64,000 nt of DNA. Origin: Salinispira sp. (lineage in GTDB: Bacteria > Spirochaetota > Spirochaetia > DSM-27196 > Salinispiraceae). Below, piece after piece: positions 1 through 64,000 of the stretch. Under the pieces are notes generated by a model. That model made no database searches. It had not been told where the DNA came from and worked only from the letters and a program-made list of their open reading frames with translations. Where the stretch lies: contig OZ271918.1 in the NCBI GenBank assembly GCA_965602015.1, positions 3,360,001 to 3,424,000 on the forward strand, read 5' to 3'. How positions within the stretch are numbered: position 1 is the first letter of the stretch; each line of letters begins with the position of its first letter. Both the position numbers and the translations under genes were made by a program.

Positions 1-1
1 G

Positions 2-766
2 CGCGGAGCCGACGGAATGGATCACAGCTCGGTCGACTATCGGGAATTCCCCGCAGACGATGGGGCAGTCAAGACCATCGGCGTTCTCACCGGCGATCTA
101 GGTCTGAGTGACGAAGTAGCCGAAGCCTACTCGCGAAGCATCGAAGTCCTTCAAAAATCCGGGGTTTCCCTCGCCGAGGTTGAACTACCGAGCCTAGAGT
201 ATGCTGTTCCGGCGTACTACACCATTGCCACCGCAGAAGCCAGCGCGAATTTGGCCAGGTTCAACGGGGTGCGATACGGTGAGCGTCCGCTGTATGCGGA
301 AAATCCCGACGAACTCGTCCGGAAAAGCCGAGACCTGGGTTTCGGCGACGAAGTCAAACTCCGTATTCTCCTGGGAACCTATGTTTTGCGCTCGGGATTT
401 CAGGACCGTTACTATCACAAGGCCCAGGCAATCCGGGGAGAGATAAAAAAGGAGTTTACCGAACTGTTTTCCTCGGTGGATACCCTTATGCTGCCGGTGT
501 ACCCGGTACAAGCCTTCCCCCACGGCGAAGGCGGCCTCGACCCCTTTCAGCAGAAGGTGGCGGACCGCTTCACCACCGCGGCCAATCTCAGCGGGTTGCC
601 CGGGCTTTCCTGTCCCGGACCGGTGATCGGCGGCCTCCCGTCCGCTGTTCAGTTCATGGCGCCGGCCTTTCACGAGGAACGGCTTTTTTCTTCAGCCCGG
701 CTGCTTTCCGGCGAGTTTCCCGTTTCTCATGCGCCGGATTTCCCCGAAGAATACCAGCTGACCTGA
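2..766 (+). CDS. gatA: Asp/Glu-tRNA amidotransferase subunit A, C-terminal part (5' end outside window)
   Basis: YAVPAYY..AEASANLARFNGVRYG and GFGDEVKLRILLGTYVL motifs; frame is open to the window edge; directly upstream of gatB. Confidence 0.93.
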   Translation, partial: RGADGMDHSSVDYREFPADDGAVKTIGVLTGDLGLSDEVAEAYSRSIEVLQKSGVSLAEVELPSLEYAVPAYYTIATAEASANLARFNGVRYGERPLYAENPDELVRKSRDLGFGDEVKLRILLGTYVLRSGFQDRYYHKAQAIRGEIKKEFTELFSSVDTLMLPVYPVQAFPHGEGGLDPFQQKVADRFTTAANLSGLPGLSCPGPVIGGLPSAVQFMAPAFHEERLFSSARLLSGEFPVSHAPDFPEEYQLT

Positions 767-778
767 GGAGGAGGGAGA

Positions 779-3166
779 ATGTACCAGTCATTTATCGGAT
801 TAGAGATACATGTTCAGCTCACCACCGAGTCCAAAGTGTTCTGCAGCTGCCGCAACCGCTTCGGCGACGAGCCCAATACCAACGTGTGTCCGGTTTGCAT
901 GGGCCTGCCGGGAAGCCTGCCGACCCTCAACGAGGAGGCGATTGCCAAGTCATATGCCGTAGCCCGGGCATTGAACTGCGAGCTGACCTCGGAATGCGTG
1001 TTCGAGCGGAAGAACTATTTTTATCCGGACCTGCCGAAAAACTACCAGATCAGCCAGTTTGAAAAACCATTGGGTACCAACGGGTACATAGATATTGAAT
1101 TCCGCGGCAAAACCAAGCGCATCCGCATTCATGAATGCCACCTCGAAGAAGACGCGGGAAAAATGATCCACGCCGGCGACATGAGCCTTCTTGATTACAA
1201 CCGCACCGGCACACCCCTGCTGGAAATCGTCACCGAGCCCGATATGGAGATGGCCGAGGAGGCGGAGGTTCTTATTCAGGAACTGCGGCGCATCGTCCGC
1301 TACCTGGAGGTCAGCGACGGAAACATGGAGGAAGGCTCCATGCGGGCCGACGCCAATGTATCGATAAATCTGATGGGCAAGGGCCTGGGCAACAAGGTAG
1401 AGGTGAAAAACCTCAACTCTTCCCGCTTCGTGAGAAAATCCCTGGCGTTTGAAATCGAACGTCAGCAGGAAATCATGGAGAAGGGCGGCACCATTGTACA
1501 ACAAACCCGGTTGTGGAACGAGAACCGGGACCAGACCGAGGTCATGCGGACCAAGGAGAATGCCAACGACTACCGGTATTTCCCTGAGCCCGACCTGCCG
1601 CCCTTCAAAACCGACGATACCTTTCTCCGGCGCATAGAGGCCATGCAGGTTGAACTCCCCATCAGCCGCAGGGAGCGCTACCGAAGGGATTTCGGGTTAA
1701 GCGCCGCTCAGGCGGATTTTATCGCCGATGAAAGGGCGACAGCGGAGTATTTCGAAAGCTGCGTTGCCCAGGGGGCGGACCCCCTTCAGCTGGTCACCTG
1801 GCTGAGTTCCGACGTGCAAAAAGAAGTAAACCGGGCCGGCACCAGTCTCGCCGACAGCCCTTTGAGCCCCGATCGCATGGTCTCCATCCTCCAGTTGCTT
1901 GAAAGCGGAAGAATTCACGGAAAAATCGCCAAGCAGGTGCTGCAGGTGATTTTTCAGGAAGATAAAGACCCCGAAGCGATCATAACCGAGCGGAACTGGG
2001 AGCAGATTACCGATCCGGATGCAATCCGGGAAATCGTCGACCGAATAATCGGAGAGAACCCCAAGGCTGCCGAGGAAATTGCCGCCGGCGACAGCAAGCC
2101 GGTGAAATTTCTCATGGGTAAGGTTATGCAGGCCAGCTCAGGCAGGGCAGAGCCCCGTCTTGTCCAGAAAACCCTGGAAGAAGCCCTGCTTGTCAGGACC
2201 CTCGATGTGCTCAGCTTCGGCGGCGCCATCAGCGGAAAGCGGCGGGGCGACGGGCTCATAGAGCCCGGCGACATGCTGGGAGTAAAAAACCGGGTGGCCG
2301 GAGACCGCGATATTGGCGCCGATCTGCGGTTCGAGGAGCTCTCGGTAGGCAGCTTCCTCTCCGAGGAGCTGTCCCCGTCTGACTGGGCGAACCTGACCTA
2401 CCGGGTGGCGTCTCTCGTCGCCCAGGGAAGCGGCGGTATTATCATCGCCCACGGAACCGACACCCTCTCGTACACCGCCGCCCTGCTTCACTGGCTCTTC
2501 GGAGATGTGAAAATTCCCATCGTCCTTGTGGCCACGCTGAATCCAATTGAGGAAGATCCAAAGGGAGAGGAGGATCTGAAGGCCGCTATCCGCAGCGCCG
2601 AAAGCGCACAGGCGGGAGTCTTCGTCCAGATCGGAAAAAGCACCTTTCCGGCGTACAATCTGAAATTCACTAATTTCGAACCGGCGGAAGGAGTTCAGAG
2701 TTTCGCCACCTGGAACGCCGGTATGATTACCAGGGCTCCGGTGGACGGGGCGCTGCTTTTCAGCAGATTTGGAGAGCTACCTGCTCTGAGCGTCCTCGAA
2801 CAGCTCTTTGAAAAGGCGGTTAGCGCCAGCGCATTGGTGAAAATCTACCCGGGTATCAAAAGCAGTTTTATCACCGCCCTCATCGATCAGGGAGTGCGTC
2901 ACATCGTCCTCGAGCTCTACGATTCGGGAACCGCAAATCTTCGTCAGAGCCCGTTCTCCATACGGGAGGCCCTTGAATACGGCAAAAAGGCCGCGGTATC
3001 ATTTTACTGCACCTCCCAGCAGGAGGGCGCCGTTGATTTTGCTGATTACGTCACCAGCCATGAACTCTGGAAGGAAGGGGCGCTGCCCATGGGGCTGGAC
3101 AGCAGCGAAAGTGCCTATGCCCGGGTCATTGCCGGCAGGGTAATCGCCGGGCTACTGGCGGACTGA
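779..3166 (+). CDS. gatB: Asp/Glu-tRNA amidotransferase subunit B fused to a C-terminal asparaginase/GatD-like domain
   Basis: IGLEIHVQL, CPVCMGLPG, RKNYFYPDLPKNYQISQ, HLEEDAGK and DYRYFPEPDL motifs; extra ~320 aa with FGGAIS and HGTDTL; GGAGG RBS upstream. Confidence 0.93.
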   Translation: MYQSFIGLEIHVQLTTESKVFCSCRNRFGDEPNTNVCPVCMGLPGSLPTLNEEAIAKSYAVARALNCELTSECVFERKNYFYPDLPKNYQISQFEKPLGTNGYIDIEFRGKTKRIRIHECHLEEDAGKMIHAGDMSLLDYNRTGTPLLEIVTEPDMEMAEEAEVLIQELRRIVRYLEVSDGNMEEGSMRADANVSINLMGKGLGNKVEVKNLNSSRFVRKSLAFEIERQQEIMEKGGTIVQQTRLWNENRDQTEVMRTKENANDYRYFPEPDLPPFKTDDTFLRRIEAMQVELPISRRERYRRDFGLSAAQADFIADERATAEYFESCVAQGADPLQLVTWLSSDVQKEVNRAGTSLADSPLSPDRMVSILQLLESGRIHGKIAKQVLQVIFQEDKDPEAIITERNWEQITDPDAIREIVDRIIGENPKAAEEIAAGDSKPVKFLMGKVMQASSGRAEPRLVQKTLEEALLVRTLDVLSFGGAISGKRRGDGLIEPGDMLGVKNRVAGDRDIGADLRFEELSVGSFLSEELSPSDWANLTYRVASLVAQGSGGIIIAHGTDTLSYTAALLHWLFGDVKIPIVLVATLNPIEEDPKGEEDLKAAIRSAESAQAGVFVQIGKSTFPAYNLKFTNFEPAEGVQSFATWNAGMITRAPVDGALLFSRFGELPALSVLEQLFEKAVSASALVKIYPGIKSSFITALIDQGVRHIVLELYDSGTANLRQSPFSIREALEYGKKAAVSFYCTSQQEGAVDFADYVTSHELWKEGALPMGLDSSESAYARVIAGRVIAGLLAD

Positions 3167-3230
3167 GTATTTCCCGGCGGTATGCGCCGGAAGCCCCAAT
3201 GTGCAATTTTGATAATATCGAGGTGAACAT

Positions 3231-4508
3231 ATGATGGAACGGGTTTTAGCCGGAGAACTTTCCGGACATGAAGGACAGGAAGTAACAGCATCCGGATGGG
3301 TACACCGCATCCGCGAACTGGGGGCCATCAGTTTTGTATTGTTGAGAGACCGAAGCGGTCAGATGCAGCTCGTGTTCGACGGCAAGGTCGACTTCAGTCT
3401 CGAATCAGTGATTCAGGCAAAAGGAATCGTCAAGGCAAACGACAAAGCCCCGGGCGGATACGAACTGCAGGTCGGCGAAGCGTCGGTTATTGCGCCCGCG
3501 GCTCCCGAACTGAGCTTCCCGGTGAACCAGGATCCGGACAACATCGGCATTGACGCGGTGCTGGACAACCGGATGATGAGCCTGAGAAACCCAAAAATAC
3601 TCGATATTTTTCGGCTCCAGAGCGGCATTGTGGGGTTCTTCCAGGAATACCTTCGGTCCCGGGACTTTACGGAAATAAAGACATCGAAATTAATCGGATC
3701 GGGAACCGAGGGCGGAACCGGGCTTTTCGAAGTGAGTTACTTCGACACCAGGGTATTCCTCGCCCAGAGCCCGCAGTTTTACAAACAGGCCATGATTGCC
3801 AGCGGACTTGAGCGGGTGTTCGAGGTGGGGGCGGCGTACCGCGCCGAAAAACACGACACCCCGCGACACCTGAATGAGTATGTGTCCCTCGATGTAGAAA
3901 TGGCTTTTATCGACAGCGAAGAAGACCTCATGGACCTGGAATGCGGAATTCTCAAAGCCGTTTTTTCCGGGGTAAAGGACAAATACGCGGATATTCTCGA
4001 ACGCTACGGCGCGACGGTGCCGGATGCGGATCGGGTGGACGCCATTCCCCGCATCACCCACGAGGAAGCAAAGGACATCATTTCCAAACGGGGCGGAAAA
4101 AAGGTTTTCGAAATTAATCCCGAGGGGGAACGCCTAATCTGCGAGTGGGCCGAAGAAGAACACGGCATCTCAGCGGTATTTATTACCGCTTTTCCCCGGA
4201 AAAAGCGGCCATTTTACACCTTCCCCGAGGGTCAGAAGACCAAAAGTTTCGATCTCATTTTCAGAGGGCTGGAAATCACCACCGGAGGCCGGCGGATAAA
4301 CGACTATTCCATGATGCAGGAAACCCTGCCCAAGTTCGGCATGACCGAAGAGGGTTTGGGCGGGTACATCGATATTTTCAAATACGGCTGTCCGCCCCAC
4401 GGTGGATTTGCCATCGGCCTGGAGCGAATTACCCAAAAAATCCTCGGCCTGTCAAATGTAAAAGAAGCGAGCCTCTTCCCCCGGGATCGAAAGCGGATCA
4501 CTCCCTAG
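3231..4508 (+). CDS. aspS: Short (archaeal/eukaryote-like, probably non-discriminating) aspartyl-tRNA synthetase
   Basis: N-terminal OB fold (GWVHRIRELG), LAQSPQFYKQ, motif 2 YRAEKHDTPRHLNEY, motif 3 PPHGGFAIGLER..FPRD; 425 aa with no GAD insertion; follows gatAB. Confidence 0.9.
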   Translation: MMERVLAGELSGHEGQEVTASGWVHRIRELGAISFVLLRDRSGQMQLVFDGKVDFSLESVIQAKGIVKANDKAPGGYELQVGEASVIAPAAPELSFPVNQDPDNIGIDAVLDNRMMSLRNPKILDIFRLQSGIVGFFQEYLRSRDFTEIKTSKLIGSGTEGGTGLFEVSYFDTRVFLAQSPQFYKQAMIASGLERVFEVGAAYRAEKHDTPRHLNEYVSLDVEMAFIDSEEDLMDLECGILKAVFSGVKDKYADILERYGATVPDADRVDAIPRITHEEAKDIISKRGGKKVFEINPEGERLICEWAEEEHGISAVFITAFPRKKRPFYTFPEGQKTKSFDLIFRGLEITTGGRRINDYSMMQETLPKFGMTEEGLGGYIDIFKYGCPPHGGFAIGLERITQKILGLSNVKEASLFPRDRKRITP

Positions 4509-4512
4509 GGCT

Positions 4513-5544
4513 ATGATTTTTGCTCTTCTCGCGGTATCGCTGGTTTTGCTTGGAGGATGCGGCACCGGCCCAATAAACCCGCCGTTCGCCGAGTATGCCC
4601 GGGGAGACGCCCGGCTGATTATTGCGGCAAGCGCCGAGGGTTTGACCCAGCGGGCCTATCGCCGGCTGGCGAGGGCAGATAACCCTCTGTTTGATCTTTT
4701 GAGAGATAGCGACCTGCTATTCTATGGCGCCGGAGCGTCGGGGGACGTCGGCACCGGTACGCCGGGGAGCGGGGGACCTGGTCTTCCCCGCGACAGCGGT
4801 CGGCCTGGGCGGGAAGACGCTGATTCCCCGAATTCCCCGCCCCTCACAGTCGGACAATACATCAATAGCTGGCTGCCCGAACGGAAAACCGCATTCATAG
4901 ACGCCCTTGCCTCTCTTCCGGGAATGGATAATCCCGGGGCCCGGGAGGCGGTGCTAAGCTCCGCGCCGTTTTCCGCCCTTAAAATCCTGGAACATGACAT
5001 CCTTGCCCCTGCGGCGGGTTTTGAAAATCTCCGCTCTTCGGGCCGGCTCTACGCAGACCTGGCCGCCCGGCGCCGAATAGAAATTCGGCCTTTGCCCGCG
5101 ACGCTTTCGGAGTTCGACGACGAAATCCCCCACGAGATTAGCATGAATTTCCTGGAGCACCTGGTTTTGCTCCGCCCGGATCAGGCGAGGCTTATGTCCT
5201 CCTATGAGCGCAGATCGGAGTCGGCCCTTGAGCGGATATCCGGCAGCGGCGGAAGCGATGACCAGGAGTCCGGGTTCTATGAGCTCCTGGGAGGGCTCAT
5301 GGGAGCCGGGTGGGAAGCCGACAAACCACTCATGGACTTTATCCGGGAGAAGGAGGCAGCGGGGAACCGGATAATCCGGAGCTACTGGATGCCCGTCATA
5401 GAGGAGTTTTTCGCCCAGTCGCCGGCGGACAGCGCTGTATTTCTCATTGCTCCGCTGGAACTACTTGGCGGATCGGCTGAGTTATTTTCGGGAATGCTCG
5501 AAGCGGCGGGGTGGCGGCAGTTGAGAGCGACGGGGTTCCGGTAA
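4513..5544 (+). CDS. Hypothetical lipoprotein (possibly remote TraB/GumN-like)
   Basis: Signal peptide with lipobox LGGC; 343-aa ORF starting 4 bp after aspS; family assignment is weak. Confidence 0.6.
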   Translation: MIFALLAVSLVLLGGCGTGPINPPFAEYARGDARLIIAASAEGLTQRAYRRLARADNPLFDLLRDSDLLFYGAGASGDVGTGTPGSGGPGLPRDSGRPGREDADSPNSPPLTVGQYINSWLPERKTAFIDALASLPGMDNPGAREAVLSSAPFSALKILEHDILAPAAGFENLRSSGRLYADLAARRRIEIRPLPATLSEFDDEIPHEISMNFLEHLVLLRPDQARLMSSYERRSESALERISGSGGSDDQESGFYELLGGLMGAGWEADKPLMDFIREKEAAGNRIIRSYWMPVIEEFFAQSPADSAVFLIAPLELLGGSAELFSGMLEAAGWRQLRATGFR

Positions 5545-5570
5545 ACCCGGCGGCCAGGCATCCGGAAAAT

Positions 5571-5599
5571 AAAAAAACCGGGAGCGAATCGCCCCCGGT
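5571..5599 (-). terminator. Intrinsic terminator for the minus-strand SPFH operon
   Basis: Stem ACCGGG-a-GCGA / TCGC-c-CCCGGT next to an A7 run (U7 on minus strand), between convergent genes. Confidence 0.65.
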
Positions 5600-5622
5600 G
5601 TTGATGTGCCGATGACTGAGAC

Positions 5623-6555
5623 TTAGGTAAGACTCTTGCCTACGGAAATTTTCTTGAGCTTTTCCAGGGCCTCGTCGATTCTCGTGAGGTCTATGGGCAG
5701 GATCACCTGGGTGTCCTTTTTTGCCAGGGAGCTCATGGATTTCACATAACCTTCCATAATTTGCAGATTCAAAGCTTCATCGCCCCCGGGCACCGAAATG
5801 GCTTCTGCCAGAGTGGAAATACTCGCGGCGGTCGCCTTGGCAATGGAGAGAATTTCCGCCGCCCGGCCGTTGGCCTCGTTTATCAGCTGTTCCTTGATAC
5901 CCTCGGAACGGTTGATGTTTTCCTGCATTTCACCCTGGCTGTGATTAACTTTTGAAGCCCTTTCGCCCTCGCTTCTGGCAATTACCGCCCGTTTTTCACG
6001 CTCTGCCTTGAGCTGGATTTCCATGGCGACCAAAATGTCCTGGGGAACCTCAATGTTTTTAATTTCATAGCGGGTGATTTTTACCCCCCAGGGGTCGGTT
6101 GCCTGATCGACTTCCTTGACGATGGCTGCGTTTATCTGGTCCCGTTCCTCAAAGGTTTTATCCAGGTCCAGTTTTCCGATTACCGAGCGCATGGTGGTCT
6201 GCGCCAGCTGCACCGTGGCCATCCGGTAGTTGGTGATGCCGTAACTGGCCTTGCTGGGGTCGATCACCTGGAAATACAGCACGCCGTCGACCTTGATTCG
6301 GACGTTGTCGTGGGTGAAGCAGCTCTGGCTGGGGACGTCCAGGGCCTGTTCCTTCATGGAGTGGGTATACCGCACCTTGTCGATGAAGGGTATGAGCAGA
6401 TGCAGACCGGCTTCGAGGCTGTTGGTGAATTTCCCCAGGCGCTCGACGACCCGCACCTGCTTGGAGGGAATAACCTGAATGCTGCGGAGCAGGGAAATTG
6501 CCACGGTCAGGCCGAAGCCCCCCGCAAGGATGTAGAGAAATAGCATTCCGCTCAT
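5623..6555 (-). CDS. SPFH/band-7 (stomatin-like, QmcA-type) protein
   Basis: N-terminal TM helix, VVERLGKF, QLAQTTMRSVIGKLDLD, WGVKITRYEIKNI, AEREKRA coiled coil. Confidence 0.92.
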   Translation of the reverse strand: MSGMLFLYILAGGFGLTVAISLLRSIQVIPSKQVRVVERLGKFTNSLEAGLHLLIPFIDKVRYTHSMKEQALDVPSQSCFTHDNVRIKVDGVLYFQVIDPSKASYGITNYRMATVQLAQTTMRSVIGKLDLDKTFEERDQINAAIVKEVDQATDPWGVKITRYEIKNIEVPQDILVAMEIQLKAEREKRAVIARSEGERASKVNHSQGEMQENINRSEGIKEQLINEANGRAAEILSIAKATAASISTLAEAISVPGGDEALNLQIMEGYVKSMSSLAKKDTQVILPIDLTRIDEALEKLKKISVGKSLT

Positions 6556-7481
6556 GAGTTGCCTCCCTTGGAATTGCCCGGCAGCATGGTTGAAACCACC
6601 GACTGAATTTGCGCCAGATCGTGGGGCATTACCGAAACCTGGGCGTCCGAGAGAATGCCTTCCAGCTGCTGTACGAACTGGTTGGTGAGCCGCAGATTCA
6701 CCGCCTTGTCGCCTCCCGGTGACTTAATGGCGTCGGCGACCATTTTGATGCCTTCGGCGGTGGCGTTTGCCACGATGGTAATGGCTTCCGCCCGTCCTTC
6801 GGCTTCGTTGATCCGCTTTTGCTGATCACCCTTTGACTTGTTTATGGATTCTTCCCGGTCGCCCCGGGAAACGTTGATGCGGCTTTCCTTCACCCCTTCG
6901 GATTCGAGTATTTCCGCCCGTTTCTCCCGTTCGGCCCGAACCTGGGCTTCCATGGCGTCCACCACCGTCGGGTTGGGAATAATATCCTTGATTTCGTACC
7001 GGGTAACCTTGATTCCCCAGGGGTCGGAGGCCACGTCGACGGCTTTGACAATGGCATTATTCATGATTTCCCGTTCCGAGAAGGTCCTGTCCAAATCGAG
7101 TTTTCCGATTTCGCTTCGCATGTTGGATTGGGCAAGCTGGGCGGTGGCGAACCGGTAGTTGTCTATGCCGTAACTCGCCTTTTCTGCATCCATCACCTTC
7201 AGATAGAGGATTCCGTCCACAGTCACCTGGACGTTGTCCTTGGTAATACACACCTGCGGGGGCACGTCGATGACTTCCTCTTTTAGTTCGTGCTGATCAA
7301 CTACCCGCTGCAATCCGGGGACTACCAGGTGAAAACCCGGGCCCAGGGTCTTTTGGTATTTTCCCAGGAACTCCAGGACCCAGGCCTGCTGTTCAGGCAC
7401 GATCCGCAATAACTTAAAAAACAGGATGAATACCCCAAGGGCTATTCCCCCGCTTACCAATAAACCGGTAATCACGTCCAT
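6552..7481 (-). CDS. SPFH/band-7 (stomatin-like) protein, paralog of the neighbour
   Basis: ITKDNVQVTVDGILY, QLAQSNMRSEIGKLDLD, AEREKRAEILESEG; ATGA overlap with next gene. Confidence 0.92.
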   Translation of the reverse strand: MDVITGLLVSGGIALGVFILFFKLLRIVPEQQAWVLEFLGKYQKTLGPGFHLVVPGLQRVVDQHELKEEVIDVPPQVCITKDNVQVTVDGILYLKVMDAEKASYGIDNYRFATAQLAQSNMRSEIGKLDLDRTFSEREIMNNAIVKAVDVASDPWGIKVTRYEIKDIIPNPTVVDAMEAQVRAEREKRAEILESEGVKESRINVSRGDREESINKSKGDQQKRINEAEGRAEAITIVANATAEGIKMVADAIKSPGGDKAVNLRLTNQFVQQLEGILSDAQVSVMPHDLAQIQSVVSTMLPGNSKGGNS

Positions 7482-7537
7482 ACTGCCTCCTTACGTATTC
7501 CAGTCAATCTATGTGTATTACCCCAATGGATGGGTTT

Positions 7538-8002
7538 TTATTCACCGTTTTCAGGTAGAAGGGGATCGCCAACGTAATAGGTCATTCCCTCTTTTTTTAA
7601 GATCCAGACGCTGCTGCCCTTTTTGTAGGTCTTGTCAAAACTCAGGGCTGCCCAGCTGGTGCCCATATAGCTGATGCGGCCGGGTTTCTCAGGAGTAATG
7701 GTTTCGAGAACCTTGGCGCTCCGTCCGCCGTCGTCGTAGTCGTGGTCTCCGGCTGTTATTTGCTTGCCGGTGAATATTTTCTTGAAATACTTCCTCAACG
7801 AAACCAGGGAAAGGGTGGACATGCCGACAAAAAGCAGGATCTGGGGTGCAATCAGGGACGACAGGCCGGGAATGAGGGCCGTCAGAAGGGAGGTAAGCAG
7901 GGCGCCGGCACCGAAAAAAATTATCACCAGGCCGGGGATGAAGAACTCCGATATAACCATCAGGAAACCCACAATAGCCCAGAAAATCGCCATAATATCC
8001 AT
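7538..8002 (-). CDS. NfeD-family membrane protein
   Basis: N-terminal TM helices (EFFIPGLVIIFFG), C-terminal OB-like GRISYMGTSWAA; standard partner of SPFH genes. Confidence 0.88.
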   Translation of the reverse strand: MDIMAIFWAIVGFLMVISEFFIPGLVIIFFGAGALLTSLLTALIPGLSSLIAPQILLFVGMSTLSLVSLRKYFKKIFTGKQITAGDHDYDDGGRSAKVLETITPEKPGRISYMGTSWAALSFDKTYKKGSSVWILKKEGMTYYVGDPLLPENGE

Positions 8003-8021
8003 GTTCTACCTCTCCTGCACT

Positions 8022-8960
8022 TTACCAGTTTCGTACGCGGGTATTCATTTTTTCAATGCCAAAGACCCGGCAAATATCATCTTCAATGTTATCTATGAGG
8101 TGCTCCGACCAGTGGAAAAATGAGGTTTTGTCCCCCAAATCCGATCCGGCGACGCGCTGGGCAATCCATGATTTTTCCTTTTCATCCATAAGGGACTCCA
8201 CCACGATGAGACGGTCAAAGGAGCGGTCGGGAAAATCTCCGTCCGGCGCTTCATCCGGGCAGCTGAGAAAAAGCAGCCTGTCGGCCTGGCGGCTCAGGGC
8301 ATTTTCCATCGCAGCCTGGGCATGGGCGATGGTGGCTTCGGCGGACTCGTGGATGGTGTGATGCTCGTTGTGAACCGCCTTCACTTCCTGATAGTATCTC
8401 CGGTAATGAGGGGCATAGAGGGTGCGGAAGTGGGCGGCCAGCCGTCGGCTCAGTACCTCGCTGTCCTTTCCGGCAAATATGCCCACCCGTTTGATAAAAT
8501 AAGGCCGCACAACTTCCGGAAGAAAGCGCCAATGCCGAAGGGGTTCATTGCGGATGTCGCTGCCGGAAACCGGCAGCTGATCCCGGTTCGGGTCGACGGG
8601 CAGGAATTCCGCCCCCAGTTCGCCGGCGAGCTTCCAGCCGTAGTCTTCCGAGGCGAAAAGGTAATCGATGTTTTCGTCGCGCAGCCGCGAACGGATTGCA
8701 TCAGCCCAGATGACGTGTGCATCGGGCCGGTTGCGGTTGGCGTCGGGGTTCTCCTCAGTGATGTGGACGATTTCCGCCGAGGGATAGAGTTCTTTCATCC
8801 ATTCGAAGCGGAGATCCCCGGGAATTTCATCTCTCGAGAGGGTGCACACGAATATATAGAGCCTGTCCACAAATGAAGTGGCGAAATCCACCAGATAACG
8901 GTGGCCGTTATGAGGCGGGTTGAAGCGTCCGATTATCACCCCGCTGCCGCTTTTGATCAT
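8022..8960 (-). CDS. NadR-like nucleotidyltransferase (NMNAT-type) with degenerate C-terminal kinase domain
   Basis: GRFNPPHNGH (HIGH-type), LFASEDYG, PVSGSDIR..W.FLPEVVRPYF; start chosen at MIKSG. Confidence 0.8.
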   Translation of the reverse strand: MIKSGSGVIIGRFNPPHNGHRYLVDFATSFVDRLYIFVCTLSRDEIPGDLRFEWMKELYPSAEIVHITEENPDANRNRPDAHVIWADAIRSRLRDENIDYLFASEDYGWKLAGELGAEFLPVDPNRDQLPVSGSDIRNEPLRHWRFLPEVVRPYFIKRVGIFAGKDSEVLSRRLAAHFRTLYAPHYRRYYQEVKAVHNEHHTIHESAEATIAHAQAAMENALSRQADRLLFLSCPDEAPDGDFPDRSFDRLIVVESLMDEKEKSWIAQRVAGSDLGDKTSFFHWSEHLIDNIEDDICRVFGIEKMNTRVRNW

Positions 8961-9078
8961 ATGGTCCAGAATACTACCTGGATCGAAACACAATCAATAT
9001 ATTCTTCCTGTATACTGGGAATAGATGCGTAAAGCCGGCGCCAACGCCGGCAAATCCGGAACCGGAGCGGAGGGGTTT

Positions 9079-10050
9079 ATGGTAATTTCTATTGATCTCG
9101 GGGGCACAAAAATGCTGAGCGCGCTGATGGATGATCAGTTTCGCGTTCGGGATAGTATTAAATTAAAAACGCCTCAAACCACTGATGGTGATGAAATTCT
9201 CGATCTCATGGCCGACTCGGTGCGGGATCTGCTTAAGTCCGCAGACCTTTCGCCCGCTGATATTCTGGGAGTGTCCGTCGGCGTACCCTCGGCGGTTAAT
9301 TTCACCGACGGCGTCGTGCTGTCAGCCACCAATATCGGATTTGAGAACTACCCCTTGCGAGACCGCCTGTCCGCGGCGACCGGTGTACCGGTCTTGGTGG
9401 ACAATGACGTCAACGCCGGCATTTACGGGGAGTTCCTCCGGGGCGCCGCCGCGGGTAAGCGGAACATCATCGGCCTGTACCCCGGGACGGGCATCGGGGG
9501 CGGCATGGTTCTGGACGGCCGTCTCTACCGGGGGGCCAAGGGCGGAGCCGGTGAAATGGGGCATATGATCATCCAGTCCGGCGGGCGGCTGTGCGGGTGC
9601 GGCCGTTACGGCTGCCTCGAGACCCTGGCCTCCAAGACCGCCCTGGCCAAGGACCTGGTTCAGCTGGCGGCCACCGGCAAGGCGCCGAGCATTCTGGAGA
9701 AGGTCGGTTCGGATTACACCCTTATCAAGAGCAGCCACATCAAAAAGGCCATTGATTCCGGCGAAGAGGCGGTTATCGACCTGGTCAACCGGGCGGCGGA
9801 TTTCCTGGGAATCGGCATGGCCAACTATGTGAATATTTTTAACCCGGAAGTCATCGTTCTCGGCGGGGGCCTCATTGAAAAACTCGGGAATTCATTTGTC
9901 CAACGGGCAGAGGCCAGCATGCGATCCAACGCCATGCCCGTCCTGCTTCAGGATGTGGAGGTAAAAATCGCCAAGCTGGGAGACGACAGCGTAATCACCG
10001 GAGCCGCCCTCTTGCTGCGGGATTTCCTTGAGGAGAGCAAGAACTCTTGA
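9079..10050 (+). CDS. ROK-family sugar kinase
   Basis: IDLGGTK, DNDVNAG, GTGIGGG, AGEMGH, CGCGRYGCLE zinc motif; GGAGGGG RBS before ATG 9079. Confidence 0.92.
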   Translation: MVISIDLGGTKMLSALMDDQFRVRDSIKLKTPQTTDGDEILDLMADSVRDLLKSADLSPADILGVSVGVPSAVNFTDGVVLSATNIGFENYPLRDRLSAATGVPVLVDNDVNAGIYGEFLRGAAAGKRNIIGLYPGTGIGGGMVLDGRLYRGAKGGAGEMGHMIIQSGGRLCGCGRYGCLETLASKTALAKDLVQLAATGKAPSILEKVGSDYTLIKSSHIKKAIDSGEEAVIDLVNRAADFLGIGMANYVNIFNPEVIVLGGGLIEKLGNSFVQRAEASMRSNAMPVLLQDVEVKIAKLGDDSVITGAALLLRDFLEESKNS

Positions 10051-11585
10051 GTAAAAACGACACCATTGTAGCAGTCATCGATATCGGATCCACCGCTGTC
10101 CGGCTGGTCATTCTCGAGCTCGATAAAAACGGCGATTACCACCGGCTCGACCGGGCGTCCCGGCCCGTGAGTCTGGGGCGCGACGTGTTTATTTCCCGGA
10201 CCATCCGGGCGGAGAGCATGATGCAGGTCATCGCCGTACTTTCGGGCTTCTCCGAGCTCATCCGAAGCTACGGGCTGCGGCCGAAGGACTCCTACGTGGT
10301 AGCCACCAGTGCAGTCAGGGAAGCGCGAAACCGCGATACCTTCGTCGACCGGGTGCAGATAAAAACCGGTTTTCAGGTAAGCATTATCGACGGGGTTGAA
10401 GAAAACCACCTTACCTATATTGCGGTGCTCCACGCCGTGGAAAATTTCCGCGGGGCATTCTCCCGGGCCAACTCTATTATTATGGAAGTGGGCGGCGGTT
10501 CCACCGAGCTGATGATAATGTTCCGAGGCAGCATGCAGGCGGCTCAGAGTCTGAAAGTTGGAACCGTGCGGCTGGAACAGCAGCTAAAGGCCAAGGTCGG
10601 TTCGGAGTTCGTCCTCGAAGAATTTTTGCGGGAACAGCTGAGGCTCAATCTGGCTACCCTGCACAATGACACGGACCTGAAAAGAATACGGTATTTTGTC
10701 ATGGTGGGCGGCGACGCCCGCATTGTCAGCTACCGCATCGGAACCGCTCAGGGGGAACACTATTCGGTTATTAAGCGGGATGACTTTCTGTCCTACCTTG
10801 ATGAACTCAGCCGCAAAACCGTCGATGAAATAGTCCGGGACCTGAGCATCTCGTACAATGAAGCCGAAGGTCTCATGCCGGCGCTAATTATCTACCGGAT
10901 ATTCCTTGAAGAAACCTCAGCCCAGGAAATCATCGTTCCAGACGTGAGCATCCGCGAAGGAATTCTCCTGCGGAACGTCATGGGACAGTCGACGAGCATT
11001 GACCGCAACTTCGCCCGCCAGGTGGTGGCGTCGGCCCGGAGCCTGGGTACCCGGTATCATATTGATGAAGAGCATGCCGATCAGGTCACAAAACTAAGCC
11101 TGGAGCTCTTCGATGCCCTACTGGATGAACACGGGCTGGGAAACCGGGAACGGCTCTACCTCGAGGTGGCGGCCATCCTGCACGATGTGGGCTATTTTAT
11201 TAACCAGTCAGGCCATCACAAACACGGCATGTACATCGTAGCCAACTCCGAGATATTCGGGCTTTCCCAGGAAGAGCTCCACCTGGTAGCCACGGTGGTG
11301 CGCTATCATCGGGGCGCAAAACCCGTACGGACCCATCCGGAATACGGCCGGCTTTCCCGGGCTCAGCGGCTTATCGTCATGAAGCTGGCGGCCATCCTCC
11401 GGGTAGCCGACGCGCTGGACCGGGCGCACGGTCAGAATATCAAGGGCATAGAAGTGGAAATCGAAAACAATGCCCTTCATATCAGCGGGGGTCAGCGGGG
11501 AGATCTCTCCATCGAGCGCTACGGACTCATTTTGAAGTCCGGGCTTTTCGAAGACGTATTCGGCTACAAGGTATTATTTAAATAA
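10047..11585 (+). CDS. ppx: Exopolyphosphatase Ppx/GppA with HD domain
   Basis: IDIGSTAVRL, ATSAVREARN, EVGGGSTE, LHDVGY, ILRVADALD. Confidence 0.92.
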   Translation: MSKNDTIVAVIDIGSTAVRLVILELDKNGDYHRLDRASRPVSLGRDVFISRTIRAESMMQVIAVLSGFSELIRSYGLRPKDSYVVATSAVREARNRDTFVDRVQIKTGFQVSIIDGVEENHLTYIAVLHAVENFRGAFSRANSIIMEVGGGSTELMIMFRGSMQAAQSLKVGTVRLEQQLKAKVGSEFVLEEFLREQLRLNLATLHNDTDLKRIRYFVMVGGDARIVSYRIGTAQGEHYSVIKRDDFLSYLDELSRKTVDEIVRDLSISYNEAEGLMPALIIYRIFLEETSAQEIIVPDVSIREGILLRNVMGQSTSIDRNFARQVVASARSLGTRYHIDEEHADQVTKLSLELFDALLDEHGLGNRERLYLEVAAILHDVGYFINQSGHHKHGMYIVANSEIFGLSQEELHLVATVVRYHRGAKPVRTHPEYGRLSRAQRLIVMKLAAILRVADALDRAHGQNIKGIEVEIENNALHISGGQRGDLSIERYGLILKSGLFEDVFGYKVLFK

Positions 11586-11595
11586 GGGGATTAAT

Positions 11596-13716
11596 GTGGA
11601 AGAAATAAAAAAAGACCCGCCCTACTTTAACCGGGAGCTCAGCTGGATTGAATTCAACCGGCGGGTGCTCAACGAGGGCCTGAGAGATGACAAACCCCTG
11701 CTGGACCGCCTCAAGTTCCTGGCCATTGTAACCAGTAATTTTGATGAATTCTTCATGGTGCGGGTGGCGACCTTAAAAAACGAGTTTTTAACCGGCAATT
11801 ACGTCAGCTGCCCGAGCAAATTGAGCCCCGAGGAGCAGCTCAAGGCCATCAGAAAGGAATACCGGGAGATAATCGCCGCCCAGTACCGCTGTCTTCACGG
11901 CGAACTGCTACCCGAACTGGCTCAGCGGGGATTCGTCTACCACGACCTGGAGTCAATCACCGCGGCGCACAAAAGCCGTCTGAAGGAGCTTTTCCACAGC
12001 GAGCTCTTCCCGCTTTTGACGCCCATCAGGGTTAACGAAACCGAACCCATGGTGAAGGCGGGGAACATGCGCCTTCACGTGGGCTTCCTGATAAAAAAGG
12101 ACGGGGAGGAGAATGAACTGCTGTCGGTTGCGCAGCTTCCCAGCTCGGTGGACCGGGTCATACGGATTTCCGAGGGTGAGGGGGAGTTTCACTTCACCTT
12201 CCTCGAAAACCTCATAATCATGTTTGCCGCATCGCTGTACCCCGGGTACCAGATTCTCGAGCACCTCTGCTTCCGTATTACCAGGGACGCCGACTTCGCA
12301 GTCGACGAGACCAGGGACGGCGATTTTGTAGAAGCCATGGAAGAGGTATTAAACGAGCGCTCCAAGTCAGAGGTGGTCCGGCTCAACAGTGGCAAGACCA
12401 GCGAAAAGATCGCAGGTCTCCTGATGTCAAACCTCGGACTGTCGCAGGAGGACCTGTTTACCACCCCGGATCCCCTGGAAATAAACGATTTTATGGACCT
12501 GGTGTATACGCCGGGATTCGACGATTTGCGGGAAGCATCCTGGAAGCCCGTGGATCCCTTCCCCATGGATGAGGAACGGAGCATCTGGCAGTGGATTACC
12601 GAGCGGGACAGGATGCTCATCCATCCCTTCGAGTCCTTTTCGCCGGTCATCAGGTTTATCGAGACCGCTGCTGCGGACCCCAAGGTGCTTTCCATCAAAA
12701 TGACCCTCTACCGAACCAGCCGAAACAGCCCCATTGTTTCGGCCCTGGAACTGGCCGCCCAGGCGGGAAAACAGGTTACGGTCCTGGTTGAAATCAAGGC
12801 GCGCTTCGACGAACACCGTAACATCCATTGGGCTGAGCGGCTGGAGAAGGCTGGGGTCATCGTGGTGTACGGAATCGCCGATTTGAAGGTACATGCCAAG
12901 GCCGCCCTGATTATCCGCCGGGAACCCAAGGGTATCCGTCGCTATCTCCACGTCAGCACGGGAAATTACAACGATAAAACCGCCCGGCTGTATACCGATG
13001 TGGGACTCCTGACCGCCAGGGACGATCTGTGCTACGAGGCGGGCCTGTTTTTTAACGCCATAACGGGATATTCGGCGGTGCCGGCGTTGAAAAAACTGAT
13101 GATGGCCCCCTATGCCTTGAAGGCCCGGCTCATTCAGCTCATCGACCGCGAAATAGACAAGCATAGAAGCGGGGGGAACGGCCATATCGCCGCGAAAATC
13201 AACTCGGTGAGCGATCCGGATATAATCGATGCCCTGTACCGGGCAAGCTCCGCCGGCGTGAAAATTGACTTAAATATCCGGGGAATTTGCATGCTCAAAC
13301 CCGGGGTTCCGGGATTAAGCGAAACCGTGCGGGTGGTATCGGTAATCGACCGCTATCTCGAGCACCCGAGAATCGTCCGGTTCAACAACGGGGGCAACGC
13401 CGAGCTGTATATATCCAGCGCGGACTGGATGGGAAGGAATCTCGACCGGCGGGTGGAACTTATGACGCCTATCGAAGACCCCCGGGCCGCCCGGCGCTTG
13501 AGCGATATGCTCGACCTCTACATGCGGGACACCCGGCAGTCCTACGAGCTTCAAAGCGACGGCTCATTCCGCCGGGTTAAACCCGCAAAGGGCAAAAAAG
13601 CCGTTCGCGCCCAGCAGGAAATGTACCGCTTGGCGGAAGAGGCAAACAGCCGGCGCGGAGATGAAAGCGGCGAGCAGATATTTAACGTTCGCCGCCGTCC
13701 TCCTCAGGCCAAATGA
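11596..13716 (+). CDS. ppk1: Polyphosphate kinase 1
   Basis: YFNRELSWIEFNRRVL, SNFDEFFMVRVA, IKMTLYRT, KARFDE, KVHAK, TGNYN, SSADWMGRNLDRRVE. Confidence 0.96.
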   Translation: MEEIKKDPPYFNRELSWIEFNRRVLNEGLRDDKPLLDRLKFLAIVTSNFDEFFMVRVATLKNEFLTGNYVSCPSKLSPEEQLKAIRKEYREIIAAQYRCLHGELLPELAQRGFVYHDLESITAAHKSRLKELFHSELFPLLTPIRVNETEPMVKAGNMRLHVGFLIKKDGEENELLSVAQLPSSVDRVIRISEGEGEFHFTFLENLIIMFAASLYPGYQILEHLCFRITRDADFAVDETRDGDFVEAMEEVLNERSKSEVVRLNSGKTSEKIAGLLMSNLGLSQEDLFTTPDPLEINDFMDLVYTPGFDDLREASWKPVDPFPMDEERSIWQWITERDRMLIHPFESFSPVIRFIETAAADPKVLSIKMTLYRTSRNSPIVSALELAAQAGKQVTVLVEIKARFDEHRNIHWAERLEKAGVIVVYGIADLKVHAKAALIIRREPKGIRRYLHVSTGNYNDKTARLYTDVGLLTARDDLCYEAGLFFNAITGYSAVPALKKLMMAPYALKARLIQLIDREIDKHRSGGNGHIAAKINSVSDPDIIDALYRASSAGVKIDLNIRGICMLKPGVPGLSETVRVVSVIDRYLEHPRIVRFNNGGNAELYISSADWMGRNLDRRVELMTPIEDPRAARRLSDMLDLYMRDTRQSYELQSDGSFRRVKPAKGKKAVRAQQEMYRLAEEANSRRGDESGEQIFNVRRRPPQAK

Positions 13717-16700
13717 CCGGAGGCAGGCCCGCGCCGGCCCGGGTATCCGGCGAACCGTCCGCCGAGCCCGCCGCCAGGTAGGCGTAGCGCTCGGCGAGCT
13801 CGGGATCAAGTCGGCTCAGCCGCTCAAAATCCCGGCTCAGGGCCCCGTCGTCATTGAGGGCTGCATGGGCCAGGGCAAGGCTCAACAGGAGGTAGGGCGA
13901 GTCCGGCCGTATCTCAAGGCCCTCTTCGGCGGTCCGGGCGGCCCGCTGGTAATCGCCCTGTTCGAGGTACAGGTTCGTCAGGTATTGGTAGGCGGTCATG
14001 TTGCCGCCGCCGATTTGATTTGCGTCACGGAGGGTTGCTTCGGCCAGCCCGAATTCCCCGAACACGCTGTACAGGGCACCGAGACGGTTCAGGAGCCGGG
14101 ACCTCCTTCTTCCGGTAAGAGCCTGACTTTGGCGGGTCAGCTCGCCGGCCTTTTGCACGAACAGCTGCTCGGTGAACTCTTCCATGGTTTGGGCGATGCT
14201 CCGCCCCGCGGCCGCCGGGGAAGGGGGAATTATCCGGTAATCAGTCGGGGGAATCGGCATGGGCGGATACAGCTCCCTGGCTTCGCTGACGGGAATAAAC
14301 TCCATTTCGTCGGAACCCCGGTGCCGGCTCACCAGCAGCGATGCCTGCTGCCAGGTTTCGAAAAAACCCTGATCGAGCACGGTGGTCTCGATGGGGATCC
14401 ACAGGGTTCCGCCATGGGAAATCAGTTCCAGTCCGCCCTGCTCCAGAAGCCAGCGGTTTTCTTCGGGTATGTCGCTGTCAAAGGCGGCGAATACATGCCC
14501 CGGACTGGTGATAATGGCCGTGGATATGCCGGCGGCTTCAAGCATCGAATTGAGCAATGCCGTGGTGTCGTCGCAGTCGCCGCTCTGGTAGAACAGGGTC
14601 GCCCCGGGGAAACGGACGGTATCGACGGCACCGGGTCGGCCGAGCACCAGGGTTATGGGGCTGGCGGGGTCTTCTATGTACTCGATTCCCCGGGTTCCCA
14701 GCGTGTCGATAATTCGTATTGCTCTGAACAGCCGTTCATCGAGCCTGATAGTGTCCGGCGTCAAATCTCGGTAATCCGCACTGCCGGAGGCGGTCAAGGC
14801 GAAATTTCGGATGTTGATCTCATTGGGAACGATGAACGAGGCAAGCTTCGCGCTGTCGTCCCAGGACAGGGCGGTATTCCGTTGAATCTGCACCGAGTAA
14901 CTGGCTTCCCGCACATTTTCCACCCCGTCATACCTTCCTTTTACATCGAGAATCACCTGGGCGGGCAGGGACTCCTCCTGGAGGAGTAATCGCTCGTTGA
15001 ACACCGGGTTCAGGCTGATCTCCAGCTCTTCGCCCGGGGCGAGTTCCCCGTCGACGTCGACGGCCACCGGAGCCTCCATAAATCCCGGTATATACAGTTC
15101 AAGCGTTATTTCGCTAACCGGCAGTTCGTGGGGATTGGCGATCGTCAGGCTGCCCCATCCGCTTAAGCGGTAGTAGGGCACCAGAGCGGGAAATACGTCC
15201 GGGAGCCGGGCATCGCGGATATCCAGCATGTTCCGCTGCTGACCCGGGCGGGCGGCTTCAATGTCGAATTGCTGCTGAAGCCGTTCTTTGGCCCGGCGGA
15301 TTTCCCTGTCATCCGGCCGGCTGAACAGTATTTCTTCGTAAAGTGCCACGGTCTTCTGGTACATAGACCGGGCGCTTTCGGGTCCGAACCGCCGGAGGGT
15401 GTCGAGCACCCGGGCGCGGAGAATCTCGGTCTGTTCGATGAGGGACGCAAGTTCAAGATCTTCCAGCTCCTCCCGGGCGGTTTGGTTGTCCGGATTGATA
15501 AGAAGGGCGGTATTCCAGTAATAGCGGGCCATTTCCACCGCGCCATTTTGATGGTGAAACCCCGCGAGTTCTGCGATGGCGTCCTGATCTGCGGGATTTT
15601 CGAGAATTGCTGCGGTCCATTTCGCCAGTTCCACGCTTTCAGGGGTTTCGAGGGCATTGCGCTCAAGATAGTCACCGTCCAGGAGCCTGAGTATGTAGTT
15701 TTGGGTGCTCATGGGAATGGCGATTTCACCGCTGGCTTCATTAAAGGCAAGACCCATGGCAAAGGTGTAGTCCCTGTCCTCTTCTCCGGGTATTCCTTCC
15801 AATCGCCATATAATATCTCCCCCCGGGGAAAAGCGGTACAGGCTGGTCATGGTCATCATAAGGAAGCTTCCGTCGCTGGCCGGCTGGAGGTGTTTTACGC
15901 TATAGCGCTCGCCGACGGGGAACAGGGGAAGCAGGGTTCTCACGGGCTCGCCGGAGGGGGTAAAGATTTCCACAAATCCGCTGCTCGGATTGTATATCCA
16001 CAGTTCCCCCGAGGGGCCCGCTGCCATGGCGCTGGGAGAAATCAGCGCATTTTCGAGCAGCCTCAGCTCTTGCGGCCGGCGGTCCTGCACTCTAAAAATC
16101 CGGGGACTTGTCATATCGGAAAGAACAAGAGACCCGTCGGGCAACACAATAAAGTCCGAGGGATACTGAAAGGGAATGGGCAGACTGTCCGGGGCTGGGT
16201 TTCCCGGAATATACCGGGAGACCCGCAGCTGCTGAATGGATCTGCTGTATAACGTGCCCGACGGGGTTACGGCAATATCAAAAAATTCCCCCTGCTGTCC
16301 GTTGAGGATAGCCTCCCGTCCGTATACATCGGCGAGACGCATGGAGCTGTCCAGGCGAACAGCCAGACTGTTGGCGCCGATGTACAGCGATCCGTCCTCG
16401 CCGTAGGCCGCGCTTATCGGGGAGAGAATGGGCTGGTAGGGAAGGTCCCTGAAGCTGAGATAGTCCAGGGTGAAGCGCTCCAGCAATAACGGCGGAACCC
16501 TATCAGCCGGCGCTGCGAAATCGTCCAGAGACAGCAGCAGATACTGCACCAGGCTCGCGGCGTACCTGCCGTCCAGGCCGCTCCAGGCGTCCAGCACCGA
16601 GAACGGTTGGGAGGTTTTGCCGTCGGCGGACCTGGTCAAGGTAAGCATAAACACGGAATTTTCCCCCGAGTCTACGGCGCTGATGGAGAGGCGGTAATCT

Positions 16701-16930
16701 GCTGCGGGGCCCGGACCGTACTCAATGACGGTGTTTCCCCCGTAAATCAGGGGATAATAGTATGCGCTTTCCTCAAACAAGTCCCGGAAAAACTGCCGGT
16801 TCACGCGGGTATCTGGATAGAGAGACTGCATTTCAACACGCAGGGATTGGGCGCTTTGCCCCCAGGAAATGGACAGTACTCCAATGAGAAAAAAGAGGAA
16901 AATAATGGTCTTTTTTACGGCACCCGGCAT
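13682..16930 (-). CDS. Large exported protein: beta-propeller/NHL-like region, TPR repeats, transglutaminase-like domain
   Basis: Signal peptide; propeller-like repeats (DIAVTPSGTLY, FIVLPDGSLV, MAAGPSGELW); TPR helices; GDCDD..GHVF..WIPIETT triad. Confidence 0.75.
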   Translation of the reverse strand: MPGAVKKTIIFLFFLIGVLSISWGQSAQSLRVEMQSLYPDTRVNRQFFRDLFEESAYYYPLIYGGNTVIEYGPGPAADYRLSISAVDSGENSVFMLTLTRSADGKTSQPFSVLDAWSGLDGRYAASLVQYLLLSLDDFAAPADRVPPLLLERFTLDYLSFRDLPYQPILSPISAAYGEDGSLYIGANSLAVRLDSSMRLADVYGREAILNGQQGEFFDIAVTPSGTLYSRSIQQLRVSRYIPGNPAPDSLPIPFQYPSDFIVLPDGSLVLSDMTSPRIFRVQDRRPQELRLLENALISPSAMAAGPSGELWIYNPSSGFVEIFTPSGEPVRTLLPLFPVGERYSVKHLQPASDGSFLMMTMTSLYRFSPGGDIIWRLEGIPGEEDRDYTFAMGLAFNEASGEIAIPMSTQNYILRLLDGDYLERNALETPESVELAKWTAAILENPADQDAIAELAGFHHQNGAVEMARYYWNTALLINPDNQTAREELEDLELASLIEQTEILRARVLDTLRRFGPESARSMYQKTVALYEEILFSRPDDREIRRAKERLQQQFDIEAARPGQQRNMLDIRDARLPDVFPALVPYYRLSGWGSLTIANPHELPVSEITLELYIPGFMEAPVAVDVDGELAPGEELEISLNPVFNERLLLQEESLPAQVILDVKGRYDGVENVREASYSVQIQRNTALSWDDSAKLASFIVPNEINIRNFALTASGSADYRDLTPDTIRLDERLFRAIRIIDTLGTRGIEYIEDPASPITLVLGRPGAVDTVRFPGATLFYQSGDCDDTTALLNSMLEAAGISTAIITSPGHVFAAFDSDIPEENRWLLEQGGLELISHGGTLWIPIETTVLDQGFFETWQQASLLVSRHRGSDEMEFIPVSEARELYPPMPIPPTDYRIIPPSPAAAGRSIAQTMEEFTEQLFVQKAGELTRQSQALTGRRRSRLLNRLGALYSVFGEFGLAEATLRDANQIGGGNMTAYQYLTNLYLEQGDYQRAARTAEEGLEIRPDSPYLLLSLALAHAALNDDGALSRDFERLSRLDPELAERYAYLAAGSADGSPDTRAGAGLPPVIWPEEDGGER

Positions 16931-16965
16931 AAGTCACCCCGATTTTTACGTATATTGGTGTAATT

Positions 16966-17826
16966 ATGAATGATACCACGAGATTCGCCATCATCGACGA
17001 CGACGCGGTCGAACTAGAGAATGCAAATATACCACTAAGCGACGCGAATTACGCGTACGGCATCGGGGTTTATGAAACGCTCCGCCAGCGGGGAGGGCTG
17101 CGTTATTTTACACAAATGCATCTCGAGCGGCTGTTCGAATCGGCGCGGATCATCGGCCTTTCCACAGATGCGGACGCCCAGCGGATGATCTCCCGTCTCA
17201 ACCGGCTCAGGGATCTCAATCCGGAAGAAGACGTGAATATCCGTATCCTGCTTGTAAAATCCGGGCCAAAAAACAGCCGGTCCTATATTTTTCCGGCGGA
17301 CATTCCAAGGGTTAAGGGGGTCGAGGATTTGCGGGTGCCCGAACCGGTGGGCGTCACCATGCTGGGTTATCCCGGGGAGCGGCATTTCCCGAGGGCCAAG
17401 TCCCTGAGCATGCTTCTTTCCTCGGTGGCCCTGGCAAAGGCCAAAGAGCGGGATTGCTGGGATGCCCTTCTTTTGGACAGGGACGGGCTTATCACCGAAG
17501 GAAGCCGTTCGAATGTTTTCTGGATGCAGGGTGGCAGGCTGTACTCGCCGCCGGAAGACAGAATTCTGGCCGGGGTGACCCGGGCGAACATCATCGCCTG
17601 CGCTGAAAAAGCCGGGTTTGAGTTCAGATACGGCGAGCTGTACGTTGAAGACCTGGCAAGGGAGCCCAGGACATTGATCTGCAGCTCGACATCCATTGGG
17701 CTCCAGCCGGTCACCACCCTCTTTATGGACGACGGACGGGAAATCTCCCTGCCGAGGGACCCGGCGGTGGGTAAGCTCAGCCGCAGCTACGGTGATTTCA
17801 TCCGCAACGAGGCGCTGACCGACTAG
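16966..17826 (+). CDS. Aminotransferase class IV (IlvE/PabC-like)
   Basis: YGIGVYETLR, HLERLFESA, AKS (PLP lysine), ITEGSRSNVF, ILAGVTR. Confidence 0.9.
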   Translation: MNDTTRFAIIDDDAVELENANIPLSDANYAYGIGVYETLRQRGGLRYFTQMHLERLFESARIIGLSTDADAQRMISRLNRLRDLNPEEDVNIRILLVKSGPKNSRSYIFPADIPRVKGVEDLRVPEPVGVTMLGYPGERHFPRAKSLSMLLSSVALAKAKERDCWDALLLDRDGLITEGSRSNVFWMQGGRLYSPPEDRILAGVTRANIIACAEKAGFEFRYGELYVEDLAREPRTLICSSTSIGLQPVTTLFMDDGREISLPRDPAVGKLSRSYGDFIRNEALTD

Positions 17827-17839
17827 CCGCGCCCCAGGG

Positions 17840-19021
17840 CTATTCCAGCCGCAGGTAACTCACCGAGTACCCGTAGCGCCAGCTCGATGAATCGCCCCTG
17901 GGCCTGAGTATGGTCAGGAAGCGTTCTTCGCCGGCTTCAAGGACGATGTCGATGGGGCTTGCGACGGTGCTGGTCATGTTTTGCAGTCTCAGGCTCACCT
18001 CGGCCTCGATGGAATAATCAAAGCCGTTGCCGATGAATACCACGTAGGTGAGATCGGTCTGTTCGACCCGGAAATCGAGTTCGTTCCGCGCATCGGTGCT
18101 TCCAGTGTAGCTTTGGAAATCCTCGTTTGTAAAATCCCTGCCGAACACTACCTCAAATTCCGGGCCGCCCGGATGGTAGGCGTAATATATCTCGTCCTCG
18201 ACGGGATCAACCGCTTCGCCGTTCAGCCCGAGCATGCGTATGGGTATGGACTGCATGCCGCCGTCGGTCAGGGGAACCCGAACGTCAAAATGCAGGTGGG
18301 GACCGGAAGAACGGCCGGTATTGCCGCTGTATCCGATAAAATCACCGGCTTCGACAGTATCTCCCACTTCTACCTCAGCGCCGTTCTGCACCAGATGCAC
18401 GTAGTTGCCGAAGGTCCCGTCGTCATGCATCACAAGCACGTAGTTGGCGTAGGGTCCGTACTGAACCCCCGGTCCTCCGATGTTTGAATCTTCCTTTACC
18501 TCAACCACTATCCCTCTTCGTGCGGCGCGAATTTCAGTTCCCACATCGAGATCAAAATCAAGGGCGAACTGATTGTCGTCGAAGTGGGTGAACCTGCCGT
18601 TGAACCCCTGGGTTACCCGGTGTTTGGTGCCGTGTGCGAAGGGAAACCAGTAGAGGAAGTCGGTATCCGGTTCGACGGTTTCCGGATTACCCCGGGAATA
18701 GCTGTAGGAAAAGCGGTAAGAGAGCCGGTTTCCCTCGCCGGGTTCCAGGGCGAATAAATATTCTCCTTGGGCTCCGGCTTCAAGCTGCATGCCGAAGGGC
18801 ATTTCTACATCTGGCTGCAAATTCTCAAGGCTCTGGAATTCGATATACACGTATGCCGGGATTACCAGATCATTATCCGCAAAAAAGAGAATGCGGAAAT
18901 CATCCTGCTGTTCGCCGTAGACCCGAACCGGGGTGTTATCCTGGGCGGAAATCGGAGCGGCAAGTATGAGCAGCGCGGCGATTGCCGCGATAAGAAATGG
19001 TTTACTGTTAAATCGCTTCAT
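17840..19021 (-). CDS. Secreted M23-family metallopeptidase
   Basis: Signal peptide; H....ALDF, YVHL, GYSGNTGRSSGPHLHF; AGGTGAG upstream of ATG 19021. Confidence 0.9.
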   Translation of the reverse strand: MKRFNSKPFLIAAIAALLILAAPISAQDNTPVRVYGEQQDDFRILFFADNDLVIPAYVYIEFQSLENLQPDVEMPFGMQLEAGAQGEYLFALEPGEGNRLSYRFSYSYSRGNPETVEPDTDFLYWFPFAHGTKHRVTQGFNGRFTHFDDNQFALDFDLDVGTEIRAARRGIVVEVKEDSNIGGPGVQYGPYANYVLVMHDDGTFGNYVHLVQNGAEVEVGDTVEAGDFIGYSGNTGRSSGPHLHFDVRVPLTDGGMQSIPIRMLGLNGEAVDPVEDEIYYAYHPGGPEFEVVFGRDFTNEDFQSYTGSTDARNELDFRVEQTDLTYVVFIGNGFDYSIEAEVSLRLQNMTSTVASPIDIVLEAGEERFLTILRPRGDSSSWRYGYSVSYLRLE

Positions 19022-19047
19022 AATATTCTCACCTGAGAATATAATGA
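19018..19047. promoter_or_regulatory. Palindrome spanning two divergent start codons
   Basis: TCATAATATTCTCA-CC-TGAGAATATAATGA, 13/14-bp inverted repeat. Confidence 0.45.
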
Positions 19048-20366
19048 TTTCCGCCGTGAAAAGTACAACGAGCCCGCCCACGCGCGGTTATATTTATGCA
19101 TCATTGGTCTTTTTTGCGATCATCGCCACCCTCGTGCCATCGTCATGCCGTGTATCCGATGACCAGCGGTCTTCGCCCCAGGCCGGACTTCGGTCCGGAC
19201 TTCGGTCCGGGCTCCAGTCCGGGCTCGAGGTTGGGGGTCTTGAATCCCGCGAAACATCCGGCGCACAGGAGGAAAGAAGCCTCCCGCCTCTCAGCCTCAG
19301 TTTTGTCGGGGACTTAATGGCTCACCCGCCGAATTTCCGCATGTCTGACTATTCGCGAATATACGCTGCCGTGGAAGAGCAGTTTCACGACGATGATCTC
19401 AGTTTTATCAACCTGGAGTTCGTCATAGACCCTTCCCGGGCCATGGCCGGTTTTCCCCGGTTCAACGTTCATCGGGATTACGTCGAGGCTGCGGTGGATG
19501 CGGGCTTTGATGTGTTTTCTTTCGCCAATAATCACATAAACGACTACGGCAGTGCGGGAATTCGGGCGACCCGGATTCAGCAGCATCTGCTCAGCCGCTA
19601 CGCCAGGGAAGGCTGGAATCGCCCGGTTTACTTCTCGGGCATCCGGGTGCCCGGCGAGGATGAGTTTCGCATAACCGCAATCGAGCATCGGGGCTGGCGG
19701 ATCGCGTATTTGTCGGTGACGGGGATTCTGAATCAGTACTGGGACGGCGCTGACGACACCTATCTCGTTCGGTACTGGAGCGAGGCCGATAATTCCGCAT
19801 TGCTGGGTTTCATCAAGGAGCGGCGGAGGGACTACGATCTGTTTATTCTGGCGTATCATGGGGGAACCGAATACATCCTGACGCCAAATGAGGGCAAGGC
19901 GGAGCTGTTCACATCGCTTGCGGATGCGGGGGTCGACGTCGTCTGGGGTCATCATCCTCACGTTCTTCAACCGGTGCACTTTTTCCAGCGCCCCGACGGC
20001 CGTTCCGGCGCAATTATGTATTCAATGGGCAATTTCGTGAGTTCCCAGACAGCCTGGCTCGGTCCGGAAGACGGGGGAACCCGCCGCGCCTATACCGGCG
20101 ATTCGGCGATTGTCCGCCTGGAGATACGGAACACTCCACAGGGACCCGATGTTCGGCGAATCGACATGAACCTGATTACCCACCTCAGGGAGTACGATAC
20201 CGACGACCCCGCACGGGACGGATACGAAGTCCATTTTACCGAAGATGCGCCGGGCATAGCCCGGAAGGAATGGAAGCCTTTCTATGAGCAACGCCTGAAA
20301 GAAATGACTCGCTTGATAGGACCGGCTCCCGCGCGGTATTATCAGACCACCGATTCCATGCCCTAG
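19044..20366 (+). CDS. CapA-family metallophosphoesterase (PGA_cap); start uncertain
   Basis: VGDLM, INLE, ANNHINDYG, YHGGTEY, GHHPHVLQ, YSMGNF motifs. Confidence 0.88.
   Translation: MISAVKSTTSPPTRGYIYASLVFFAIIATLVPSSCRVSDDQRSSPQAGLRSGLRSGLQSGLEVGGLESRETSGAQEERSLPPLSLSFVGDLMAHPPNFRMSDYSRIYAAVEEQFHDDDLSFINLEFVIDPSRAMAGFPRFNVHRDYVEAAVDAGFDVFSFANNHINDYGSAGIRATRIQQHLLSRYAREGWNRPVYFSGIRVPGEDEFRITAIEHRGWRIAYLSVTGILNQYWDGADDTYLVRYWSEADNSALLGFIKERRRDYDLFILAYHGGTEYILTPNEGKAELFTSLADAGVDVVWGHHPHVLQPVHFFQRPDGRSGAIMYSMGNFVSSQTAWLGPEDGGTRRAYTGDSAIVRLEIRNTPQGPDVRRIDMNLITHLREYDTDDPARDGYEVHFTEDAPGIARKEWKPFYEQRLKEMTRLIGPAPARYYQTTDSMP
19183..19230 (+). repeat. In-frame 12-bp tandem repeat, 4 degenerate copies (GLRS-GLRS-GLQS-GLE)
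   Basis: ccggacttcggt x2, ccgggctccagt, ccgggctcgagg. Confidence 0.8.
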
Positions 20367-20374
20367 GAGCGCCC

Positions 20375-21280
20375 ATGGCCCACTCGTGCAGTAAAAGCGC
20401 GGAAGATATCCTCGACCGTGAATTTCCCGTATTGGACAAGGGTTTTGTCCGATTGGTGGATTATATGGGATCCGACGATCGGATAGTCCAATCCGCCCGG
20501 GTCAGCTACGGAAGCGGCACCAAGAGTTTTCGGCAGGACAAGGGCCTGATCGATTATCTTCTTCGAAACGAGCATACTTCCCCCTTTGAACAGGTGGTGC
20601 TCACCTTCCACGCCAAAATGCCGATTTTTGTCGCGCGTCAGTGGGTCCGTCACCGGACTGCCAGGCTTAATGAAATATCCGGCCGCTACAGCGTCATGAA
20701 GGACGAGTTCTACGTGCCTGCCGGCAAAGACATCGCCTTCCAGAGTGAAGACAACAAACAGGGCCGCCTGGCCGAGGCGGTAAGTCCGGATCTTCAGCAG
20801 AGAATCGCCCGGGAGCTGGAGGACAGGCAAAGCGAGGCCTACAGAGCGTATACCGCCCTTATTGACGGCGGGCTGGCCAGGGAGCTGGCGCGAATTAATC
20901 TGCCCCTCAGCCTGTACACCGAATGGTACTGGCAAATCGATCTGCACAACCTGTTTCACTTCCTGAGGCTCAGACTTGATCCCCACGCCCAATATGAAAT
21001 CCGAGCCTATGCCGAGGTGATGCTGACCGTCGCAGAGGCAGTGGCGCCTCTGGCCACCGAGAGTTTCCGAAACCATCTGCTCGGGGGTGTGAGATTCACC
21101 GCTCGCGAGCTGGAAGCAATACGGGCGACGCTTGCTGTGTCCGCCGATGGCCGGCATGACGGAAATGATCCGGTGGAAGCCCTTCCTGCAGCTTTAAGGG
21201 AAACACTCGATGAGTTGAAATTTACCGGACGTGACAAAGAACGTTTGGCCATCAAGCTTTTAGACGGCCGTCAGACCTAA
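20375..21280 (+). CDS. thyX: FAD-dependent thymidylate synthase
   Basis: ARVSY, HTSPFEQ, ThyX signature RHRTARLNEISGRY, ARELARINLP, HAQYEIR. Confidence 0.96.
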   Translation: MAHSCSKSAEDILDREFPVLDKGFVRLVDYMGSDDRIVQSARVSYGSGTKSFRQDKGLIDYLLRNEHTSPFEQVVLTFHAKMPIFVARQWVRHRTARLNEISGRYSVMKDEFYVPAGKDIAFQSEDNKQGRLAEAVSPDLQQRIARELEDRQSEAYRAYTALIDGGLARELARINLPLSLYTEWYWQIDLHNLFHFLRLRLDPHAQYEIRAYAEVMLTVAEAVAPLATESFRNHLLGGVRFTARELEAIRATLAVSADGRHDGNDPVEALPAALRETLDELKFTGRDKERLAIKLLDGRQT

Positions 21281-21317
21281 AACCCGGAAAAACTAGCCGG
21301 TGAGAGAGATAAATATT

Positions 21318-22073
21318 ATGGAAGACAATAGCTTGCAAAAACGACTTGCCGTGCTGATCGACGCGGATAATGCCCGGCCCTCGATAATCGAGGCTGTGCT
21401 GGAGGAAGTTGCCAACTACGGCATCGCCAGCGTAAAACGCATCTACGGGGACTGGACGAGCCCCAATCTTCGCTCCTGGAAGGAGCTGGTGCTCGAATAC
21501 TCAATTCAGCCCCATCAACAGTTCGCGTACACCACGGGCAAAAACGCCACCGATTCGGCGCTGATAATCGATGCCATGGATCTGCTGTATTCCGGAAGTC
21601 TGGAGGGATTCTGCATCGTGAGCTCGGACAGCGATTTTACCCGGCTCTCATCCCGGCTCAGGGAATCCGGAATGACGGTTTACGGTTTCGGGGAGAAAAA
21701 GACGCCGGAGGCCTTCGTCGTCGCCTGCGACAGGTTTATCTATACGGAAAACCTGCGCAGCACCAAAACCGTCACCGAGGAACAGGATATCCCCCGTATG
21801 TCCTCAAACCAGATGAAGCAGGACTCCCGGCTTATCAATTCAATCCGCAAAGCAATCGAGGACAGCGAGGATGATGAAGGCTGGGCGAACCTGGGTACCG
21901 TCGGCCAGATAATCATGAATGCCTGGCCCCAGTTCGACCCGCGGAATTACGGTTACTCCAAGCTGGGAGAGCTTGTACGGAAAATCGACCTTTTCGAAAT
22001 CGACGCCCGCAAGAGCCCCAGCAACTCCGGCCGTTCGCTGTATATACGGGACCGGCGGAAACACGGCCGCTGA
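21318..22073 (+). CDS. NYN-domain (LabA/DUF88-like) protein with C-terminal OST-HTH/LOTUS domain
   Basis: LIDADN, RIYGDW, GKNATD..LIIDAMD, SSDSDFTRL, FDPRNYGYSKL; alternative start GTG 21300. Confidence 0.9.
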   Translation: MEDNSLQKRLAVLIDADNARPSIIEAVLEEVANYGIASVKRIYGDWTSPNLRSWKELVLEYSIQPHQQFAYTTGKNATDSALIIDAMDLLYSGSLEGFCIVSSDSDFTRLSSRLRESGMTVYGFGEKKTPEAFVVACDRFIYTENLRSTKTVTEEQDIPRMSSNQMKQDSRLINSIRKAIEDSEDDEGWANLGTVGQIIMNAWPQFDPRNYGYSKLGELVRKIDLFEIDARKSPSNSGRSLYIRDRRKHGR

Positions 22074-22107
22074 ACCCGGAGGATGGGGCGGGAGCCTGAA
22101 AAGACCA

Positions 22108-22536
22108 ATGGATAAGCCCAGGTTCTGGCAACAATTTAAATCAGTCATCGCCTTCGTTAAGCCGGCAGACCTGGCGGTTGTCGTTGTGTACCTGTCGCTT
22201 TTTGGGGTTTTCCTTGCCTTGTCGCTGCAAAACGTCGGCGCCGCCGGGTCAATCGTCATTCAAAGCTCGGGGGAAGAGTACCGCTACAGCTTTGATGAAG
22301 ACCGGACCCTGGAGTTCCTCGGTCCCGTAGGAAGCACCTCGGTGGAAATCGATGATGCCGGACGGGCCCGGTTTACCCATTCCGATTGCAGAGATCAAAT
22401 TTGCGTTAACGCCGGATGGCTGGAACGGGGCGGCGAATGGGCCGCCTGCCTGCCGAACCGGGTAATTCTCCGGCTCGACAGGGCTGCTGAAGCTGAAGAG
22501 GGCATAGAAGCGGAAATCGATGCCACTGCCTTTTGA
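22108..22536 (+). CDS. NusG domain II-containing membrane protein
   Basis: One TM helix then GPVGST.VEI, SDCRDQICVNAGW, ACLPNRV. Confidence 0.85.
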   Translation: MDKPRFWQQFKSVIAFVKPADLAVVVVYLSLFGVFLALSLQNVGAAGSIVIQSSGEEYRYSFDEDRTLEFLGPVGSTSVEIDDAGRARFTHSDCRDQICVNAGWLERGGEWAACLPNRVILRLDRAAEAEEGIEAEIDATAF

Positions 22537-22584
22537 AGGGCTATAGGCCAGTGCAGCAGCTATGCCGCCGCGTGCGCCGCCGCA

Positions 22585-23679
22585 CTACCTGAGGTCCTCA
22601 GGCTCCCCCATTTCGTATTCCTGGTCCAGCAGGACAAAGGATTCCAGGAGACCGTCGCTGGGATACACTTTGCGGTCGGCGGTAATAAACACCGCCTCGA
22701 TGTAATCAAGCTCGTTCGCCAGCTCCAGGCCTTCCCGCAGTCCCAGACCGAACAGGGCCGTGGAGTAACCGTCCGCGGTCATGCTGACATCGGAAACGAT
22801 CACCACCCCTTCCAGACCGTTGTTCACCGGAAAGCCGTCGTCGGGATTTAACAGATGATGATATCTGACGCCGTCTTCCTCAAAATACCGCTCATAAATG
22901 CCGGAAGTGACGATGGAAAGGTCTTCAGCCGGAAGGGTGCCGAGGTAGGATCCGCGAACCATGTCCGGCCGCTGAACGCCGATTATCCAGGGCCGTTCTT
23001 CTGAGCGCCGGCCGATGGTGAGAATGTTGCCTCCGAAGTCCAGAATGGCCTTTTTGACACCCTGTTCCTTGAGGTAGTCCGAAACCAGATCGGCAGCGTA
23101 GCCCTTGGCTATTCCCCCCAGATCAACACCGGCTCCCGGCTGAGTAATAAAGGCCCGGTCGGGCTGCCCGTCCCGTCCGTCCGCAGGGTAGAGTTCGAGA
23201 AAGTCGCCGCGAATAAGGGGCAGGGTATTTCGCATCTCTGTTTCAGAAGGAATTCGGGGGTTTTCTCCGCCGATATCCCACAGGGCGACCAGGGGTTCAA
23301 TCATCGGGGTGAAGCGGTTCCGGCTGTTCTCCGCGATTTCGACTGATGCCTGCAGAACCTCCATGGTCATTGGGTCCACGTTCACCGGGGACATGCCCGC
23401 CGCCTCATTCAGGCTCACCAGTTCGCTGTCCTGAAGCTGAAGGCTCATGAGCCGATACACCCTGTCGACGATTTCGAATGACTCTTCGAAAAAGCGGGGC
23501 TTGGGATCGTCGTAAATCGTGATGGTGACAATGGTTCCCAGGCTCTGAACAGATCGTCTGACGGGCTCCGTCTCACTATTTTGCGCGCAGGATGTCAATA
23601 ATGTGAACACAATCACAACAATAGGGATAATTTTATCTATAAAAAACGTCTTTGCACATAGCGCGTTTTTAAATCGCAT
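22585..23679 (-). CDS. apbE: FAD:protein FMN transferase (ApbE), lipoprotein
   Basis: Lipobox LTSC; LGTIV.I, DLGGIAKGY, DFGGNI, TSGIYERYF, YHHLLNP, ADGYSTA; alternative start 23694. Confidence 0.93.
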   Translation of the reverse strand: MRFKNALCAKTFFIDKIIPIVVIVFTLLTSCAQNSETEPVRRSVQSLGTIVTITIYDDPKPRFFEESFEIVDRVYRLMSLQLQDSELVSLNEAAGMSPVNVDPMTMEVLQASVEIAENSRNRFTPMIEPLVALWDIGGENPRIPSETEMRNTLPLIRGDFLELYPADGRDGQPDRAFITQPGAGVDLGGIAKGYAADLVSDYLKEQGVKKAILDFGGNILTIGRRSEERPWIIGVQRPDMVRGSYLGTLPAEDLSIVTSGIYERYFEEDGVRYHHLLNPDDGFPVNNGLEGVVIVSDVSMTADGYSTALFGLGLREGLELANELDYIEAVFITADRKVYPSDGLLESFVLLDQEYEMGEPEDLR

Positions 23680-23749
23680 GATAGACTCGGTCATAGTAAA
23701 AACTTATACCAATCTAAACCACGTAACACAAGCTGAGCAGGAGGCTTCT

Positions 23750-25849
23750 GTGAGCGATACGACAAAAATCGTCGTCCTTGGCGGTGGTTACGGCGGAGTA
23801 CACGCCGTAAAAACCCTGTACAAGGCATTTAAAAAAGATAAGTCGGTTGAGATAACCCTCATCGACAGGAATCCGTACCATACCCTGATGACCGAACTAC
23901 ATGAAATTGCCGGTCACAGAACCGAGCCTGAAGCTGTTCAGGTCAGCTTCAAGCGGATATTCGGCGGCAAGCGGATCAACGTAATCAGCGATGAAGTTCA
24001 GGGCATCGACTTTGAAGAAAAGATCATCAAATCCGAGAGCTATTCGTATGAATACGATTACCTGGTTCTGGCAACCGGCGGTCAGCCGGAATTTTTCGGC
24101 GTAGAGGGAATACAGGAAAACTCCTTTACCCTCTGGAGCCTGGAAGATGCTATCCGGATTCGCGAGCATGTGGAACTGATGTTCCGCGAAGCAGCGAAGG
24201 AGCCCAATGCGGAAATTCGCGCTGAAATTCTCAACTTCGTCATTGCCGGCGCCGGATTCACCGGAATGGAACTGGCCGGCGAACTCCTGGAACTGCGCGA
24301 TGTGCTCTGCGCCAAGTATCACATTGATGTGAAAGAAGTAAAAATCGTCATAGTCGAGGCCCAGGACACCATCCTTCCCATTCTCCCGGAAAAGCCCCGG
24401 AGAGCCGCCGCCAAGTACCTCAAAAAACACAATGTCGATGTCCACCTCAATGCCGCCGTGGCCAAGGGCGAAGAGAACAAGTTCACCCTGTCCGACGGAA
24501 CGGTGTATAAAACCCGCACATTCGTCTGGACCTGTGGAATTCACGGTTCGGAGTTTACCGCCCGAATCGGCCTGACCAAGGGAAAAACCTCAAACGACAA
24601 GTGTTCCATTGCCAGCCCCGAGGGAATCCACGGAATGGCGGGCTGTCACTTTGATGACGACGACCGCTACGTAGTCGGAGAGCGGGGACGTATCCTGGTT
24701 ACCGACCAGATGCGCTCGGTGGACTACACCAACGTGTATCTCTGCGGAGACATGATCTGGTATCTCAATGAAGAAAAAGTGGTACCCCAGATCGTGGAAA
24801 CCGCGATTCAGAGCGCCGATGTTGTTGCCCACAACATTATCTGCGACATCAAAGAAAAGACAGAGGACAAAAAATCCTTCAAACCCAACTATCATGGTTT
24901 TATGGTCTCCATTGGCGGCCGCTACGGCGTGGCCCACGTCATGGGCATCAGCCTTTACGGTTTCATGGCCATGGCAGCGAAACACATGATAAACGTTCAC
25001 TATCTCTTCGAGATCGCCGGCGTCAACGCCGTCTGGGGATACCTCAAAGAGGAGTTTCTCACCATCCGCAACCGCCGGTCGATTCTCGGCGGCCACGCCG
25101 CCGCGAAAGTTCCGGCCTACTGGGCTCTTCCTGCCAGGCTCTGGCTGGGATTCGCATGGCTGGTGGAAGGCCTGAACAAGGTCGGCGAAGGATGGCTTCG
25201 ATTCGCAGAGGGAACCAAGTCCGGCTGGATGTTCTCCCCGGGTGTAACCCAGGCTGGCGTTCAGATAGCCGATGCTGCTTCGGCCGCCAGCGAGGAATGG
25301 GTGGAAGGCGGTGAAGCCGCCGCCGATACCGCAGCCGCGGCTTCAGAATGGGTTGAACCTGCAGCCGACGCTGCTGCCGCCGCAACCGAGTGGGTCGAAC
25401 CCGCCGCCGAATCCGCAGCCCAGGCGGTCCGGGGATTTTACATCAACCTCGAAGCCGCAATCCTGTCCTGGGACTCGGGACTCGTCACCTGGTTCCGGGA
25501 AACCTTTATGGACGGCCTGTTCGCCCTGCTGCCCTTCTCGCTCTTCCAGCTGATGATCGTCGGGGCTGAAGTCGCTATCGGACTGGCGCTCATCGGAGGA
25601 CTGTTTACCTGGCCAGCCGCTGTAGCATCAATCGGCCTGGTGGTGGTGTTCGTCCTTTCGGGGATGTTCAGCTGGATGCAGCTGTGGTACGTGTTTATCG
25701 CCATCGTAATGATGGGCGGTGCGGGTCACGTCGCCGGTTTGGACCACTGGGTAATGCCCTGGCTCAAACGGCGCTGGAACTCCACCACCCTTGCCCAACG
25801 CACCCATCTGTATACCGATGAGCCGGTAATGCGGAACAAGAAAAAGTAA
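23750..25849 (+). CDS. ndh: Type II NADH dehydrogenase with C-terminal DoxX-like membrane domain
   Basis: VVLGGGYGG, LHEIAG, GAGFTGMELAGE, GDM; C-terminal RLWLGFAWLVEGLNK and EVAIGLALIGGLFT..AG..AGLD; AGGAGG RBS before GTG 23750. Confidence 0.88.
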   Translation: MSDTTKIVVLGGGYGGVHAVKTLYKAFKKDKSVEITLIDRNPYHTLMTELHEIAGHRTEPEAVQVSFKRIFGGKRINVISDEVQGIDFEEKIIKSESYSYEYDYLVLATGGQPEFFGVEGIQENSFTLWSLEDAIRIREHVELMFREAAKEPNAEIRAEILNFVIAGAGFTGMELAGELLELRDVLCAKYHIDVKEVKIVIVEAQDTILPILPEKPRRAAAKYLKKHNVDVHLNAAVAKGEENKFTLSDGTVYKTRTFVWTCGIHGSEFTARIGLTKGKTSNDKCSIASPEGIHGMAGCHFDDDDRYVVGERGRILVTDQMRSVDYTNVYLCGDMIWYLNEEKVVPQIVETAIQSADVVAHNIICDIKEKTEDKKSFKPNYHGFMVSIGGRYGVAHVMGISLYGFMAMAAKHMINVHYLFEIAGVNAVWGYLKEEFLTIRNRRSILGGHAAAKVPAYWALPARLWLGFAWLVEGLNKVGEGWLRFAEGTKSGWMFSPGVTQAGVQIADAASAASEEWVEGGEAAADTAAAASEWVEPAADAAAAATEWVEPAAESAAQAVRGFYINLEAAILSWDSGLVTWFRETFMDGLFALLPFSLFQLMIVGAEVAIGLALIGGLFTWPAAVASIGLVVVFVLSGMFSWMQLWYVFIAIVMMGGAGHVAGLDHWVMPWLKRRWNSTTLAQRTHLYTDEPVMRNKKK
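25268..25425 (+). repeat. Three degenerate in-frame repeats ADAxxAA[S/T]EWVE in the Ndh membrane-domain loop
   Basis: ADAASAASEEWVE / ADTAAAASEWVEP / ADAAAAATEWVEP. Confidence 0.8.
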
Positions 25850-25861
25850 CCTGCGGGTACG

Positions 25862-27043
25862 ATGAAAAATTTTTGGAAACCCCTGAAGTGGTTAATCCCC
25901 GAACTAGAAATAGTCCGGGGATTAATTCTTCTCGCCATCGAAGAGTCCCATCTCCCCCACAAGGTTCTTGAACAAACTGCACGGGATCTCTTTGATCCGC
26001 CGGGAAAGATGATTCGGCCCGGAATGCTGCTGCTCAGCGCCAGAAGTTTCGCCGGCGCTGCGCTAAAATCGGAGCGTATGTCGGTGCCGGCGAGTTGGGG
26101 CGCCAAACAGTTTGTCGAAGAGCTGAGAAAGAGATTCAAAAGCCTCGACGACCTAATTTCCGCCGATCTCAATGAGGCGCCTCTTCCTGGAGCGCTGCCG
26201 CTGCGATTTTATCTCATGGCGGCCGCCGTCGAGATGCTTCACTCGGCTACCCTCCTCCACGATGACGTCCTGGACTCGGCGGAGACCCGGCGAAACCGCC
26301 CGAGCGTACCGTCGCGAATCGGCAATCATCAGGCCATACTGCTGGGAGATCAGCTGCTGACCATGGCCTTTGAAATTATCAGTGAAGCCGCCTCCATCAA
26401 CTCGGCGCGGCTTATCAGCCGGGTGGTCAGCGGAATATGCCGCGGCGAACTCCTGCAGAACTCCATGCTGTACTCCGTGGAGGACGGAATCAGCCTCCGG
26501 CGTTACCGGGAGCGAATTGCCGGCAAGACCGCGGCCATGTTCTCCCTCGCAATGTACCTCGGCGCCAGAGAAATGGAGCATTTTACCAGGGATAGGCACA
26601 GCCTCGGAGAAATCCACGATCCCAAACGGGACGACCCCAGGACCGACAGCCCGGCCTGCCGCTACATTCGCCGCTTCGGCTATGCCACTGGTATGGCGTT
26701 CCAGATTATCGACGATGTACTCGACCTCGATGTATCGGCGGATAACGGGAAAACCAAGGGGACCGATATCCGCGAGGGAATCATCACCCTGCCACTCATC
26801 CTCATGCTCCGGAACGGGACCTTGAGCAAAGAGCAGCTGACGGCACTGTGGAGCGAACCGGAAGCCGTCGAGATTTTTTTACAGAGCAGGGAACTCTCAG
26901 GCGCGTGTGCAGACGCCATTGCGGAAGCCGATATATACGTCAGAAGAGCCCAACGGGCTATCGAAGCTGCCCGGGATGAATCTGGTTTTGATTTGGATGG
27001 TCTTTCCCTGGTTTCCCAACTGCTGCTTCACCGAAGGTATTAG
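25862..27043 (+). CDS. Polyprenyl diphosphate synthase
   Basis: GKMIRP, first aspartate-rich motif HDDVLD..RR, GKTA, second motif FQIIDDVLD. Confidence 0.92.
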   Translation: MKNFWKPLKWLIPELEIVRGLILLAIEESHLPHKVLEQTARDLFDPPGKMIRPGMLLLSARSFAGAALKSERMSVPASWGAKQFVEELRKRFKSLDDLISADLNEAPLPGALPLRFYLMAAAVEMLHSATLLHDDVLDSAETRRNRPSVPSRIGNHQAILLGDQLLTMAFEIISEAASINSARLISRVVSGICRGELLQNSMLYSVEDGISLRRYRERIAGKTAAMFSLAMYLGAREMEHFTRDRHSLGEIHDPKRDDPRTDSPACRYIRRFGYATGMAFQIIDDVLDLDVSADNGKTKGTDIREGIITLPLILMLRNGTLSKEQLTALWSEPEAVEIFLQSRELSGACADAIAEADIYVRRAQRAIEAARDESGFDLDGLSLVSQLLLHRRY

Positions 27044-27046
27044 TTG

Positions 27047-28302
27047 TGAAGTGCCCCCAAAACAGCTGATTTCCTCCCCTCAGGCCACCGCATAATCGGG
27101 CAGATCGATCTTCAGCGCACTCACCGGTGTCTTCCAGATCCGGTGCCAGGTCTTCCATTGGCTGATGTCCAACACCAGATGATGAACGAAGGCCCGCTGT
27201 GTAAACATCCTTTTTGCCAACGTGAGTACCCGCCTTCGGTCAAACCCGGCAACCTCACCATGGCTGATATCGTTTCGTCCGTTTATCCGATACGGCTTGA
27301 GCAGGTTATGATAGGCGATGTAAATCATCATCCGCTCCATGCTGTTGTTCACCGATTTTGACCACTGGACACTCTGGCGGACATGACAGGATTGATCCTT
27401 TCGTATCTCCCGATCCAGGTAATTCACCGGAAACAGCGGGTTCTCAGTGGTCCTGACTACCCTCGATGAGGTTCGGTGATGGATAACCCGCCCTGCATTT
27501 TCCAACTCCGCCCAGTCCCGATGAGCGCACAGCTCACGGCGGTATTCGAGTTTTTCATCGCTCAAGAGATAGCATGGCTTCTTCGATGAATAGGCCTTCC
27601 ACCGGGGAAGAATGGTGTTTATCACATCCTGGAAAGATCGCGCAATTTGTCCCCCTGCAATAGGATACCGGCGATTGAGCTCATCGCGCCGGCGCTTTTG
27701 TGCGGGGGTCATCCGCCCTTTGCGCCGCATCTGCGCATAGTCGCACGCATAGACAACCTGGCTGTCGGAACCTACCGCGAGAGTGAAGTTGTTCGGCCAG
27801 TATTGGCTGTACACAAAGCTTTCAAACCCATCAACGGCAATATCCTCATCGATTGTATGATCGCTCAATAACTGGGCCATGGCAGCGATCGCCTGACGGG
27901 ACAGGCGGCTCAGCCGATTGAGAATGACCTTGTCAGTGACATAAAATTCCCGGGCAATGTCGCGGATGCCGGAGGCCGAGTTGATCGAAGAGAAGATGCG
28001 CCGGTAATCGAGGCGATGATGTGTGCGATAATCGAGGTGAAACGCGCTTTCGCAGAAGTATCGACGGCAATGCTTACAGCGATAGCGCTGTGAAGAACCG
28101 AGGCGGCGGCAGTGATAGTGGCCGTTTCGGACAAACCAGCATCGGCTTGATTCTCTGTCGCGATGATGCTGAGAACAGTCCGAGTACGGACAGAAACGAG
28201 GGATTAATGCCATGGTAATCTCCTATGAGCGGGAATCGTGTCATAGAAGACTACTGGCAAAAGAGTTATGTTGATTCGATCAGCTGTTTTGGGGACACTT
28301 TC
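27047..28302 (-). mobile_element. Insertion sequence, IS1-like, bounded by ~22-bp TIRs
   Basis: Left AAGTGCCCCCAAAACAGCTGAT (27049-27070); right reverse complement AAGTGTCCCCAAAACAGCTGAT (28279-28300), 21/22 identical; a single ORF fills the interior; no clear target-site duplication. Confidence 0.8.
27080..28213 (-). CDS. Putative DDE transposase with N-terminal zinc finger (IS1-like)
   Basis: CPYSDC...RNGH...QRYRCKHC zinc ribbon; HTH-like SGIRDIAREF; candidate acidic residues in DGFES, SDEK, NYLDREIR; flanked by TIRs. Confidence 0.75.
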   Translation of the reverse strand: MALIPRFCPYSDCSQHHRDRESSRCWFVRNGHYHCRRLGSSQRYRCKHCRRYFCESAFHLDYRTHHRLDYRRIFSSINSASGIRDIAREFYVTDKVILNRLSRLSRQAIAAMAQLLSDHTIDEDIAVDGFESFVYSQYWPNNFTLAVGSDSQVVYACDYAQMRRKGRMTPAQKRRRDELNRRYPIAGGQIARSFQDVINTILPRWKAYSSKKPCYLLSDEKLEYRRELCAHRDWAELENAGRVIHHRTSSRVVRTTENPLFPVNYLDREIRKDQSCHVRQSVQWSKSVNNSMERMMIYIAYHNLLKPYRINGRNDISHGEVAGFDRRRVLTLAKRMFTQRAFVHHLVLDISQWKTWHRIWKTPVSALKIDLPDYAVA

Positions 28303-28303
28303 A

Positions 28304-29092
28304 TCACATACCTAGATCGGGATACTCGTAGAGGGGAATAAAACCCCTAACCAGATGGCTGGCGAGCCATGCGTCCGGTTTTATGTGCCGGTGGGATCTC
28401 ATGCGCATCGGGCTGTTGACCAGTTCGCCCGCATCGTTTGTGTATTCATCGGGCTTGAACAGATTCATTTTTTCGAGCACCACACCACGGACGTAATTGT
28501 AATGGAGGTAGGTGATCTGGCCGTTCTCGCTCACCGATACTACAATGCCGGCGTGGGTGAAGGGATCGCCCCATTTACCGTCGCCGTCCTTGTCATAGGT
28601 GTCGTCCCAGATGATGACGTCGCCGGGACTCGGGAGGGCATCGAAATAGTTCAGCTCATAAGCTTCGCCCATGTCGTTGAGCCGTTTGACCCCGTTGCCG
28701 CTGTATAGGTGGAAGTATTTTACCGGGTTAAGACCGGCGCCCCAGTAGGCCGCCAAAACGGTGCCGGTGCAGTCCGCCGGGAACTCCTGCCCGTTTACCA
28801 CCAGGCGCTCGGTCTCAGTGAGGCTGATACCCGACTCGACGATCATCCTCTGTATTTCCGTCGGATACACATAGCCGTCGATAATTTCGAGGGTCCGGTC
28901 ACCCCTTTGAACTGATTTGCCGTTGAGCTCGGGCAGAGCCTGGGGCTTAACGGCGGGCTTGTAGGGCCGGGAGTCCGGGAAAGCGGTCTCCAGGCTTGCG
29001 CAGGATGAGAGAAAAACTGCCAGGCTAATGAGCAGGGCAGCAAGCCGTATATTTTTACGCCGAAGGGACGGCGAGGGGTTCTCCTTGACCAT
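28304..29092 (-). CDS. Lipoprotein with NlpC/P60-CHAP-like peptidase domain
   Basis: Lipobox LSSC; DCTG catalytic Cys, PGDVIIWDDTYD, THAGIV. Confidence 0.8.
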   Translation of the reverse strand: MVKENPSPSLRRKNIRLAALLISLAVFLSSCASLETAFPDSRPYKPAVKPQALPELNGKSVQRGDRTLEIIDGYVYPTEIQRMIVESGISLTETERLVVNGQEFPADCTGTVLAAYWGAGLNPVKYFHLYSGNGVKRLNDMGEAYELNYFDALPSPGDVIIWDDTYDKDGDGKWGDPFTHAGIVVSVSENGQITYLHYNYVRGVVLEKMNLFKPDEYTNDAGELVNSPMRMRSHRHIKPDAWLASHLVRGFIPLYEYPDLGM

Positions 29093-29134
29093 TTAGACCT
29101 CCCTGGGTAATTTTTTACATAATCTGGAGTACAC

Positions 29135-29800
29135 ATGAAAGAAAATTCTATTTTGCGAAAGCAGTTTCCCTTCGCCTACTACAATATAACACTATATATA
29201 ATTATCGCGAATCTTCTCGTATTTCTTATCGTTAATGTAATAAATGGGCCGGTCATTCGTCTGCGGGACGGTAACCTCGGGCTTACCTCTGCGTTAAGCA
29301 TGGTTCCCCTTCTGGTGAACCGGGGGTTTGTATGGCAGTTTTTTACCTATATGTTTGTGCATGCGGGTACGAATCACCTTATTTTTAACATGCTGGGACT
29401 CTTTATCTTCGGTTCCCAGGTGGAACGGGAGATGGGCAGCTGGGAGTTTCTCATGTTCTATCTGATTACCGGAGCCCTTGCTGGCGTTCTATCCTATGCA
29501 ATCTACCTTGCAGGCGGAGCCCTGGCGGTTCATCTACTCGGAGCCAGCGGGGCCTTATACGCAGTTATGCTCGCCTTTGCAACCTATTTTCCCAATGCCA
29601 GAATTTTTGTCATGGGAATACTTCCGGTGCGCTCGGTAACCCTCATTCTGGTGTACGCCGGCATTGCGGTGTTTTCCCAGTTTACCGGATCCCAGTCGGG
29701 AGTCGCCCATATGACACATCTTGGGGGATTCATTTTTGCCTTCCTGTATTACCTGATCCGCTTTAATCACAACCCGGTCAACAGTTGGCGGAATCGATAA
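29135..29800 (+). CDS. Rhomboid intramembrane serine protease
   Basis: WQFFTYMFVH, HLIFNM, GASG, AHMTHLGG. Confidence 0.93.
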   Translation: MKENSILRKQFPFAYYNITLYIIIANLLVFLIVNVINGPVIRLRDGNLGLTSALSMVPLLVNRGFVWQFFTYMFVHAGTNHLIFNMLGLFIFGSQVEREMGSWEFLMFYLITGALAGVLSYAIYLAGGALAVHLLGASGALYAVMLAFATYFPNARIFVMGILPVRSVTLILVYAGIAVFSQFTGSQSGVAHMTHLGGFIFAFLYYLIRFNHNPVNSWRNR

Positions 29801-29804
29801 CCAG

Positions 29805-30461
29805 ATGAAAATATTAGAGTTCCCCGGGGCGGCCTCGGGCAACCGGGGTCACCGCTCGGTAACTCTCATCCTTACTTCGATGCTCATTCTGGAACTCACC
29901 CCTGTCATGGGACGGCTCATGGCTTCCCTCGGCAGCTTGTCCGGCGGAAGCGGCAGCCTTTCCGTCCTGCTGGTAAACGTCGCCCTGGCCGGGGGCAACG
30001 TTTTAATGTTCATCGCCCTTCTCGGTTTCCGCCGCTGCCTCTATGGTGCGGCGGCGAAAAAAGGCGGGCTATTGCTGTTGATCTCCACGGTTCCGGCGCT
30101 GATATCCGCCATCATCGGCCTCATAGGCTCGGGAGTTCCCGTCGGCACTCAGGCAGGGCAAGCGGGATTTCCGGGCTGGACCACCCTGGTGGCTGCACTG
30201 TTTGCCCTCGTCACCCCGCTGCTGGCCGCCGCAGCGTACATTTACCTGAACCGCGCCGAGCAGTTCAGCGACCGCGGTCAGCTGGGAACCGGGCTGCTCG
30301 TTATCGCGTCGGTGCTCAATGCGCTGATGCCCTTGGCAGTCATTTTTCCCCTTCTGCTGGGCACTCTTTTTTCCGGAGCTGATTTTATCGCCCTGCTCCT
30401 CGGTATCTTCGGATGGACCCAAATTCGAAAAGATTTCCCCCCCCTGCGATACGATTCCTGA
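29805..30461 (+). CDS. Hypothetical multi-pass membrane protein
   Basis: About six hydrophobic segments; directly follows the rhomboid gene. Confidence 0.65.
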   Translation: MKILEFPGAASGNRGHRSVTLILTSMLILELTPVMGRLMASLGSLSGGSGSLSVLLVNVALAGGNVLMFIALLGFRRCLYGAAAKKGGLLLLISTVPALISAIIGLIGSGVPVGTQAGQAGFPGWTTLVAALFALVTPLLAAAAYIYLNRAEQFSDRGQLGTGLLVIASVLNALMPLAVIFPLLLGTLFSGADFIALLLGIFGWTQIRKDFPPLRYDS

Positions 30462-30596
30462 CTATCTCTTCCTGATTTTGATTTCTGGTTTTTGATTTCT
30501 GATTCCCGCAGTTAGTTGTTTCCTGATTGCCGGGGGGAGCGGCGTTCATAAAAAGCGGCGCTAAGCACCGGGAAGGTCATTGCCGACAATATACCC

Positions 30597-31301
30597 ATGA
30601 TCGGCCTCCGCAGGATGTTTCTTCTCATACTCGTGCTTTCCTCCAGCCTCGGGCTCCAGGCGCAAGAATCTCTTTACCGGGATTTCTCCCAGGTTAAGGG
30701 GGTCTTTTGGATAAACCGGAGCCACATTAATGCATATTCCATCGCCCTGCCGGATCAGAACCTGGAATACCGCGCCGACGAAGAGTATGTGACCGACCTG
30801 CTGGAGCTGGCGCGCCAGTGGTTTTCCGGCATGATATACGGCTATGACTTCGTATACCGTCCCTCGGATGTCGCACGGAATGTCGAGGAGTTTTTTTCAT
30901 TGACGCCGATCTTTCAAATTCCCTGGGGGGATCCATCCCTCGAATACACGGGCTATTACGAGGAAAACGAAAAAATTGAAATGGGCTTTCGGTATTTCAC
31001 CCGGAATTACGAACAGGCGAGATTGCGCGGATGGAGCAGCGTTCGCCTGGTGAATATCCAGGGGGACGCATCGACCCGGGACCGGACCGACATAAGAAGC
31101 CGTGAAGAATCGTTCGATGAGGCGGTAAAACAGGCCCTTCGAAATTATTTTCGTCAGGTGGTTCCCAATAAACCGAAGAGTATCAGCGGCAGCCTGGCGC
31201 TCACAGAAATGCCCCGAAGCTTTGCCGACGGGGGAATGGTACATAGTAGCGTGCGGATAGTTATCGATGTGGACGAGGTTGAAGCCTGGGAGAATTTCTA
31301 A
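30597..31301 (+). CDS. Exported hypothetical protein
   Basis: Signal peptide ending LQA; conserved-looking FSGMIYGYDFVYRPSD.AR.VEEFF.L.P motif; function unknown. Confidence 0.7.
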   Translation: MIGLRRMFLLILVLSSSLGLQAQESLYRDFSQVKGVFWINRSHINAYSIALPDQNLEYRADEEYVTDLLELARQWFSGMIYGYDFVYRPSDVARNVEEFFSLTPIFQIPWGDPSLEYTGYYEENEKIEMGFRYFTRNYEQARLRGWSSVRLVNIQGDASTRDRTDIRSREESFDEAVKQALRNYFRQVVPNKPKSISGSLALTEMPRSFADGGMVHSSVRIVIDVDEVEAWENF

Positions 31302-31855
31302 ACCGATCCGATTGCGATTAATCCGGCTCGAATCGCCGCGTAATACAAAATGAACCTCGGAATCCTGCTCAACGAAGCCATCAGGTATTCCCGGCTGCCC
31401 ATGCCGGCCATTGCGGCGATCCAGCTCACTGTCGAGTACGGAACCGGCGTAAGTCCGGCTATAACCACTGCCCACACGCCGAAGCGGCGGATCAGTTCCT
31501 CCCCCCGATGACGGTAGTAGGCCACCGCGTCCTGCACAGCCTTTATGTGGGCCAGGCGACGGGCGATGAGGAACCCGCAAAACCCGCCGATGATCGAAGC
31601 GGCGCTGACTACCGACAGCAGCAGTATCGGCTCCCATCCTATGGTCAGGGGGAACACCAGGTCTGCTGTGGCAGGTATGATGAAGCAGTCGATAAGCAAC
31701 ACAAAGGCGAACACCCCTGCCAGCCCCAGATTCTCGACGGTCCATTGCCCCAGGCTTTCCAGTTCAGAGCGAAAAAACAGGAACAGCAAGCCATAGAGCA
31801 GTCCTATCGCGAAAAAAAACCCAAGGGTTTCAAGAATGATTCGCCGAAGCCTCAT
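31298..31855 (-). CDS. DedA/YqaA (VTT-domain) membrane protein
   Basis: D.FIIPATAD, ASIIGG..GF, RFGVWAVVIAGLTPVPY, RIPRF. Confidence 0.85.
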   Translation of the reverse strand: MRLRRIILETLGFFFAIGLLYGLLFLFFRSELESLGQWTVENLGLAGVFAFVLLIDCFIIPATADLVFPLTIGWEPILLLSVVSAASIIGGFCGFLIARRLAHIKAVQDAVAYYRHRGEELIRRFGVWAVVIAGLTPVPYSTVSWIAAMAGMGSREYLMASLSRIPRFILYYAAIRAGLIAIGSV

Positions 31856-31878
31856 GGTTGTTTCATAATCATCCGGAC

Positions 31879-32844
31879 CTATCTACCCGAGGTTTCCCGG
31901 GGAAACAGGGCGTCCATTTTTTTTATGTCATTCTGAGACAATTCGATTCCCGAGGCTTTAACATTGGCTTCCAGTTGATGGACGCTAGAAGCTCCGGTAA
32001 TGACCGATGAAATACCCGGATTCTGAAGTATCCATGCCAGGGCGAGCTGGGCGATTGAGATGTCATAACCCTCGGCAATCTCCGCCAGTTTGTCCACCCG
32101 GGCCAAAAGCTCGGTGTCGTTAATCTGATCGCGCATAAAGACATTCAATTTCTCGTCGGCGCCCCGGCTTCCCGGGGGAATCTTTCCTTTGGAGTACTTG
32201 CCGGTGAGAACACCCTGGGCGAGAGGTGAGAAATTCGCCGTACCAATGCCGAGTTTCGTGCAGGTCGGGAGTATGGTGTGTTCGATGTTCCGGTTGAGCA
32301 GGCTGTAAATCGGTTGGTTGATTACCGGCAGATGCCAGCCCCGGTCCCGGCAAATCTGAACGGCCTCGTCGATTTGCTCCGCCTGCCACTCGCTGGTTCC
32401 CCAATAGAGTACCTTCCCCTGCCTGATGCTGTCTTCAATCGCCTCCACGGTCTCCACCAGGGGCGTCTCCCCATCGAAGCGGTGGCAGTAAAAAATATCG
32501 ACATACGTGAGGTTCAGCCGGTCGAGGCTGCCTTCAATAGAGTCGATGACGTGCTTTCGGCTGAGTCCCTTGTCGCAGGGATGGTCGGACATTGGCCAGA
32601 ATGCTTTGGTGGCGACGACAAAATGCCGGCGGTTGTAGTGCGGGAGGATTTGACCCAGAAGCTTTTCCGCCTCTCCCCGGGCGTATACATCGGCGGTATC
32701 AATATAGTTCACCCCCAGGGCAAAGGCTTTTTTTATTATGTCCTTTGCGTTATCAAGCTCGATCTGGTTGGCGAAGGTGAGCCACGATCCATAGGCTATT
32801 TCGCTTACCTTTAATCCGGACGCTCCGACTCGTCGATATTGCAT
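31879..32844 (-). CDS. Aldo/keto reductase (Kv-beta-like)
   Basis: GLKVSEIAYGSWLTF, DTADVY, ATKAFWP, DIFYCHRFD, YWGTSEW, FSPLAQG. Confidence 0.93.
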   Translation of the reverse strand: MQYRRVGASGLKVSEIAYGSWLTFANQIELDNAKDIIKKAFALGVNYIDTADVYARGEAEKLLGQILPHYNRRHFVVATKAFWPMSDHPCDKGLSRKHVIDSIEGSLDRLNLTYVDIFYCHRFDGETPLVETVEAIEDSIRQGKVLYWGTSEWQAEQIDEAVQICRDRGWHLPVINQPIYSLLNRNIEHTILPTCTKLGIGTANFSPLAQGVLTGKYSKGKIPPGSRGADEKLNVFMRDQINDTELLARVDKLAEIAEGYDISIAQLALAWILQNPGISSVITGASSVHQLEANVKASGIELSQNDIKKMDALFPRETSGR

Positions 32845-32938
32845 GTTGTCCCCCTTAGATCCAGTGTAGCCGATAAGCCTCGATTTGGCGAATTCGCCGG
32901 GATGCTGCTCATTTTCCTCCGTGATATACTACTGACCA

Positions 32939-33625
32939 ATGAAAGAAACCCGTCTGTTCGACCCGTTGCGCGACTATCTCCAGGGGCAGGGCTATTCGGT
33001 TTACAGCGAAGTCAAGAACTGCGATCTGGTTGCGCAAAAAGATGAGGAAACCATCATTGTAGAAATCAAGGTGCAGCTCAGCCTCCGGTTGGTTCTTCAG
33101 GGGGTGCAGAGACAGGAGTTGTATCCCAATGTTTATCTCGCCGTGCCCATAAACGGCGGAAAAAAGTATCCGGCAAACTACGCTTCGGTAAAGCGGCTCC
33201 TGCGGCGCCTCGGTATGGGCCTCATTTTTGTGCGCTTCCTCAAAACAAAGACCAGGGTAGAAGTTGTTCTCCATCCCGACGAACCGGTGAAATTCAGCCG
33301 TCCGCGGTCAAGGAGGATGATAATCAGCGAGATAAACGGCCGATACGCCGAGTTCAACCGGTCGGGAGAACCGTCGAGCACCGAGAAGCTCACGGCCTAT
33401 AAACAGCAGGCCATCGCCGTCGCCCATTTTTTATACTCCCGTGAAAAGGCGAGCCCTGCTCAAATGCGAGCCGCGGGCTTGCCGTCCAAATGCCAGCAGA
33501 TACTGTCGAGTAATTTTTACGGGTGGTTTGACCGGGTCGATCGGGGGGTGTATCGCCTCAATAATGCCGGCCGGCAGGCTCTCGACGGGTATGAGCCCCA
33601 TATCCAGGCCATGGGCCTGGAGTAA
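32939..33625 (+). CDS. DUF2161-like putative PD-(D/E)XK phosphodiesterase
   Basis: MKETRLF.P, EVKNCDLVA..IVEIK, TAYKQQA, NFYGWFDRVDRGVY.L. Confidence 0.8.
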   Translation: MKETRLFDPLRDYLQGQGYSVYSEVKNCDLVAQKDEETIIVEIKVQLSLRLVLQGVQRQELYPNVYLAVPINGGKKYPANYASVKRLLRRLGMGLIFVRFLKTKTRVEVVLHPDEPVKFSRPRSRRMIISEINGRYAEFNRSGEPSSTEKLTAYKQQAIAVAHFLYSREKASPAQMRAAGLPSKCQQILSSNFYGWFDRVDRGVYRLNNAGRQALDGYEPHIQAMGLE

Positions 33626-33673
33626 AGGCAGTCGGCCCTCCGGCTGTTATTGACTCTCGCATGATCACGCCGA

Positions 33674-36600
33674 CTAATAGCGCCAGATAATCAACGCCCC
33701 GGACTGGAGAAGAAACCCCTGTTCCTGCAGAACTTCGGATAACCGGTGTTCAGCAGCGGGCGCGCCGTCGATCAGCTCTATTCGCGCTGAGTTTTTGCCC
33801 CGCTCGGGGTGGATGAGCACCTCCCGGTAAAAGCCGGCCAGAATTTCGCAGAGCTGCTTTTCGGCGACCGCGGGGGCCTTACCGTCGTTCTCTTCTGGTT
33901 GTTTGGCGAATACGATATCCGCGCCCCGGCGCCCGACGGCGATCGCAAGGTGGGCCCGTCCGTTGGAGCTGATAAATATTCCGTAACTGCCGCTTCCCCG
34001 GCGCAGGGGGAAGCCCGGGAGTACCCAGGCGGGATCATAACTGTTGAGCCAGAACCAGGCGGGGGCATTGGGGCGGGCGGGCCGGCTGCCCGGGTCTCCC
34101 GACAGGAGTTCCGGAAGGCAAAACTGGAGTCCCGGAAGTTCAGGGCAAATTTTCCCGCCGATCAGTTCCCCCGAGAGTTCGAGATTCCGGAGCACCGGAA
34201 GCAGGTCCTTCCACAAAAAACTCTTCGATTCGGCGCCGAGATTCTCCCGAGAAACAATGCTCCGGCGTTGCAGAACCTGAAAAATACGGTACTGTGCGTC
34301 TGCGAGAACCTCGCCGGGGTCAGGTTCGGTATCCGAATCATCGGCGGAATAGGACAGGGGGATGTATACCCGTCCGGGAAGCCTGCTATGAGCCGGCCCC
34401 GGCGCCTGCCTTCGCCGCCGCTTGAGATGATGAAAACTCGGCGGTCTATCAGGTTTTCTCGTCGGCGCACCGTGGAACTCCTGCTTTGCTAATCCCCGCT
34501 CGGGTAATCCGGCATGTGGTAATCCAGATTCGGGTAATCCAGACTCGGGTAATCGAGACTCGGGTAATCCGGGCTGAGTCAGCGGGGCCTCGGGTATTTC
34601 CGGACCCCGGGATTCATTGCTTCGGTTCTTTGCTTCGGTATGTAACATTCCAAGGGCGAAGTAGCGCTCCAGTGCCGCCGGCGAATCGCAGCACAGCAGG
34701 CCCTTGCGGAGCGCCGAGCCGATTTTTGTCCGCAGCTCGGCGGACGGCCAGCCGAGCTTTATGCGAAGTTCTTCGATGCCGAATCTTCCGCCTTTGTATA
34801 GCAGGGAGACAAGCGCGGCCTCGCCGTCGTCCGGATGTACCGCATCTTCCTCCGGAGGTCCATACAATGAAGCATCGCTTTCGTGGGCAATAAATGCGGC
34901 GCCGCTTCCGTCCCCTGTCCAGAAAAATCCGCCGTTGATAAATGCGCTTTCGAGGGATGCGGGAGCCCCGGGGCCCAGCCTGGTGAGCAGTATGTCCCTG
35001 GCAAGGGTCTCCGGTCGGCAGCTAAACCCCGAAAGGGCATCAAGAACGGCTTCGGTTCGCTCTGCCGGGCCTGCGTCTCCCGCTGCCCGATGCCCGGCCA
35101 TTGCTCCCGCCTCCTCCGTTGGAGATGATATGGGATTTTGAACGATCGCGTTTTTAACCGCGCAGGCGAACTGTAGTTCGCCTGCTGAAATGCTTCCCCC
35201 CCGGCTGCGCTTCCATCGGCGGGTTATGCGGATGAGCCGCTCGAGAATTACAGGGGAAATCAGCCTGTCCTGCCATTCCAGAAGCTGCTCGGCGGACAGC
35301 AGCCGTTCCACGGTCTCTTCTCCCCACAGCTCAGTCATTCGGCGCCGGTCAACGAAGGCCTGCCAATCCATCCATTCCATGACCAGGGAATCAAGATTCT
35401 CCCCTCCTTCCCCATGGCCCGCCGACTGATAATCATGTATGAGGTCGCGGTGGAGCGACAGCTCTCCCCGCTTATCCGCCGCGGGGCTGCGGACGTGAAA
35501 GTCTTCAAGGGCGGCGCTTAACAGTCCCTCTGCATCGTCTGTGAGGGCGATCAGCTCCTCACGTTCCTCGTTGGTGAGAATCCGGCGGTCGTTGACGTAA
35601 AAGCGGAAATCTTCTTCATCCTCGGGACGGTATTCGTGGTATAAGCGCCGCCGCTTGAGCAGATAATCCCGCTGTACCTCCTCGGGAATTTCCGGCATAG
35701 GGTAGCTGCCCCCCAAGAGGTCTTTTAACATGTCGCGACCGGCGGTTTTTCCGCTAATGGATTCCAGGGAATCATCGGCATAGAGGTATTCGTTGTTTAA
35801 ATCCCACATGAGGTCGGAGGCGAAGGGGCTCGGTTTTGTGCTTTCGATGACAGACAGCGAAATTGCGTCGTCGCGGATGTCTCCCAGGTAGTCCTTTAGG
35901 TCATCGATGGCGAAGTCATCCTCCAGCAATTCGCGCCAGGTTTCCCTGATGATTGGAAAATCCGGATAATCGGATACTGCTTCCAGCAGTTGTTTACTCC
36001 GCATCCGCTGAACCCACAGGGGCGTGCGGGCGTTGAAACCCCGGCGAACCACCAGCAGGGAACGTCCGGAATTCGCCCGGAAACGGGCTCCGAAAATCCC
36101 GCTGCCAAGGAGCTGGGCCCACAGGAGCTGGGGAACCTCTCCGGGAAGGATTCCCTCAAGTAAATCCCGGGGTGTAAAATCCGCCGCCTGGTCCAGGGGA
36201 ATGGAACAGACCACCGCCTCATCGGTGAAATAGGACTGAAGGGCGGTGCCCCGGGAGCGGACGTGGAGTTCCCGGAGGCAGTACATCAGCGGGGCGTTGA
36301 CGCTAATTCCCCAGCCGCTGTGAATGATGCAATGGGCCATGTCGGGGGTGAGGCTTGGATCATACAACATTTCGACGAGCAGATGATCCGAGCCAGGCAA
36401 AGGCGCTCCACTGGTTTCCTTTTGCCCGAGCACCCATTCGGTCAGGGCCTTCCAGGCTTCATTCTCGATGGTTCCGGGAGGGAGCTGCCCGCGGACCGCC
36501 TCGGGGTCCGCATCGAGATCGCTGTACAGCCTGTTGAGAGCCCGGGATGTCCATGGGTCGGAGCCCAGGTTGTCGGCCTTCCAGAACGGGGCGATCATGG

Positions 36601-38248
36601 CGCTCCTCGAGCTCGCCGTCACCCGCACCTGCTGATTATCCATTTCAACGATTTGCCAGACCCGGTTTCCCAGACTAAAGCGGTCTCCCAGGCTGCGCTC
36701 AAAGACGAATTCCTCGTCGAGCTCCCCGATTTTCTCTCCGCTTCCCTGTATCCGCAGGTCAAAATATCCCCTGTCGGGAATGGTTCCGCCGCCCTGATAA
36801 ATAAGCATGCGGAGCCCCTCCCGTCCTTCGATGGCATCGCCGTCGCGGATAATCCGTTGACCAAGGTCGGCCATGCGGGTGTTCTGATACTTTCCGGCGA
36901 GCATTTCCAGGATCGATTCGAAATGGGTCCTCTCCAAATCAGCAAAGCTGTAGCTACGCCGGAACATGCTGTAGAGCTCTTCGGCGCTGCCCCGGCGCCC
37001 CGCGCACTCTGAGACGATGACCTGGGCGATGATGTCCTGACTGTTGCGGGGAATGCGGATCTCCTCCATATTCCCCAGAAGGATTTCCCGGATGAGGGCG
37101 AGGGATTTGGCAATGTCCCGGGGATGAAGGGGGGCGAAAACCGCTTTCGAAATCTGTCCGACCTGATGGTTAGCCCGTCCCACCCGCTGAATGGCCGAAG
37201 AAATGGAGAACGGCGCCTGGAGAATTACGACGTTGTCTATGCTACCCACGTCGATGCCCAATTCCAGGCTTGAGGTTGCGCACACCGCCCTCAGCCTACC
37301 GTCCTTGAGCTCCTGCTCTATCCAGTACCGGTATTCCCTGCTCAGAGACCCGTGATGGGCGAAAACCTGCTGCTGTCCGAGATACTCGTTGAGAAGATAG
37401 CTCGCTTTCTCGGCGCTTCTTCGACTGTTGCAGAATATGAGGCTGCTGCGGTGGCTTCGGATTTCCTCGGCGATGAGGGGTATTTGCCGGTCCCACCAGC
37501 CCTCACCGCGTTTTTCCCCCAGTTTGATCGCCAGGGAGTAGCCCCGGGAACGGATGTCCCGGATGATGCTGACCGGCCGGGCAGCCCCTTCGCTGTCACT
37601 TCCTCCCAAAAAGGCGGCGACCCGTTCTATGGGTTTGATTGTGGCGGATATTCCAATACGGTGTAGACCCCTCTCAGCGCCGTCGGCAGAGCGGAGACTT
37701 TCTAGGCGCTCGATGTTTACCATTAGCAGGGAACCCCGTTTGGAACCGGCGACCACATGTATCTCGTCGAGGATCACCGTAGAAATATCGGTCAGATTCT
37801 TCCGGCCGCTATCCGAAGTGAGCATGATGTTGAGGCTTTCGGGGGTGGTGATAAAAATATCCGGGGGGTGGCGGAGAATCCGGTTCCGATCGGTAGAACT
37901 GCTGTCGCCGCTTCGCACGGCCACCCTGACTTCCCGAGCGCCCTCGCCTGCCTGTTCACGGATTTCCGCCAGGGGGGTCATGAGGTTTTTTTGAATGTCG
38001 TTGTTGAGAGCCTTGAGCGGGGAGATATAAAGAATCCGTCCGGTCGAGCTGCCGTCGATAAACCCGTTGACCGCCCACAGGAAGGCAGCCAGCGTTTTTC
38101 CGCTTCCCGTCGGTGCGCAGATAAGGCAATGGGAACCGCCGGATATGGCCTTCCAGGATGCCCGCTGGATATCAGTGGCATCGGCGAAGCGGGCATCAAA
38201 CCATTGCTGTACCAGAGGATTAAATTTGGGTAGAATCTCGGAATCCAT
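33674..38248 (-). CDS. lhr: Lhr-family (long) SF2 DEAD/DEAH helicase
   Basis: APTGSGKTLAAFL, SPLKAL.NDI, TTPESL, DEIH, SAT, HHGSLS, TSSLELGIDVG, QRVGRA.H, GTIPDRG, GELDEEFVFE. Confidence 0.9.
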   Translation of the reverse strand: MDSEILPKFNPLVQQWFDARFADATDIQRASWKAISGGSHCLICAPTGSGKTLAAFLWAVNGFIDGSSTGRILYISPLKALNNDIQKNLMTPLAEIREQAGEGAREVRVAVRSGDSSSTDRNRILRHPPDIFITTPESLNIMLTSDSGRKNLTDISTVILDEIHVVAGSKRGSLLMVNIERLESLRSADGAERGLHRIGISATIKPIERVAAFLGGSDSEGAARPVSIIRDIRSRGYSLAIKLGEKRGEGWWDRQIPLIAEEIRSHRSSLIFCNSRRSAEKASYLLNEYLGQQQVFAHHGSLSREYRYWIEQELKDGRLRAVCATSSLELGIDVGSIDNVVILQAPFSISSAIQRVGRANHQVGQISKAVFAPLHPRDIAKSLALIREILLGNMEEIRIPRNSQDIIAQVIVSECAGRRGSAEELYSMFRRSYSFADLERTHFESILEMLAGKYQNTRMADLGQRIIRDGDAIEGREGLRMLIYQGGGTIPDRGYFDLRIQGSGEKIGELDEEFVFERSLGDRFSLGNRVWQIVEMDNQQVRVTASSRSAMIAPFWKADNLGSDPWTSRALNRLYSDLDADPEAVRGQLPPGTIENEAWKALTEWVLGQKETSGAPLPGSDHLLVEMLYDPSLTPDMAHCIIHSGWGISVNAPLMYCLRELHVRSRGTALQSYFTDEAVVCSIPLDQAADFTPRDLLEGILPGEVPQLLWAQLLGSGIFGARFRANSGRSLLVVRRGFNARTPLWVQRMRSKQLLEAVSDYPDFPIIRETWRELLEDDFAIDDLKDYLGDIRDDAISLSVIESTKPSPFASDLMWDLNNEYLYADDSLESISGKTAGRDMLKDLLGGSYPMPEIPEEVQRDYLLKRRRLYHEYRPEDEEDFRFYVNDRRILTNEEREELIALTDDAEGLLSAALEDFHVRSPAADKRGELSLHRDLIHDYQSAGHGEGGENLDSLVMEWMDWQAFVDRRRMTELWGEETVERLLSAEQLLEWQDRLISPVILERLIRITRRWKRSRGGSISAGELQFACAVKNAIVQNPISSPTEEAGAMAGHRAAGDAGPAERTEAVLDALSGFSCRPETLARDILLTRLGPGAPASLESAFINGGFFWTGDGSGAAFIAHESDASLYGPPEEDAVHPDDGEAALVSLLYKGGRFGIEELRIKLGWPSAELRTKIGSALRKGLLCCDSPAALERYFALGMLHTEAKNRSNESRGPEIPEAPLTQPGLPESRLPESGLPESGLPHAGLPERGLAKQEFHGAPTRKPDRPPSFHHLKRRRRQAPGPAHSRLPGRVYIPLSYSADDSDTEPDPGEVLADAQYRIFQVLQRRSIVSRENLGAESKSFLWKDLLPVLRNLELSGELIGGKICPELPGLQFCLPELLSGDPGSRPARPNAPAWFWLNSYDPAWVLPGFPLRRGSGSYGIFISSNGRAHLAIAVGRRGADIVFAKQPEENDGKAPAVAEKQLCEILAGFYREVLIHPERGKNSARIELIDGAPAAEHRLSEVLQEQGFLLQSGALIIWRY
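34488..34577 (-). repeat. In-frame 15-bp tandem repeat, ~6 degenerate copies (GLPES-type) in the Lhr C-terminal region
   Basis: ggtaatccagactcg-type units; translates PGLPESRLPESGLPESGLPHAGLPERGL. Confidence 0.85.
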
Positions 38249-38377
38249 GCAGCACCAGTCCTTTTTTCCAGCATGGTCGGCTCATATGCGCCAGTCAAGA
38301 GCGCGGAGGCGATTTCACAGCAGGATTCCTCCGCCACAGATCCGGTGAGTCCTGGTCTTTATCACTATGGAGAAAAA

Positions 38378-38728
38378 ATGAACATTCAGATATTCGGCAG
38401 TAAAAAATGCAAAATCACAAAGAAGGCCGAGAGATGGTTTTCCGAACGGGGGATTTCCTATCAATTGGTGGATCTATTACAGAAAGCCATGAGCCCAAGG
38501 GAACTGGATTCGGTTCTCCGCTTTGTCAGCCCGGAAGAGCTTATCGACGAGAACTCGCCGGCGTACAAAAACCGCGGTCTGGCGTGGATGGATTTTGACA
38601 TTCGGGAAGAGCTGCTCGAACATCCGGAACTCATCCGGACTCCGGTTGTGCGGAACGGCAGCCTGGATGCCAGCGTCGGTCAGAATGAAGAAAAATGGAA
38701 GCGTTGGTACGCGGAGTCCAGGGCATGA
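38378..38728 (+). CDS. ArsC/Spx-family protein
   Basis: MNIQIFGSKKCKITKKAERWF.ERGI, LLEHPELIRTPVVRNG; GGAG RBS before 38378. Confidence 0.9.
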   Translation: MNIQIFGSKKCKITKKAERWFSERGISYQLVDLLQKAMSPRELDSVLRFVSPEELIDENSPAYKNRGLAWMDFDIREELLEHPELIRTPVVRNGSLDASVGQNEEKWKRWYAESRA

Positions 38729-39618
38729 ACGCAAAAACCCTGGCTGCCCTTTTGGTTACCATGACCTTTTGGGGCTCTTCCTTCGTGGCGAGCAAGTTCA
38801 TTCTGGAAATCTGGCCGCCCTGGGCGTTTATGTTCCTGCGCTTTTTTTTCGCATCCCTGGTCTTTCTCGTTTTGCTCATACGGAGAAAGAAGCTTTATAT
38901 TCCCCGGGATGTAATCTCCCGCCTTCTTCTCATTTCGCTTTTTGAGCCGGCGCTGTATTTTGTATTCGAAACCCTCGGCCTTCAGCGGACGACGGCGGCG
39001 AGTTCGTCCATTATCATCGCCGCCATTCCCGCAGTGGTCGCCCTCTTTTCGGCACTATTTCTGAAAGAACATCTCAGCGTCAAAGGCTGGGTCGGCACCC
39101 TGCTGTCGATTGCCGGCATCGCGATAATTACCCTGTTGGATTCAAACGCCGCCAGATCATCAAGCTCGCTGCTGGGAAACTTCTTCGTCGTCCTCGCGGT
39201 ATTTTCGGCGACGGGATACATCGTGTTGGCGAGAAGCATAGCCGGACGGATTTCCGCATTGCAGCTGACGGCCTACCAGTCATTTTTCGCGGCCCTGTTT
39301 TTCTCCCCGGGGATATTTTTGCAGGGATCCGCGCTGTTCGCCGCCTCCTATGATCCGTTCTTGATACCGGCATTTTTATTCATCGTCCTGGGAGCCACTG
39401 TTGCGGCATTCCTGGCATATAACTATGCCCTGAGTCAGATTCCCGCGCCAAAGGCGGCGGTATTTATCAACGGAATACCGGTGGTGACGGTAATCGTCGC
39501 ATGGGCCGTTCTCGGCGAAACGCTGAACATCTACCAAATCTTTGGAGGTGGGCTTGCGGTCGGCGGACTGATGCTGGCTAACCGCCGGGAAACCGCAAAA
39601 ATTAATCTCGAAGCGTAA
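38725..39618 (+). CDS. DMT/EamA-family transporter
   Basis: FWGSSFVASK, ten TM helices, LGE motif; ATGA overlap with the arsC-like gene. Confidence 0.9.
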   Translation: MNAKTLAALLVTMTFWGSSFVASKFILEIWPPWAFMFLRFFFASLVFLVLLIRRKKLYIPRDVISRLLLISLFEPALYFVFETLGLQRTTAASSSIIIAAIPAVVALFSALFLKEHLSVKGWVGTLLSIAGIAIITLLDSNAARSSSSLLGNFFVVLAVFSATGYIVLARSIAGRISALQLTAYQSFFAALFFSPGIFLQGSALFAASYDPFLIPAFLFIVLGATVAAFLAYNYALSQIPAPKAAVFINGIPVVTVIVAWAVLGETLNIYQIFGGGLAVGGLMLANRRETAKINLEA

Positions 39619-39744
39619 ACGATGTGCGCCGGTATTTTAGCGGCTATTTAAAATAAAAATTATGTAGTGATGGTATGAAAGCGGTGCCTCCCCCGAGATC
39701 CTGCCAGTCAGGGTCTATATTAAATACCGGAGGAGGACAACCAA

Positions 39745-40797
39745 ATGAGTAGTATTATTATATCCCTCGACAGCCATAAACGGTATACCGTGGCTGCAAT
39801 TGAGGACGAAAAAGGAAGGAAATCCTCACAGCGCATAGAACATTCTCACGGGTGTATTCGTGATTTCCTCCAACAATTTGAGCCGGGACAGGAAGTCGCA
39901 CTTGAAACGATCGGAAGTTGGTACTGGATCGTGGATGAGATTGAGGAGGCCGGCATGAACCCCTTGCTGGTTCATGCCGGTAAGTCAAAATTGATGATGG
40001 CCATGTTTAACAAAACTGACAAACTCGATGCTGAAGGTCTCAATAAACTTCAAAAAACAGGCACACTGCCTACTGTGTGGATTCCACCAGGAGAATTACG
40101 TGATAAACGAGAACTCTATCGAACCCGGATGCAGTTCGTTCAGGAGTTGATACGTGAAAAGAACCAAATTCATGCCGGGTTCGAGAAATATGGGTTTCGA
40201 TTCAATGATGTGAGCGATCTGTTCGGAAAAGCAGGTACAGAAGCCTTGAAGAAGGTAATGCCAAAACTCCCCGAGCATACCCGCACCATGATGAAACTCA
40301 AGCTCGATAATCTCGCGTTTATTAAGCAATCTATCACCGACTGCGAACAACGAATGCATGAAGCGTTTGATGAAAATGCTGAAATGAAGTTGGTGAAATC
40401 CATTCCCGGGATCGGATTTATTCTCAGCGCAGTCATTGTGCATGAAATTGGAGACATACATCGCTTTAAGACCGCTGAACATTTTGCATCATACTGTGGT
40501 ACAACGCCGCGCGTTCACTCGAGCGGAGGTAAAACTCATTATGGTCGAACATCGAAAGCATGTAATCGATACTTGAAGTGGGCACTTACTGAAGCAGCTA
40601 ATGTAACCTGTCTTAATCAAAGAAATTGGGCGAACCGACATACGGTAAAACTCTACAAGAGAGTTCGTACTAAACGAAATCATAAGGTTGCTATAATCTC
40701 TGTGGCACGGCACTTAGCAGAAGCAATATTTTGGATATTGCAGAAAGAACAGCATTACAAAGATCCTGCATTAGCGGGTTTGTCCAGACAGGGGTAA
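39745..40797 (+). CDS. IS110-family DEDD recombinase/transposase
   Basis: SLDSHK, VALE, KTDKLDA (DEDD); [21 protein letters not shown] catalytic-Ser loop; GGAGGAGG RBS. Confidence 0.95.
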
Positions 40798-40900
40798 GCG
40801 CGTTTTTGGGGCTACAGCGCGAATACGAGGCTGTGCAAAGTGATTGCGACACCCCTGGAAGGACATTTTCATGCCACGTGGATGGCGGAGATATGACTCG
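40781..40900 (+). ncRNA. Predicted bridge/seek RNA of the IS1111-type element, copy 1 (ends approximate)
   Basis: Hairpin TGTCC-aga-CAGGGGT / ACCCCTG-gaa-GGACA enclosing target-matching segments (40802-40812, 40837-40842); junction-matching segments at 40867-40876 and 40889-40896. Confidence 0.7.
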
Positions 40901-40971
40901 GACAAAACCGATTTGCAGAATTTTTGTAATAGAACATTGAAAACTCTTGCGGGGAGGCACCGCTTTCAGAT

Positions 40972-41178
40972 ATGGCATATAACTATGCCCTGAGTCAGAT
41001 TCCCGCGCCAAAGGCGGCGGTATTTATCAACGGAATACCGGTGGTGACGGTAATCGTCGCATGGGCCGTTCTCGGCGAAACGCTGAACATCTACCAAATC
41101 TTTGGAGGTGGGCTTGCGGTCGGCGGACTGATGCTGGCTAACCGCCGGGAAACCGCAAAAATTAATCTCGAAGCGTAA
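40972..41178 (+). pseudogene. Duplicated 3' fragment of the DMT transporter gene (ATG created by the IS junction)
   Basis: Identical to the last 67 codons of 38725-39618; CTG became ATG at the IS right end. Confidence 0.8.
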
Positions 41179-41304
41179 ACGATGTGCGCCGGTATTTTAG
41201 CGGCTATTTAAAATAAAAATTATGTAGTGATGGTATGAAAGCGGTGCCTCCCCCGAGATCCTGCCAGTCAGGGTCTATATTAAATACCGGAGGAGGACAA
41301 CCAA

Positions 41305-42357
41305 ATGAGTAGTATTATTATATCCCTCGACAGCCATAAACGGTATACCGTGGCTGCAATTGAGGACGAAAAAGGAAGGAAATCCTCACAGCGCATAGAA
41401 CATTCTCACGGGTGTATTCGTGATTTCCTCCAACAATTTGAGCCGGGACAGGAAGTCGCACTTGAAACGATCGGAAGTTGGTACTGGATCGTGGATGAGA
41501 TTGAGGAGGCCGGCATGAACCCCTTGCTGGTTCATGCCGGTAAGTCAAAATTGATGATGGCCATGTTTAACAAAACTGACAAACTCGATGCTGAAGGTCT
41601 CAATAAACTTCAAAAAACAGGCACACTGCCTACTGTGTGGATTCCACCAGGAGAATTACGTGATAAACGAGAACTCTATCGAACCCGGATGCAGTTCGTT
41701 CAGGAGTTGATACGTGAAAAGAACCAAATTCATGCCGGGTTCGAGAAATATGGGTTTCGATTCAATGATGTGAGCGATCTGTTCGGAAAAGCAGGTACAG
41801 AAGCCTTGAAGAAGGTAATGCCAAAACTCCCCGAGCATACCCGCACCATGATGAAACTCAAGCTCGATAATCTCGCGTTTATTAAGCAATCTATCACCGA
41901 CTGCGAACAACGAATGCATGAAGCGTTTGATGAAAATGCTGAAATGAAGTTGGTGAAATCCATTCCCGGGATCGGATTTATTCTCAGCGCAGTCATTGTG
42001 CATGAAATTGGAGACATACATCGCTTTAAGACCGCTGAACATTTTGCATCATACTGTGGTACAACGCCGCGCGTTCACTCGAGCGGAGGTAAAACTCATT
42101 ATGGTCGAACATCGAAAGCATGTAATCGATACTTGAAGTGGGCACTTACTGAAGCAGCTAATGTAACCTGTCTTAATCAAAGAAATTGGGCGAACCGACA
42201 TACGGTAAAACTCTACAAGAGAGTTCGTACTAAACGAAATCATAAGGTTGCTATAATCTCTGTGGCACGGCACTTAGCAGAAGCAATATTTTGGATATTG
42301 CAGAAAGAACAGCATTACAAAGATCCTGCATTAGCGGGTTTGTCCAGACAGGGGTAA
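41305..42357 (+). CDS. IS110-family DEDD recombinase/transposase (copy 2)
   Basis: Identical 350-aa protein to 39745-40797. Confidence 0.95.
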
Positions 42358-42460
42358 GCGCGTTTTTGGGGCTACAGCGCGAATACGAGGCTGTGCAAAG
42401 TGATTGCGACACCCCTGGAAGGACATTTTCATGCCACGTGGATGGCGGAGATATGACTCG
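42341..42460 (+). ncRNA. Predicted bridge/seek RNA, copy 2 (ends approximate)
   Basis: Same sequence as 40781-40900. Confidence 0.7.
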
Positions 42461-42532
42461 GACAAAACCGATTTGCAGAATTTTTGTAATAGAACATTGA
42501 AAACTCTTGCGGGGAGGCACCGCTTTCAGATA

Positions 42533-42680
42533 TGCCCCGAAAACAGCTGATTTAAACAGCGTAAACCGTTTGCATAATGTGATTTGTCTCTCATCCAATG
42601 AAGCCATTGATAAAACTCCTGTTTTTTATTTTCACACAGCGAGTTACACCGCACAAATCAGCTGTTTTCGGGGCAGTACC
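42533..42680. mobile_element. MITE (non-autonomous), left TIR split by the IS1111-type insertion
   Basis: Perfect 21-bp IR TGCCCCGAAAACAGCTGATTT (42533-42553 / 42655-42675); no transposase ORF; TIR nearly identical to that of the IS at 27047-28302. Confidence 0.85.
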
Positions 42681-42712
42681 TAAAAATAACGAGATGGGGG
42701 TATACTGTTCAT

Positions 42713-43777
42713 ATGAAAACTCTGAATCCTGCGCTTAAGGCCGTTATATATGTCGTCGCCGGAATTGCCGCGCTGTGGCTCATCATTCTGCTGCTCAATA
42801 TCCTGCCCTGGGCTCCGGGCTATCCCGGAGTTAATCCTATGCGCATCGAAGCCGGCCAGCGGCCGCACATTGTTCCCCATGGCGGGGCAAAGGAACTGTA
42901 CCCCGAAAATACCCTGCTGAGTTACCGGAGAATGCAGGAAAACGGGTGGAACACCTTCGAGGTCGACCTGTGCCTCACCGCCGACGGTCAGCTTATAACC
43001 CATCACGATTTGTCCATCGAGAGAACGTCGGGCATCCCGGGGGTACTGGTCCGCGATATGAGTTATGCGGAGCTGAGCGCTATCAACTTCGGCGTGAATT
43101 TCACCGATCCCGGCGGTCGTATGCCATATGCCGATGAGCAAACCCTCTCTCCCGAGCTTCGTCGGCTCCTGGGCCCAGCCCGGCTTGCCGATCTGTTTGA
43201 GAACTACCCTGAGAACTACTACATACTCGAGCTGAAGGATACGGTGGACGCCAGCGGCGCCGCGAATGCCGAGGCCGCTGTGCTGGAGCTTATTCGGCTA
43301 ATTGAAACCTACGGAATGCAGGACAGGGTTGTGGTCAGCAGTTTTGATGACGATGTCACTTCCGATTTTCGCGAGCGCACGGGAGGCAGCATTCCCACCG
43401 GAGCGGCGACCATGGACACCTTGATTTTCTCCGTCCTCTCGGCTCTTAATCTCGATTTTTTTATCGCCCCGGCGTACTCGGCGGTAATGCTTCCCGTGCG
43501 GGACATTATTTATCCGAACGAGCGGGCAATCATCGAACGTCTTCCGAGGGGATTGAGGAACAAGCTGTCGAGTTACGATGAGGCGAGCGACACCCTGTAC
43601 ACCAATCTTGCCAACCGGCGCATGGTAAGGGATGCCCACCGAAAGAACCTCGCGGTCTATTACTGGACGGTAAATGACCGGGAGACCATGGAATTTCTTA
43701 TCAACATGGGCGTCGATGGAATAATCACCGACAGACCTGATATTCTATCCGATCTTCTCGACGAAATGGGCCTCTGA
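42713..43777 (+). CDS. Glycerophosphodiester phosphodiesterase family protein
   Basis: PHGGAK.LYPENTL, EVDL.LTADG..ITHHD, LELK, YWTVND, GVDGIITDRPD. Confidence 0.92.
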   Translation: MKTLNPALKAVIYVVAGIAALWLIILLLNILPWAPGYPGVNPMRIEAGQRPHIVPHGGAKELYPENTLLSYRRMQENGWNTFEVDLCLTADGQLITHHDLSIERTSGIPGVLVRDMSYAELSAINFGVNFTDPGGRMPYADEQTLSPELRRLLGPARLADLFENYPENYYILELKDTVDASGAANAEAAVLELIRLIETYGMQDRVVVSSFDDDVTSDFRERTGGSIPTGAATMDTLIFSVLSALNLDFFIAPAYSAVMLPVRDIIYPNERAIIERLPRGLRNKLSSYDEASDTLYTNLANRRMVRDAHRKNLAVYYWTVNDRETMEFLINMGVDGIITDRPDILSDLLDEMGL

Positions 43778-43781
43778 TTAT

Positions 43782-43815
43782 CGGGTAATTTCCGGCCATC
43801 GCTGGAAATTACCCG
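43782..43815. terminator. Strong intergenic hairpin (possible terminator or mRNA-stabilising stem)
   Basis: CGGGTAATTTCC ... GGAAATTACCCG 12-bp perfect stem just after the stop codon; no adjacent U-tract. Confidence 0.45.
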
Positions 43816-43837
43816 CCGATGCTTTATAGTTAAAGGT

Positions 43838-44281
43838 ATGAAACGCGCGCTATTGATACTTGGTATCGTTTTGACGGCTGTTTCCTGCACCACAATCAGT
43901 CCCGGCGCTGCCCGGGCGGAAGCTGAATTATTGGTGAGGGAGCTCAGCCTCGGTAATGTGGACGAAGCTCTTGCCATTTCCGCCCGTCCCTTCCTCTTTG
44001 AATCGGAAATTATTGAGTCCGAGGCCATCCTCAGGGAGCTGTTGACCGGCGCTCAAGGCTGGGGTCTGGATGCCGCGTCGGTGAGCGAAGATCCCCTGCC
44101 GGATGATGCGGCGACGGCTTTCGGCTATGACGGCTGGGAGGTCGAAACCTGGTTTGCCAATTATACCGACGACAACACGGCGATAGTACTTTTTGATCTG
44201 GATTCGCACCGGATGCTGGTTATTGTCGATCGCCACTGGCGCGCCGAGAGGCGGATACAGGGTCTGGGAGAGCTGCAATGA
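43838..44281 (+). CDS. Hypothetical lipoprotein
   Basis: Signal peptide with AVSC lipobox; ATGA overlap with next gene. Confidence 0.7.
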   Translation: MKRALLILGIVLTAVSCTTISPGAARAEAELLVRELSLGNVDEALAISARPFLFESEIIESEAILRELLTGAQGWGLDAASVSEDPLPDDAATAFGYDGWEVETWFANYTDDNTAIVLFDLDSHRMLVIVDRHWRAERRIQGLGELQ

Positions 44282-45306
44282 AAAATACCTATAAAGCTAT
44301 AGCTCTTGTTCTGTTTGCCGTTCTCTTTCTTCTTCCCCTTTCGGCCCTCGAAGGAGAGATCGTCTTTGTGCTGGGAACCGTCGATTTTCGTACTGCCGGC
44401 GGACCTCTTGAGTTTGCCGATTTTGGAATGACGGTTCGGGAAGGCGACAGCATCATAACCGGCTTCGACGGCGAAGCCCAGCTGTCCCTGCCCAACGGCA
44501 GTTCGGTGAATATCAGCCCGGATACGGTGTTCACTTTCAGGAGCGCGGTGCTTTCTCCCGGAGGTGAACCGGAAAATGTCTTTGACGTCGTCAGGGGACG
44601 GGTGGCTTTTAAATTCAACCGTCTTGGTGACGAGGAACCGAACATCCGGGCCCGCAGCGCCCTGGCGGGAATCCGCGGAACCGAGTTCACCGTGATTGCC
44701 GCTAACGACGGACAGTCCCTGTTCGTGGTCTCTGAAGGTGCGGTCGAAGTTAGCGTCGGCGGGCGGGCGGTAAGCCTGGGGGTTGATGAAGCCGTAGAAG
44801 TAAGCCTCAGCGGGGGCGTCGGGGAAAAGTATCCGGTACTCCAGGGTAACATCGATTTTGAGGACTGGCGGAACAGCGCCGACGCCAACGCCCTGGCGGA
44901 CCCCGCCGGCACCCTGGGGGACATGACGGACCTTATGCTTGAGTATCTGGAAGCCGCCGAGGCGTTCAGGGCCGAATCCCAGTCATCTGCTTCCCGTCAG
45001 CGGGAACTCATCGATGAAATTAGTGCCCTGAGAGCCGAAGGAAAGGACGCCGATGCCGATGCCCTGGTCGAAGGGGAGTACCGGCAGGTCCAGCGCAGTG
45101 CGTCCAGCTCAGCCCTGAATTACCGCTATTACGCCCTGTCCATACAGTCCCTTCGCCGCTTCGTGGTTGCGGGACTCTATGTGGCCGCTCGGAATACCGA
45201 GCTGACTGATGGGAATAAAAATCCGGATTTCGCACAGCAGTACCGCAGGTTCCGGGAAATTTATGAAGACCGGGCAGTCAGCTTCTTTGTCCCGGCGGAT
45301 ATATAG
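44278..45306 (+). CDS. Exported FecR-domain protein
   Basis: Signal peptide; GDSIITG.DG.A.L...NGS.V.I.PDT, ALAGIRGTEF.V, VSEGAVEV. Confidence 0.85.
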   Translation: MKNTYKAIALVLFAVLFLLPLSALEGEIVFVLGTVDFRTAGGPLEFADFGMTVREGDSIITGFDGEAQLSLPNGSSVNISPDTVFTFRSAVLSPGGEPENVFDVVRGRVAFKFNRLGDEEPNIRARSALAGIRGTEFTVIAANDGQSLFVVSEGAVEVSVGGRAVSLGVDEAVEVSLSGGVGEKYPVLQGNIDFEDWRNSADANALADPAGTLGDMTDLMLEYLEAAEAFRAESQSSASRQRELIDEISALRAEGKDADADALVEGEYRQVQRSASSSALNYRYYALSIQSLRRFVVAGLYVAARNTELTDGNKNPDFAQQYRRFREIYEDRAVSFFVPADI

Positions 45307-45362
45307 GAAAGACAAAAGCGTGCGGATCGGGCATATGCCGGAATCCGCACATGGAGGAAACC

Positions 45363-45764
45363 ATGGTAAAACGAATCGCACTCACCCTGATTATTCTGGC
45401 AGCGCTGGCGTTCAGCGGCTGTTCATTTCTCATGCCGACCCCCGAGGCCACCATAACCGAGTACTTTGCAGCGGTTAATGCGGGGAGCTGGAATCTGCTC
45501 TACACGTACATGCACCCCGACATGGGCGACAGGGACGAGCTCAAGGACGGCCAGGCAATTCTCGCGCCGCTTTACGACCAGGGCGAGGGAACGGTTCTCT
45601 ATCTCATAACCGAGACGTCCGGCAATACCTTCACCATTAGCGTTACCTATCCGGTCATCGGAGACGTGGTAGAAGAGACCTTTGTCATGGAGCAGGAGGA
45701 AGACAGCCTTTTCAGCCGCTTCCTGATACGCAGCTTCAGCGCCAACGGCCAGACCTTCGATTGA
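45363..45764 (+). CDS. Hypothetical lipoprotein (NTF2-like fold possible)
   Basis: GGAGG RBS before ATG 45363; lipobox FSGC; TPEATITEYF. Confidence 0.7.
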   Translation: MVKRIALTLIILAALAFSGCSFLMPTPEATITEYFAAVNAGSWNLLYTYMHPDMGDRDELKDGQAILAPLYDQGEGTVLYLITETSGNTFTISVTYPVIGDVVEETFVMEQEEDSLFSRFLIRSFSANGQTFD

Positions 45765-45780
45765 CGCCTTGGTCAGAGAA

Positions 45781-46413
45781 TCAGTAACTCCAGGGGCCCT
45801 TGCCGGGCCTGATGAGCTCCACATGGTCGTAATCCAGCCGGATTACCGTGGAGAGCCGTTTTTCCAGGGCCTCGCCTGAATCGATAATCAGGTCGATGCC
45901 CTGGATATCTTCCAGTTCCCAGCCGCACTCGAATAAATGCTCCTCGGCATACCCCGGCTCCTCGCTGTAAACATCGATCATCTGCCTGCTTGCTGTGAGA
46001 GAAAAAATCGGGGCCCCCAGAGTTTCCGCCAGACGAACAGGGATTACGTGGTCAGGTATGCGAATGCCGATTTCCGGCCGTTTGATGGAGATTTTTTTTT
46101 CGATCTTTTTTACCGAGTTCAGAATAAAAACGTAGGGCCCCGGCAGATGATGTTTGAGTAGCTTGAAGATGGCGGTGTCAAAATTGGCAATTGTACTTAT
46201 CTGGCTAATGCTCTCGCAAATCAGCGAAAACTGGCTACGCTTATCTTCCCTGAGGCGGCTGAGGTTTTCCAGACCCTTTTTCGATTCGCTTGAGCAGCCG
46301 ATTCCCCAGCTGGAATCCGTCGGATAGGCAACAAGGCCGCCGTCGGCGAGAATTGCCGCTGCCCTGGATATTACCCGGTCATCGGGGTCGTGCGCTTGGA
46401 CGTATTCAATCAT
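45781..46413 (-). CDS. Sua5/YciO/YrdC-family protein
   Basis: GGLVAYPTDSSWGIGC, LPGPYVFIL, IGIRIPDH, STVIRL. Confidence 0.9.
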   Translation of the reverse strand: MIEYVQAHDPDDRVISRAAAILADGGLVAYPTDSSWGIGCSSESKKGLENLSRLREDKRSQFSLICESISQISTIANFDTAIFKLLKHHLPGPYVFILNSVKKIEKKISIKRPEIGIRIPDHVIPVRLAETLGAPIFSLTASRQMIDVYSEEPGYAEEHLFECGWELEDIQGIDLIIDSGEALEKRLSTVIRLDYDHVELIRPGKGPWSY

Positions 46414-46539
46414 CAGTATCTTCCCGGCATTGCTCCATTGTATCCTATCGCGGGCTTGCGGGCTATTATTTCGATGCAATCCGTAGTCATATAGCGCCTG
46501 CTGTCCTACAATTAAGGAACAGTCATTTTCTAGGAGCTC

Positions 46540-48393
46540 ATGACCGTGGCCAACATGTCATTCACTTTGGCAGAACTCATCCGCCTGGTATCGGCAAATC
46601 GCCGCAGGAGGGTAAAGGACCCCCAGTATGAAAGCGTCGCCGCGTCGAGGCAGCTGGATCTGCGGTTTTCCGGGCGAACCGTGGCCTATGAGGTGCTGCA
46701 AAACCCCCTTGAGCTCTTCGCCGATCCCGCAGCGGAGCTTCCTGCGTTCGCTCTGGTCCTGGCCCCGGTGGAAGCCTACTCTATGGAGTTTCACCGCGAG
46801 ATCCGCTGCCGGTTTTGGATTTTTGCCGGGGAATGCAACTTTACCGATTCCCGTTGGAAGGCCGGGGCGGATTTCAGTCAGAGCTTTTTTCTCGCCGGGG
46901 GTAACTGGTCACGCTCGAAGTTCGTCGGCGACGGAATATTTGAATTGGCTCAGTTCTACGGCGATACTCTTTTTAATGAAGCCGAGTTCAACGCCGAATG
47001 CCGGTTTAATTCCGCACGTTTTCACAAGTCAGTCAGTTTTAGCCTGGGCTATCTGGCGAAGTCCGCATATTTCAAGGACGTGTCCTTTTCATCAGATTGT
47101 GATTTCTCGAACGCCCATGTCGACGGCCCGGCGCTGTTTTCCGCCTCCTCGTTCGGCGGATCTGCGGATTTTACCGCGGCGGAGTTCAGTGATTCTCTTA
47201 ACTTCAACGGTGTCAACGCCCTGGGCCACGTGAACTTTTCACAGGCCCAGTTTCTTCGGGATGTCTCTTTCAGCTGGTATAAATTCGCCGACGAGGTACT
47301 GTTCAGCGGCGCCCGCTTTGCCAGCCTGGTAATCTTCAATGACGGATACTTTGCGGGTAAATGTTCCTTCGGGGACGTCAACTTTGAGGATGCGGTGACC
47401 ATTAGCGGTTCGGATTTCAAGGAGCATCTGGATATGTCCGGAGCTCTCTTTCATGAAAATGCCTACCTGGTTAACAACAGTTTCCGCCGCAATGTGTATT
47501 TCGGCGGCGTAACATTCGACGGCGGCGGGAGGGTGTTTATCGACGCTTCAATGTTCGAAGCGGACAGTTTTTTCACCGGATCCTACATCAACAAAGAAGT
47601 GCTATTTATGAAATCGAACTTCGGCAGGAGAACCGATTTTACCCAGCTGATCATTGGGGAAGCGGGAAAGCTGAACCTGATAGAATGCGTGTTTAACTCC
47701 ATTGTGGATTTTTCTGAGATTGAGGAACTCACCGGCACCATATTCATCGATAAATCGGACTTTATTCGAAAGTGCCTCCTGCAATTCTCGGTAATAAAGG
47801 GAAGTGATGGTAGTTTCTCTCCCCTGATTATCCGCGACGGGGATAAGGTCGATAACGACCTGACGATGCGGAACTTCGCGAGTTTTAGGGAGATGTACAA
47901 CAAAAATAATGAGCTTGATAACGAGCTCGAACTCCTCTACAAATCCAGGGTGTACGAGCGGCGGAAAAACTTCTCCTGGCGCAAGGGGGAATCGGTGATT
48001 TCCAACAGCGGACGAGCGCTCCTTGGGGGGCTGAGCTGGCTGTTTCTCGACCGCACAAGCCGCTACTTTACCGACTGGATGAGGGTCATACGCACCATAC
48101 TGGTGACCATTATTGCCTTCGCCGGTTTGTACGCCCTCGCCCCGGTGGTAAACAGTTCATCCTTGAATCTGGGGAATATCTCCGGCATAACGAGCAACAT
48201 AACTTCCGCAGGGGATCTTCTGGCATATCTCGGTGAAAACCTGTATTTTTCACTTATTACCTTCACCACCATAGGATACGGCGATTTACTTCCGACGGGA
48301 GTTCTGAGAATTTTTGCGGGGTTTCAAGGTTTTTTGGGAATTACCTTAACGTCGGTATTTTTAGTATCCCTGGCAAAGAGGGTACTCGGATAA
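46540..48393 (+). CDS. Pentapeptide-repeat protein with C-terminal two-TM potassium-channel domain
   Basis: Long run of xxF.xA.F units; LYFSLITFTTIGYGD selectivity-filter motif. Confidence 0.88.
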   Translation: MTVANMSFTLAELIRLVSANRRRRVKDPQYESVAASRQLDLRFSGRTVAYEVLQNPLELFADPAAELPAFALVLAPVEAYSMEFHREIRCRFWIFAGECNFTDSRWKAGADFSQSFFLAGGNWSRSKFVGDGIFELAQFYGDTLFNEAEFNAECRFNSARFHKSVSFSLGYLAKSAYFKDVSFSSDCDFSNAHVDGPALFSASSFGGSADFTAAEFSDSLNFNGVNALGHVNFSQAQFLRDVSFSWYKFADEVLFSGARFASLVIFNDGYFAGKCSFGDVNFEDAVTISGSDFKEHLDMSGALFHENAYLVNNSFRRNVYFGGVTFDGGGRVFIDASMFEADSFFTGSYINKEVLFMKSNFGRRTDFTQLIIGEAGKLNLIECVFNSIVDFSEIEELTGTIFIDKSDFIRKCLLQFSVIKGSDGSFSPLIIRDGDKVDNDLTMRNFASFREMYNKNNELDNELELLYKSRVYERRKNFSWRKGESVISNSGRALLGGLSWLFLDRTSRYFTDWMRVIRTILVTIIAFAGLYALAPVVNSSSLNLGNISGITSNITSAGDLLAYLGENLYFSLITFTTIGYGDLLPTGVLRIFAGFQGFLGITLTSVFLVSLAKRVLG

Positions 48394-48428
48394 TCCTCCC
48401 CGGGATCTGATTTTCGGAGTTATGTTTT

Positions 48429-49331
48429 ATGGAGCAAAAATCAGCGGGCTATGTCTATGCCGCCTCGGCATATCTGATGTGGGGCCTGCTGCCCCTTTAC
48501 TGGAGTGTGCTTAACCGGGTCCCGGCGTTGTCCCTTCTTACATACCGAATTGCATTTTCCTTCCTGTTTTCCTGGGGCGCTCTGGCAGTGCTGCGCACGG
48601 GAGCTTTTTTCCGGCGAGCTAGCGGTCAGACCTCCCCGGGAAGGTGGATCAGCCGGCGGGCAGTAAGCGCAAGCCTCCCCGCCGCGGCGCTCATTGCTGT
48701 GAACTGGTTTACCTACATATGGGCTGTGGTCAACGGGTTTACCCTGGAAGCCAGTCTGGGCTACTTTCTCACCCCTCTGGTAAACGTCCTTCTCGGCCTG
48801 GTGCTGCTGGGTGAGCGTCCGGGGCTCAGGAGAGCCATTGCCCTGGGGTTTTCTTTGGCCGCGGTAATTATTCTCACTGTTGATTACGGGCGACCCCCGA
48901 TTGTGGCTCTGACGGTGGCTTTTTCCTTCGGAAGCTACGGCTATGTGAAAAAGCGCAGCCCCTCGGATTCTCTCACCGGAATGGCCCTCGAGACCAGCTG
49001 GCTGATAATTCCCGCAGCGGCGATTATGCTGGGGGGAAATGCCCTGGAGTACCTTGTGGAAGGGCCACCGGCAATTAGCGCAATGCTGGTCCTGGCCGGC
49101 CCGGTTACCCTGGCGCCTCTGTTGCTGTTCGCTTCGGCGGCACGGAGAATCCCCCTGTTTGCCCTCGGTTTTTTTCAATACATCGCTCCCATCCTGATGT
49201 TCATAATCGGCTGGCTGGTTTTCAAAGAGGAGGTGGGGGCTGTCCGGCTGATCTCTTTTGGCCTTGTCTGGGTTGCCCTGGGAATATTTATCAGCAGTAT
49301 CATTCGCGAAAGACGAGACCGGAGTGGATAG
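48429..49331 (+). CDS. rarD: RarD-like EamA transporter
   Basis: AYLMWGLLPLYW, NWFTYIWAV, EASLGYFLTPLVNV, GFFQYIAP. Confidence 0.9.
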   Translation: MEQKSAGYVYAASAYLMWGLLPLYWSVLNRVPALSLLTYRIAFSFLFSWGALAVLRTGAFFRRASGQTSPGRWISRRAVSASLPAAALIAVNWFTYIWAVVNGFTLEASLGYFLTPLVNVLLGLVLLGERPGLRRAIALGFSLAAVIILTVDYGRPPIVALTVAFSFGSYGYVKKRSPSDSLTGMALETSWLIIPAAAIMLGGNALEYLVEGPPAISAMLVLAGPVTLAPLLLFASAARRIPLFALGFFQYIAPILMFIIGWLVFKEEVGAVRLISFGLVWVALGIFISSIIRERRDRSG

Positions 49332-50244
49332 GCGGCGAATCCTTTCCAACGCTATTCTGCTCCTTACCGCCCTGATATGGGGTTTCGCCTTCGTGGCACA
49401 GCGGGTGGGAATGAGCCATATCGGTCCCATGCTTTTTAACGGCATCCGCTTCGCACTGGGCGCCCTCTCGCTGCTCCCGCTGTACCTGATAAACAGGAAA
49501 AAGCGGCGCGTAAAAACTGGGGGCGGAGTACAGAATGCCAGGGCTTCCCGAACTGATCTGGTCAAGATTGCCTTGCTGGCCGGTCTTGTGTTGTTCGCCG
49601 GAGCCTCGCTCCAGCAGATCGGCATCGTCTACACCTCCGCGGGCAATGCGGGTTTTATTACCGGCCTGTACATCATCATTGTGCCGATCAGCGGCAGCCT
49701 GTGGAGGCAGAGGACTCCCCGTCCCGCATGGATAGGGGCGAGCCTCGCGCTGGCGGGACTGTATTTTCTTTCGGTGAAAGACGGGTTTTCCATCGGCACC
49801 GGAGACCTGTTGGTGCTGCTCAGCGCGTTTTTTTGGGCTTTTCACGTGCATTTAATTGCCCACGCCGCGCCGCGCCACAGTTCAATTACCCTGTCGATAA
49901 TTCAGTATTCCATGGTGGCGATTCTCAGCCTTTTAACCGCGCTGCTTACCGAGCCAATAGATTTTTCCCGGCTGCCGGGGGCAGTGCCCGCAATTCTCTA
50001 CGGGGGAATAATGTCGGTGGGCGTGGCCTATACCCTGCAGGTCGTCGGTCAGCGCAGGGCTCACCCGACCCATGCGGCAGTAATCCTATCTCTCGAGGGA
50101 GCGTTTGCGGCCCTGGGCGGATGGCTGTTGATCGGCGAAACTCTCAGCTCGCGGGAGCTCATCGGTGCGCTGTTGATGCTGTGCGGGATGCTGCTTTCAC
50201 AGATTCCCGAACGTCAGCCACGGTCTGCCCGGGAATCCCTGTGA
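49324..50244 (+). CDS. DMT/EamA-family transporter
   Basis: IWGFAFVAQ, LQQIG, AGFITGLY, AYTLQVVGQ, ILSLE; start GTG 49324 inferred. Confidence 0.9.
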   Translation: MDRRRILSNAILLLTALIWGFAFVAQRVGMSHIGPMLFNGIRFALGALSLLPLYLINRKKRRVKTGGGVQNARASRTDLVKIALLAGLVLFAGASLQQIGIVYTSAGNAGFITGLYIIIVPISGSLWRQRTPRPAWIGASLALAGLYFLSVKDGFSIGTGDLLVLLSAFFWAFHVHLIAHAAPRHSSITLSIIQYSMVAILSLLTALLTEPIDFSRLPGAVPAILYGGIMSVGVAYTLQVVGQRRAHPTHAAVILSLEGAFAALGGWLLIGETLSSRELIGALLMLCGMLLSQIPERQPRSARESL

Positions 50245-50274
50245 CGGGGAAATCCTGTGACGTGGATTCCCGGT

Positions 50275-51060
50275 CTAGTTTATAAGCTCTTCCACTGCGC
50301 GAACCATGGGAGCCGGAAGCTCCCAACGGCTTGTGAGGTACTCAAGCATTGCCGAGGCGGATTGCAACGTCTTGCCGTAGCCGTTGAGAAATGTCCCTAG
50401 TACGGCCTCAATACCCGGGTAGCGGAACTCAATCCGCCTGTCAGGTGAGAACCTGTCCGGTTGAACTGAATCTTCTCCCGGGCTCTCCCGGAGCATCAGC
50501 TCCAGCAGCATGGAAAATGCATGGCGTTCGACAAAAATCATCGCCGAAAGGGTCTCTCCCCGTCTGAAGCGGCACACACCCACATAGATGCAGCTGATTA
50601 TCTCCCCAAGGAGCCAATCGGCATTCCTGGACTCGTCGGCGTTTTGTGAAGGCCTGTTCTTCGGCAGTTCCAAACGTGCATCCAGTGATTCGTAGCGCCA
50701 AATAAAGCGCCCCGGAGCATATACAGCGTCATCCAGCTCTTCCGGGGAGAACAGTGCAAACTCGCAATAAATCCCGTCTTCGAAGAGCAGCTTGTAACCG
50801 TCGGCGGTATTGCGGAATTGCCATGCCACCGGCGCTGCGGCGGCGAGCCAGGAGCAGTCTCTGAGAAGACCGGGCTTTGCCTCACTCATGACGATGGCAA
50901 AAAAATCAAGGTCCGAATACGAATCGAGCCTTGAATCCTCCCTCCCGGCGGACCCGAGGCCCAGCAATCCCAGTCCCCAGTCCGAATCCCTGACGATGCG
51001 GGCTATCTGCTGAAGCCGGATTTGAAGCAATTCTGTCCGCCCGGTATCCCCTATGTTCAT
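50275..51060 (-). CDS. Nucleotidyltransferase-fold protein (Pol-beta superfamily)
   Basis: GLGSAG......D.YSDLDFF motif; helical C-terminus with RFRRGE. Confidence 0.7.
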   Translation of the reverse strand: MNIGDTGRTELLQIRLQQIARIVRDSDWGLGLLGLGSAGREDSRLDSYSDLDFFAIVMSEAKPGLLRDCSWLAAAAPVAWQFRNTADGYKLLFEDGIYCEFALFSPEELDDAVYAPGRFIWRYESLDARLELPKNRPSQNADESRNADWLLGEIISCIYVGVCRFRRGETLSAMIFVERHAFSMLLELMLRESPGEDSVQPDRFSPDRRIEFRYPGIEAVLGTFLNGYGKTLQSASAMLEYLTSRWELPAPMVRAVEELIN

Positions 51061-51093
51061 GTGCCATCCTGTATCATCACAATTTTTTCCTGC

Positions 51094-51123
51094 CTGTCTG
51101 TCTGTCTGTCTGTCTGTCTGTCT
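51094..51123. repeat. Tetranucleotide microsatellite (CTGT)7CT
   Basis: Read directly; intergenic between the MATE stop and the NTase-like start. Confidence 0.95.
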
Positions 51124-51146
51124 TAGTGCCTGACTGGGAAAGCCCG

Positions 51147-52520
51147 CTATGAATCAACTGTCAAATCATTTATCCAGCGCCCGCTTTGGGTGCGGACAAC
51201 TCCTACATAGCTTTTTACAATTTCCTCAGAACTGGCCAGGAAAAAAACCAGCATCGGCGGCCATTTCAGAACGAGCCCGCTGAGAAGGGCGAGGGGCAGC
51301 CCGATGAGCCACACGCCGCCCACATCCATTATCAGGCTGAACCGGGTGTCCCCGCCCCCGCGCATAATTGCCACTATCTGAACCAGAGACAGGGCCTTAA
51401 ACGGGAACAGCATAGCGATGACGATGATAAAGTTCCTGGCATAGCGCAGGGTCGACGGCGAGACGTTAAAAAGCCTGGGGATAAACGGAGACGATGCGGC
51501 CAGGATTACTCCGGCTGCAGCGCCCACTGCCGGGGCAAGCCAGGTGAAATTGGCGGCAATTTTTACCGCATCCTGCTTTTTCCCCGCGCCGATGCTGTTG
51601 CCTATCATTATGTAACCGCTGTTGCCCATCCCGATAAATACCACCAGAACCAGTCGGAAAACCGTATCGGCTATGTTTCGCGCCGCAAGGACTTCGGTGC
51701 TGATCCGGGCGAACACGGCGTTGAACAGCGAGATGCCCACCGACCATCCGATCTCATTGATGATGACCGGGAATGCGGTTTTTACTATGCGTCGAAGAAG
51801 TCCGGCCTCACGGATGAGCATTTCAGCGAAGGTGCCCGCCGCGGCATGCCGTCCCCGATATGCGAACAACACCATCAGCAAGGCCTGTAATGCCCGGGCA
51901 ATAACTGTTCCAAGGGCTGCGCCGCGGATTCCCATCTGGGGAAAACCAAGCTTGCCGAAAATGAGGACGTAGTTGAGGGCCGCGTTGACAAAAAGCCCTG
52001 CGGCGGTTGCGTAAAGGGGAAGCCGGGTTTCTCCGCAGGAGCGCAGACCCATGGCGTAGGTAATGGCGACGGCGGTAAACGGATAGGAAGCCGCGGCTAT
52101 TCGCAGGTAGCCGCTTCCCGTAGAGATTACCGTTGGATCGTCGGTAAAAATACCCAGCAGCATTTCGGGAGCCAGAATGGCGGCTGAGCTTACAAGAGCG
52201 GCGCCGATTATCCCCAGGACCAGGCTGACCCCCATGCTCTGGCGAATCCGCGGGATGTCCTTCTTGCCCCAAAACTGGCTGACGAAAATGCCCACTCCGG
52301 AGCTCACTCCGAACAGCATGAGGAGTACGATGAAGTAGATCTGGTTCCCCAGGGCAACCGAAGCCAGGCTTATCTCGCCCAGGCGGCCAATCATGAAGGT
52401 GTCGAGGAAGTTCACCGACGACTCCAGAAAACTTTGAGCGGCAACCGGAATGCCCAGGGACAGAAGGGTTCGTATGTAGTCTCCCGAGAAGTCCGGCTTG
52501 AGAGAAATGGATTTTTTCAC
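51147..52520 (-). CDS. MATE-family efflux transporter
   Basis: DTFMIGRLG, SQFWGK, NYVLIFGKLGFP.MGIRGAALGT, RGGGDT. Confidence 0.93.
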   Translation of the reverse strand: MKKSISLKPDFSGDYIRTLLSLGIPVAAQSFLESSVNFLDTFMIGRLGEISLASVALGNQIYFIVLLMLFGVSSGVGIFVSQFWGKKDIPRIRQSMGVSLVLGIIGAALVSSAAILAPEMLLGIFTDDPTVISTGSGYLRIAAASYPFTAVAITYAMGLRSCGETRLPLYATAAGLFVNAALNYVLIFGKLGFPQMGIRGAALGTVIARALQALLMVLFAYRGRHAAAGTFAEMLIREAGLLRRIVKTAFPVIINEIGWSVGISLFNAVFARISTEVLAARNIADTVFRLVLVVFIGMGNSGYIMIGNSIGAGKKQDAVKIAANFTWLAPAVGAAAGVILAASSPFIPRLFNVSPSTLRYARNFIIVIAMLFPFKALSLVQIVAIMRGGGDTRFSLIMDVGGVWLIGLPLALLSGLVLKWPPMLVFFLASSEEIVKSYVGVVRTQSGRWINDLTVDS

Positions 52521-52526
52521 GTCGCT

Positions 52527-53597
52527 TTATCCTGAAATGACGCAGCGATTGCGCCCCAGGTCCTTGGCCCGGTAAAGCGCCGCGTCAAGACGCTTGATAA
52601 AAGCCTCGGGACTTTCATCCTTTTTGAGTTGCCCGACGCCCATACTTACGGTGGTACCTGTTGAAGACCGGGTATCACCGTCGACGCTGATATGTTCTAC
52701 TTCGCTGCGCACCCGTTCGGCGACGACCTTTGCGGCGGAGAGGTCAGTATCCGGCAGGATGATGAGGAATTCCTCGCCTCCGTAGCGGCCGAGGCTGTCG
52801 GTAATCCTCAGTTTGGTAAGGCTTCTGCGAACGAATTCCTTGAGTACCGCATCACCGATGTCGTGGCCGAATTCGTCATTGATCGCTTTAAAGTGGTCCA
52901 AATCCGCTATCAGGGCGCTGAGCGGGGCGTGATAGCGGGTAAAGCGCTGGATTTCCTGCTCGAGAATGCCGTTGATGCTCCGGCGGTTGTGACAGCCGGT
53001 GAGAAAGTCCCGGGTTGACAGCAGCAGGAGCTCCTGGTTTGCCTTTATGAGTTTATCTGAGGCCATTTTGGCGTTTTCCGCGTACTGGTTCCTCATGTTT
53101 TCAAATATCATCAGAAAACTCGAGAGAGCAACCAGTGATCCGAAGAATATAAGGAAGTACAACGCTCCATAATGCCGGGGGATAATGCCGGCGACAGAGA
53201 GAAGGTAGACTACGTTAATCAGCAGGCCATGGGCGATGGCGTACTTCAAGCCTTCCCTGGTGCCCTTGAGGTAAAAAGCGAATACCGGAACGAAGTACGA
53301 CCACACGGGGCCGGTTCCATCTATTCCCCCTTCGTAAAAAATCATCAAGGTGAAGGTTATATACGGTATGAGAATGAAATTTCCCGCCCGTTCGAAGTTC
53401 GGGCTTCTTCTCAGAAGCACCACATTGACGGCGCTGACGATGAGCAGCAGAACAAGGATTACACTTATCAGGTAACGGCCTATGAGGATATCCACAATGG
53501 TGAACAGGGTGAGGAACAGAATAATGAAGTATGAGAATATGGTGATTATCTGCAGTCGGCGCTTATGCTCGATATTCTCAATATCTGTGTGATCCAT
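52527..53597 (-). CDS. Membrane-anchored diguanylate cyclase (GGDEF)
   Basis: Several TM helices; DFLTGCHNRR, DLDHFKAINDEFGHDIGD, RITD I-site then GRYGGEEF. Confidence 0.93.
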   Translation of the reverse strand: MDHTDIENIEHKRRLQIITIFSYFIILFLTLFTIVDILIGRYLISVILVLLLIVSAVNVVLLRRSPNFERAGNFILIPYITFTLMIFYEGGIDGTGPVWSYFVPVFAFYLKGTREGLKYAIAHGLLINVVYLLSVAGIIPRHYGALYFLIFFGSLVALSSFLMIFENMRNQYAENAKMASDKLIKANQELLLLSTRDFLTGCHNRRSINGILEQEIQRFTRYHAPLSALIADLDHFKAINDEFGHDIGDAVLKEFVRRSLTKLRITDSLGRYGGEEFLIILPDTDLSAAKVVAERVRSEVEHISVDGDTRSSTGTTVSMGVGQLKKDESPEAFIKRLDAALYRAKDLGRNRCVISG

Positions 53598-53650
53598 ACC
53601 GGAAAAGTATAGTTCTTTACCGGAAATCCTGCCAGCTAAACGGCACGAGG

Positions 53651-54478
53651 CTATTGGCCATTCCGCTCATCGTAGGCATAGAGCGAACTGCCCCCCGCGA
53701 AGCGGGCGATTATTGTTTCCGCCAGATCGGGAAAGAGACGATAGAACAGGTGGAGAATTTTACCGGGCAGGGTCATGACGATTCTACGCTTTCTCCTGCT
53801 TACCAGCCGGAAACACGCCCGTGCCACGTCTTCCTGGCTGTTGGCGGTTTTCTCCCGCTTGAGGGGAATCAGTTCTCCCTTTTCATTGTACATCATTTTG
53901 TCCTCGTCATTTGCGGTGAACGAGACGTATAAAACGCCGACGTGAACCGCCGGAGATAACTCCATACGCAAGGATTCTCCCAGGGCGGTAAGGGCCATCT
54001 TGGCAGTGCAGTACGGGGCAACCGCCGGCAGGCCTTTTAACCCAGCCAGGCTGGAAATAAACGACACGCTTCCCCCTGATTTTTTGAGCTCACCCAGGGC
54101 CAGACGCGTCATATTCACGGCTCCGGAGAAGTTTACATCGTTGATCTTGTGAAAAAGTTCGAGATCAATGCTGTCAAAGCGCCCCCGCATGGTCATGCCC
54201 GCGTTGTTTACCAGGACATCGATGCGTCCGAACTCGGCTACCACCGCGTCGACGGCAGCCTGACATTGGGAACGGTCGGTGACATCGCAGCGGATGGCGA
54301 TGGTTTGGACACCATCTCGTTCGAAGTCGTCCTTGGTAGCCAGAAGAACATGTTCATGACGCCCGCAGATTGCAATCCGGTATCCCTTTTTGCCGAAAAA
54401 CCGGGCAATTTCCCGTCCGATGCCCCGGCCGCCACCGGTCACCAGGGCGACTTTTTTACTGGTATCTTTTGGTTTCAC
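53651..54478 (-). CDS. Short-chain dehydrogenase/reductase
   Basis: TGGGRGIG, NNAG, YCTAK; GTG start overlapping the upstream stop. Confidence 0.92.
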   Translation of the reverse strand: MKPKDTSKKVALVTGGGRGIGREIARFFGKKGYRIAICGRHEHVLLATKDDFERDGVQTIAIRCDVTDRSQCQAAVDAVVAEFGRIDVLVNNAGMTMRGRFDSIDLELFHKINDVNFSGAVNMTRLALGELKKSGGSVSFISSLAGLKGLPAVAPYCTAKMALTALGESLRMELSPAVHVGVLYVSFTANDEDKMMYNEKGELIPLKREKTANSQEDVARACFRLVSRRKRRIVMTLPGKILHLFYRLFPDLAETIIARFAGGSSLYAYDERNGQ

Positions 54479-55485
54479 TTTTTCACCTCTCCGGTATATC
54501 CCCGTTCCCTCATCCAGGCAAAACACTCGGATGCGGCCTCGTCGATTGACAACTGGGGAAGATCGAGTTCGGTCATCGCCTTCCGGGATGAGTAATAGCA
54601 GTCCGCGTTGGCAATTCTGGCCATTGCCCGGCTGATGGTCGGAGCTTTGCCACTGATCGAAGCCCAGAGGGACCCCAGGGTGCCGCTGAGCAGCACCAGC
54701 CATGCGGGAAAATCAAAACGCGGAGTCGTCACCCCCAGAACCGACGAGAATCGGTCGAAGGCCTGGCGGTAACTCAAATTTTCTCCCCCGCAGATATAAC
54801 AATGGCCGTTGCGCCCCTTTTCCAATGCGGTCACCGCAGCGCGGGCCACAGCGGAGGCGGCGACGTAATTTTTTCCGCCGGGAGAAGCTCCGGGGGATTT
54901 GCCTTCGCTTAGTGCCAGCAGCATGGCGCCGGCTCCGGGTTTGCTGTCGAAGGCGCCGAGCATAAACGTCGGATTTATAATGCTGACGGGCAGACCTCGT
55001 TTTTCCCAGGCGATCAGGAGCAGCTCCTGCGCTTTTTGCTTTGAATCCTGGTAATCCAGACGGTAGATATGGTCAGTATAGGGATTTTCTTCGGTGCCCG
55101 GAGAATCAAGGCTTCCGGGGCCGAAGGAGTTGGCGGTGCCGATGTGGACCAGTTTTTTTAGGCCCTTGGCCAGAACGGCTTCGATGAGCAGGGCAACCGC
55201 GTCGTAGTTCACCTTCCAGATAGCCGGGGATCGTCCCGGCCAGATTTGTGTGCTGGCAGCGCAGTGAATCACGCCATCGCTTTCATTGAGGCCGGATTCG
55301 ATACTGCGGTAGTCGGTGATATCGCCGTAGAATTTTTCAATGTCAAGGCCGTCCAGCGTGCCGGTCTCCCTGCCTTCCTGAAGGAAGGCCTTCACCTCGT
55401 ACCCCCGGCTTAGCAGTTCCCGGCAAATATGGCTCCCGAGCATACCGTCGGCGCCGGTGACCAGAATTTTCGTACTATTTTTCAT
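54475..55485 (-). CDS. NAD-dependent epimerase/dehydratase (dihydroflavonol-reductase-like)
   Basis: LVTGADGMLG, HCAA, YQDSK. Confidence 0.9.
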   Translation of the reverse strand: MKNSTKILVTGADGMLGSHICRELLSRGYEVKAFLQEGRETGTLDGLDIEKFYGDITDYRSIESGLNESDGVIHCAASTQIWPGRSPAIWKVNYDAVALLIEAVLAKGLKKLVHIGTANSFGPGSLDSPGTEENPYTDHIYRLDYQDSKQKAQELLLIAWEKRGLPVSIINPTFMLGAFDSKPGAGAMLLALSEGKSPGASPGGKNYVAASAVARAAVTALEKGRNGHCYICGGENLSYRQAFDRFSSVLGVTTPRFDFPAWLVLLSGTLGSLWASISGKAPTISRAMARIANADCYYSSRKAMTELDLPQLSIDEAASECFAWMRERGYTGEVKK

Positions 55486-55580
55486 TAGATCATCAAAATA
55501 TACCTGACCTGATAAAAACGCCAGTACCTATTTCCCGGGAAGCTCTCGCGGCCTTGATTATCGGGCCGGCAGCGAGAATA

Positions 55581-57602
55581 ATGCCGGATATGTTTTCCAT
55601 CTGGAAGAAGGGAAAGGACAAACAAAAAAAGAAGCCGCACATGGCAGGTTTGGCACTGTTGGCGATCATTGCCTGTGCGGCCGTCATTTTTCCGGCTAAT
55701 GCAATAATCAGACGCTATGTGCTGACAGAAATTCGCTCCCGTGCGGAAGAACGGGGTTTCGAGCTTTCCATGGATTCCCCCCGGCTCAACATCTTCCTCG
55801 GCAGGTTTTCCGCCGAGCTTATTTCCCTGAGCCGGGAGCCGGGAAGTAAAATAACCGCTGTCGATGTATCGATTACCATCCGGGTAATCCCTTACGCACG
55901 CCTTGCTCTTGGCGGTATTTCGCTTCCCGCGGCGCCGATCGACCGGATGTGGCGGGTGCACGAGTGGTGGACATTTGCCCGGGCTTTGGAAGATTCGGGA
56001 CTTCTCCCCAGGCGGTTCACCCTAGGCGCTCTTGAGTGGGGAGCCGAGTCTATCGGATTTGAACTAACACATCGACGAAACGCAATCGCTCTCGACTTCG
56101 CCGGGACCAGCCTGCGCCTCAATGAAGCTTTTGAGGTCTACGGAACAGTATCGCTTCGCCCCTCAGTCCGGACTCTGGATGGAACGCTCTCCTTAAGCTC
56201 CCCTGGCGCAATTCAGGCTGATGTGCAGATAGGCACGGAGCACGACGGTGCACGGTTTCCCTTACAGGGCACAATGTTGCTGGCTCCGGCAAAACTCCTG
56301 GAAGCGGAATGGATGCCGGATCTCGAGACGGAATTCCGATTTAAAGGATATGCCGACCCTGGAGCGGCTTTAGGGATTCGCCGGGTTCAGGCCCAATCAT
56401 ATCCGCCTCCGCCCGCTCCCCGGGGTTATATTCGCCTGGAGGACGGAGAAGTGCTGGTAAGGGGAGAAGGTTCGCTCATCGAGGGCAGGGTCGATGTGGA
56501 AATCACCGGATTATTCTTCGAAAACCCCGCTGTAGCCGAGAGGCGGAGCAGCGTACTTCCCGAACGGGTGCGCGTGGATTTTGCCGGCGACGGTATTGCT
56601 GCCCAGGATCTTCTCGACCTGGTTCCCGAGGATCTGTTAGGACCCTTGTCGGCCGCCACCGTGGCCGGGAATCTCGGCGGAAGGGCTTCGGTGGATATTC
56701 CTCTGGGGGACTTGGGAGGTATGGATTGGGAGATTGATTTTGATTCCGAAGACTTCTCTGTTCTGAAGCTGCCGGCGGTATATGACGTATTCAAACTCGC
56801 CGGAAGCTTTACCCACCGCATCGCAGATGAGGCCGTGGACTTTGAGCGGCTTGTGGAAATACCCGAATATCGGCCGGCATCCCTCGAGTGGATGCTCCTG
56901 CACAGCGAGCGCAGCGCCGCGTGGGCTCAAGATCAGAGAGAAGACTTTTTGACCCTCATTGAGGAGCTGTCCGCAACTCCCTTCCTCCCGGGGTCCGATG
57001 CTCAAGGCGACCGGTCTTACCGCTATGTCCGCCTTGACGATATATCGCGCTGGGCAATTTCGGCGATTCTCACCGCAGAAGACGGAGACTTCTTTTTTCA
57101 CAGCGGCCTTGATTGGAACACCTTCAGCGATGCCCTTGCCCGCAACCTGGCCGAAGGCGATATCGTCCTCGGCGCGAGCACCATCAGCATGCAGCTGATA
57201 AAAAATATTTTCCTCAGCTCGGACAGGGAATTTGCCCGGAAGGTTCAGGAGATACTTCTTGTATATCTCCTTGAAGAATACATCGGCGTGCCAAAGGACC
57301 GAATACTCGAGATATACCTGAATATTGCGGAATTCGGCCCGGGAATTTTCGGCATCTACGACGCAAGTGCATACTATTTTGACCTGCACCCCCGCGATTT
57401 AAGCGCGGGCCAGGCGGTATGGCTGGCAAGCATTCTGCCTTCACCGAAACGATACCACCGGTATTACACCGCCGGGGGAATCTCTCCCGGCTGGTTCGAA
57501 TGGATGACGTGGAATTTCGATACCATGCTCAAGAGGGGCAGGATGACCGAGGCCGAACACGCCGAGGCAACATCCCGGATTCCCCTGTTTTCATATCGGT
57601 GA
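55581..57602 (+). CDS. Biosynthetic peptidoglycan transglycosylase (GT51) with long N-terminal extension; start uncertain
   Basis: AEDGDFFFHSG, GASTISMQLIKN, RKVQE, KDRILEIYLNIAEFG; no transpeptidase domain. Confidence 0.85.
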   Translation: MPDMFSIWKKGKDKQKKKPHMAGLALLAIIACAAVIFPANAIIRRYVLTEIRSRAEERGFELSMDSPRLNIFLGRFSAELISLSREPGSKITAVDVSITIRVIPYARLALGGISLPAAPIDRMWRVHEWWTFARALEDSGLLPRRFTLGALEWGAESIGFELTHRRNAIALDFAGTSLRLNEAFEVYGTVSLRPSVRTLDGTLSLSSPGAIQADVQIGTEHDGARFPLQGTMLLAPAKLLEAEWMPDLETEFRFKGYADPGAALGIRRVQAQSYPPPPAPRGYIRLEDGEVLVRGEGSLIEGRVDVEITGLFFENPAVAERRSSVLPERVRVDFAGDGIAAQDLLDLVPEDLLGPLSAATVAGNLGGRASVDIPLGDLGGMDWEIDFDSEDFSVLKLPAVYDVFKLAGSFTHRIADEAVDFERLVEIPEYRPASLEWMLLHSERSAAWAQDQREDFLTLIEELSATPFLPGSDAQGDRSYRYVRLDDISRWAISAILTAEDGDFFFHSGLDWNTFSDALARNLAEGDIVLGASTISMQLIKNIFLSSDREFARKVQEILLVYLLEEYIGVPKDRILEIYLNIAEFGPGIFGIYDASAYYFDLHPRDLSAGQAVWLASILPSPKRYHRYYTAGGISPGWFEWMTWNFDTMLKRGRMTEAEHAEATSRIPLFSYR

Positions 57603-57659
57603 CAAAATCCGCTCTCCGATCTGTTGTAAGGGCAGGTAAAACGGCAACATGGAGGAATC

Positions 57660-58505
57660 ATGAACTCAGCCACGACCAGAATACTCATTGTGCTTCTGGC
57701 CCTTGCGGCCCTCAGCAGCCCCCTGTTCTCCGAGGGAGTGTCCGAGAGGCGTGGGTTATCACCTGAAGAATTTTCACAAATCAACGGGTTTTCCCGTGTT
57801 ATAAACGAGAGTCCGGCGGATATCCGGATTACGCTGGAAGAGCCTTTCTCCATACGATTTGAAGGCAGCAGCGAGAGCCGGGAGAACATGTATATTACCC
57901 AGGATGGTGATGAAATCCGCATCCTCCAGCGTCCCGGACGGATAAACCGCGGGTTCAGGGGCTCCGCAACTCTGTATATCAGCATGCCCCGGTTGGAGTA
58001 TCTGCACAACGGCGGCACCGGTGACGCCGCGGTTCAGGGCGTCATCCGAAACAGCAGCCTTGAAATTATCAACAGCGGCACCGGAGACCTGGCTGCCCAG
58101 GCCAGGGTCGAAGAGTTTTCCGCAGTGCTTTCGGGAACCGGCGATATGGACCTCAGGGTAATTTCCGAGGAGGCTGATATCCGCCTCACCGGCACGGGAG
58201 ATTGCCGGATTGCCCTGGTAAGCCGGAACAGCTCCCTGACTCTCACCGGAGTCGGGGATATTCTCGCCGAAGGCGAAAGCGAGAGGGCGAATCTCCGCCT
58301 TACCGGAGCCGGAGCATTCCGCGGCCGGAATTTTTCTGTGGACGAGCTGTCGGCAGCCCTCACCGGCGCCGGCTCTGCCCTGCTCAGAGTCCGGGAGGAG
58401 ATTGACGCAAGACTGACGGGAGTCGGCAATCTCAGCGTTATCGGCTCGGCGGAAATTACCGAGTTGGTTCAGACGGGTATCGGTCGGCTCGTCAGAATTG
58501 ACTGA
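57660..58505 (+). CDS. Exported GIN-domain (DUF2807-like) beta-solenoid protein
   Basis: Signal peptide; repeated [S/T]G[T/A/V]GD units about every 19 aa; GGAGG RBS. Confidence 0.8.
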   Translation: MNSATTRILIVLLALAALSSPLFSEGVSERRGLSPEEFSQINGFSRVINESPADIRITLEEPFSIRFEGSSESRENMYITQDGDEIRILQRPGRINRGFRGSATLYISMPRLEYLHNGGTGDAAVQGVIRNSSLEIINSGTGDLAAQARVEEFSAVLSGTGDMDLRVISEEADIRLTGTGDCRIALVSRNSSLTLTGVGDILAEGESERANLRLTGAGAFRGRNFSVDELSAALTGAGSALLRVREEIDARLTGVGNLSVIGSAEITELVQTGIGRLVRID

Positions 58506-59640
58506 GAGTCAGTAAACCGGCCACAACCTGCCAGATCAGCTTGGCTGCGAGCTTGGCGGTCTGGCTGTCTTTGTCTTTCTCAGGCAACAGCTCCACCACA
58601 TCCATCGACACCAGCTTCCCTGATTGCATAACTTCGTCGATAATCACCATGGCGCTCATCGGGCTTATTCCCATGGGACTGGCCGCACTGACGCCCGGTG
58701 CATAGGCTGATGAAAATGCGTCGAGATCGATGCTGAGATAGACCGACTCAGCCCCCCGTATAAAAGTGCTTATCAGATCCGGAACCCGGCCGGTGTTCGC
58801 GCAGCGCTCGAGCTCCCGCCAATTCACCCAGCTCGCCCCCAGGTTTTTTGCGTGTTTCCGTAAAAACACTGTGTTTCCATCATCCTGAATTCCCGCCGCC
58901 AGGTATCTGAACTCCAGTCCGCTCGCTCTGCAGAGTTCGGCGGCCTGGTCGAAGGGAGTTCCGCTTGTTCCCGGCCGGTCGGGCCGCAGATCTAGGTGGG
59001 CGTCAATGTTGAGGATTGAGGGGGGAGATACTTTTCCACGGGTTTCCCCGCCCGTCAGTCCGGCAAAATGGCCCCATGCTGTTTCGTGGCCACCGCCCAG
59101 AACGATGACGAAAAATCCCGCCTCCCTCAAGGCGCGCACTCCACCGGCGAGCAGGTCCTGGGCTTCCTCCAGGGCTCCTGAAGGCTCCTGGGGGCAGACG
59201 ATGGTACCGGCATCCAGAATCACCGGGACCCCGGAGGCGTAGCCCGCCGCCGCGTTTCCCTTGCCTGAGGTGTGGGCAGCATCCCCCGGCCGAGGCAGAG
59301 AAGCCAAGGCCCGGCGGATTGCATCGGGTCCATCGGCGGCCCCGGGAATGCCCTGATTCCTGATAACTCCGCGATCACAGGCGAAACCCAACAGGGCAAT
59401 TGAGGGTACACGGCGGGGGAGGTCATTTTTGGTGTTATCTCCCGCTGGCAGTTTTATCTCGGTGAGACCATTATCGGGGTGGCCATTATCGGGTAGACCA
59501 TCATTGGGAAGGCGGATTATTTGATGAAGCCTGAAGGCCCGGCTGTCCGTGAGGCTGTCGATTCGGCCCTGCCAGTTTTTCCTGTCGGGGTTCCGGTACA
59601 TGGGGTGGGCTCGCAGCGCTGAAAATCCTTCAATATGCAC
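58492..59640 (-). CDS. hutG: Formimidoylglutamase (arginase fold); start uncertain
   Basis: WQGRID, GGGHETAWGH, NIDAHLDLR, SIDLDAF..AYAPGVSA; last gene of the hut operon. Confidence 0.9.
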   Translation of the reverse strand: MHIEGFSALRAHPMYRNPDRKNWQGRIDSLTDSRAFRLHQIIRLPNDGLPDNGHPDNGLTEIKLPAGDNTKNDLPRRVPSIALLGFACDRGVIRNQGIPGAADGPDAIRRALASLPRPGDAAHTSGKGNAAAGYASGVPVILDAGTIVCPQEPSGALEEAQDLLAGGVRALREAGFFVIVLGGGHETAWGHFAGLTGGETRGKVSPPSILNIDAHLDLRPDRPGTSGTPFDQAAELCRASGLEFRYLAAGIQDDGNTVFLRKHAKNLGASWVNWRELERCANTGRVPDLISTFIRGAESVYLSIDLDAFSSAYAPGVSAASPMGISPMSAMVIIDEVMQSGKLVSMDVVELLPEKDKDSQTAKLAAKLIWQVVAGLLTLSQF

Positions 59641-60916
59641 GACGTCCGTCCTTCCACACAGCGAAGGGCCTTAGCTCTCCCTGGGCCCATAAAACTTCCT
59701 TCCAGTCCCCCTGGAAAGAGATAAAATCGGCCCTCTTGCCGGCGGCCAGTACGCCCCGGTCGTCGAGTTCCAGGGCTGCCGCCGCCCGGCTGGTCATGCC
59801 GGCCCACAGTTCCGCCATGGTAAGTTTTTCATAGGCACCCAAAACGGAGGCCTGCAGGATCAGGTTGCCGTTCGGGGCCGATCCGGGGTTCCAGTCGCTG
59901 GCGATGGCCAGGCTCGCTCCGCCGTCCAGCAGGCGCCGCGCCGGGGCGAAGGGCTCGCCAAGCCCAATGGACGCTCCGGGGAGGGCTACCGCCGTGGTAG
60001 GGGATTCACAGAGGCGTCGCAGATCGGGTTCTTCAATATGTTCCAGATGGTCAACCGACACCGCCCTCATCTCCACAGCAAGGCTGGCTCCGCCGGAACT
60101 GAACTGGTCGCCGTGTATGACGATGGAGAATCCCTGGTTTTTGGCGCTCCGCAGGTAATCCGCCGCCTCCAGTGGAGAAAAGGCGCCTTCCTCCACAAAA
60201 ATATCAACCCGCGCCGCCAGACCGCGCCGGAGGACCAGGGGCAATAGCTGTTCGGCCATGAGATCCAGATAATCCCGGTCTGACATTCCGCTGTCCGGCG
60301 GATTTTTGTGGGCCGCGAGACAGGTGGGGATGAGCCGGGGTACGTTATTCTGCCGGGATGCTTTGCTTATTACCTCCAGCATTGTCAGTTCGCTTTCCAC
60401 CGACAGTCCATATCCGCTTTTAACCTCGCAGCTGGTCACTCCCCTGCGCAGATGTTCTGCGGCACGCATTGCGAGCTTGGAGGTCAGATCTTCCTCGGAT
60501 GCCTGGCGAACCGCGCTGACCGTGCGCATAATCCCGCCTCCGGCTGCCATTATTTCCTGGTAGCTGGAGCCCGACAGCCGGGCGGCGAAATCCGCGCAGC
60601 GGGAACCCGCCCACAGCATGTGGGTGTGGCAGTCCACCAGGCCCGGGAAACCGCAGCTTCCCGGGGGTAGCTCATCAACCGTCGCGGAAGGCCAGCGTCG
60701 GCGAAGCACATCAAAATCATCAATTTCGAGTATTCGGGAGCCGGTCCCCGTAGCATGCAGGATGCCCGCATTGTGGATAACCGGCAGCTGCCTGTCCTCA
60801 AGGGGACCCTTGGGCGGTATGCCGTCCATGGTTATAAGCTGGGAGAAGGGTCCCGTAAGCCGGGCACCGGGGTCATGGGAGGCCGTATCGGCGTTTATGC
60901 TTTCAAAACCGGACAT
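59630..60916 (-). CDS. hutI: Imidazolonepropionase
   Basis: [40 protein letters not shown]; start at 60916 inferred. Confidence 0.93.
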
Positions 60917-62573
60917 TCTGACTCTCGCCGAAGGATCTGGCTTTAGGGTAGCCCGCCGAGGCATGACGGAATATTCCCATGGCCGGATCGTTGTACAGTA
61001 CCCGTCGTATGCATTCCTCCGCCCGGGCCGTTCCGTCGGCCAGCACGACCTGTCCCGCATGCTGGCTGTAGCCGATGCCCACGCCCCCGCCGTGATGGAA
61101 ACTTACCCATGTTGCCCCGCCGCCAGTGTTCGCCATGAGGTTGAGCAGGGGCCAGTCGGAGACCGCGTCGCTGCCGTCCTTCATGCCTTCGGTCTCCCGG
61201 TTCGGGCTGGCCACGGATCCGCAGTCCAAATGGTCCCGGCCGATTACGATGGGCCCCTTAACCCGTTTCTCCGCAACGAGCTTGTTAAAGAGTAATCCGG
61301 CCTTTTCCCGTTCCCCGAGACCCAGCCAACAGATACGGGAGGGCAGTCCCTGGAAGGCGACTTTTTGTTCCGCCTGCCGAAGCCAGGAAATAAGCCCATG
61401 GTTCTCCGGAAAGGCGTCAATCAGCGCCTTGTCGGTAACCGCAATATCGCCCTCATCCCCCGACAGGGCAACCCAGCGAAACGGCCCCTTTCCTTGGCAA
61501 AAAAGCGGGCGGATATAGGCGGGAACAAAGCCCGGATACTCAAATGCCCGGGTCTCGCCACCCTGGCGGGCGAATTCCCTCAAGTTATTGCCGTAATCGA
61601 AGGTGTGGGCCCCCCGCGCCTTGAGGGCAAGCATAAATCCTACATGTCTGGCCATTGACGCTATGGATTTGGATATATATGACTTAGGGTCATTATTTCT
61701 CAAGCTGTGTGCTTCATTGAGAGTCATGCCGTGGGGCACGTATCCCCCCAGGGGATCATGGGCGGAGGTCTGATCGGTGAGCAGGTCGGGGGTAATGCCG
61801 TCGTCGATGAGACGCCCCAGCACATCTCCGATGTCTCCCACCAGCCCCACCGAAAGGGCCCGGCCGTCGTTCCTCGCCGCCAAAACCTGGTCCACGGCTT
61901 CCCGATAGTCCCGGGTCATTACATCGAGATAGCGGGTGTCCAGCCGTTTTTTTATGCGATCGGGATCGATATCAACACCCAGGAATGCGGCTCCCGCCAT
62001 GGTGGCCGCAAGGGGCTGGGCGCCGCCCATTCCTCCCAGACCGCCAGTCACCACCAGGCGCCCCCGCAGGTCGCCGTCGAAATGCTGCTTTCCTGCGGCG
62101 ACGAAGGTCTCGTAGGTGCCCTGCAGTATCCCCTGGGTTCCGATGTATATCCAGCTGCCGGCGGTCATTTGGCCGTACATCATCAGTCCCCGTTGGGCGA
62201 GCTCGTTAAAGTGCTCCCAGGTCGCCCAAGCCGGAACCAGGTTGCTGTTCGCAATATACACCCGGGGCGCCGAGGGATGGGAGCGGACCACGCCGGCAAC
62301 CCGCCCGGATTGGATGAGAAGACTCTGGTCCTCCTCCAGTTCAAGCAGGTGCTCAATGATGTCGCGCAAGTCCTCCGGACTTCTGGCCGCCTGACCGGTT
62401 CCGCCGTAGACCACCAATCGCTCGGGGTCTTCCGCGACCTGGGCGTCAAGATTGTTGAGCAGCATGCGCAACGGCGCCTCGGTCTGCCAGCTTTTTGCAT
62501 GAAGGGTGCTGCCCAGGGGCGAAGTGTAATGGGGATGGTTTGCATAGGTTTTAATAAATTCCGAACTGTTCAT
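60903..62573 (-). CDS. hutU: Urocanate hydratase
   Basis: [65 protein letters not shown]. Confidence 0.96.
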
Positions 62574-63999
62574 GGTACTCTCCATTGAGATGTATTCGAC
62601 GATCGATGGCGCTTCGCCGGGATTCACCGGCCAAATCGCCGTCTGCAATGAGCCTTTGAGCTACCGAGAGATCCTCGGCGAATATCCTGTCCTCATCTGC
62701 ATGGTCGATGTGGCGCCGCACAAGGTGATGACAGTCCTCAAGAATCGGTCCGGATTTGAGCGGGCGGCGAAAGTCGAAGGCCTGGGCTGCGCAGATCAGC
62801 TCCACCGCGAGAATCTTCTCGAGGTTCTCCAGGACTTGAACCAGCTTGCGTCCGCTGATGGAGCCCATGCTGACATGGTCTTCCTGTCCCAGGCTTGTGG
62901 GGATGCTGTCCGCCGAGGCGGGGAAGCAGAGGTTTTTGTTTTCGCTTGTCAGGGCGGCGGAGGTGTATTGGGGAATCATGAAGCCCGAGTTGATTCCCGT
63001 GTCGCTCATGAGGAGTTTCGGCAGATCCCGGGCCGACCCGTCCAACAAAAGATAGGTACGGCGGTCGGAGATGTTTCCCAATTCGCTGGCGGCGATGAGG
63101 GCGTAGTCGATGGGAAGCGCCAGGGGTTGCCCGTGGAAGTTGCCACCGCTAACGGCGCTGCCGTCTTCCAGAATTATTGGATTGTCGGTCACCGAATTGA
63201 GTTCTATTTCCAGGATCTCCTTCAGGTGCGCCCAGGCGGTTCGGCTTGCGCCGTGGACCTGGGGCATGCAGCGCAGCGAGTAGGGGTCCTGAACCCGGCC
63301 GCAGTCTTTGTGGTGCTGTAGTATTTCCGATCCCTCCAGAAGGGTAGTGATGCGCCGGGCCACAGCCTGGTTTCCCGGGAAGGGCCGCAGCCCGTGAAGC
63401 TCGCTGAGAAAGGGTCTCACCGAACCCAGCATAGCTTCAAGGCTCATGGCCCCGATGATATCGGCGCAGTCCAACAGGTTTTGCATCTTTGCCAGACCGT
63501 ATACTCCCCAGGCGAGAATGAACTGGGTACCGTTTATCAGCGCCAGGCCTTCCTTGGGGCCGAGTTCCAAGGGTTCCAGCTTTGCGTCGGTTAAGGCGCG
63601 GGATGCGCTTATCTGCTTACCCCCGACTTCGACCATACCCAGTCCTATGAGGGGGAGAAAAAGATGGGCCAAGGGAGCCAAGTCCCCCGATGCGCCGACC
63701 GAACCCTGTGATGGAACCAGCGGAGTCAGATCGTTTTGGAGAAACCACAGGATCCGTTCGATGGTTTCTATGCGAATCCCGGAGAATCCCATGCAGAGGG
63801 CCTGGAGCTTGAGCACAAGCATCAGACGGGCAATGGTCCGGGGGATATTCTCTCCCATGCCCACGCTGTGGCTCTTGAGAATGTTGGTTTGAAGCAGTCT
63901 GGTGTCACTGGCGGATATCCTTGAATCGCAGAGCGGGCCGAACCCGGTGTTTACCCCGTATACCGTGGTGTCGTTTTGCACGATTTCTTCGACTCGTGC
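62551..63999 (-). CDS. hutH: Histidine ammonia-lyase (5' end outside window)
   Basis: [21 protein letters not shown] (MIO-forming ASG), [31 protein letters not shown]. Confidence 0.96.
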
Positions 64000-64000
64000 G

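Follow-up and report, generated by a model that had tools for sequence, protein, structure and literature searches.

The window, the whole stretch of 64,000 nucleotides analysed here, lies in a genome assembled as one contig of 3.87 Mb. The locus is framed by an intact EamA-family transporter gene upstream (38695..39618, PF00892) and a glycerophosphodiester phosphodiesterase gene downstream (42713..43777, PF03009); these and all features described below are on the + strand. The insertion-sequence copy that adjoins the MITE-like element described below (41228..42534) has a TG core at each of its junctions (41228-41229 and 42533-42534), with 1303 bp between the cores and 1.3 kb overall. It encodes a 350-aa DEDD recombinase (transposase; 41305..42357) that contains both the RuvC-like DEDD domain PF01548 and the C-terminal PF02371, and that passes the model for IS110 RNA-guided transposases (NF033542, 224 bits versus a cut-off of 140). 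Perfect 18-bp sub-terminal inverted repeats are set asymmetrically from the core, the left one (41236..41253) 6 bases and the right one (42511..42528) 4 bases inside it, and the non-coding ends measure about 175 bp 3′ of the stop codon versus 75 bp 5′ of the start. Ten copies are present in the genome, nine of full length (98.6-100% identical) and a tenth damaged one, split by another IS and lacking part of its sequence; the ends are the same in all 10. The element belongs to the IS1111 group of the IS110 family, an assignment already made in the original prediction and with which the domains, the NF033542 score, the sub-terminal repeats, the 3′ non-coding region and the TG core all agree.

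The region contains two copies of the 350-aa ORF because it includes an exact tandem duplication of 1,560 bp. The first unit (39413..40972), made of 255 bp of host DNA and 1,305 bp of IS, is 100% identical to the second (40973-42532), which ends at the IS right end. In the duplicated IS copy (39668..40974), the right end abuts a TG of the host inside eamA instead of the repeat described below, and the duplicated host segment (40973..41227) comprises the last 68 codons of eamA, a spacer, and the left target duplication and tip of a MITE. Both IS copies of the window have one private variant in common, versus the other 7 full copies of the genome.

The MITE-like element is split by the IS. Its detached outer tip, the TGTAG identified by sequence check and junction comparison (41223..41227), lies on the left, and its remainder (42533..42680) on the right, with the inner 21 bp of the left repeat, a 101-bp interior and an intact right repeat (42655-42680). 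The left copy of its 9-bp target duplication, TAAAAATTA (41214..41222), matches the right copy, TAAAAATAA (42681..42689), at 8/9 positions. This reconstruction had been predicted from the letters of the locus: TGTAG at 41223-41227 and at 39663-39667 and the resumption of the repeat at 42533 all check against the sequence, the rebuilt left end matches the reverse complement of the right end at 24/26 positions, the rebuilt length is 5 + 148 = 153 bp, and the 8/9 direct repeat is confirmed in a register that carries a duplication signal at the level of the family. As the tandem duplication is exact, however, the TGTAG at 39663-39667 merely duplicates that at 41223, and represents neither a second insertion nor independent support. 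Uninterrupted paralogues of the 153-bp element, 97% and 89% identical to it, occur at other places in this genome.

The terminal repeat of this element occurs in 126 genomic copies (at most 2 mismatches in 18 bases), which form the ends of a 1247-bp element that contains a 377-aa ORF (12 copies), of 30 pairs measuring 133-145 bp and of 4 short palindromes, besides many solo ends. Among free repeat ends, position -2 is A in 98/119 and position -1 is G or C in 117/119. A scan of 81 combinations of offset, length and class included the 9-base register lying 5 bases outside the TG, in which the 30 pairs of about 143 bp have a mean match of 4.27/9, versus 2.83 in 5000 permutations (p=0.0002); 6/30 match at 7/9 or more (0.43 expected) and none at 9/9. 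The 11 paired 1247-bp elements show only a weak form of it (mean p=0.30; at least 7/9 in 2/11). In a related family of genome G002 (group b), a perfect 9/9 duplication at the same register was found in 2/8 copies. Of three other groups of relatives, group b of genome G014 has one 8/9 duplication among 9 copies, and none was found at that register in group a of either genome (4 copies each). This family-level register indicates that the 153-bp limits first proposed for the MITE are right. The short pairs have the features of MITEs: they are short, non-coding and multi-copy, they show a target duplication, and their terminal repeats are common to the 12 gene-bearing 1247-bp elements. Their interiors are only 67-97% alike, so that most of them are old. 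The possibility that the pairs are REP/REPIN-like sequences lacking a target duplication was ruled out by the duplication signal in the pairs and in G002. A search of Rfam returned one chance-level microRNA match on the MITE hairpin, far below the cut-off.

The putative transposase of the 1247-bp element is IS1-like but unclassified. The 377-aa protein scores 35 bits with the IS1 family model NF033558, versus a cut-off of 100, and no Pfam family matches it above threshold. It has 130 homologues, mostly unnamed, in which four Cys and the residues D128, D219, N264 and R271 are invariant; the third catalytic position is presumably N264, not E as in the IS1 motif. Its structure, predicted with confidence (pLDDT 87.5), resembles integrases and DDE transposases only weakly (best E 3e-5, TM 0.2-0.3). 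Inverted repeats of the IS1 family have a conserved GG tip. The host repeat does not: its outer three bases vary even among the 12 copies that are 96-98% identical. Judged by its sequence, the host element is an unclassified IS1-like element below the cut-off of the IS1 family; the link with that family drawn at first holds as regards the IS1-like transposase and the 8-9-bp duplication signal, but not as regards the model score and the missing GG tip. A literature search for a DDN transposase of the IS1595 or IS1 family kind found no paper.

Once the tandem duplication was collapsed, nine independent IS sites could be counted (n=9). All nine have AG-TG-CCCC, in a single orientation; 8/9 continue with S-AAAAC and 7/9 with the full repeat. 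The seven occupied repeat copies belong to 1247-bp elements (3), pairs of about 143 bp (3) and a solo end (1), whereas the two sites outside the repeat match it only through +10 in one case and only through +4 in the other. A single specific target entered in one orientation, with a TG core and without longer duplication, is a feature of the IS1111 group that this element possesses. In the genome freed of IS copies, AGTGCCCC occurs 118 times; 73 of these occurrences go on with N-AAAAC, and 71 correspond to full repeat ends (60% of the sites). If nine sites are drawn from these 118, at least seven fall in repeats with P=0.23 and at least eight match through +10 with P=0.079, so that site counts alone prove neither adaptation to the repeat nor targeting beyond 8 bases. 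Occupied repeat copies make up 7/75 of the AG-tipped copies and 0/51 of the others (Fisher p=0.04). The sole non-repeat 14-base match in the genome is occupied by the IS, and its likeness to the repeat ends at +10, which argues that the site is recognised by its sequence and not through the structure of the repeat or a transposase bound to it. What the IS targets is a short sequence, 8-14 bases long, and not the repeat as a whole.

These counts bear on the proposal that the IS uses the multi-copy terminal repeats of an IS/MITE family as safe landing sites. The repeats are indeed the usual landing sites, with seven copies interrupted at the same TG, at one position and in one orientation, but two of the nine sites lack the full repeat. 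As for the adaptation implied by the word safe, the share of repeats is what an 8-base target gives by abundance (P=0.23), and the idea rests on the extension of the guide described below, which does point to the repeat. No orthologous empty site was found in the sequence fetched from G001 and G002. In neither of them does eamA lie next to the phosphodiesterase gene, and no MITE was found 3′ of eamA in the stretches examined of these two genomes.

Consensus folding and alignment place a predicted bridge/seek RNA at 42345..42465 (limits approximate), composed of a stem, a target loop with an inner hairpin and then a donor loop. Past the stop codon, GTTTTTGGGGC, which is complementary to G-CCCC-N-AAAAC, is followed by a hairpin and then by CAAAG-TG. 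The first of these segments contains the predicted right target guide (42362..42372), complementary at 10/11 bases; where the repeat family has either C or G, the guide base is unpaired or forms a wobble. The position of this guide covaries with the target in relatives. The predicted left target guide, CAAAG plus the TG core (42396..42402), is also indicated by covariation in relatives and fits loosely, only its final AG being matched at all nine sites (-3 is A in 4/9). A predicted left donor guide, AGATATGA (42449..42456), is identical to the circle junction, and this guide matches the element's own right end in 72/72 loci in which the anchor was found. The right donor guide is weak, with a modest excess at 2/6 positions among the 13 relatives measured, a set to which the element of the window does not belong.

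To compare guides with targets, an alignment of 46 proteins was used to fetch 80 relative loci (47-55% identity), with 3 more from related genomes. From a total of 84 loci, 60 with 41 unique guide pairs were retained; the 24 excluded had short or missing flanks (20), mis-anchored left ends (2) or no anchor (2). The relatives have end motifs and an RNA scaffold in common with the IS of the window. When each guide was set against its own target over 4 positions on each side of the core, 294/328 positions matched in the 41 guide pairs, versus 140 with shuffled pairs (0/10000 shuffles), and 124/144 versus 44 when one locus was kept per central 4-mer (18 target types); these loci are kin, so that the shuffle result is not a probability, though their targets are very diverse. 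The order of the guides, with the top-strand complement before the bottom-strand match, is that given for IS1111 elements in the available text of PMC11187229. In the consensus fold of 54 distinct sequences, 23 pairs are each kept in 45-54 rows, with compensatory changes, and both target guides lie in an internal loop. Taken as a whole, the 3′ region has a fold no more stable than that of shuffled sequences (z=-0.87). A sigma-70-like promoter of at least 9/12 appears at the computed circle junction for 42/45 distinct ends of relatives, versus 2/45 integrated forms. That of the window's own computed junction reaches 8/12, and the circle junction sequence is absent from the genome assembly.

Searches further afield gave few additional loci. 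The IS recombinase has a match at E<=1e-40 in 3/40 other genomes, all about 50% identical, and the terminal repeat was found in 1/40 related genomes (G001, 63 copies). No IS-repeat junction was found among the 63 repeat copies of G001, which is 83% complete. A scan of 98 further genomes of the order for the right-end motif gave six matches, and the loci fetched around them contain no IS110 gene; a single-protein search of assembled genome contigs returned no match. One metagenome contig begins in a related right end and goes on with CCCCCAAAAC, without the rest of the repeat. Relatives targeting the same IS1-like family were sought with a profile of 120 host-family proteins, which found no match in the short flanks available for the 83 relative loci; this candidate was set aside.

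Because the predicted 3′ bridge RNA is complementary to AG-TG-CCCC-N-AAAAC, the IS in the left end repeat of the MITE very probably arrived by RNA-guided recombination. Directly observed are the anatomy of the element, the common site at 9/9 independent insertions, the guide-target complementarity and the covariation across relatives; the steps proposed here are modelled on the IS110/IS1111 family. The IS would form a circle joined at TG, the circle junction would make a promoter, the recombinase would bind the predicted RNA, and the circle would then recombine at TG with any genomic match to the guide. As 71 of the 73 full-length genomic matches are ends of the IS1-like element and its MITEs, insertions would fall mostly between genes. 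By inserting, the IS would detach the 5 outermost bases of the host repeat, which could then not be used before the IS excises; the two bases before the TG become TA, unlike those of free ends, so that the MITE is likely stuck. IS excision could restore the MITE end. According to the available text of PMC13626964, excision of IS621 is less efficient than insertion, and a copy-out that keeps the donor copy is reported in the available part of bioRxiv 10.1101/2025.10.25.684509.

The tandem duplication calls for a separate explanation. At its junction, the IS right end plus TG is kept exactly, with nothing of the other half, and is joined to the TG inside eamA, a site that in the guide register has only the TG and 4/10 right-target bases in common. 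Capture of this site by a long right donor guide was considered and rejected, as the matching bases lie in a paired scaffold stem and the register match is poor. The tandem duplication may well have been left by a later one-ended reaction, in which the right end of the IS was connected with a TG lying 255 bp upstream. Nearly as plausible, if somewhat short of an even chance, is that the duplication is an assembly artefact or a variant of a minor clone and that the strain has one IS copy in the MITE. In addition to the complete identity of the two units, this is suggested by contigs assembled from short reads in four runs of a single sample, in which the other IS flanks of this genome are present. 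In three runs, the host-to-left-end and right-end-to-MITE junctions are covered, with short overlaps into the IS, and the sequence is continuous across 39413: in two of these an 11.4-kb contig passes unbroken across this position into the IS left end, and in the third a 538-base piece spans it at a depth of 16.1, versus 14.5 next door. The fourth run has no cover at 39413. The duplication junction was not seen among the contig pieces listed, the only ones examined, but such contigs are simplified and drop rare joints. Moreover, the breakpoint sets exactly the TG core of the IS right end on a host TG, an outcome rarely to be expected of a misjoin at random, and one-sided boundaries are reported at natural IS110 loci in the available text of bioRxiv 10.64898/2026.08.14.744561.

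As to what the guide reads, it could be argued that the mechanism is the same and the link with the repeat a by-product, the guide reading about 8 bases (AG-TG-CCCC) and the repeat merely supplying most of the sites. The abundance of repeat ends among the AGTGCCCC sites makes seven of nine an outcome expected by chance, the site that matches only through +4 fits this explanation, and the match of relatives to their targets fades past +4 to +6 (22, 21 and 9 of 41 at +5, +6 and +7). We nevertheless consider it less likely than not. The right guide of the window is complementary to the repeat from +6 to +9 (TTTT to AAAA), with +10 reached through a scaffold G; +6 and +7 are both matched in only 5/41 guide pairs, that of the window included; and AAAAC at 8/9 sites has P=0.079 under the 8-base model. 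The predicted extension of the guide to +6 to +9 thus points toward adaptation to the repeat. Targeting through a protein, the structure of repeat DNA or a bound IS1-like transposase, with an incidental RNA match, is very improbable: seven of nine sites are in complete repeats and 3/24 ends of autonomous elements are occupied versus 4/102 other ends (not significant, p=0.13), but the distal repeat is absent at two of nine sites and the guide positions covary with very different targets among relatives of 47-55% protein identity.

Taking these elements together, we tentatively propose, as a reading that we consider possible rather than probable, that the target guide has been lengthened to cover 10 bases of a transposon end, that the clade has been re-aimed at unrelated transposon ends, and that one-ended flank capture has begun. 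The transposon ends concerned might be, with comparable reserve, those of the unclassified IS1-like family (D-D-N triad, variable tips) in this genome and IS1634-family ends in relatives. With this locus, the programmable IS110/IS1111 recombinases gain one more natural guide-target pair that can be read, in a clade the ends of which are very conserved and the guide positions short and sharply defined. The 73 near-identical targets, 8 of them occupied, provide a ready in-genome test of guide length, and the duplication, if real, would be a minimal natural case of flank capture by the left donor only. Neither the guide-target pair nor the duplication changes what is known.

Other members of the IS1111 group are said to behave similarly: Muller et al. 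reportedly found in 2001 that IS1383 targets the inverted repeats of IS1384, and Partridge and Hall reportedly found in 2003 that IS4321/IS5075 target repeats of the Tn21 family. Like them, the element described here has sub-terminal repeats and targets the terminal repeat of another mobile element; the host element and site are different, and the likeness is one of description, not of sequence. The closest case is that of Coxiella burnetii, in which IS1111 lies within the MITE QMITE2 (PMC5896051). In both cases, as far as the available text of that paper goes, an IS1111-type element lies near one end of a MITE (150-190 bp, with variable direct repeats of 7-11 bases, in QMITE2) and splits off its first bases, at 20/21 copies there and 7/9 sites here. 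QMITE2 differs in its target, described there as a GTAG REP palindrome, whereas the IS of the window targets the terminal repeat belonging to an IS1-like family, the autonomous elements of which are present and entered too.

As regards the recombination system, the available texts on ISEc11, ISKpn4, ISPst6 and ISPa11 (seekRNA, PMC11187229) and on IS110 bridge RNAs (PMC11208160) describe the same DEDD enzyme and 3′ non-coding region, the same guide order, a single orientation, no duplication beyond the core and a circle-junction promoter (predicted here). The sub-terminal repeats of the present element are longer (18 bp and perfect, versus 11-13 bp in the elements of PMC11187229) and differently spaced, at 6 and 4 bases from the core with 12 between the repeats in the circle, versus 7+3 or 6+3 in that paper. 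The most similar proteins reach only about 60% identity with its own, although the supplements of the papers may list closer relatives. For the duplication, the nearest parallel is the tandem expansion of IS110 elements, in which, as described in the available part of bioRxiv 10.64898/2026.08.14.744561, the element's own right end is joined to a non-matching site, the intervening DNA is duplicated in place, and the repeat units keep almost only left-donor matches (an 'LD-only' boundary). In contrast, the unit here is one IS plus 255 bp of the end of a chromosomal gene, with no cargo of adaptive value, and the duplication is known from the assembly alone. Tandem repeats were transient by-products in 3/96 colonies according to the available text of bioRxiv 10.1101/2025.10.25.684509. 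IS1111 elements inside MITEs and IS ends being already in print, the locus is a clean but ordinary example of known behaviour.

The IS1111-group relatives considered here encode recombinases 47-55% identical to that of the element in the window. Four of them (L030, L044, L045 and L052) have IS1634-family elements as their targets and interrupt the right end of these at either of two positions, TGTAG|TG|CCAAC and |TG|TCGAAG, where the bars enclose the TG core of the junction; the assignment to IS1634 passes the NCBIfam cut-off at L044 and L045, and for L030 and L052 it is made by likeness alone. A large group of relatives (L046-L049 and L061-L074) shares the site CTCGGAA|TG|AC, located in a dispersed repeat. 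The flanks of four others (L051, L054, L081 and L091) resemble tRNA arms in their motif.

In the source genome, the IS1111 copy at the poorest target site (L002, G000:C1:1706978-1709280) is split by another IS and has lost about 320 bp. The interrupting IS has two ORFs that look IS3-like. In the related genome G002, inspection by eye of the region downstream of the orthologue of eamA, the transporter gene upstream of the element in the window, revealed a reverse-transcriptase-like ORF with a group II intron-like leader (L138).

Four palindromes of 42-47 bp in the source genome (G000:C1:201919-201960, 400647-400688, 2681483-2681524 and 2356764-2356810) consist of two repeat ends joined without any interior, and three of them show a flank duplication (7-8/9 or 5/9). 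These palindromes are minimal MITEs.

The host IS1-like family comprises the element at G000:C1:15719-16965 (L001) and 11 further copies in the same genome, with relatives in G002 (L157-L168) and G014 (L143-L156). The outermost three bases differ between copies that are otherwise 96-98% identical, and the tips are likewise variable in the G002 and G014 relatives. A one-sided flank of about 20 bases is common to L098 (G001) and L119/L158 (G002), different IS1-like elements in genomes of the same genus, which suggests either that one site was used independently or that an old end was inherited. The family protein had no match in Pfam, and carries an invariant N at the apparent third catalytic position, a place occupied in IS1 by E.

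Follow-up and report, generated by a model that had tools for sequence, protein, structure and literature searches.

The stretch of DNA analysed here (the window, 64,000 nucleotides of a Salinispira sp. genome) contains a 1305-bp insertion sequence at 39668..40972 on the + strand. Its TG core is counted at the left end, and these ends are shared by 10 of 10 genomic copies. The recombinase gene (39745..40797, +) encodes a 350-aa protein with PF01548 and PF02371 domains, which scores 224 bits against NF033542 (IS110 family RNA-guided transposase), where the cut-off is 140. Residues D9, E54, D92 and D95 do not vary among the 39 aligned proteins, and S260, within the C-terminal motif G-x-x-P-x4-S260-G, is nearly invariant. 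An 18-bp perfect subterminal inverted repeat (sTIR) lies 8 nt inside the left end, core included (39676..39693, +), and its right counterpart lies 4 nt inside the right end (40951..40968, +); the left motif is conserved in 132 of the 162 loci that we examined. The non-coding DNA measures 175 nt on the 3' side of the recombinase gene and 77 nt on the 5' side. Near the right end is a -35-like hexamer (40941..40946, +) of a predicted promoter whose -10 arises solely across the circle junction, with an 18-nt spacer; the best predicted -10 falls at the identical place in 67 of the 88 guide sets described below.

TG is present at both ends in all 10 copies and in 125 of the 132 elements whose ends were found. 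Both ends share this short core and there is otherwise no target duplication, as is the rule in the IS110 superfamily. Judged by its domains, its core, the covariation of its two guide loops and its handshake bases, the element is a member of this superfamily. The genome has nine full-length copies (98.7-100% identical) and one interrupted copy, at nine independent target sites. The interrupted copy (G000:C1:1706983-1709278) was entered by another insertion sequence, presumably of the IS3 type from its ends, and about 320 bp were lost; a distant IS110 gene (35%) lies directly downstream of it. Elsewhere in the window, a 15-bp tandem repeat with six copies (34475-34585) gives GLPE(S/T)-type repeats in a 1524-aa helicase-like ORF (33674-38248, -). 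A 617-aa ORF at 46540-48393 has pentapeptide-like repeats and a C-terminal TIGYGD, which we take to be a potassium-channel-like motif.

The window holds two copies of the element, because 39413-40972 is repeated exactly in tandem at 40973..42532 (+; no mismatches, with a 2-base TG overlap at the junction). The duplicated unit measures 1560 bp: the element, preceded by 255 bp of left flank in which the 3' end of an EamA gene lies. The second copy of the element occupies 41228-42532. Thus, the true right half of the target, CCCCG, follows the second copy (42533), whereas the first copy ends on duplicated flank. The letters quoted in the original prediction all stand at the positions it gave, and the ends and target that it proposed hold at nine independent sites. 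It had also reconstructed the target in the right sequence, but had attached it to the wrong copy. The duplication could be a minority variant, or an error of the assembly. Single contigs pass unbroken through 39413, from unique DNA up to the element start, in three of four public contig sets (one sample), which speaks against a fixed duplication in that sample. Pieces bridging 40972/40973 were absent from the public-contig matches listed, and such a gap proves nothing.

Each of the nine target sites carries AG-TG-CCCC-N-AA, in keeping with the AGTG-CCCC.AAAAC motif that was predicted for other insertions. Of these sites, seven lie at the ends of an IS1-like element or its miniature copies and one at an end belonging to a second repeat family; the ninth is unique. 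Thus, eight of nine sites lie in repeated element ends, which supports the view that the element targets the ends of other transposons, as had been predicted. Among the five bases left of the core, constancy is 9, 9, 4, 4 and 2 of nine, so that only AG is constant. The one non-repeat site departs from the terminal inverted repeat (TIR) sequence immediately past the guide-matched stretch, and the two end families and the unique site have only guide-matched bases in common. AG precedes the core in 7 of 7 occupied TIR ends and in 65 of 114 empty ends (P = 0.023).

The IS1-like element with the targeted ends is represented in the window at 27047..28302 (-; outer limits approximate), where 1.25 kb of DNA includes a 377-aa ORF (27080-28213). 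There are 12 genomic copies, 96.8-100% identical. The family has 121 ends in the genome, on these 12 near-identical 1.25-kb elements and on many 42- or 143-bp miniature or solo copies. A 143-bp miniature element (42533..42675, no strand assigned) had its left end split by the insertion in the window, about 5 bp inside its terminus. Among 44 host pairs, a direct-repeat signal peaks 5-6 bases outside TG (3.84 compared with 2.67 matches of 8; reached in 0 of 500 shuffles), which places insertion about 5 bp inside the end of the host element. The 377-aa protein scores 33.9 bits against the IS1 profile NF033558, under the cut-off of 100, and it matched no Pfam family; its nearest named Atlas cluster is of the IS1/IS1595 type (score 0.92). 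On this profile score we call the host element only IS1-like. A plasmid search with its protein gave no match. About 30 paired miniature copies of 133-145 bp and 42-47 bp also belong to the family. The outer 5-6 bases of the IS1-like ends vary even between copies that are 97% identical, and the target-duplication signal lies outside them. The ends of the second repeat family (G000:C1:2757300 and seven other places) share their first 9 bases with the IS1-like ends; one of them adjoins a 35%-identical homologue of the IS1-like ORF, and one is occupied by the IS110 element described here.

Of the 267 genome loci and 578 metagenome loci in an alignment-based scan, we kept 80 each, at 47-58% identity. 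With the query, 162 loci were examined. Ends were found in 132 by a search that imposed the sTIR-to-core spacing of this element, 125 of these were TG/TG, and RNA anchors were parsed in 119 of the 125. The 107 loci with complete flanks and anchors gave 88 unique guide sets, or 87 excluding the query. The closest protein match outside this genome is 60% identical, three proteins lying at 59-60%, and no relative above 54% was found among the 99 same-order genomes searched. None of the matches is a close, named IS. A scan of genome contigs with the single protein detected no relative, whereas the alignment scan did recover relatives; viral contigs yielded none. Two motif-similar entries among the rows listed of Durrant Supplementary Table 1 carry no ISfinder name. 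Among the openly available papers listed in our literature searches there was neither a published account of the clade nor the phrase 'TG core'. The clade is apparently uncatalogued.

We compared each guide with the element's own DNA and with that of shuffled partners (n = 87). Target guide 1 showed 0.70 identity to its own DNA compared with 0.34 for shuffled partners, target guide 2 showed 0.83 compared with 0.34, donor guide 1 (the seven bases ahead of a conserved CA) showed 0.66 compared with 0.53, and donor guide 2 showed 1.00 compared with 0.87. In every case 0 of 2000 shuffles reached the observed value. Cross-loop controls were without signal (0.28/0.28 and 0.27/0.27, n = 87). Relatives are related by descent and shuffles therefore overstate significance. 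Clustering of the proteins at 80, 70 and 65% (n = 57, 34 and 16), which lessens the effect of kinship and does not abolish it, left all four guides at 0 of 5000. The relatives with different guides occupy 57 different core-flanking motifs that match their own guides. Many targets of the relatives L031-L190 have the form (C)GCAA-TG-AC or GGAA-TG-AC, often after TTCGCT-like flanks, which suggests a widespread repeat family. The targets of other relatives (for example L052, L055 and L186) look like T-loop flanks of tRNA genes.

The handshake bases, the two bases that follow TG in each loop, also covary. Those of the donor loop match the target at 0.76 compared with 0.55 when shuffled (first base 0.82 compared with 0.48), and those of the target loop match the donor at 0.87 compared with 0.80; 0 of 2000 shuffles reached the observed value for either post-exchange pairing. 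When the donor-loop bases were compared with the element's own donor, which is the pre-exchange reading, there was no covariation (0.37/0.37). After clustering at 80, 70 and 65%, the donor-loop handshake stood at 0, 0 and 48 of 5000 and the target-loop handshake faded (31, 168 and 628 of 5000). In 87 of 88 guide sets exchange raises the number of handshake pairs; the query has one pair before it and three afterwards. As judged by covariation, the four guides and the handshake bases follow each element's own target and donor.

The predicted core of the bridge RNA spans 40779..40906, and its 5' stems overlap the last recombinase codons; all of its features are on the + strand. Its structure was read from an alignment of 58 sequences (A2), in which the cells of five helices are 91% paired, with a covariation of 0.42 compared with 0.16 for shuffled and 0.06-0.11 for slid partners. 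RNAalifold recovers four of the five. A closing helix (40779..40785 with 40900-40906) is 74% paired, with two-sided changes in six of seven pairs; these statistics are biased towards support because the helix was found by a partner scan on A2 itself. Within it, the outer stem CAGGGGT/ACCCCTG (40789..40795 with 40851-40857) and the next helix (40799-40802 with 40845-40848) lead to the target-binding loop. There, target guide 1 (40803..40812) is complementary to the top strand on the right side of the core and includes one core base only. It is followed by an inner stem-loop (40813..40835; helix 4 by structure covariation) and by target guide 2, with 5 nt + TG (40836-40842) and the handshake bases AT (40843-40844), which fit the donor once exchange has taken place (whole segment 40836..40844). 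The donor-binding loop is built alike. Donor guide 1, in the register that covaries, is 7 nt + CA (40863..40871), the inner stem-loop TGCCA/TGGCG (40872..40887) is 97% paired, and donor guide 2 (40889..40897) comprises 5 nt + TG (40889-40895) and the handshake bases AC (40896-40897). The guides are identical in 10 of 10 genomic copies, and the two changes within the RNA core fall at positions that the model leaves unpaired. The RNA has no Rfam match at E <= 1. In 10 of 88 guide sets, the query and L047, L052, L053, L055, L111 and L113 among them, target guide 1 (read at window positions 40803-40813) has no second core base. The donor guide of IS621 likewise has one core base.

The original prediction had read four matching segments in this region. 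We gauged their chance matches with 600 dinucleotide shuffles of 40771-40930. The first segment is upheld by its covariation; an equal match arises in 2.7% of shuffles. Its proposed left edge was one base too long, as G40802 belongs to the conserved helix 40799-40802/40845-40848. This segment matches 10 of 11 bases at eight of the nine sites and 7 of 11 at one, and its constant mismatch, U40807, is opposite a position at which the targets differ (C, G or T). The second segment is also upheld by its covariation, though a four-base match arises in 67% of shuffles. The fourth segment is sound up to its last base; a match as good arises in 0.5% of shuffles. A40896 is a handshake base, and the 8/8 match that was reported is thus seven guide bases plus one handshake base. 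Across the guide sets this position follows the target, not the donor; in the query it happens to match the donor, as in 12 others. The third segment (40867-40876) fails. Its identity to the donor is 0.49 with either true or shuffled partners (reached in 1060 of 2000 shuffles), and a 9/10 match arises by chance in 1.0%. Its GCCA is the 5' arm of the donor inner stem, which is kept by two-sided changes, and its last five bases lie in this stem-loop.

The stems fared similarly. The inner stem ACAGC/GCTGT and the upper outer stem CAGGGGT/ACCCCTG were confirmed (94% of cells paired), whereas the lower outer stem TGTCC/GGACA (3' arm at 40861-65) paired no more than shuffled sequences (43.4% compared with 42.9%), and the partner that covaries is 40900-40906. 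Folding of the single sequence slightly favours the lower stem (-36.5 compared with -35.8 kcal/mol), and a change at 40861 in one genomic copy breaks it. On the domains, the core and the covariation, the general prediction of an IS110-family recombinase with a TG core and a readable downstream guide RNA is supported, and the covariation of guides with targets that it called for appears in the relatives.

The donor side of the query itself is weak. Donor guide 1 has three Watson-Crick and two G-U pairs among its seven positions, with no Watson-Crick pair at any of the three covarying positions. The defect is present in 3 of 88 guide sets including the query, and the other two look by eye to be mis-anchored in A2. 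Additionally, the query is one of 13 guide sets of 88 in which the first handshake base of the donor loop already pairs with the donor ahead of exchange. In IS621 such pairing strongly lowered activity, according to the available parts of PMC11208158.

Such a weak donor guide 1, only partly matched in the clade, would be in line with the target loop alone being at work. In this seek-RNA model the protein would recognise the ends of the element through the sTIRs, which are long here, and the donor matches would be relics. The accessible text on ISEc11 reports that short, target-only seekRNAs (82-96 nt) are the main species and are sufficient (PMC11187229). We consider this account unlikely for the present clade. 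Although the right ends are of several kinds, donor guide 2 matches its own donor at five of five positions in 87 of 87 relatives. Covariation is also seen for donor guide 1 and for the handshake of the donor loop, and relics would not follow the target.

The same weakness could have a different origin, in which the donor guide of this one element has slipped. The donor loop would have shifted to 40867-40876 with the inner stem opened, CA at 40875-76 would read the TG, and the ancestral register would have decayed to wobble pairs. This slipped register scores 9/10 against the left end here, compared with at most 7/10 in 87 relatives, a level reached by shuffling in 1%. Of 21 guide sets with a donor that starts with ATGG, the query alone has TT without C at the two positions that face G. 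The duplication adds a further point. Its junction joins the right end of the element, at the core, to a TG inside the EamA gene. When compared with the four canonical guides, this junction scored 3/7, 1/7, 0/5 and 1/5 and was rejected as a match. It scores 6/8 against the slipped register, a level reached by 944 of 229,229 TG sites on one genome strand (0.4%); in the 5 kb upstream only 1 of 290 sites reaches it, and that site is the junction at 39413.

Several observations speak against slippage. The slipped register has no covariation in the clade, and the inner stem that it would open is preserved by 11 two-sided changes at the A40876 pair; melting it would cost about 7.6 kcal/mol. The bases gained are common transitions that retain G-U pairs in the old register, and TCAT, which supplies four of the ten matches, does not vary within the clade. 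Moreover, the normal core is used in 10 of 10 copies, and the junction is a single event against which about five registers were tried. According to the available part of one report, tandem expansion at IS110 loci typically gives one-sided junctions, whose far side need not match (10.64898/2026.08.14.744561). What can be consulted of this report and of a second (10.64898/2026.08.31.748434) describes half-match expansion in which the boundary of the repeat unit keeps only the left-donor arm, as at 40972/40973; here there is one putative event, seen in an assembly, and the duplication was not seen fixed in public contigs. We therefore find it improbable that the donor loop has moved, and also that this element shows a bridge RNA midway through a change of register, with a guide slipped by 5 bases that captured an off-target TG and made the 1560-bp duplication. 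If true, slippage would be a natural route of reprogramming, instead of point change.

It is very improbable that the end complex or structure of the host transposon directs target choice, with sequence matches being secondary: insertions do favour repeated ends and occupy only 7 of 72 AG-preceded TIR ends, but relatives with other guides sit in motifs that match their own guides, and the guide-matched bases are all that the two end families share with the unique site.

Our preferred reading, a bridge RNA with two working loops, places the element close to known systems. RNA-guided targeting by IS1111-type elements with a downstream RNA has been published, as the accessible parts of PMC11187229, PMC11208160 and the review PMC13604230 describe, and the mechanism class has been known since 2024 (PMC11187229, PMC11208160). 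IS4321 and IS5075 target the TIRs of Tn21, and IS1383 targets the inverted repeats of IS1384, to go by titles cited in PMC11208160 and PMC13626964. The novelty implied by the original prediction was thus too high on both counts. Like the element described here, IS4321/IS5075 and IS1383 are IS1111-type elements that enter the inverted repeats of other transposable elements; they differ in protein identity (23-25%) and in the host, which here is an IS1-like family. The recombinase is 23% identical to that of IS5075 over 84%. In a tree with one labelled reference, eight members of the clade make up a separate branch (99/99); IS5075, on a long branch that is not firmly placed, does not group with them.

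With the IS1111-group seekRNA elements ISEc11, ISPa11, ISKpn4 and ISPst6, as far as they are described in the available text of Siddiquee et al. 2024 (PMC11187229), our element shares sTIRs, a downstream non-coding region, a junction promoter (predicted here), a protein of 330-350 aa, and a guide pairing with the top strand that lies 5' of the guide pairing with the bottom strand. The sTIRs are 18 bp here, compared with usually 11-13 (PMC11187229) or a range of 7-17 bp (PMC11208160) in the passages that we could consult. In the circle junction 12 nt separate the sTIRs (6 + core 2 + 4), compared with 10 (7+3) or 9 in the IS1111 group (PMC11187229, in part), so the terminal extensions beyond the sTIRs are not the 7 (or 6) plus 3 bp of that group. 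The C-terminal motif is GTTP..SSG here and GL-P..S/TG there. Donor loop and handshake bases covary here and are not addressed in the available portion of PMC11187229. The IS1111-type assignment of the original prediction thus holds for the sTIRs, the downstream region and the order of the guides, and does not hold for the junction spacing. On these features the element appears to work like an IS1111-type bridge system that only partly satisfies strict IS1111 membership.

The guide arrangement resembles that of IS621 (Durrant et al. 2024, PMC11208160; Hiraizumi et al. 2024, PMC11208158; PMC13626964; each available in part). In both there are four guides, of 7 + core and 5 + core + 2 handshake bases, a DEDD + serine catalytic set and a junction promoter (predicted here), and wild-type IS621 also has one handshake pair before and three after exchange (PMC13626964). 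The map of 7+2 and 5+2+2 per loop equals the IS621 guide track in the portion seen of supplement 7 to PMC11208160, on the opposite DNA strand. Unlike in IS621, the RNA lies after the gene here, the core is CA in the IS621 frame rather than CT, and the donor loop is in a multiloop, which PMC11208160, in the part available, notes for many IS1111 elements. The proteins are similar in the C-terminal half only (E 4e-11), and IS621 and ISCro4 were the only solved structures matched, in that half.

Based on these comparisons, we propose a model in which the tail of the element very probably encodes a folded guide RNA that steers insertion into the ends of other elements. We regard it as highly likely that this is an active IS110-family bridge-recombinase element with an IS1111-like layout and a donor guide at 40863-40871. 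By analogy with IS621 and ISEc11, the element would leave as a circle, in which a single TG core connects the right end to the left end. The circle junction may then create a sigma70-like promoter that transcribes the recombinase and the RNA downstream. As covariation indicates, an internal loop of the folded RNA would bind the target, and a second loop, set in a three-way junction, would bind the donor; both carry 7 nt + CA on the 5' side and, on the 3' side, 5 nt + TG followed by 2 handshake bases. The target loop appears to specify AG-TG-CCCC-N-AA, which in this genome is common to the IS1-like ends, their miniature copies and the second repeat family; the element would therefore land about 5 bp inside them, in intergenic DNA. 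Four recombinase subunits would cut at the core through serine-DNA links and then exchange strands, and the handshake pairing would favour insertion over excision, if the reaction proceeds as in IS621.

The mechanism is already known and the element thus brings no new principle. With more than 120 elements whose ends can be read, a core other than CT and a full map of its guides, this large clade adds to the candidates for programmable recombinases. The clade also bears on the difference between the seekRNA and bridge-RNA descriptions, as its donor loop and handshake covary despite an IS1111-like layout. As regards the host, the element lives as a parasite of another transposon family, whose ends it splits and which it thereby probably immobilises.
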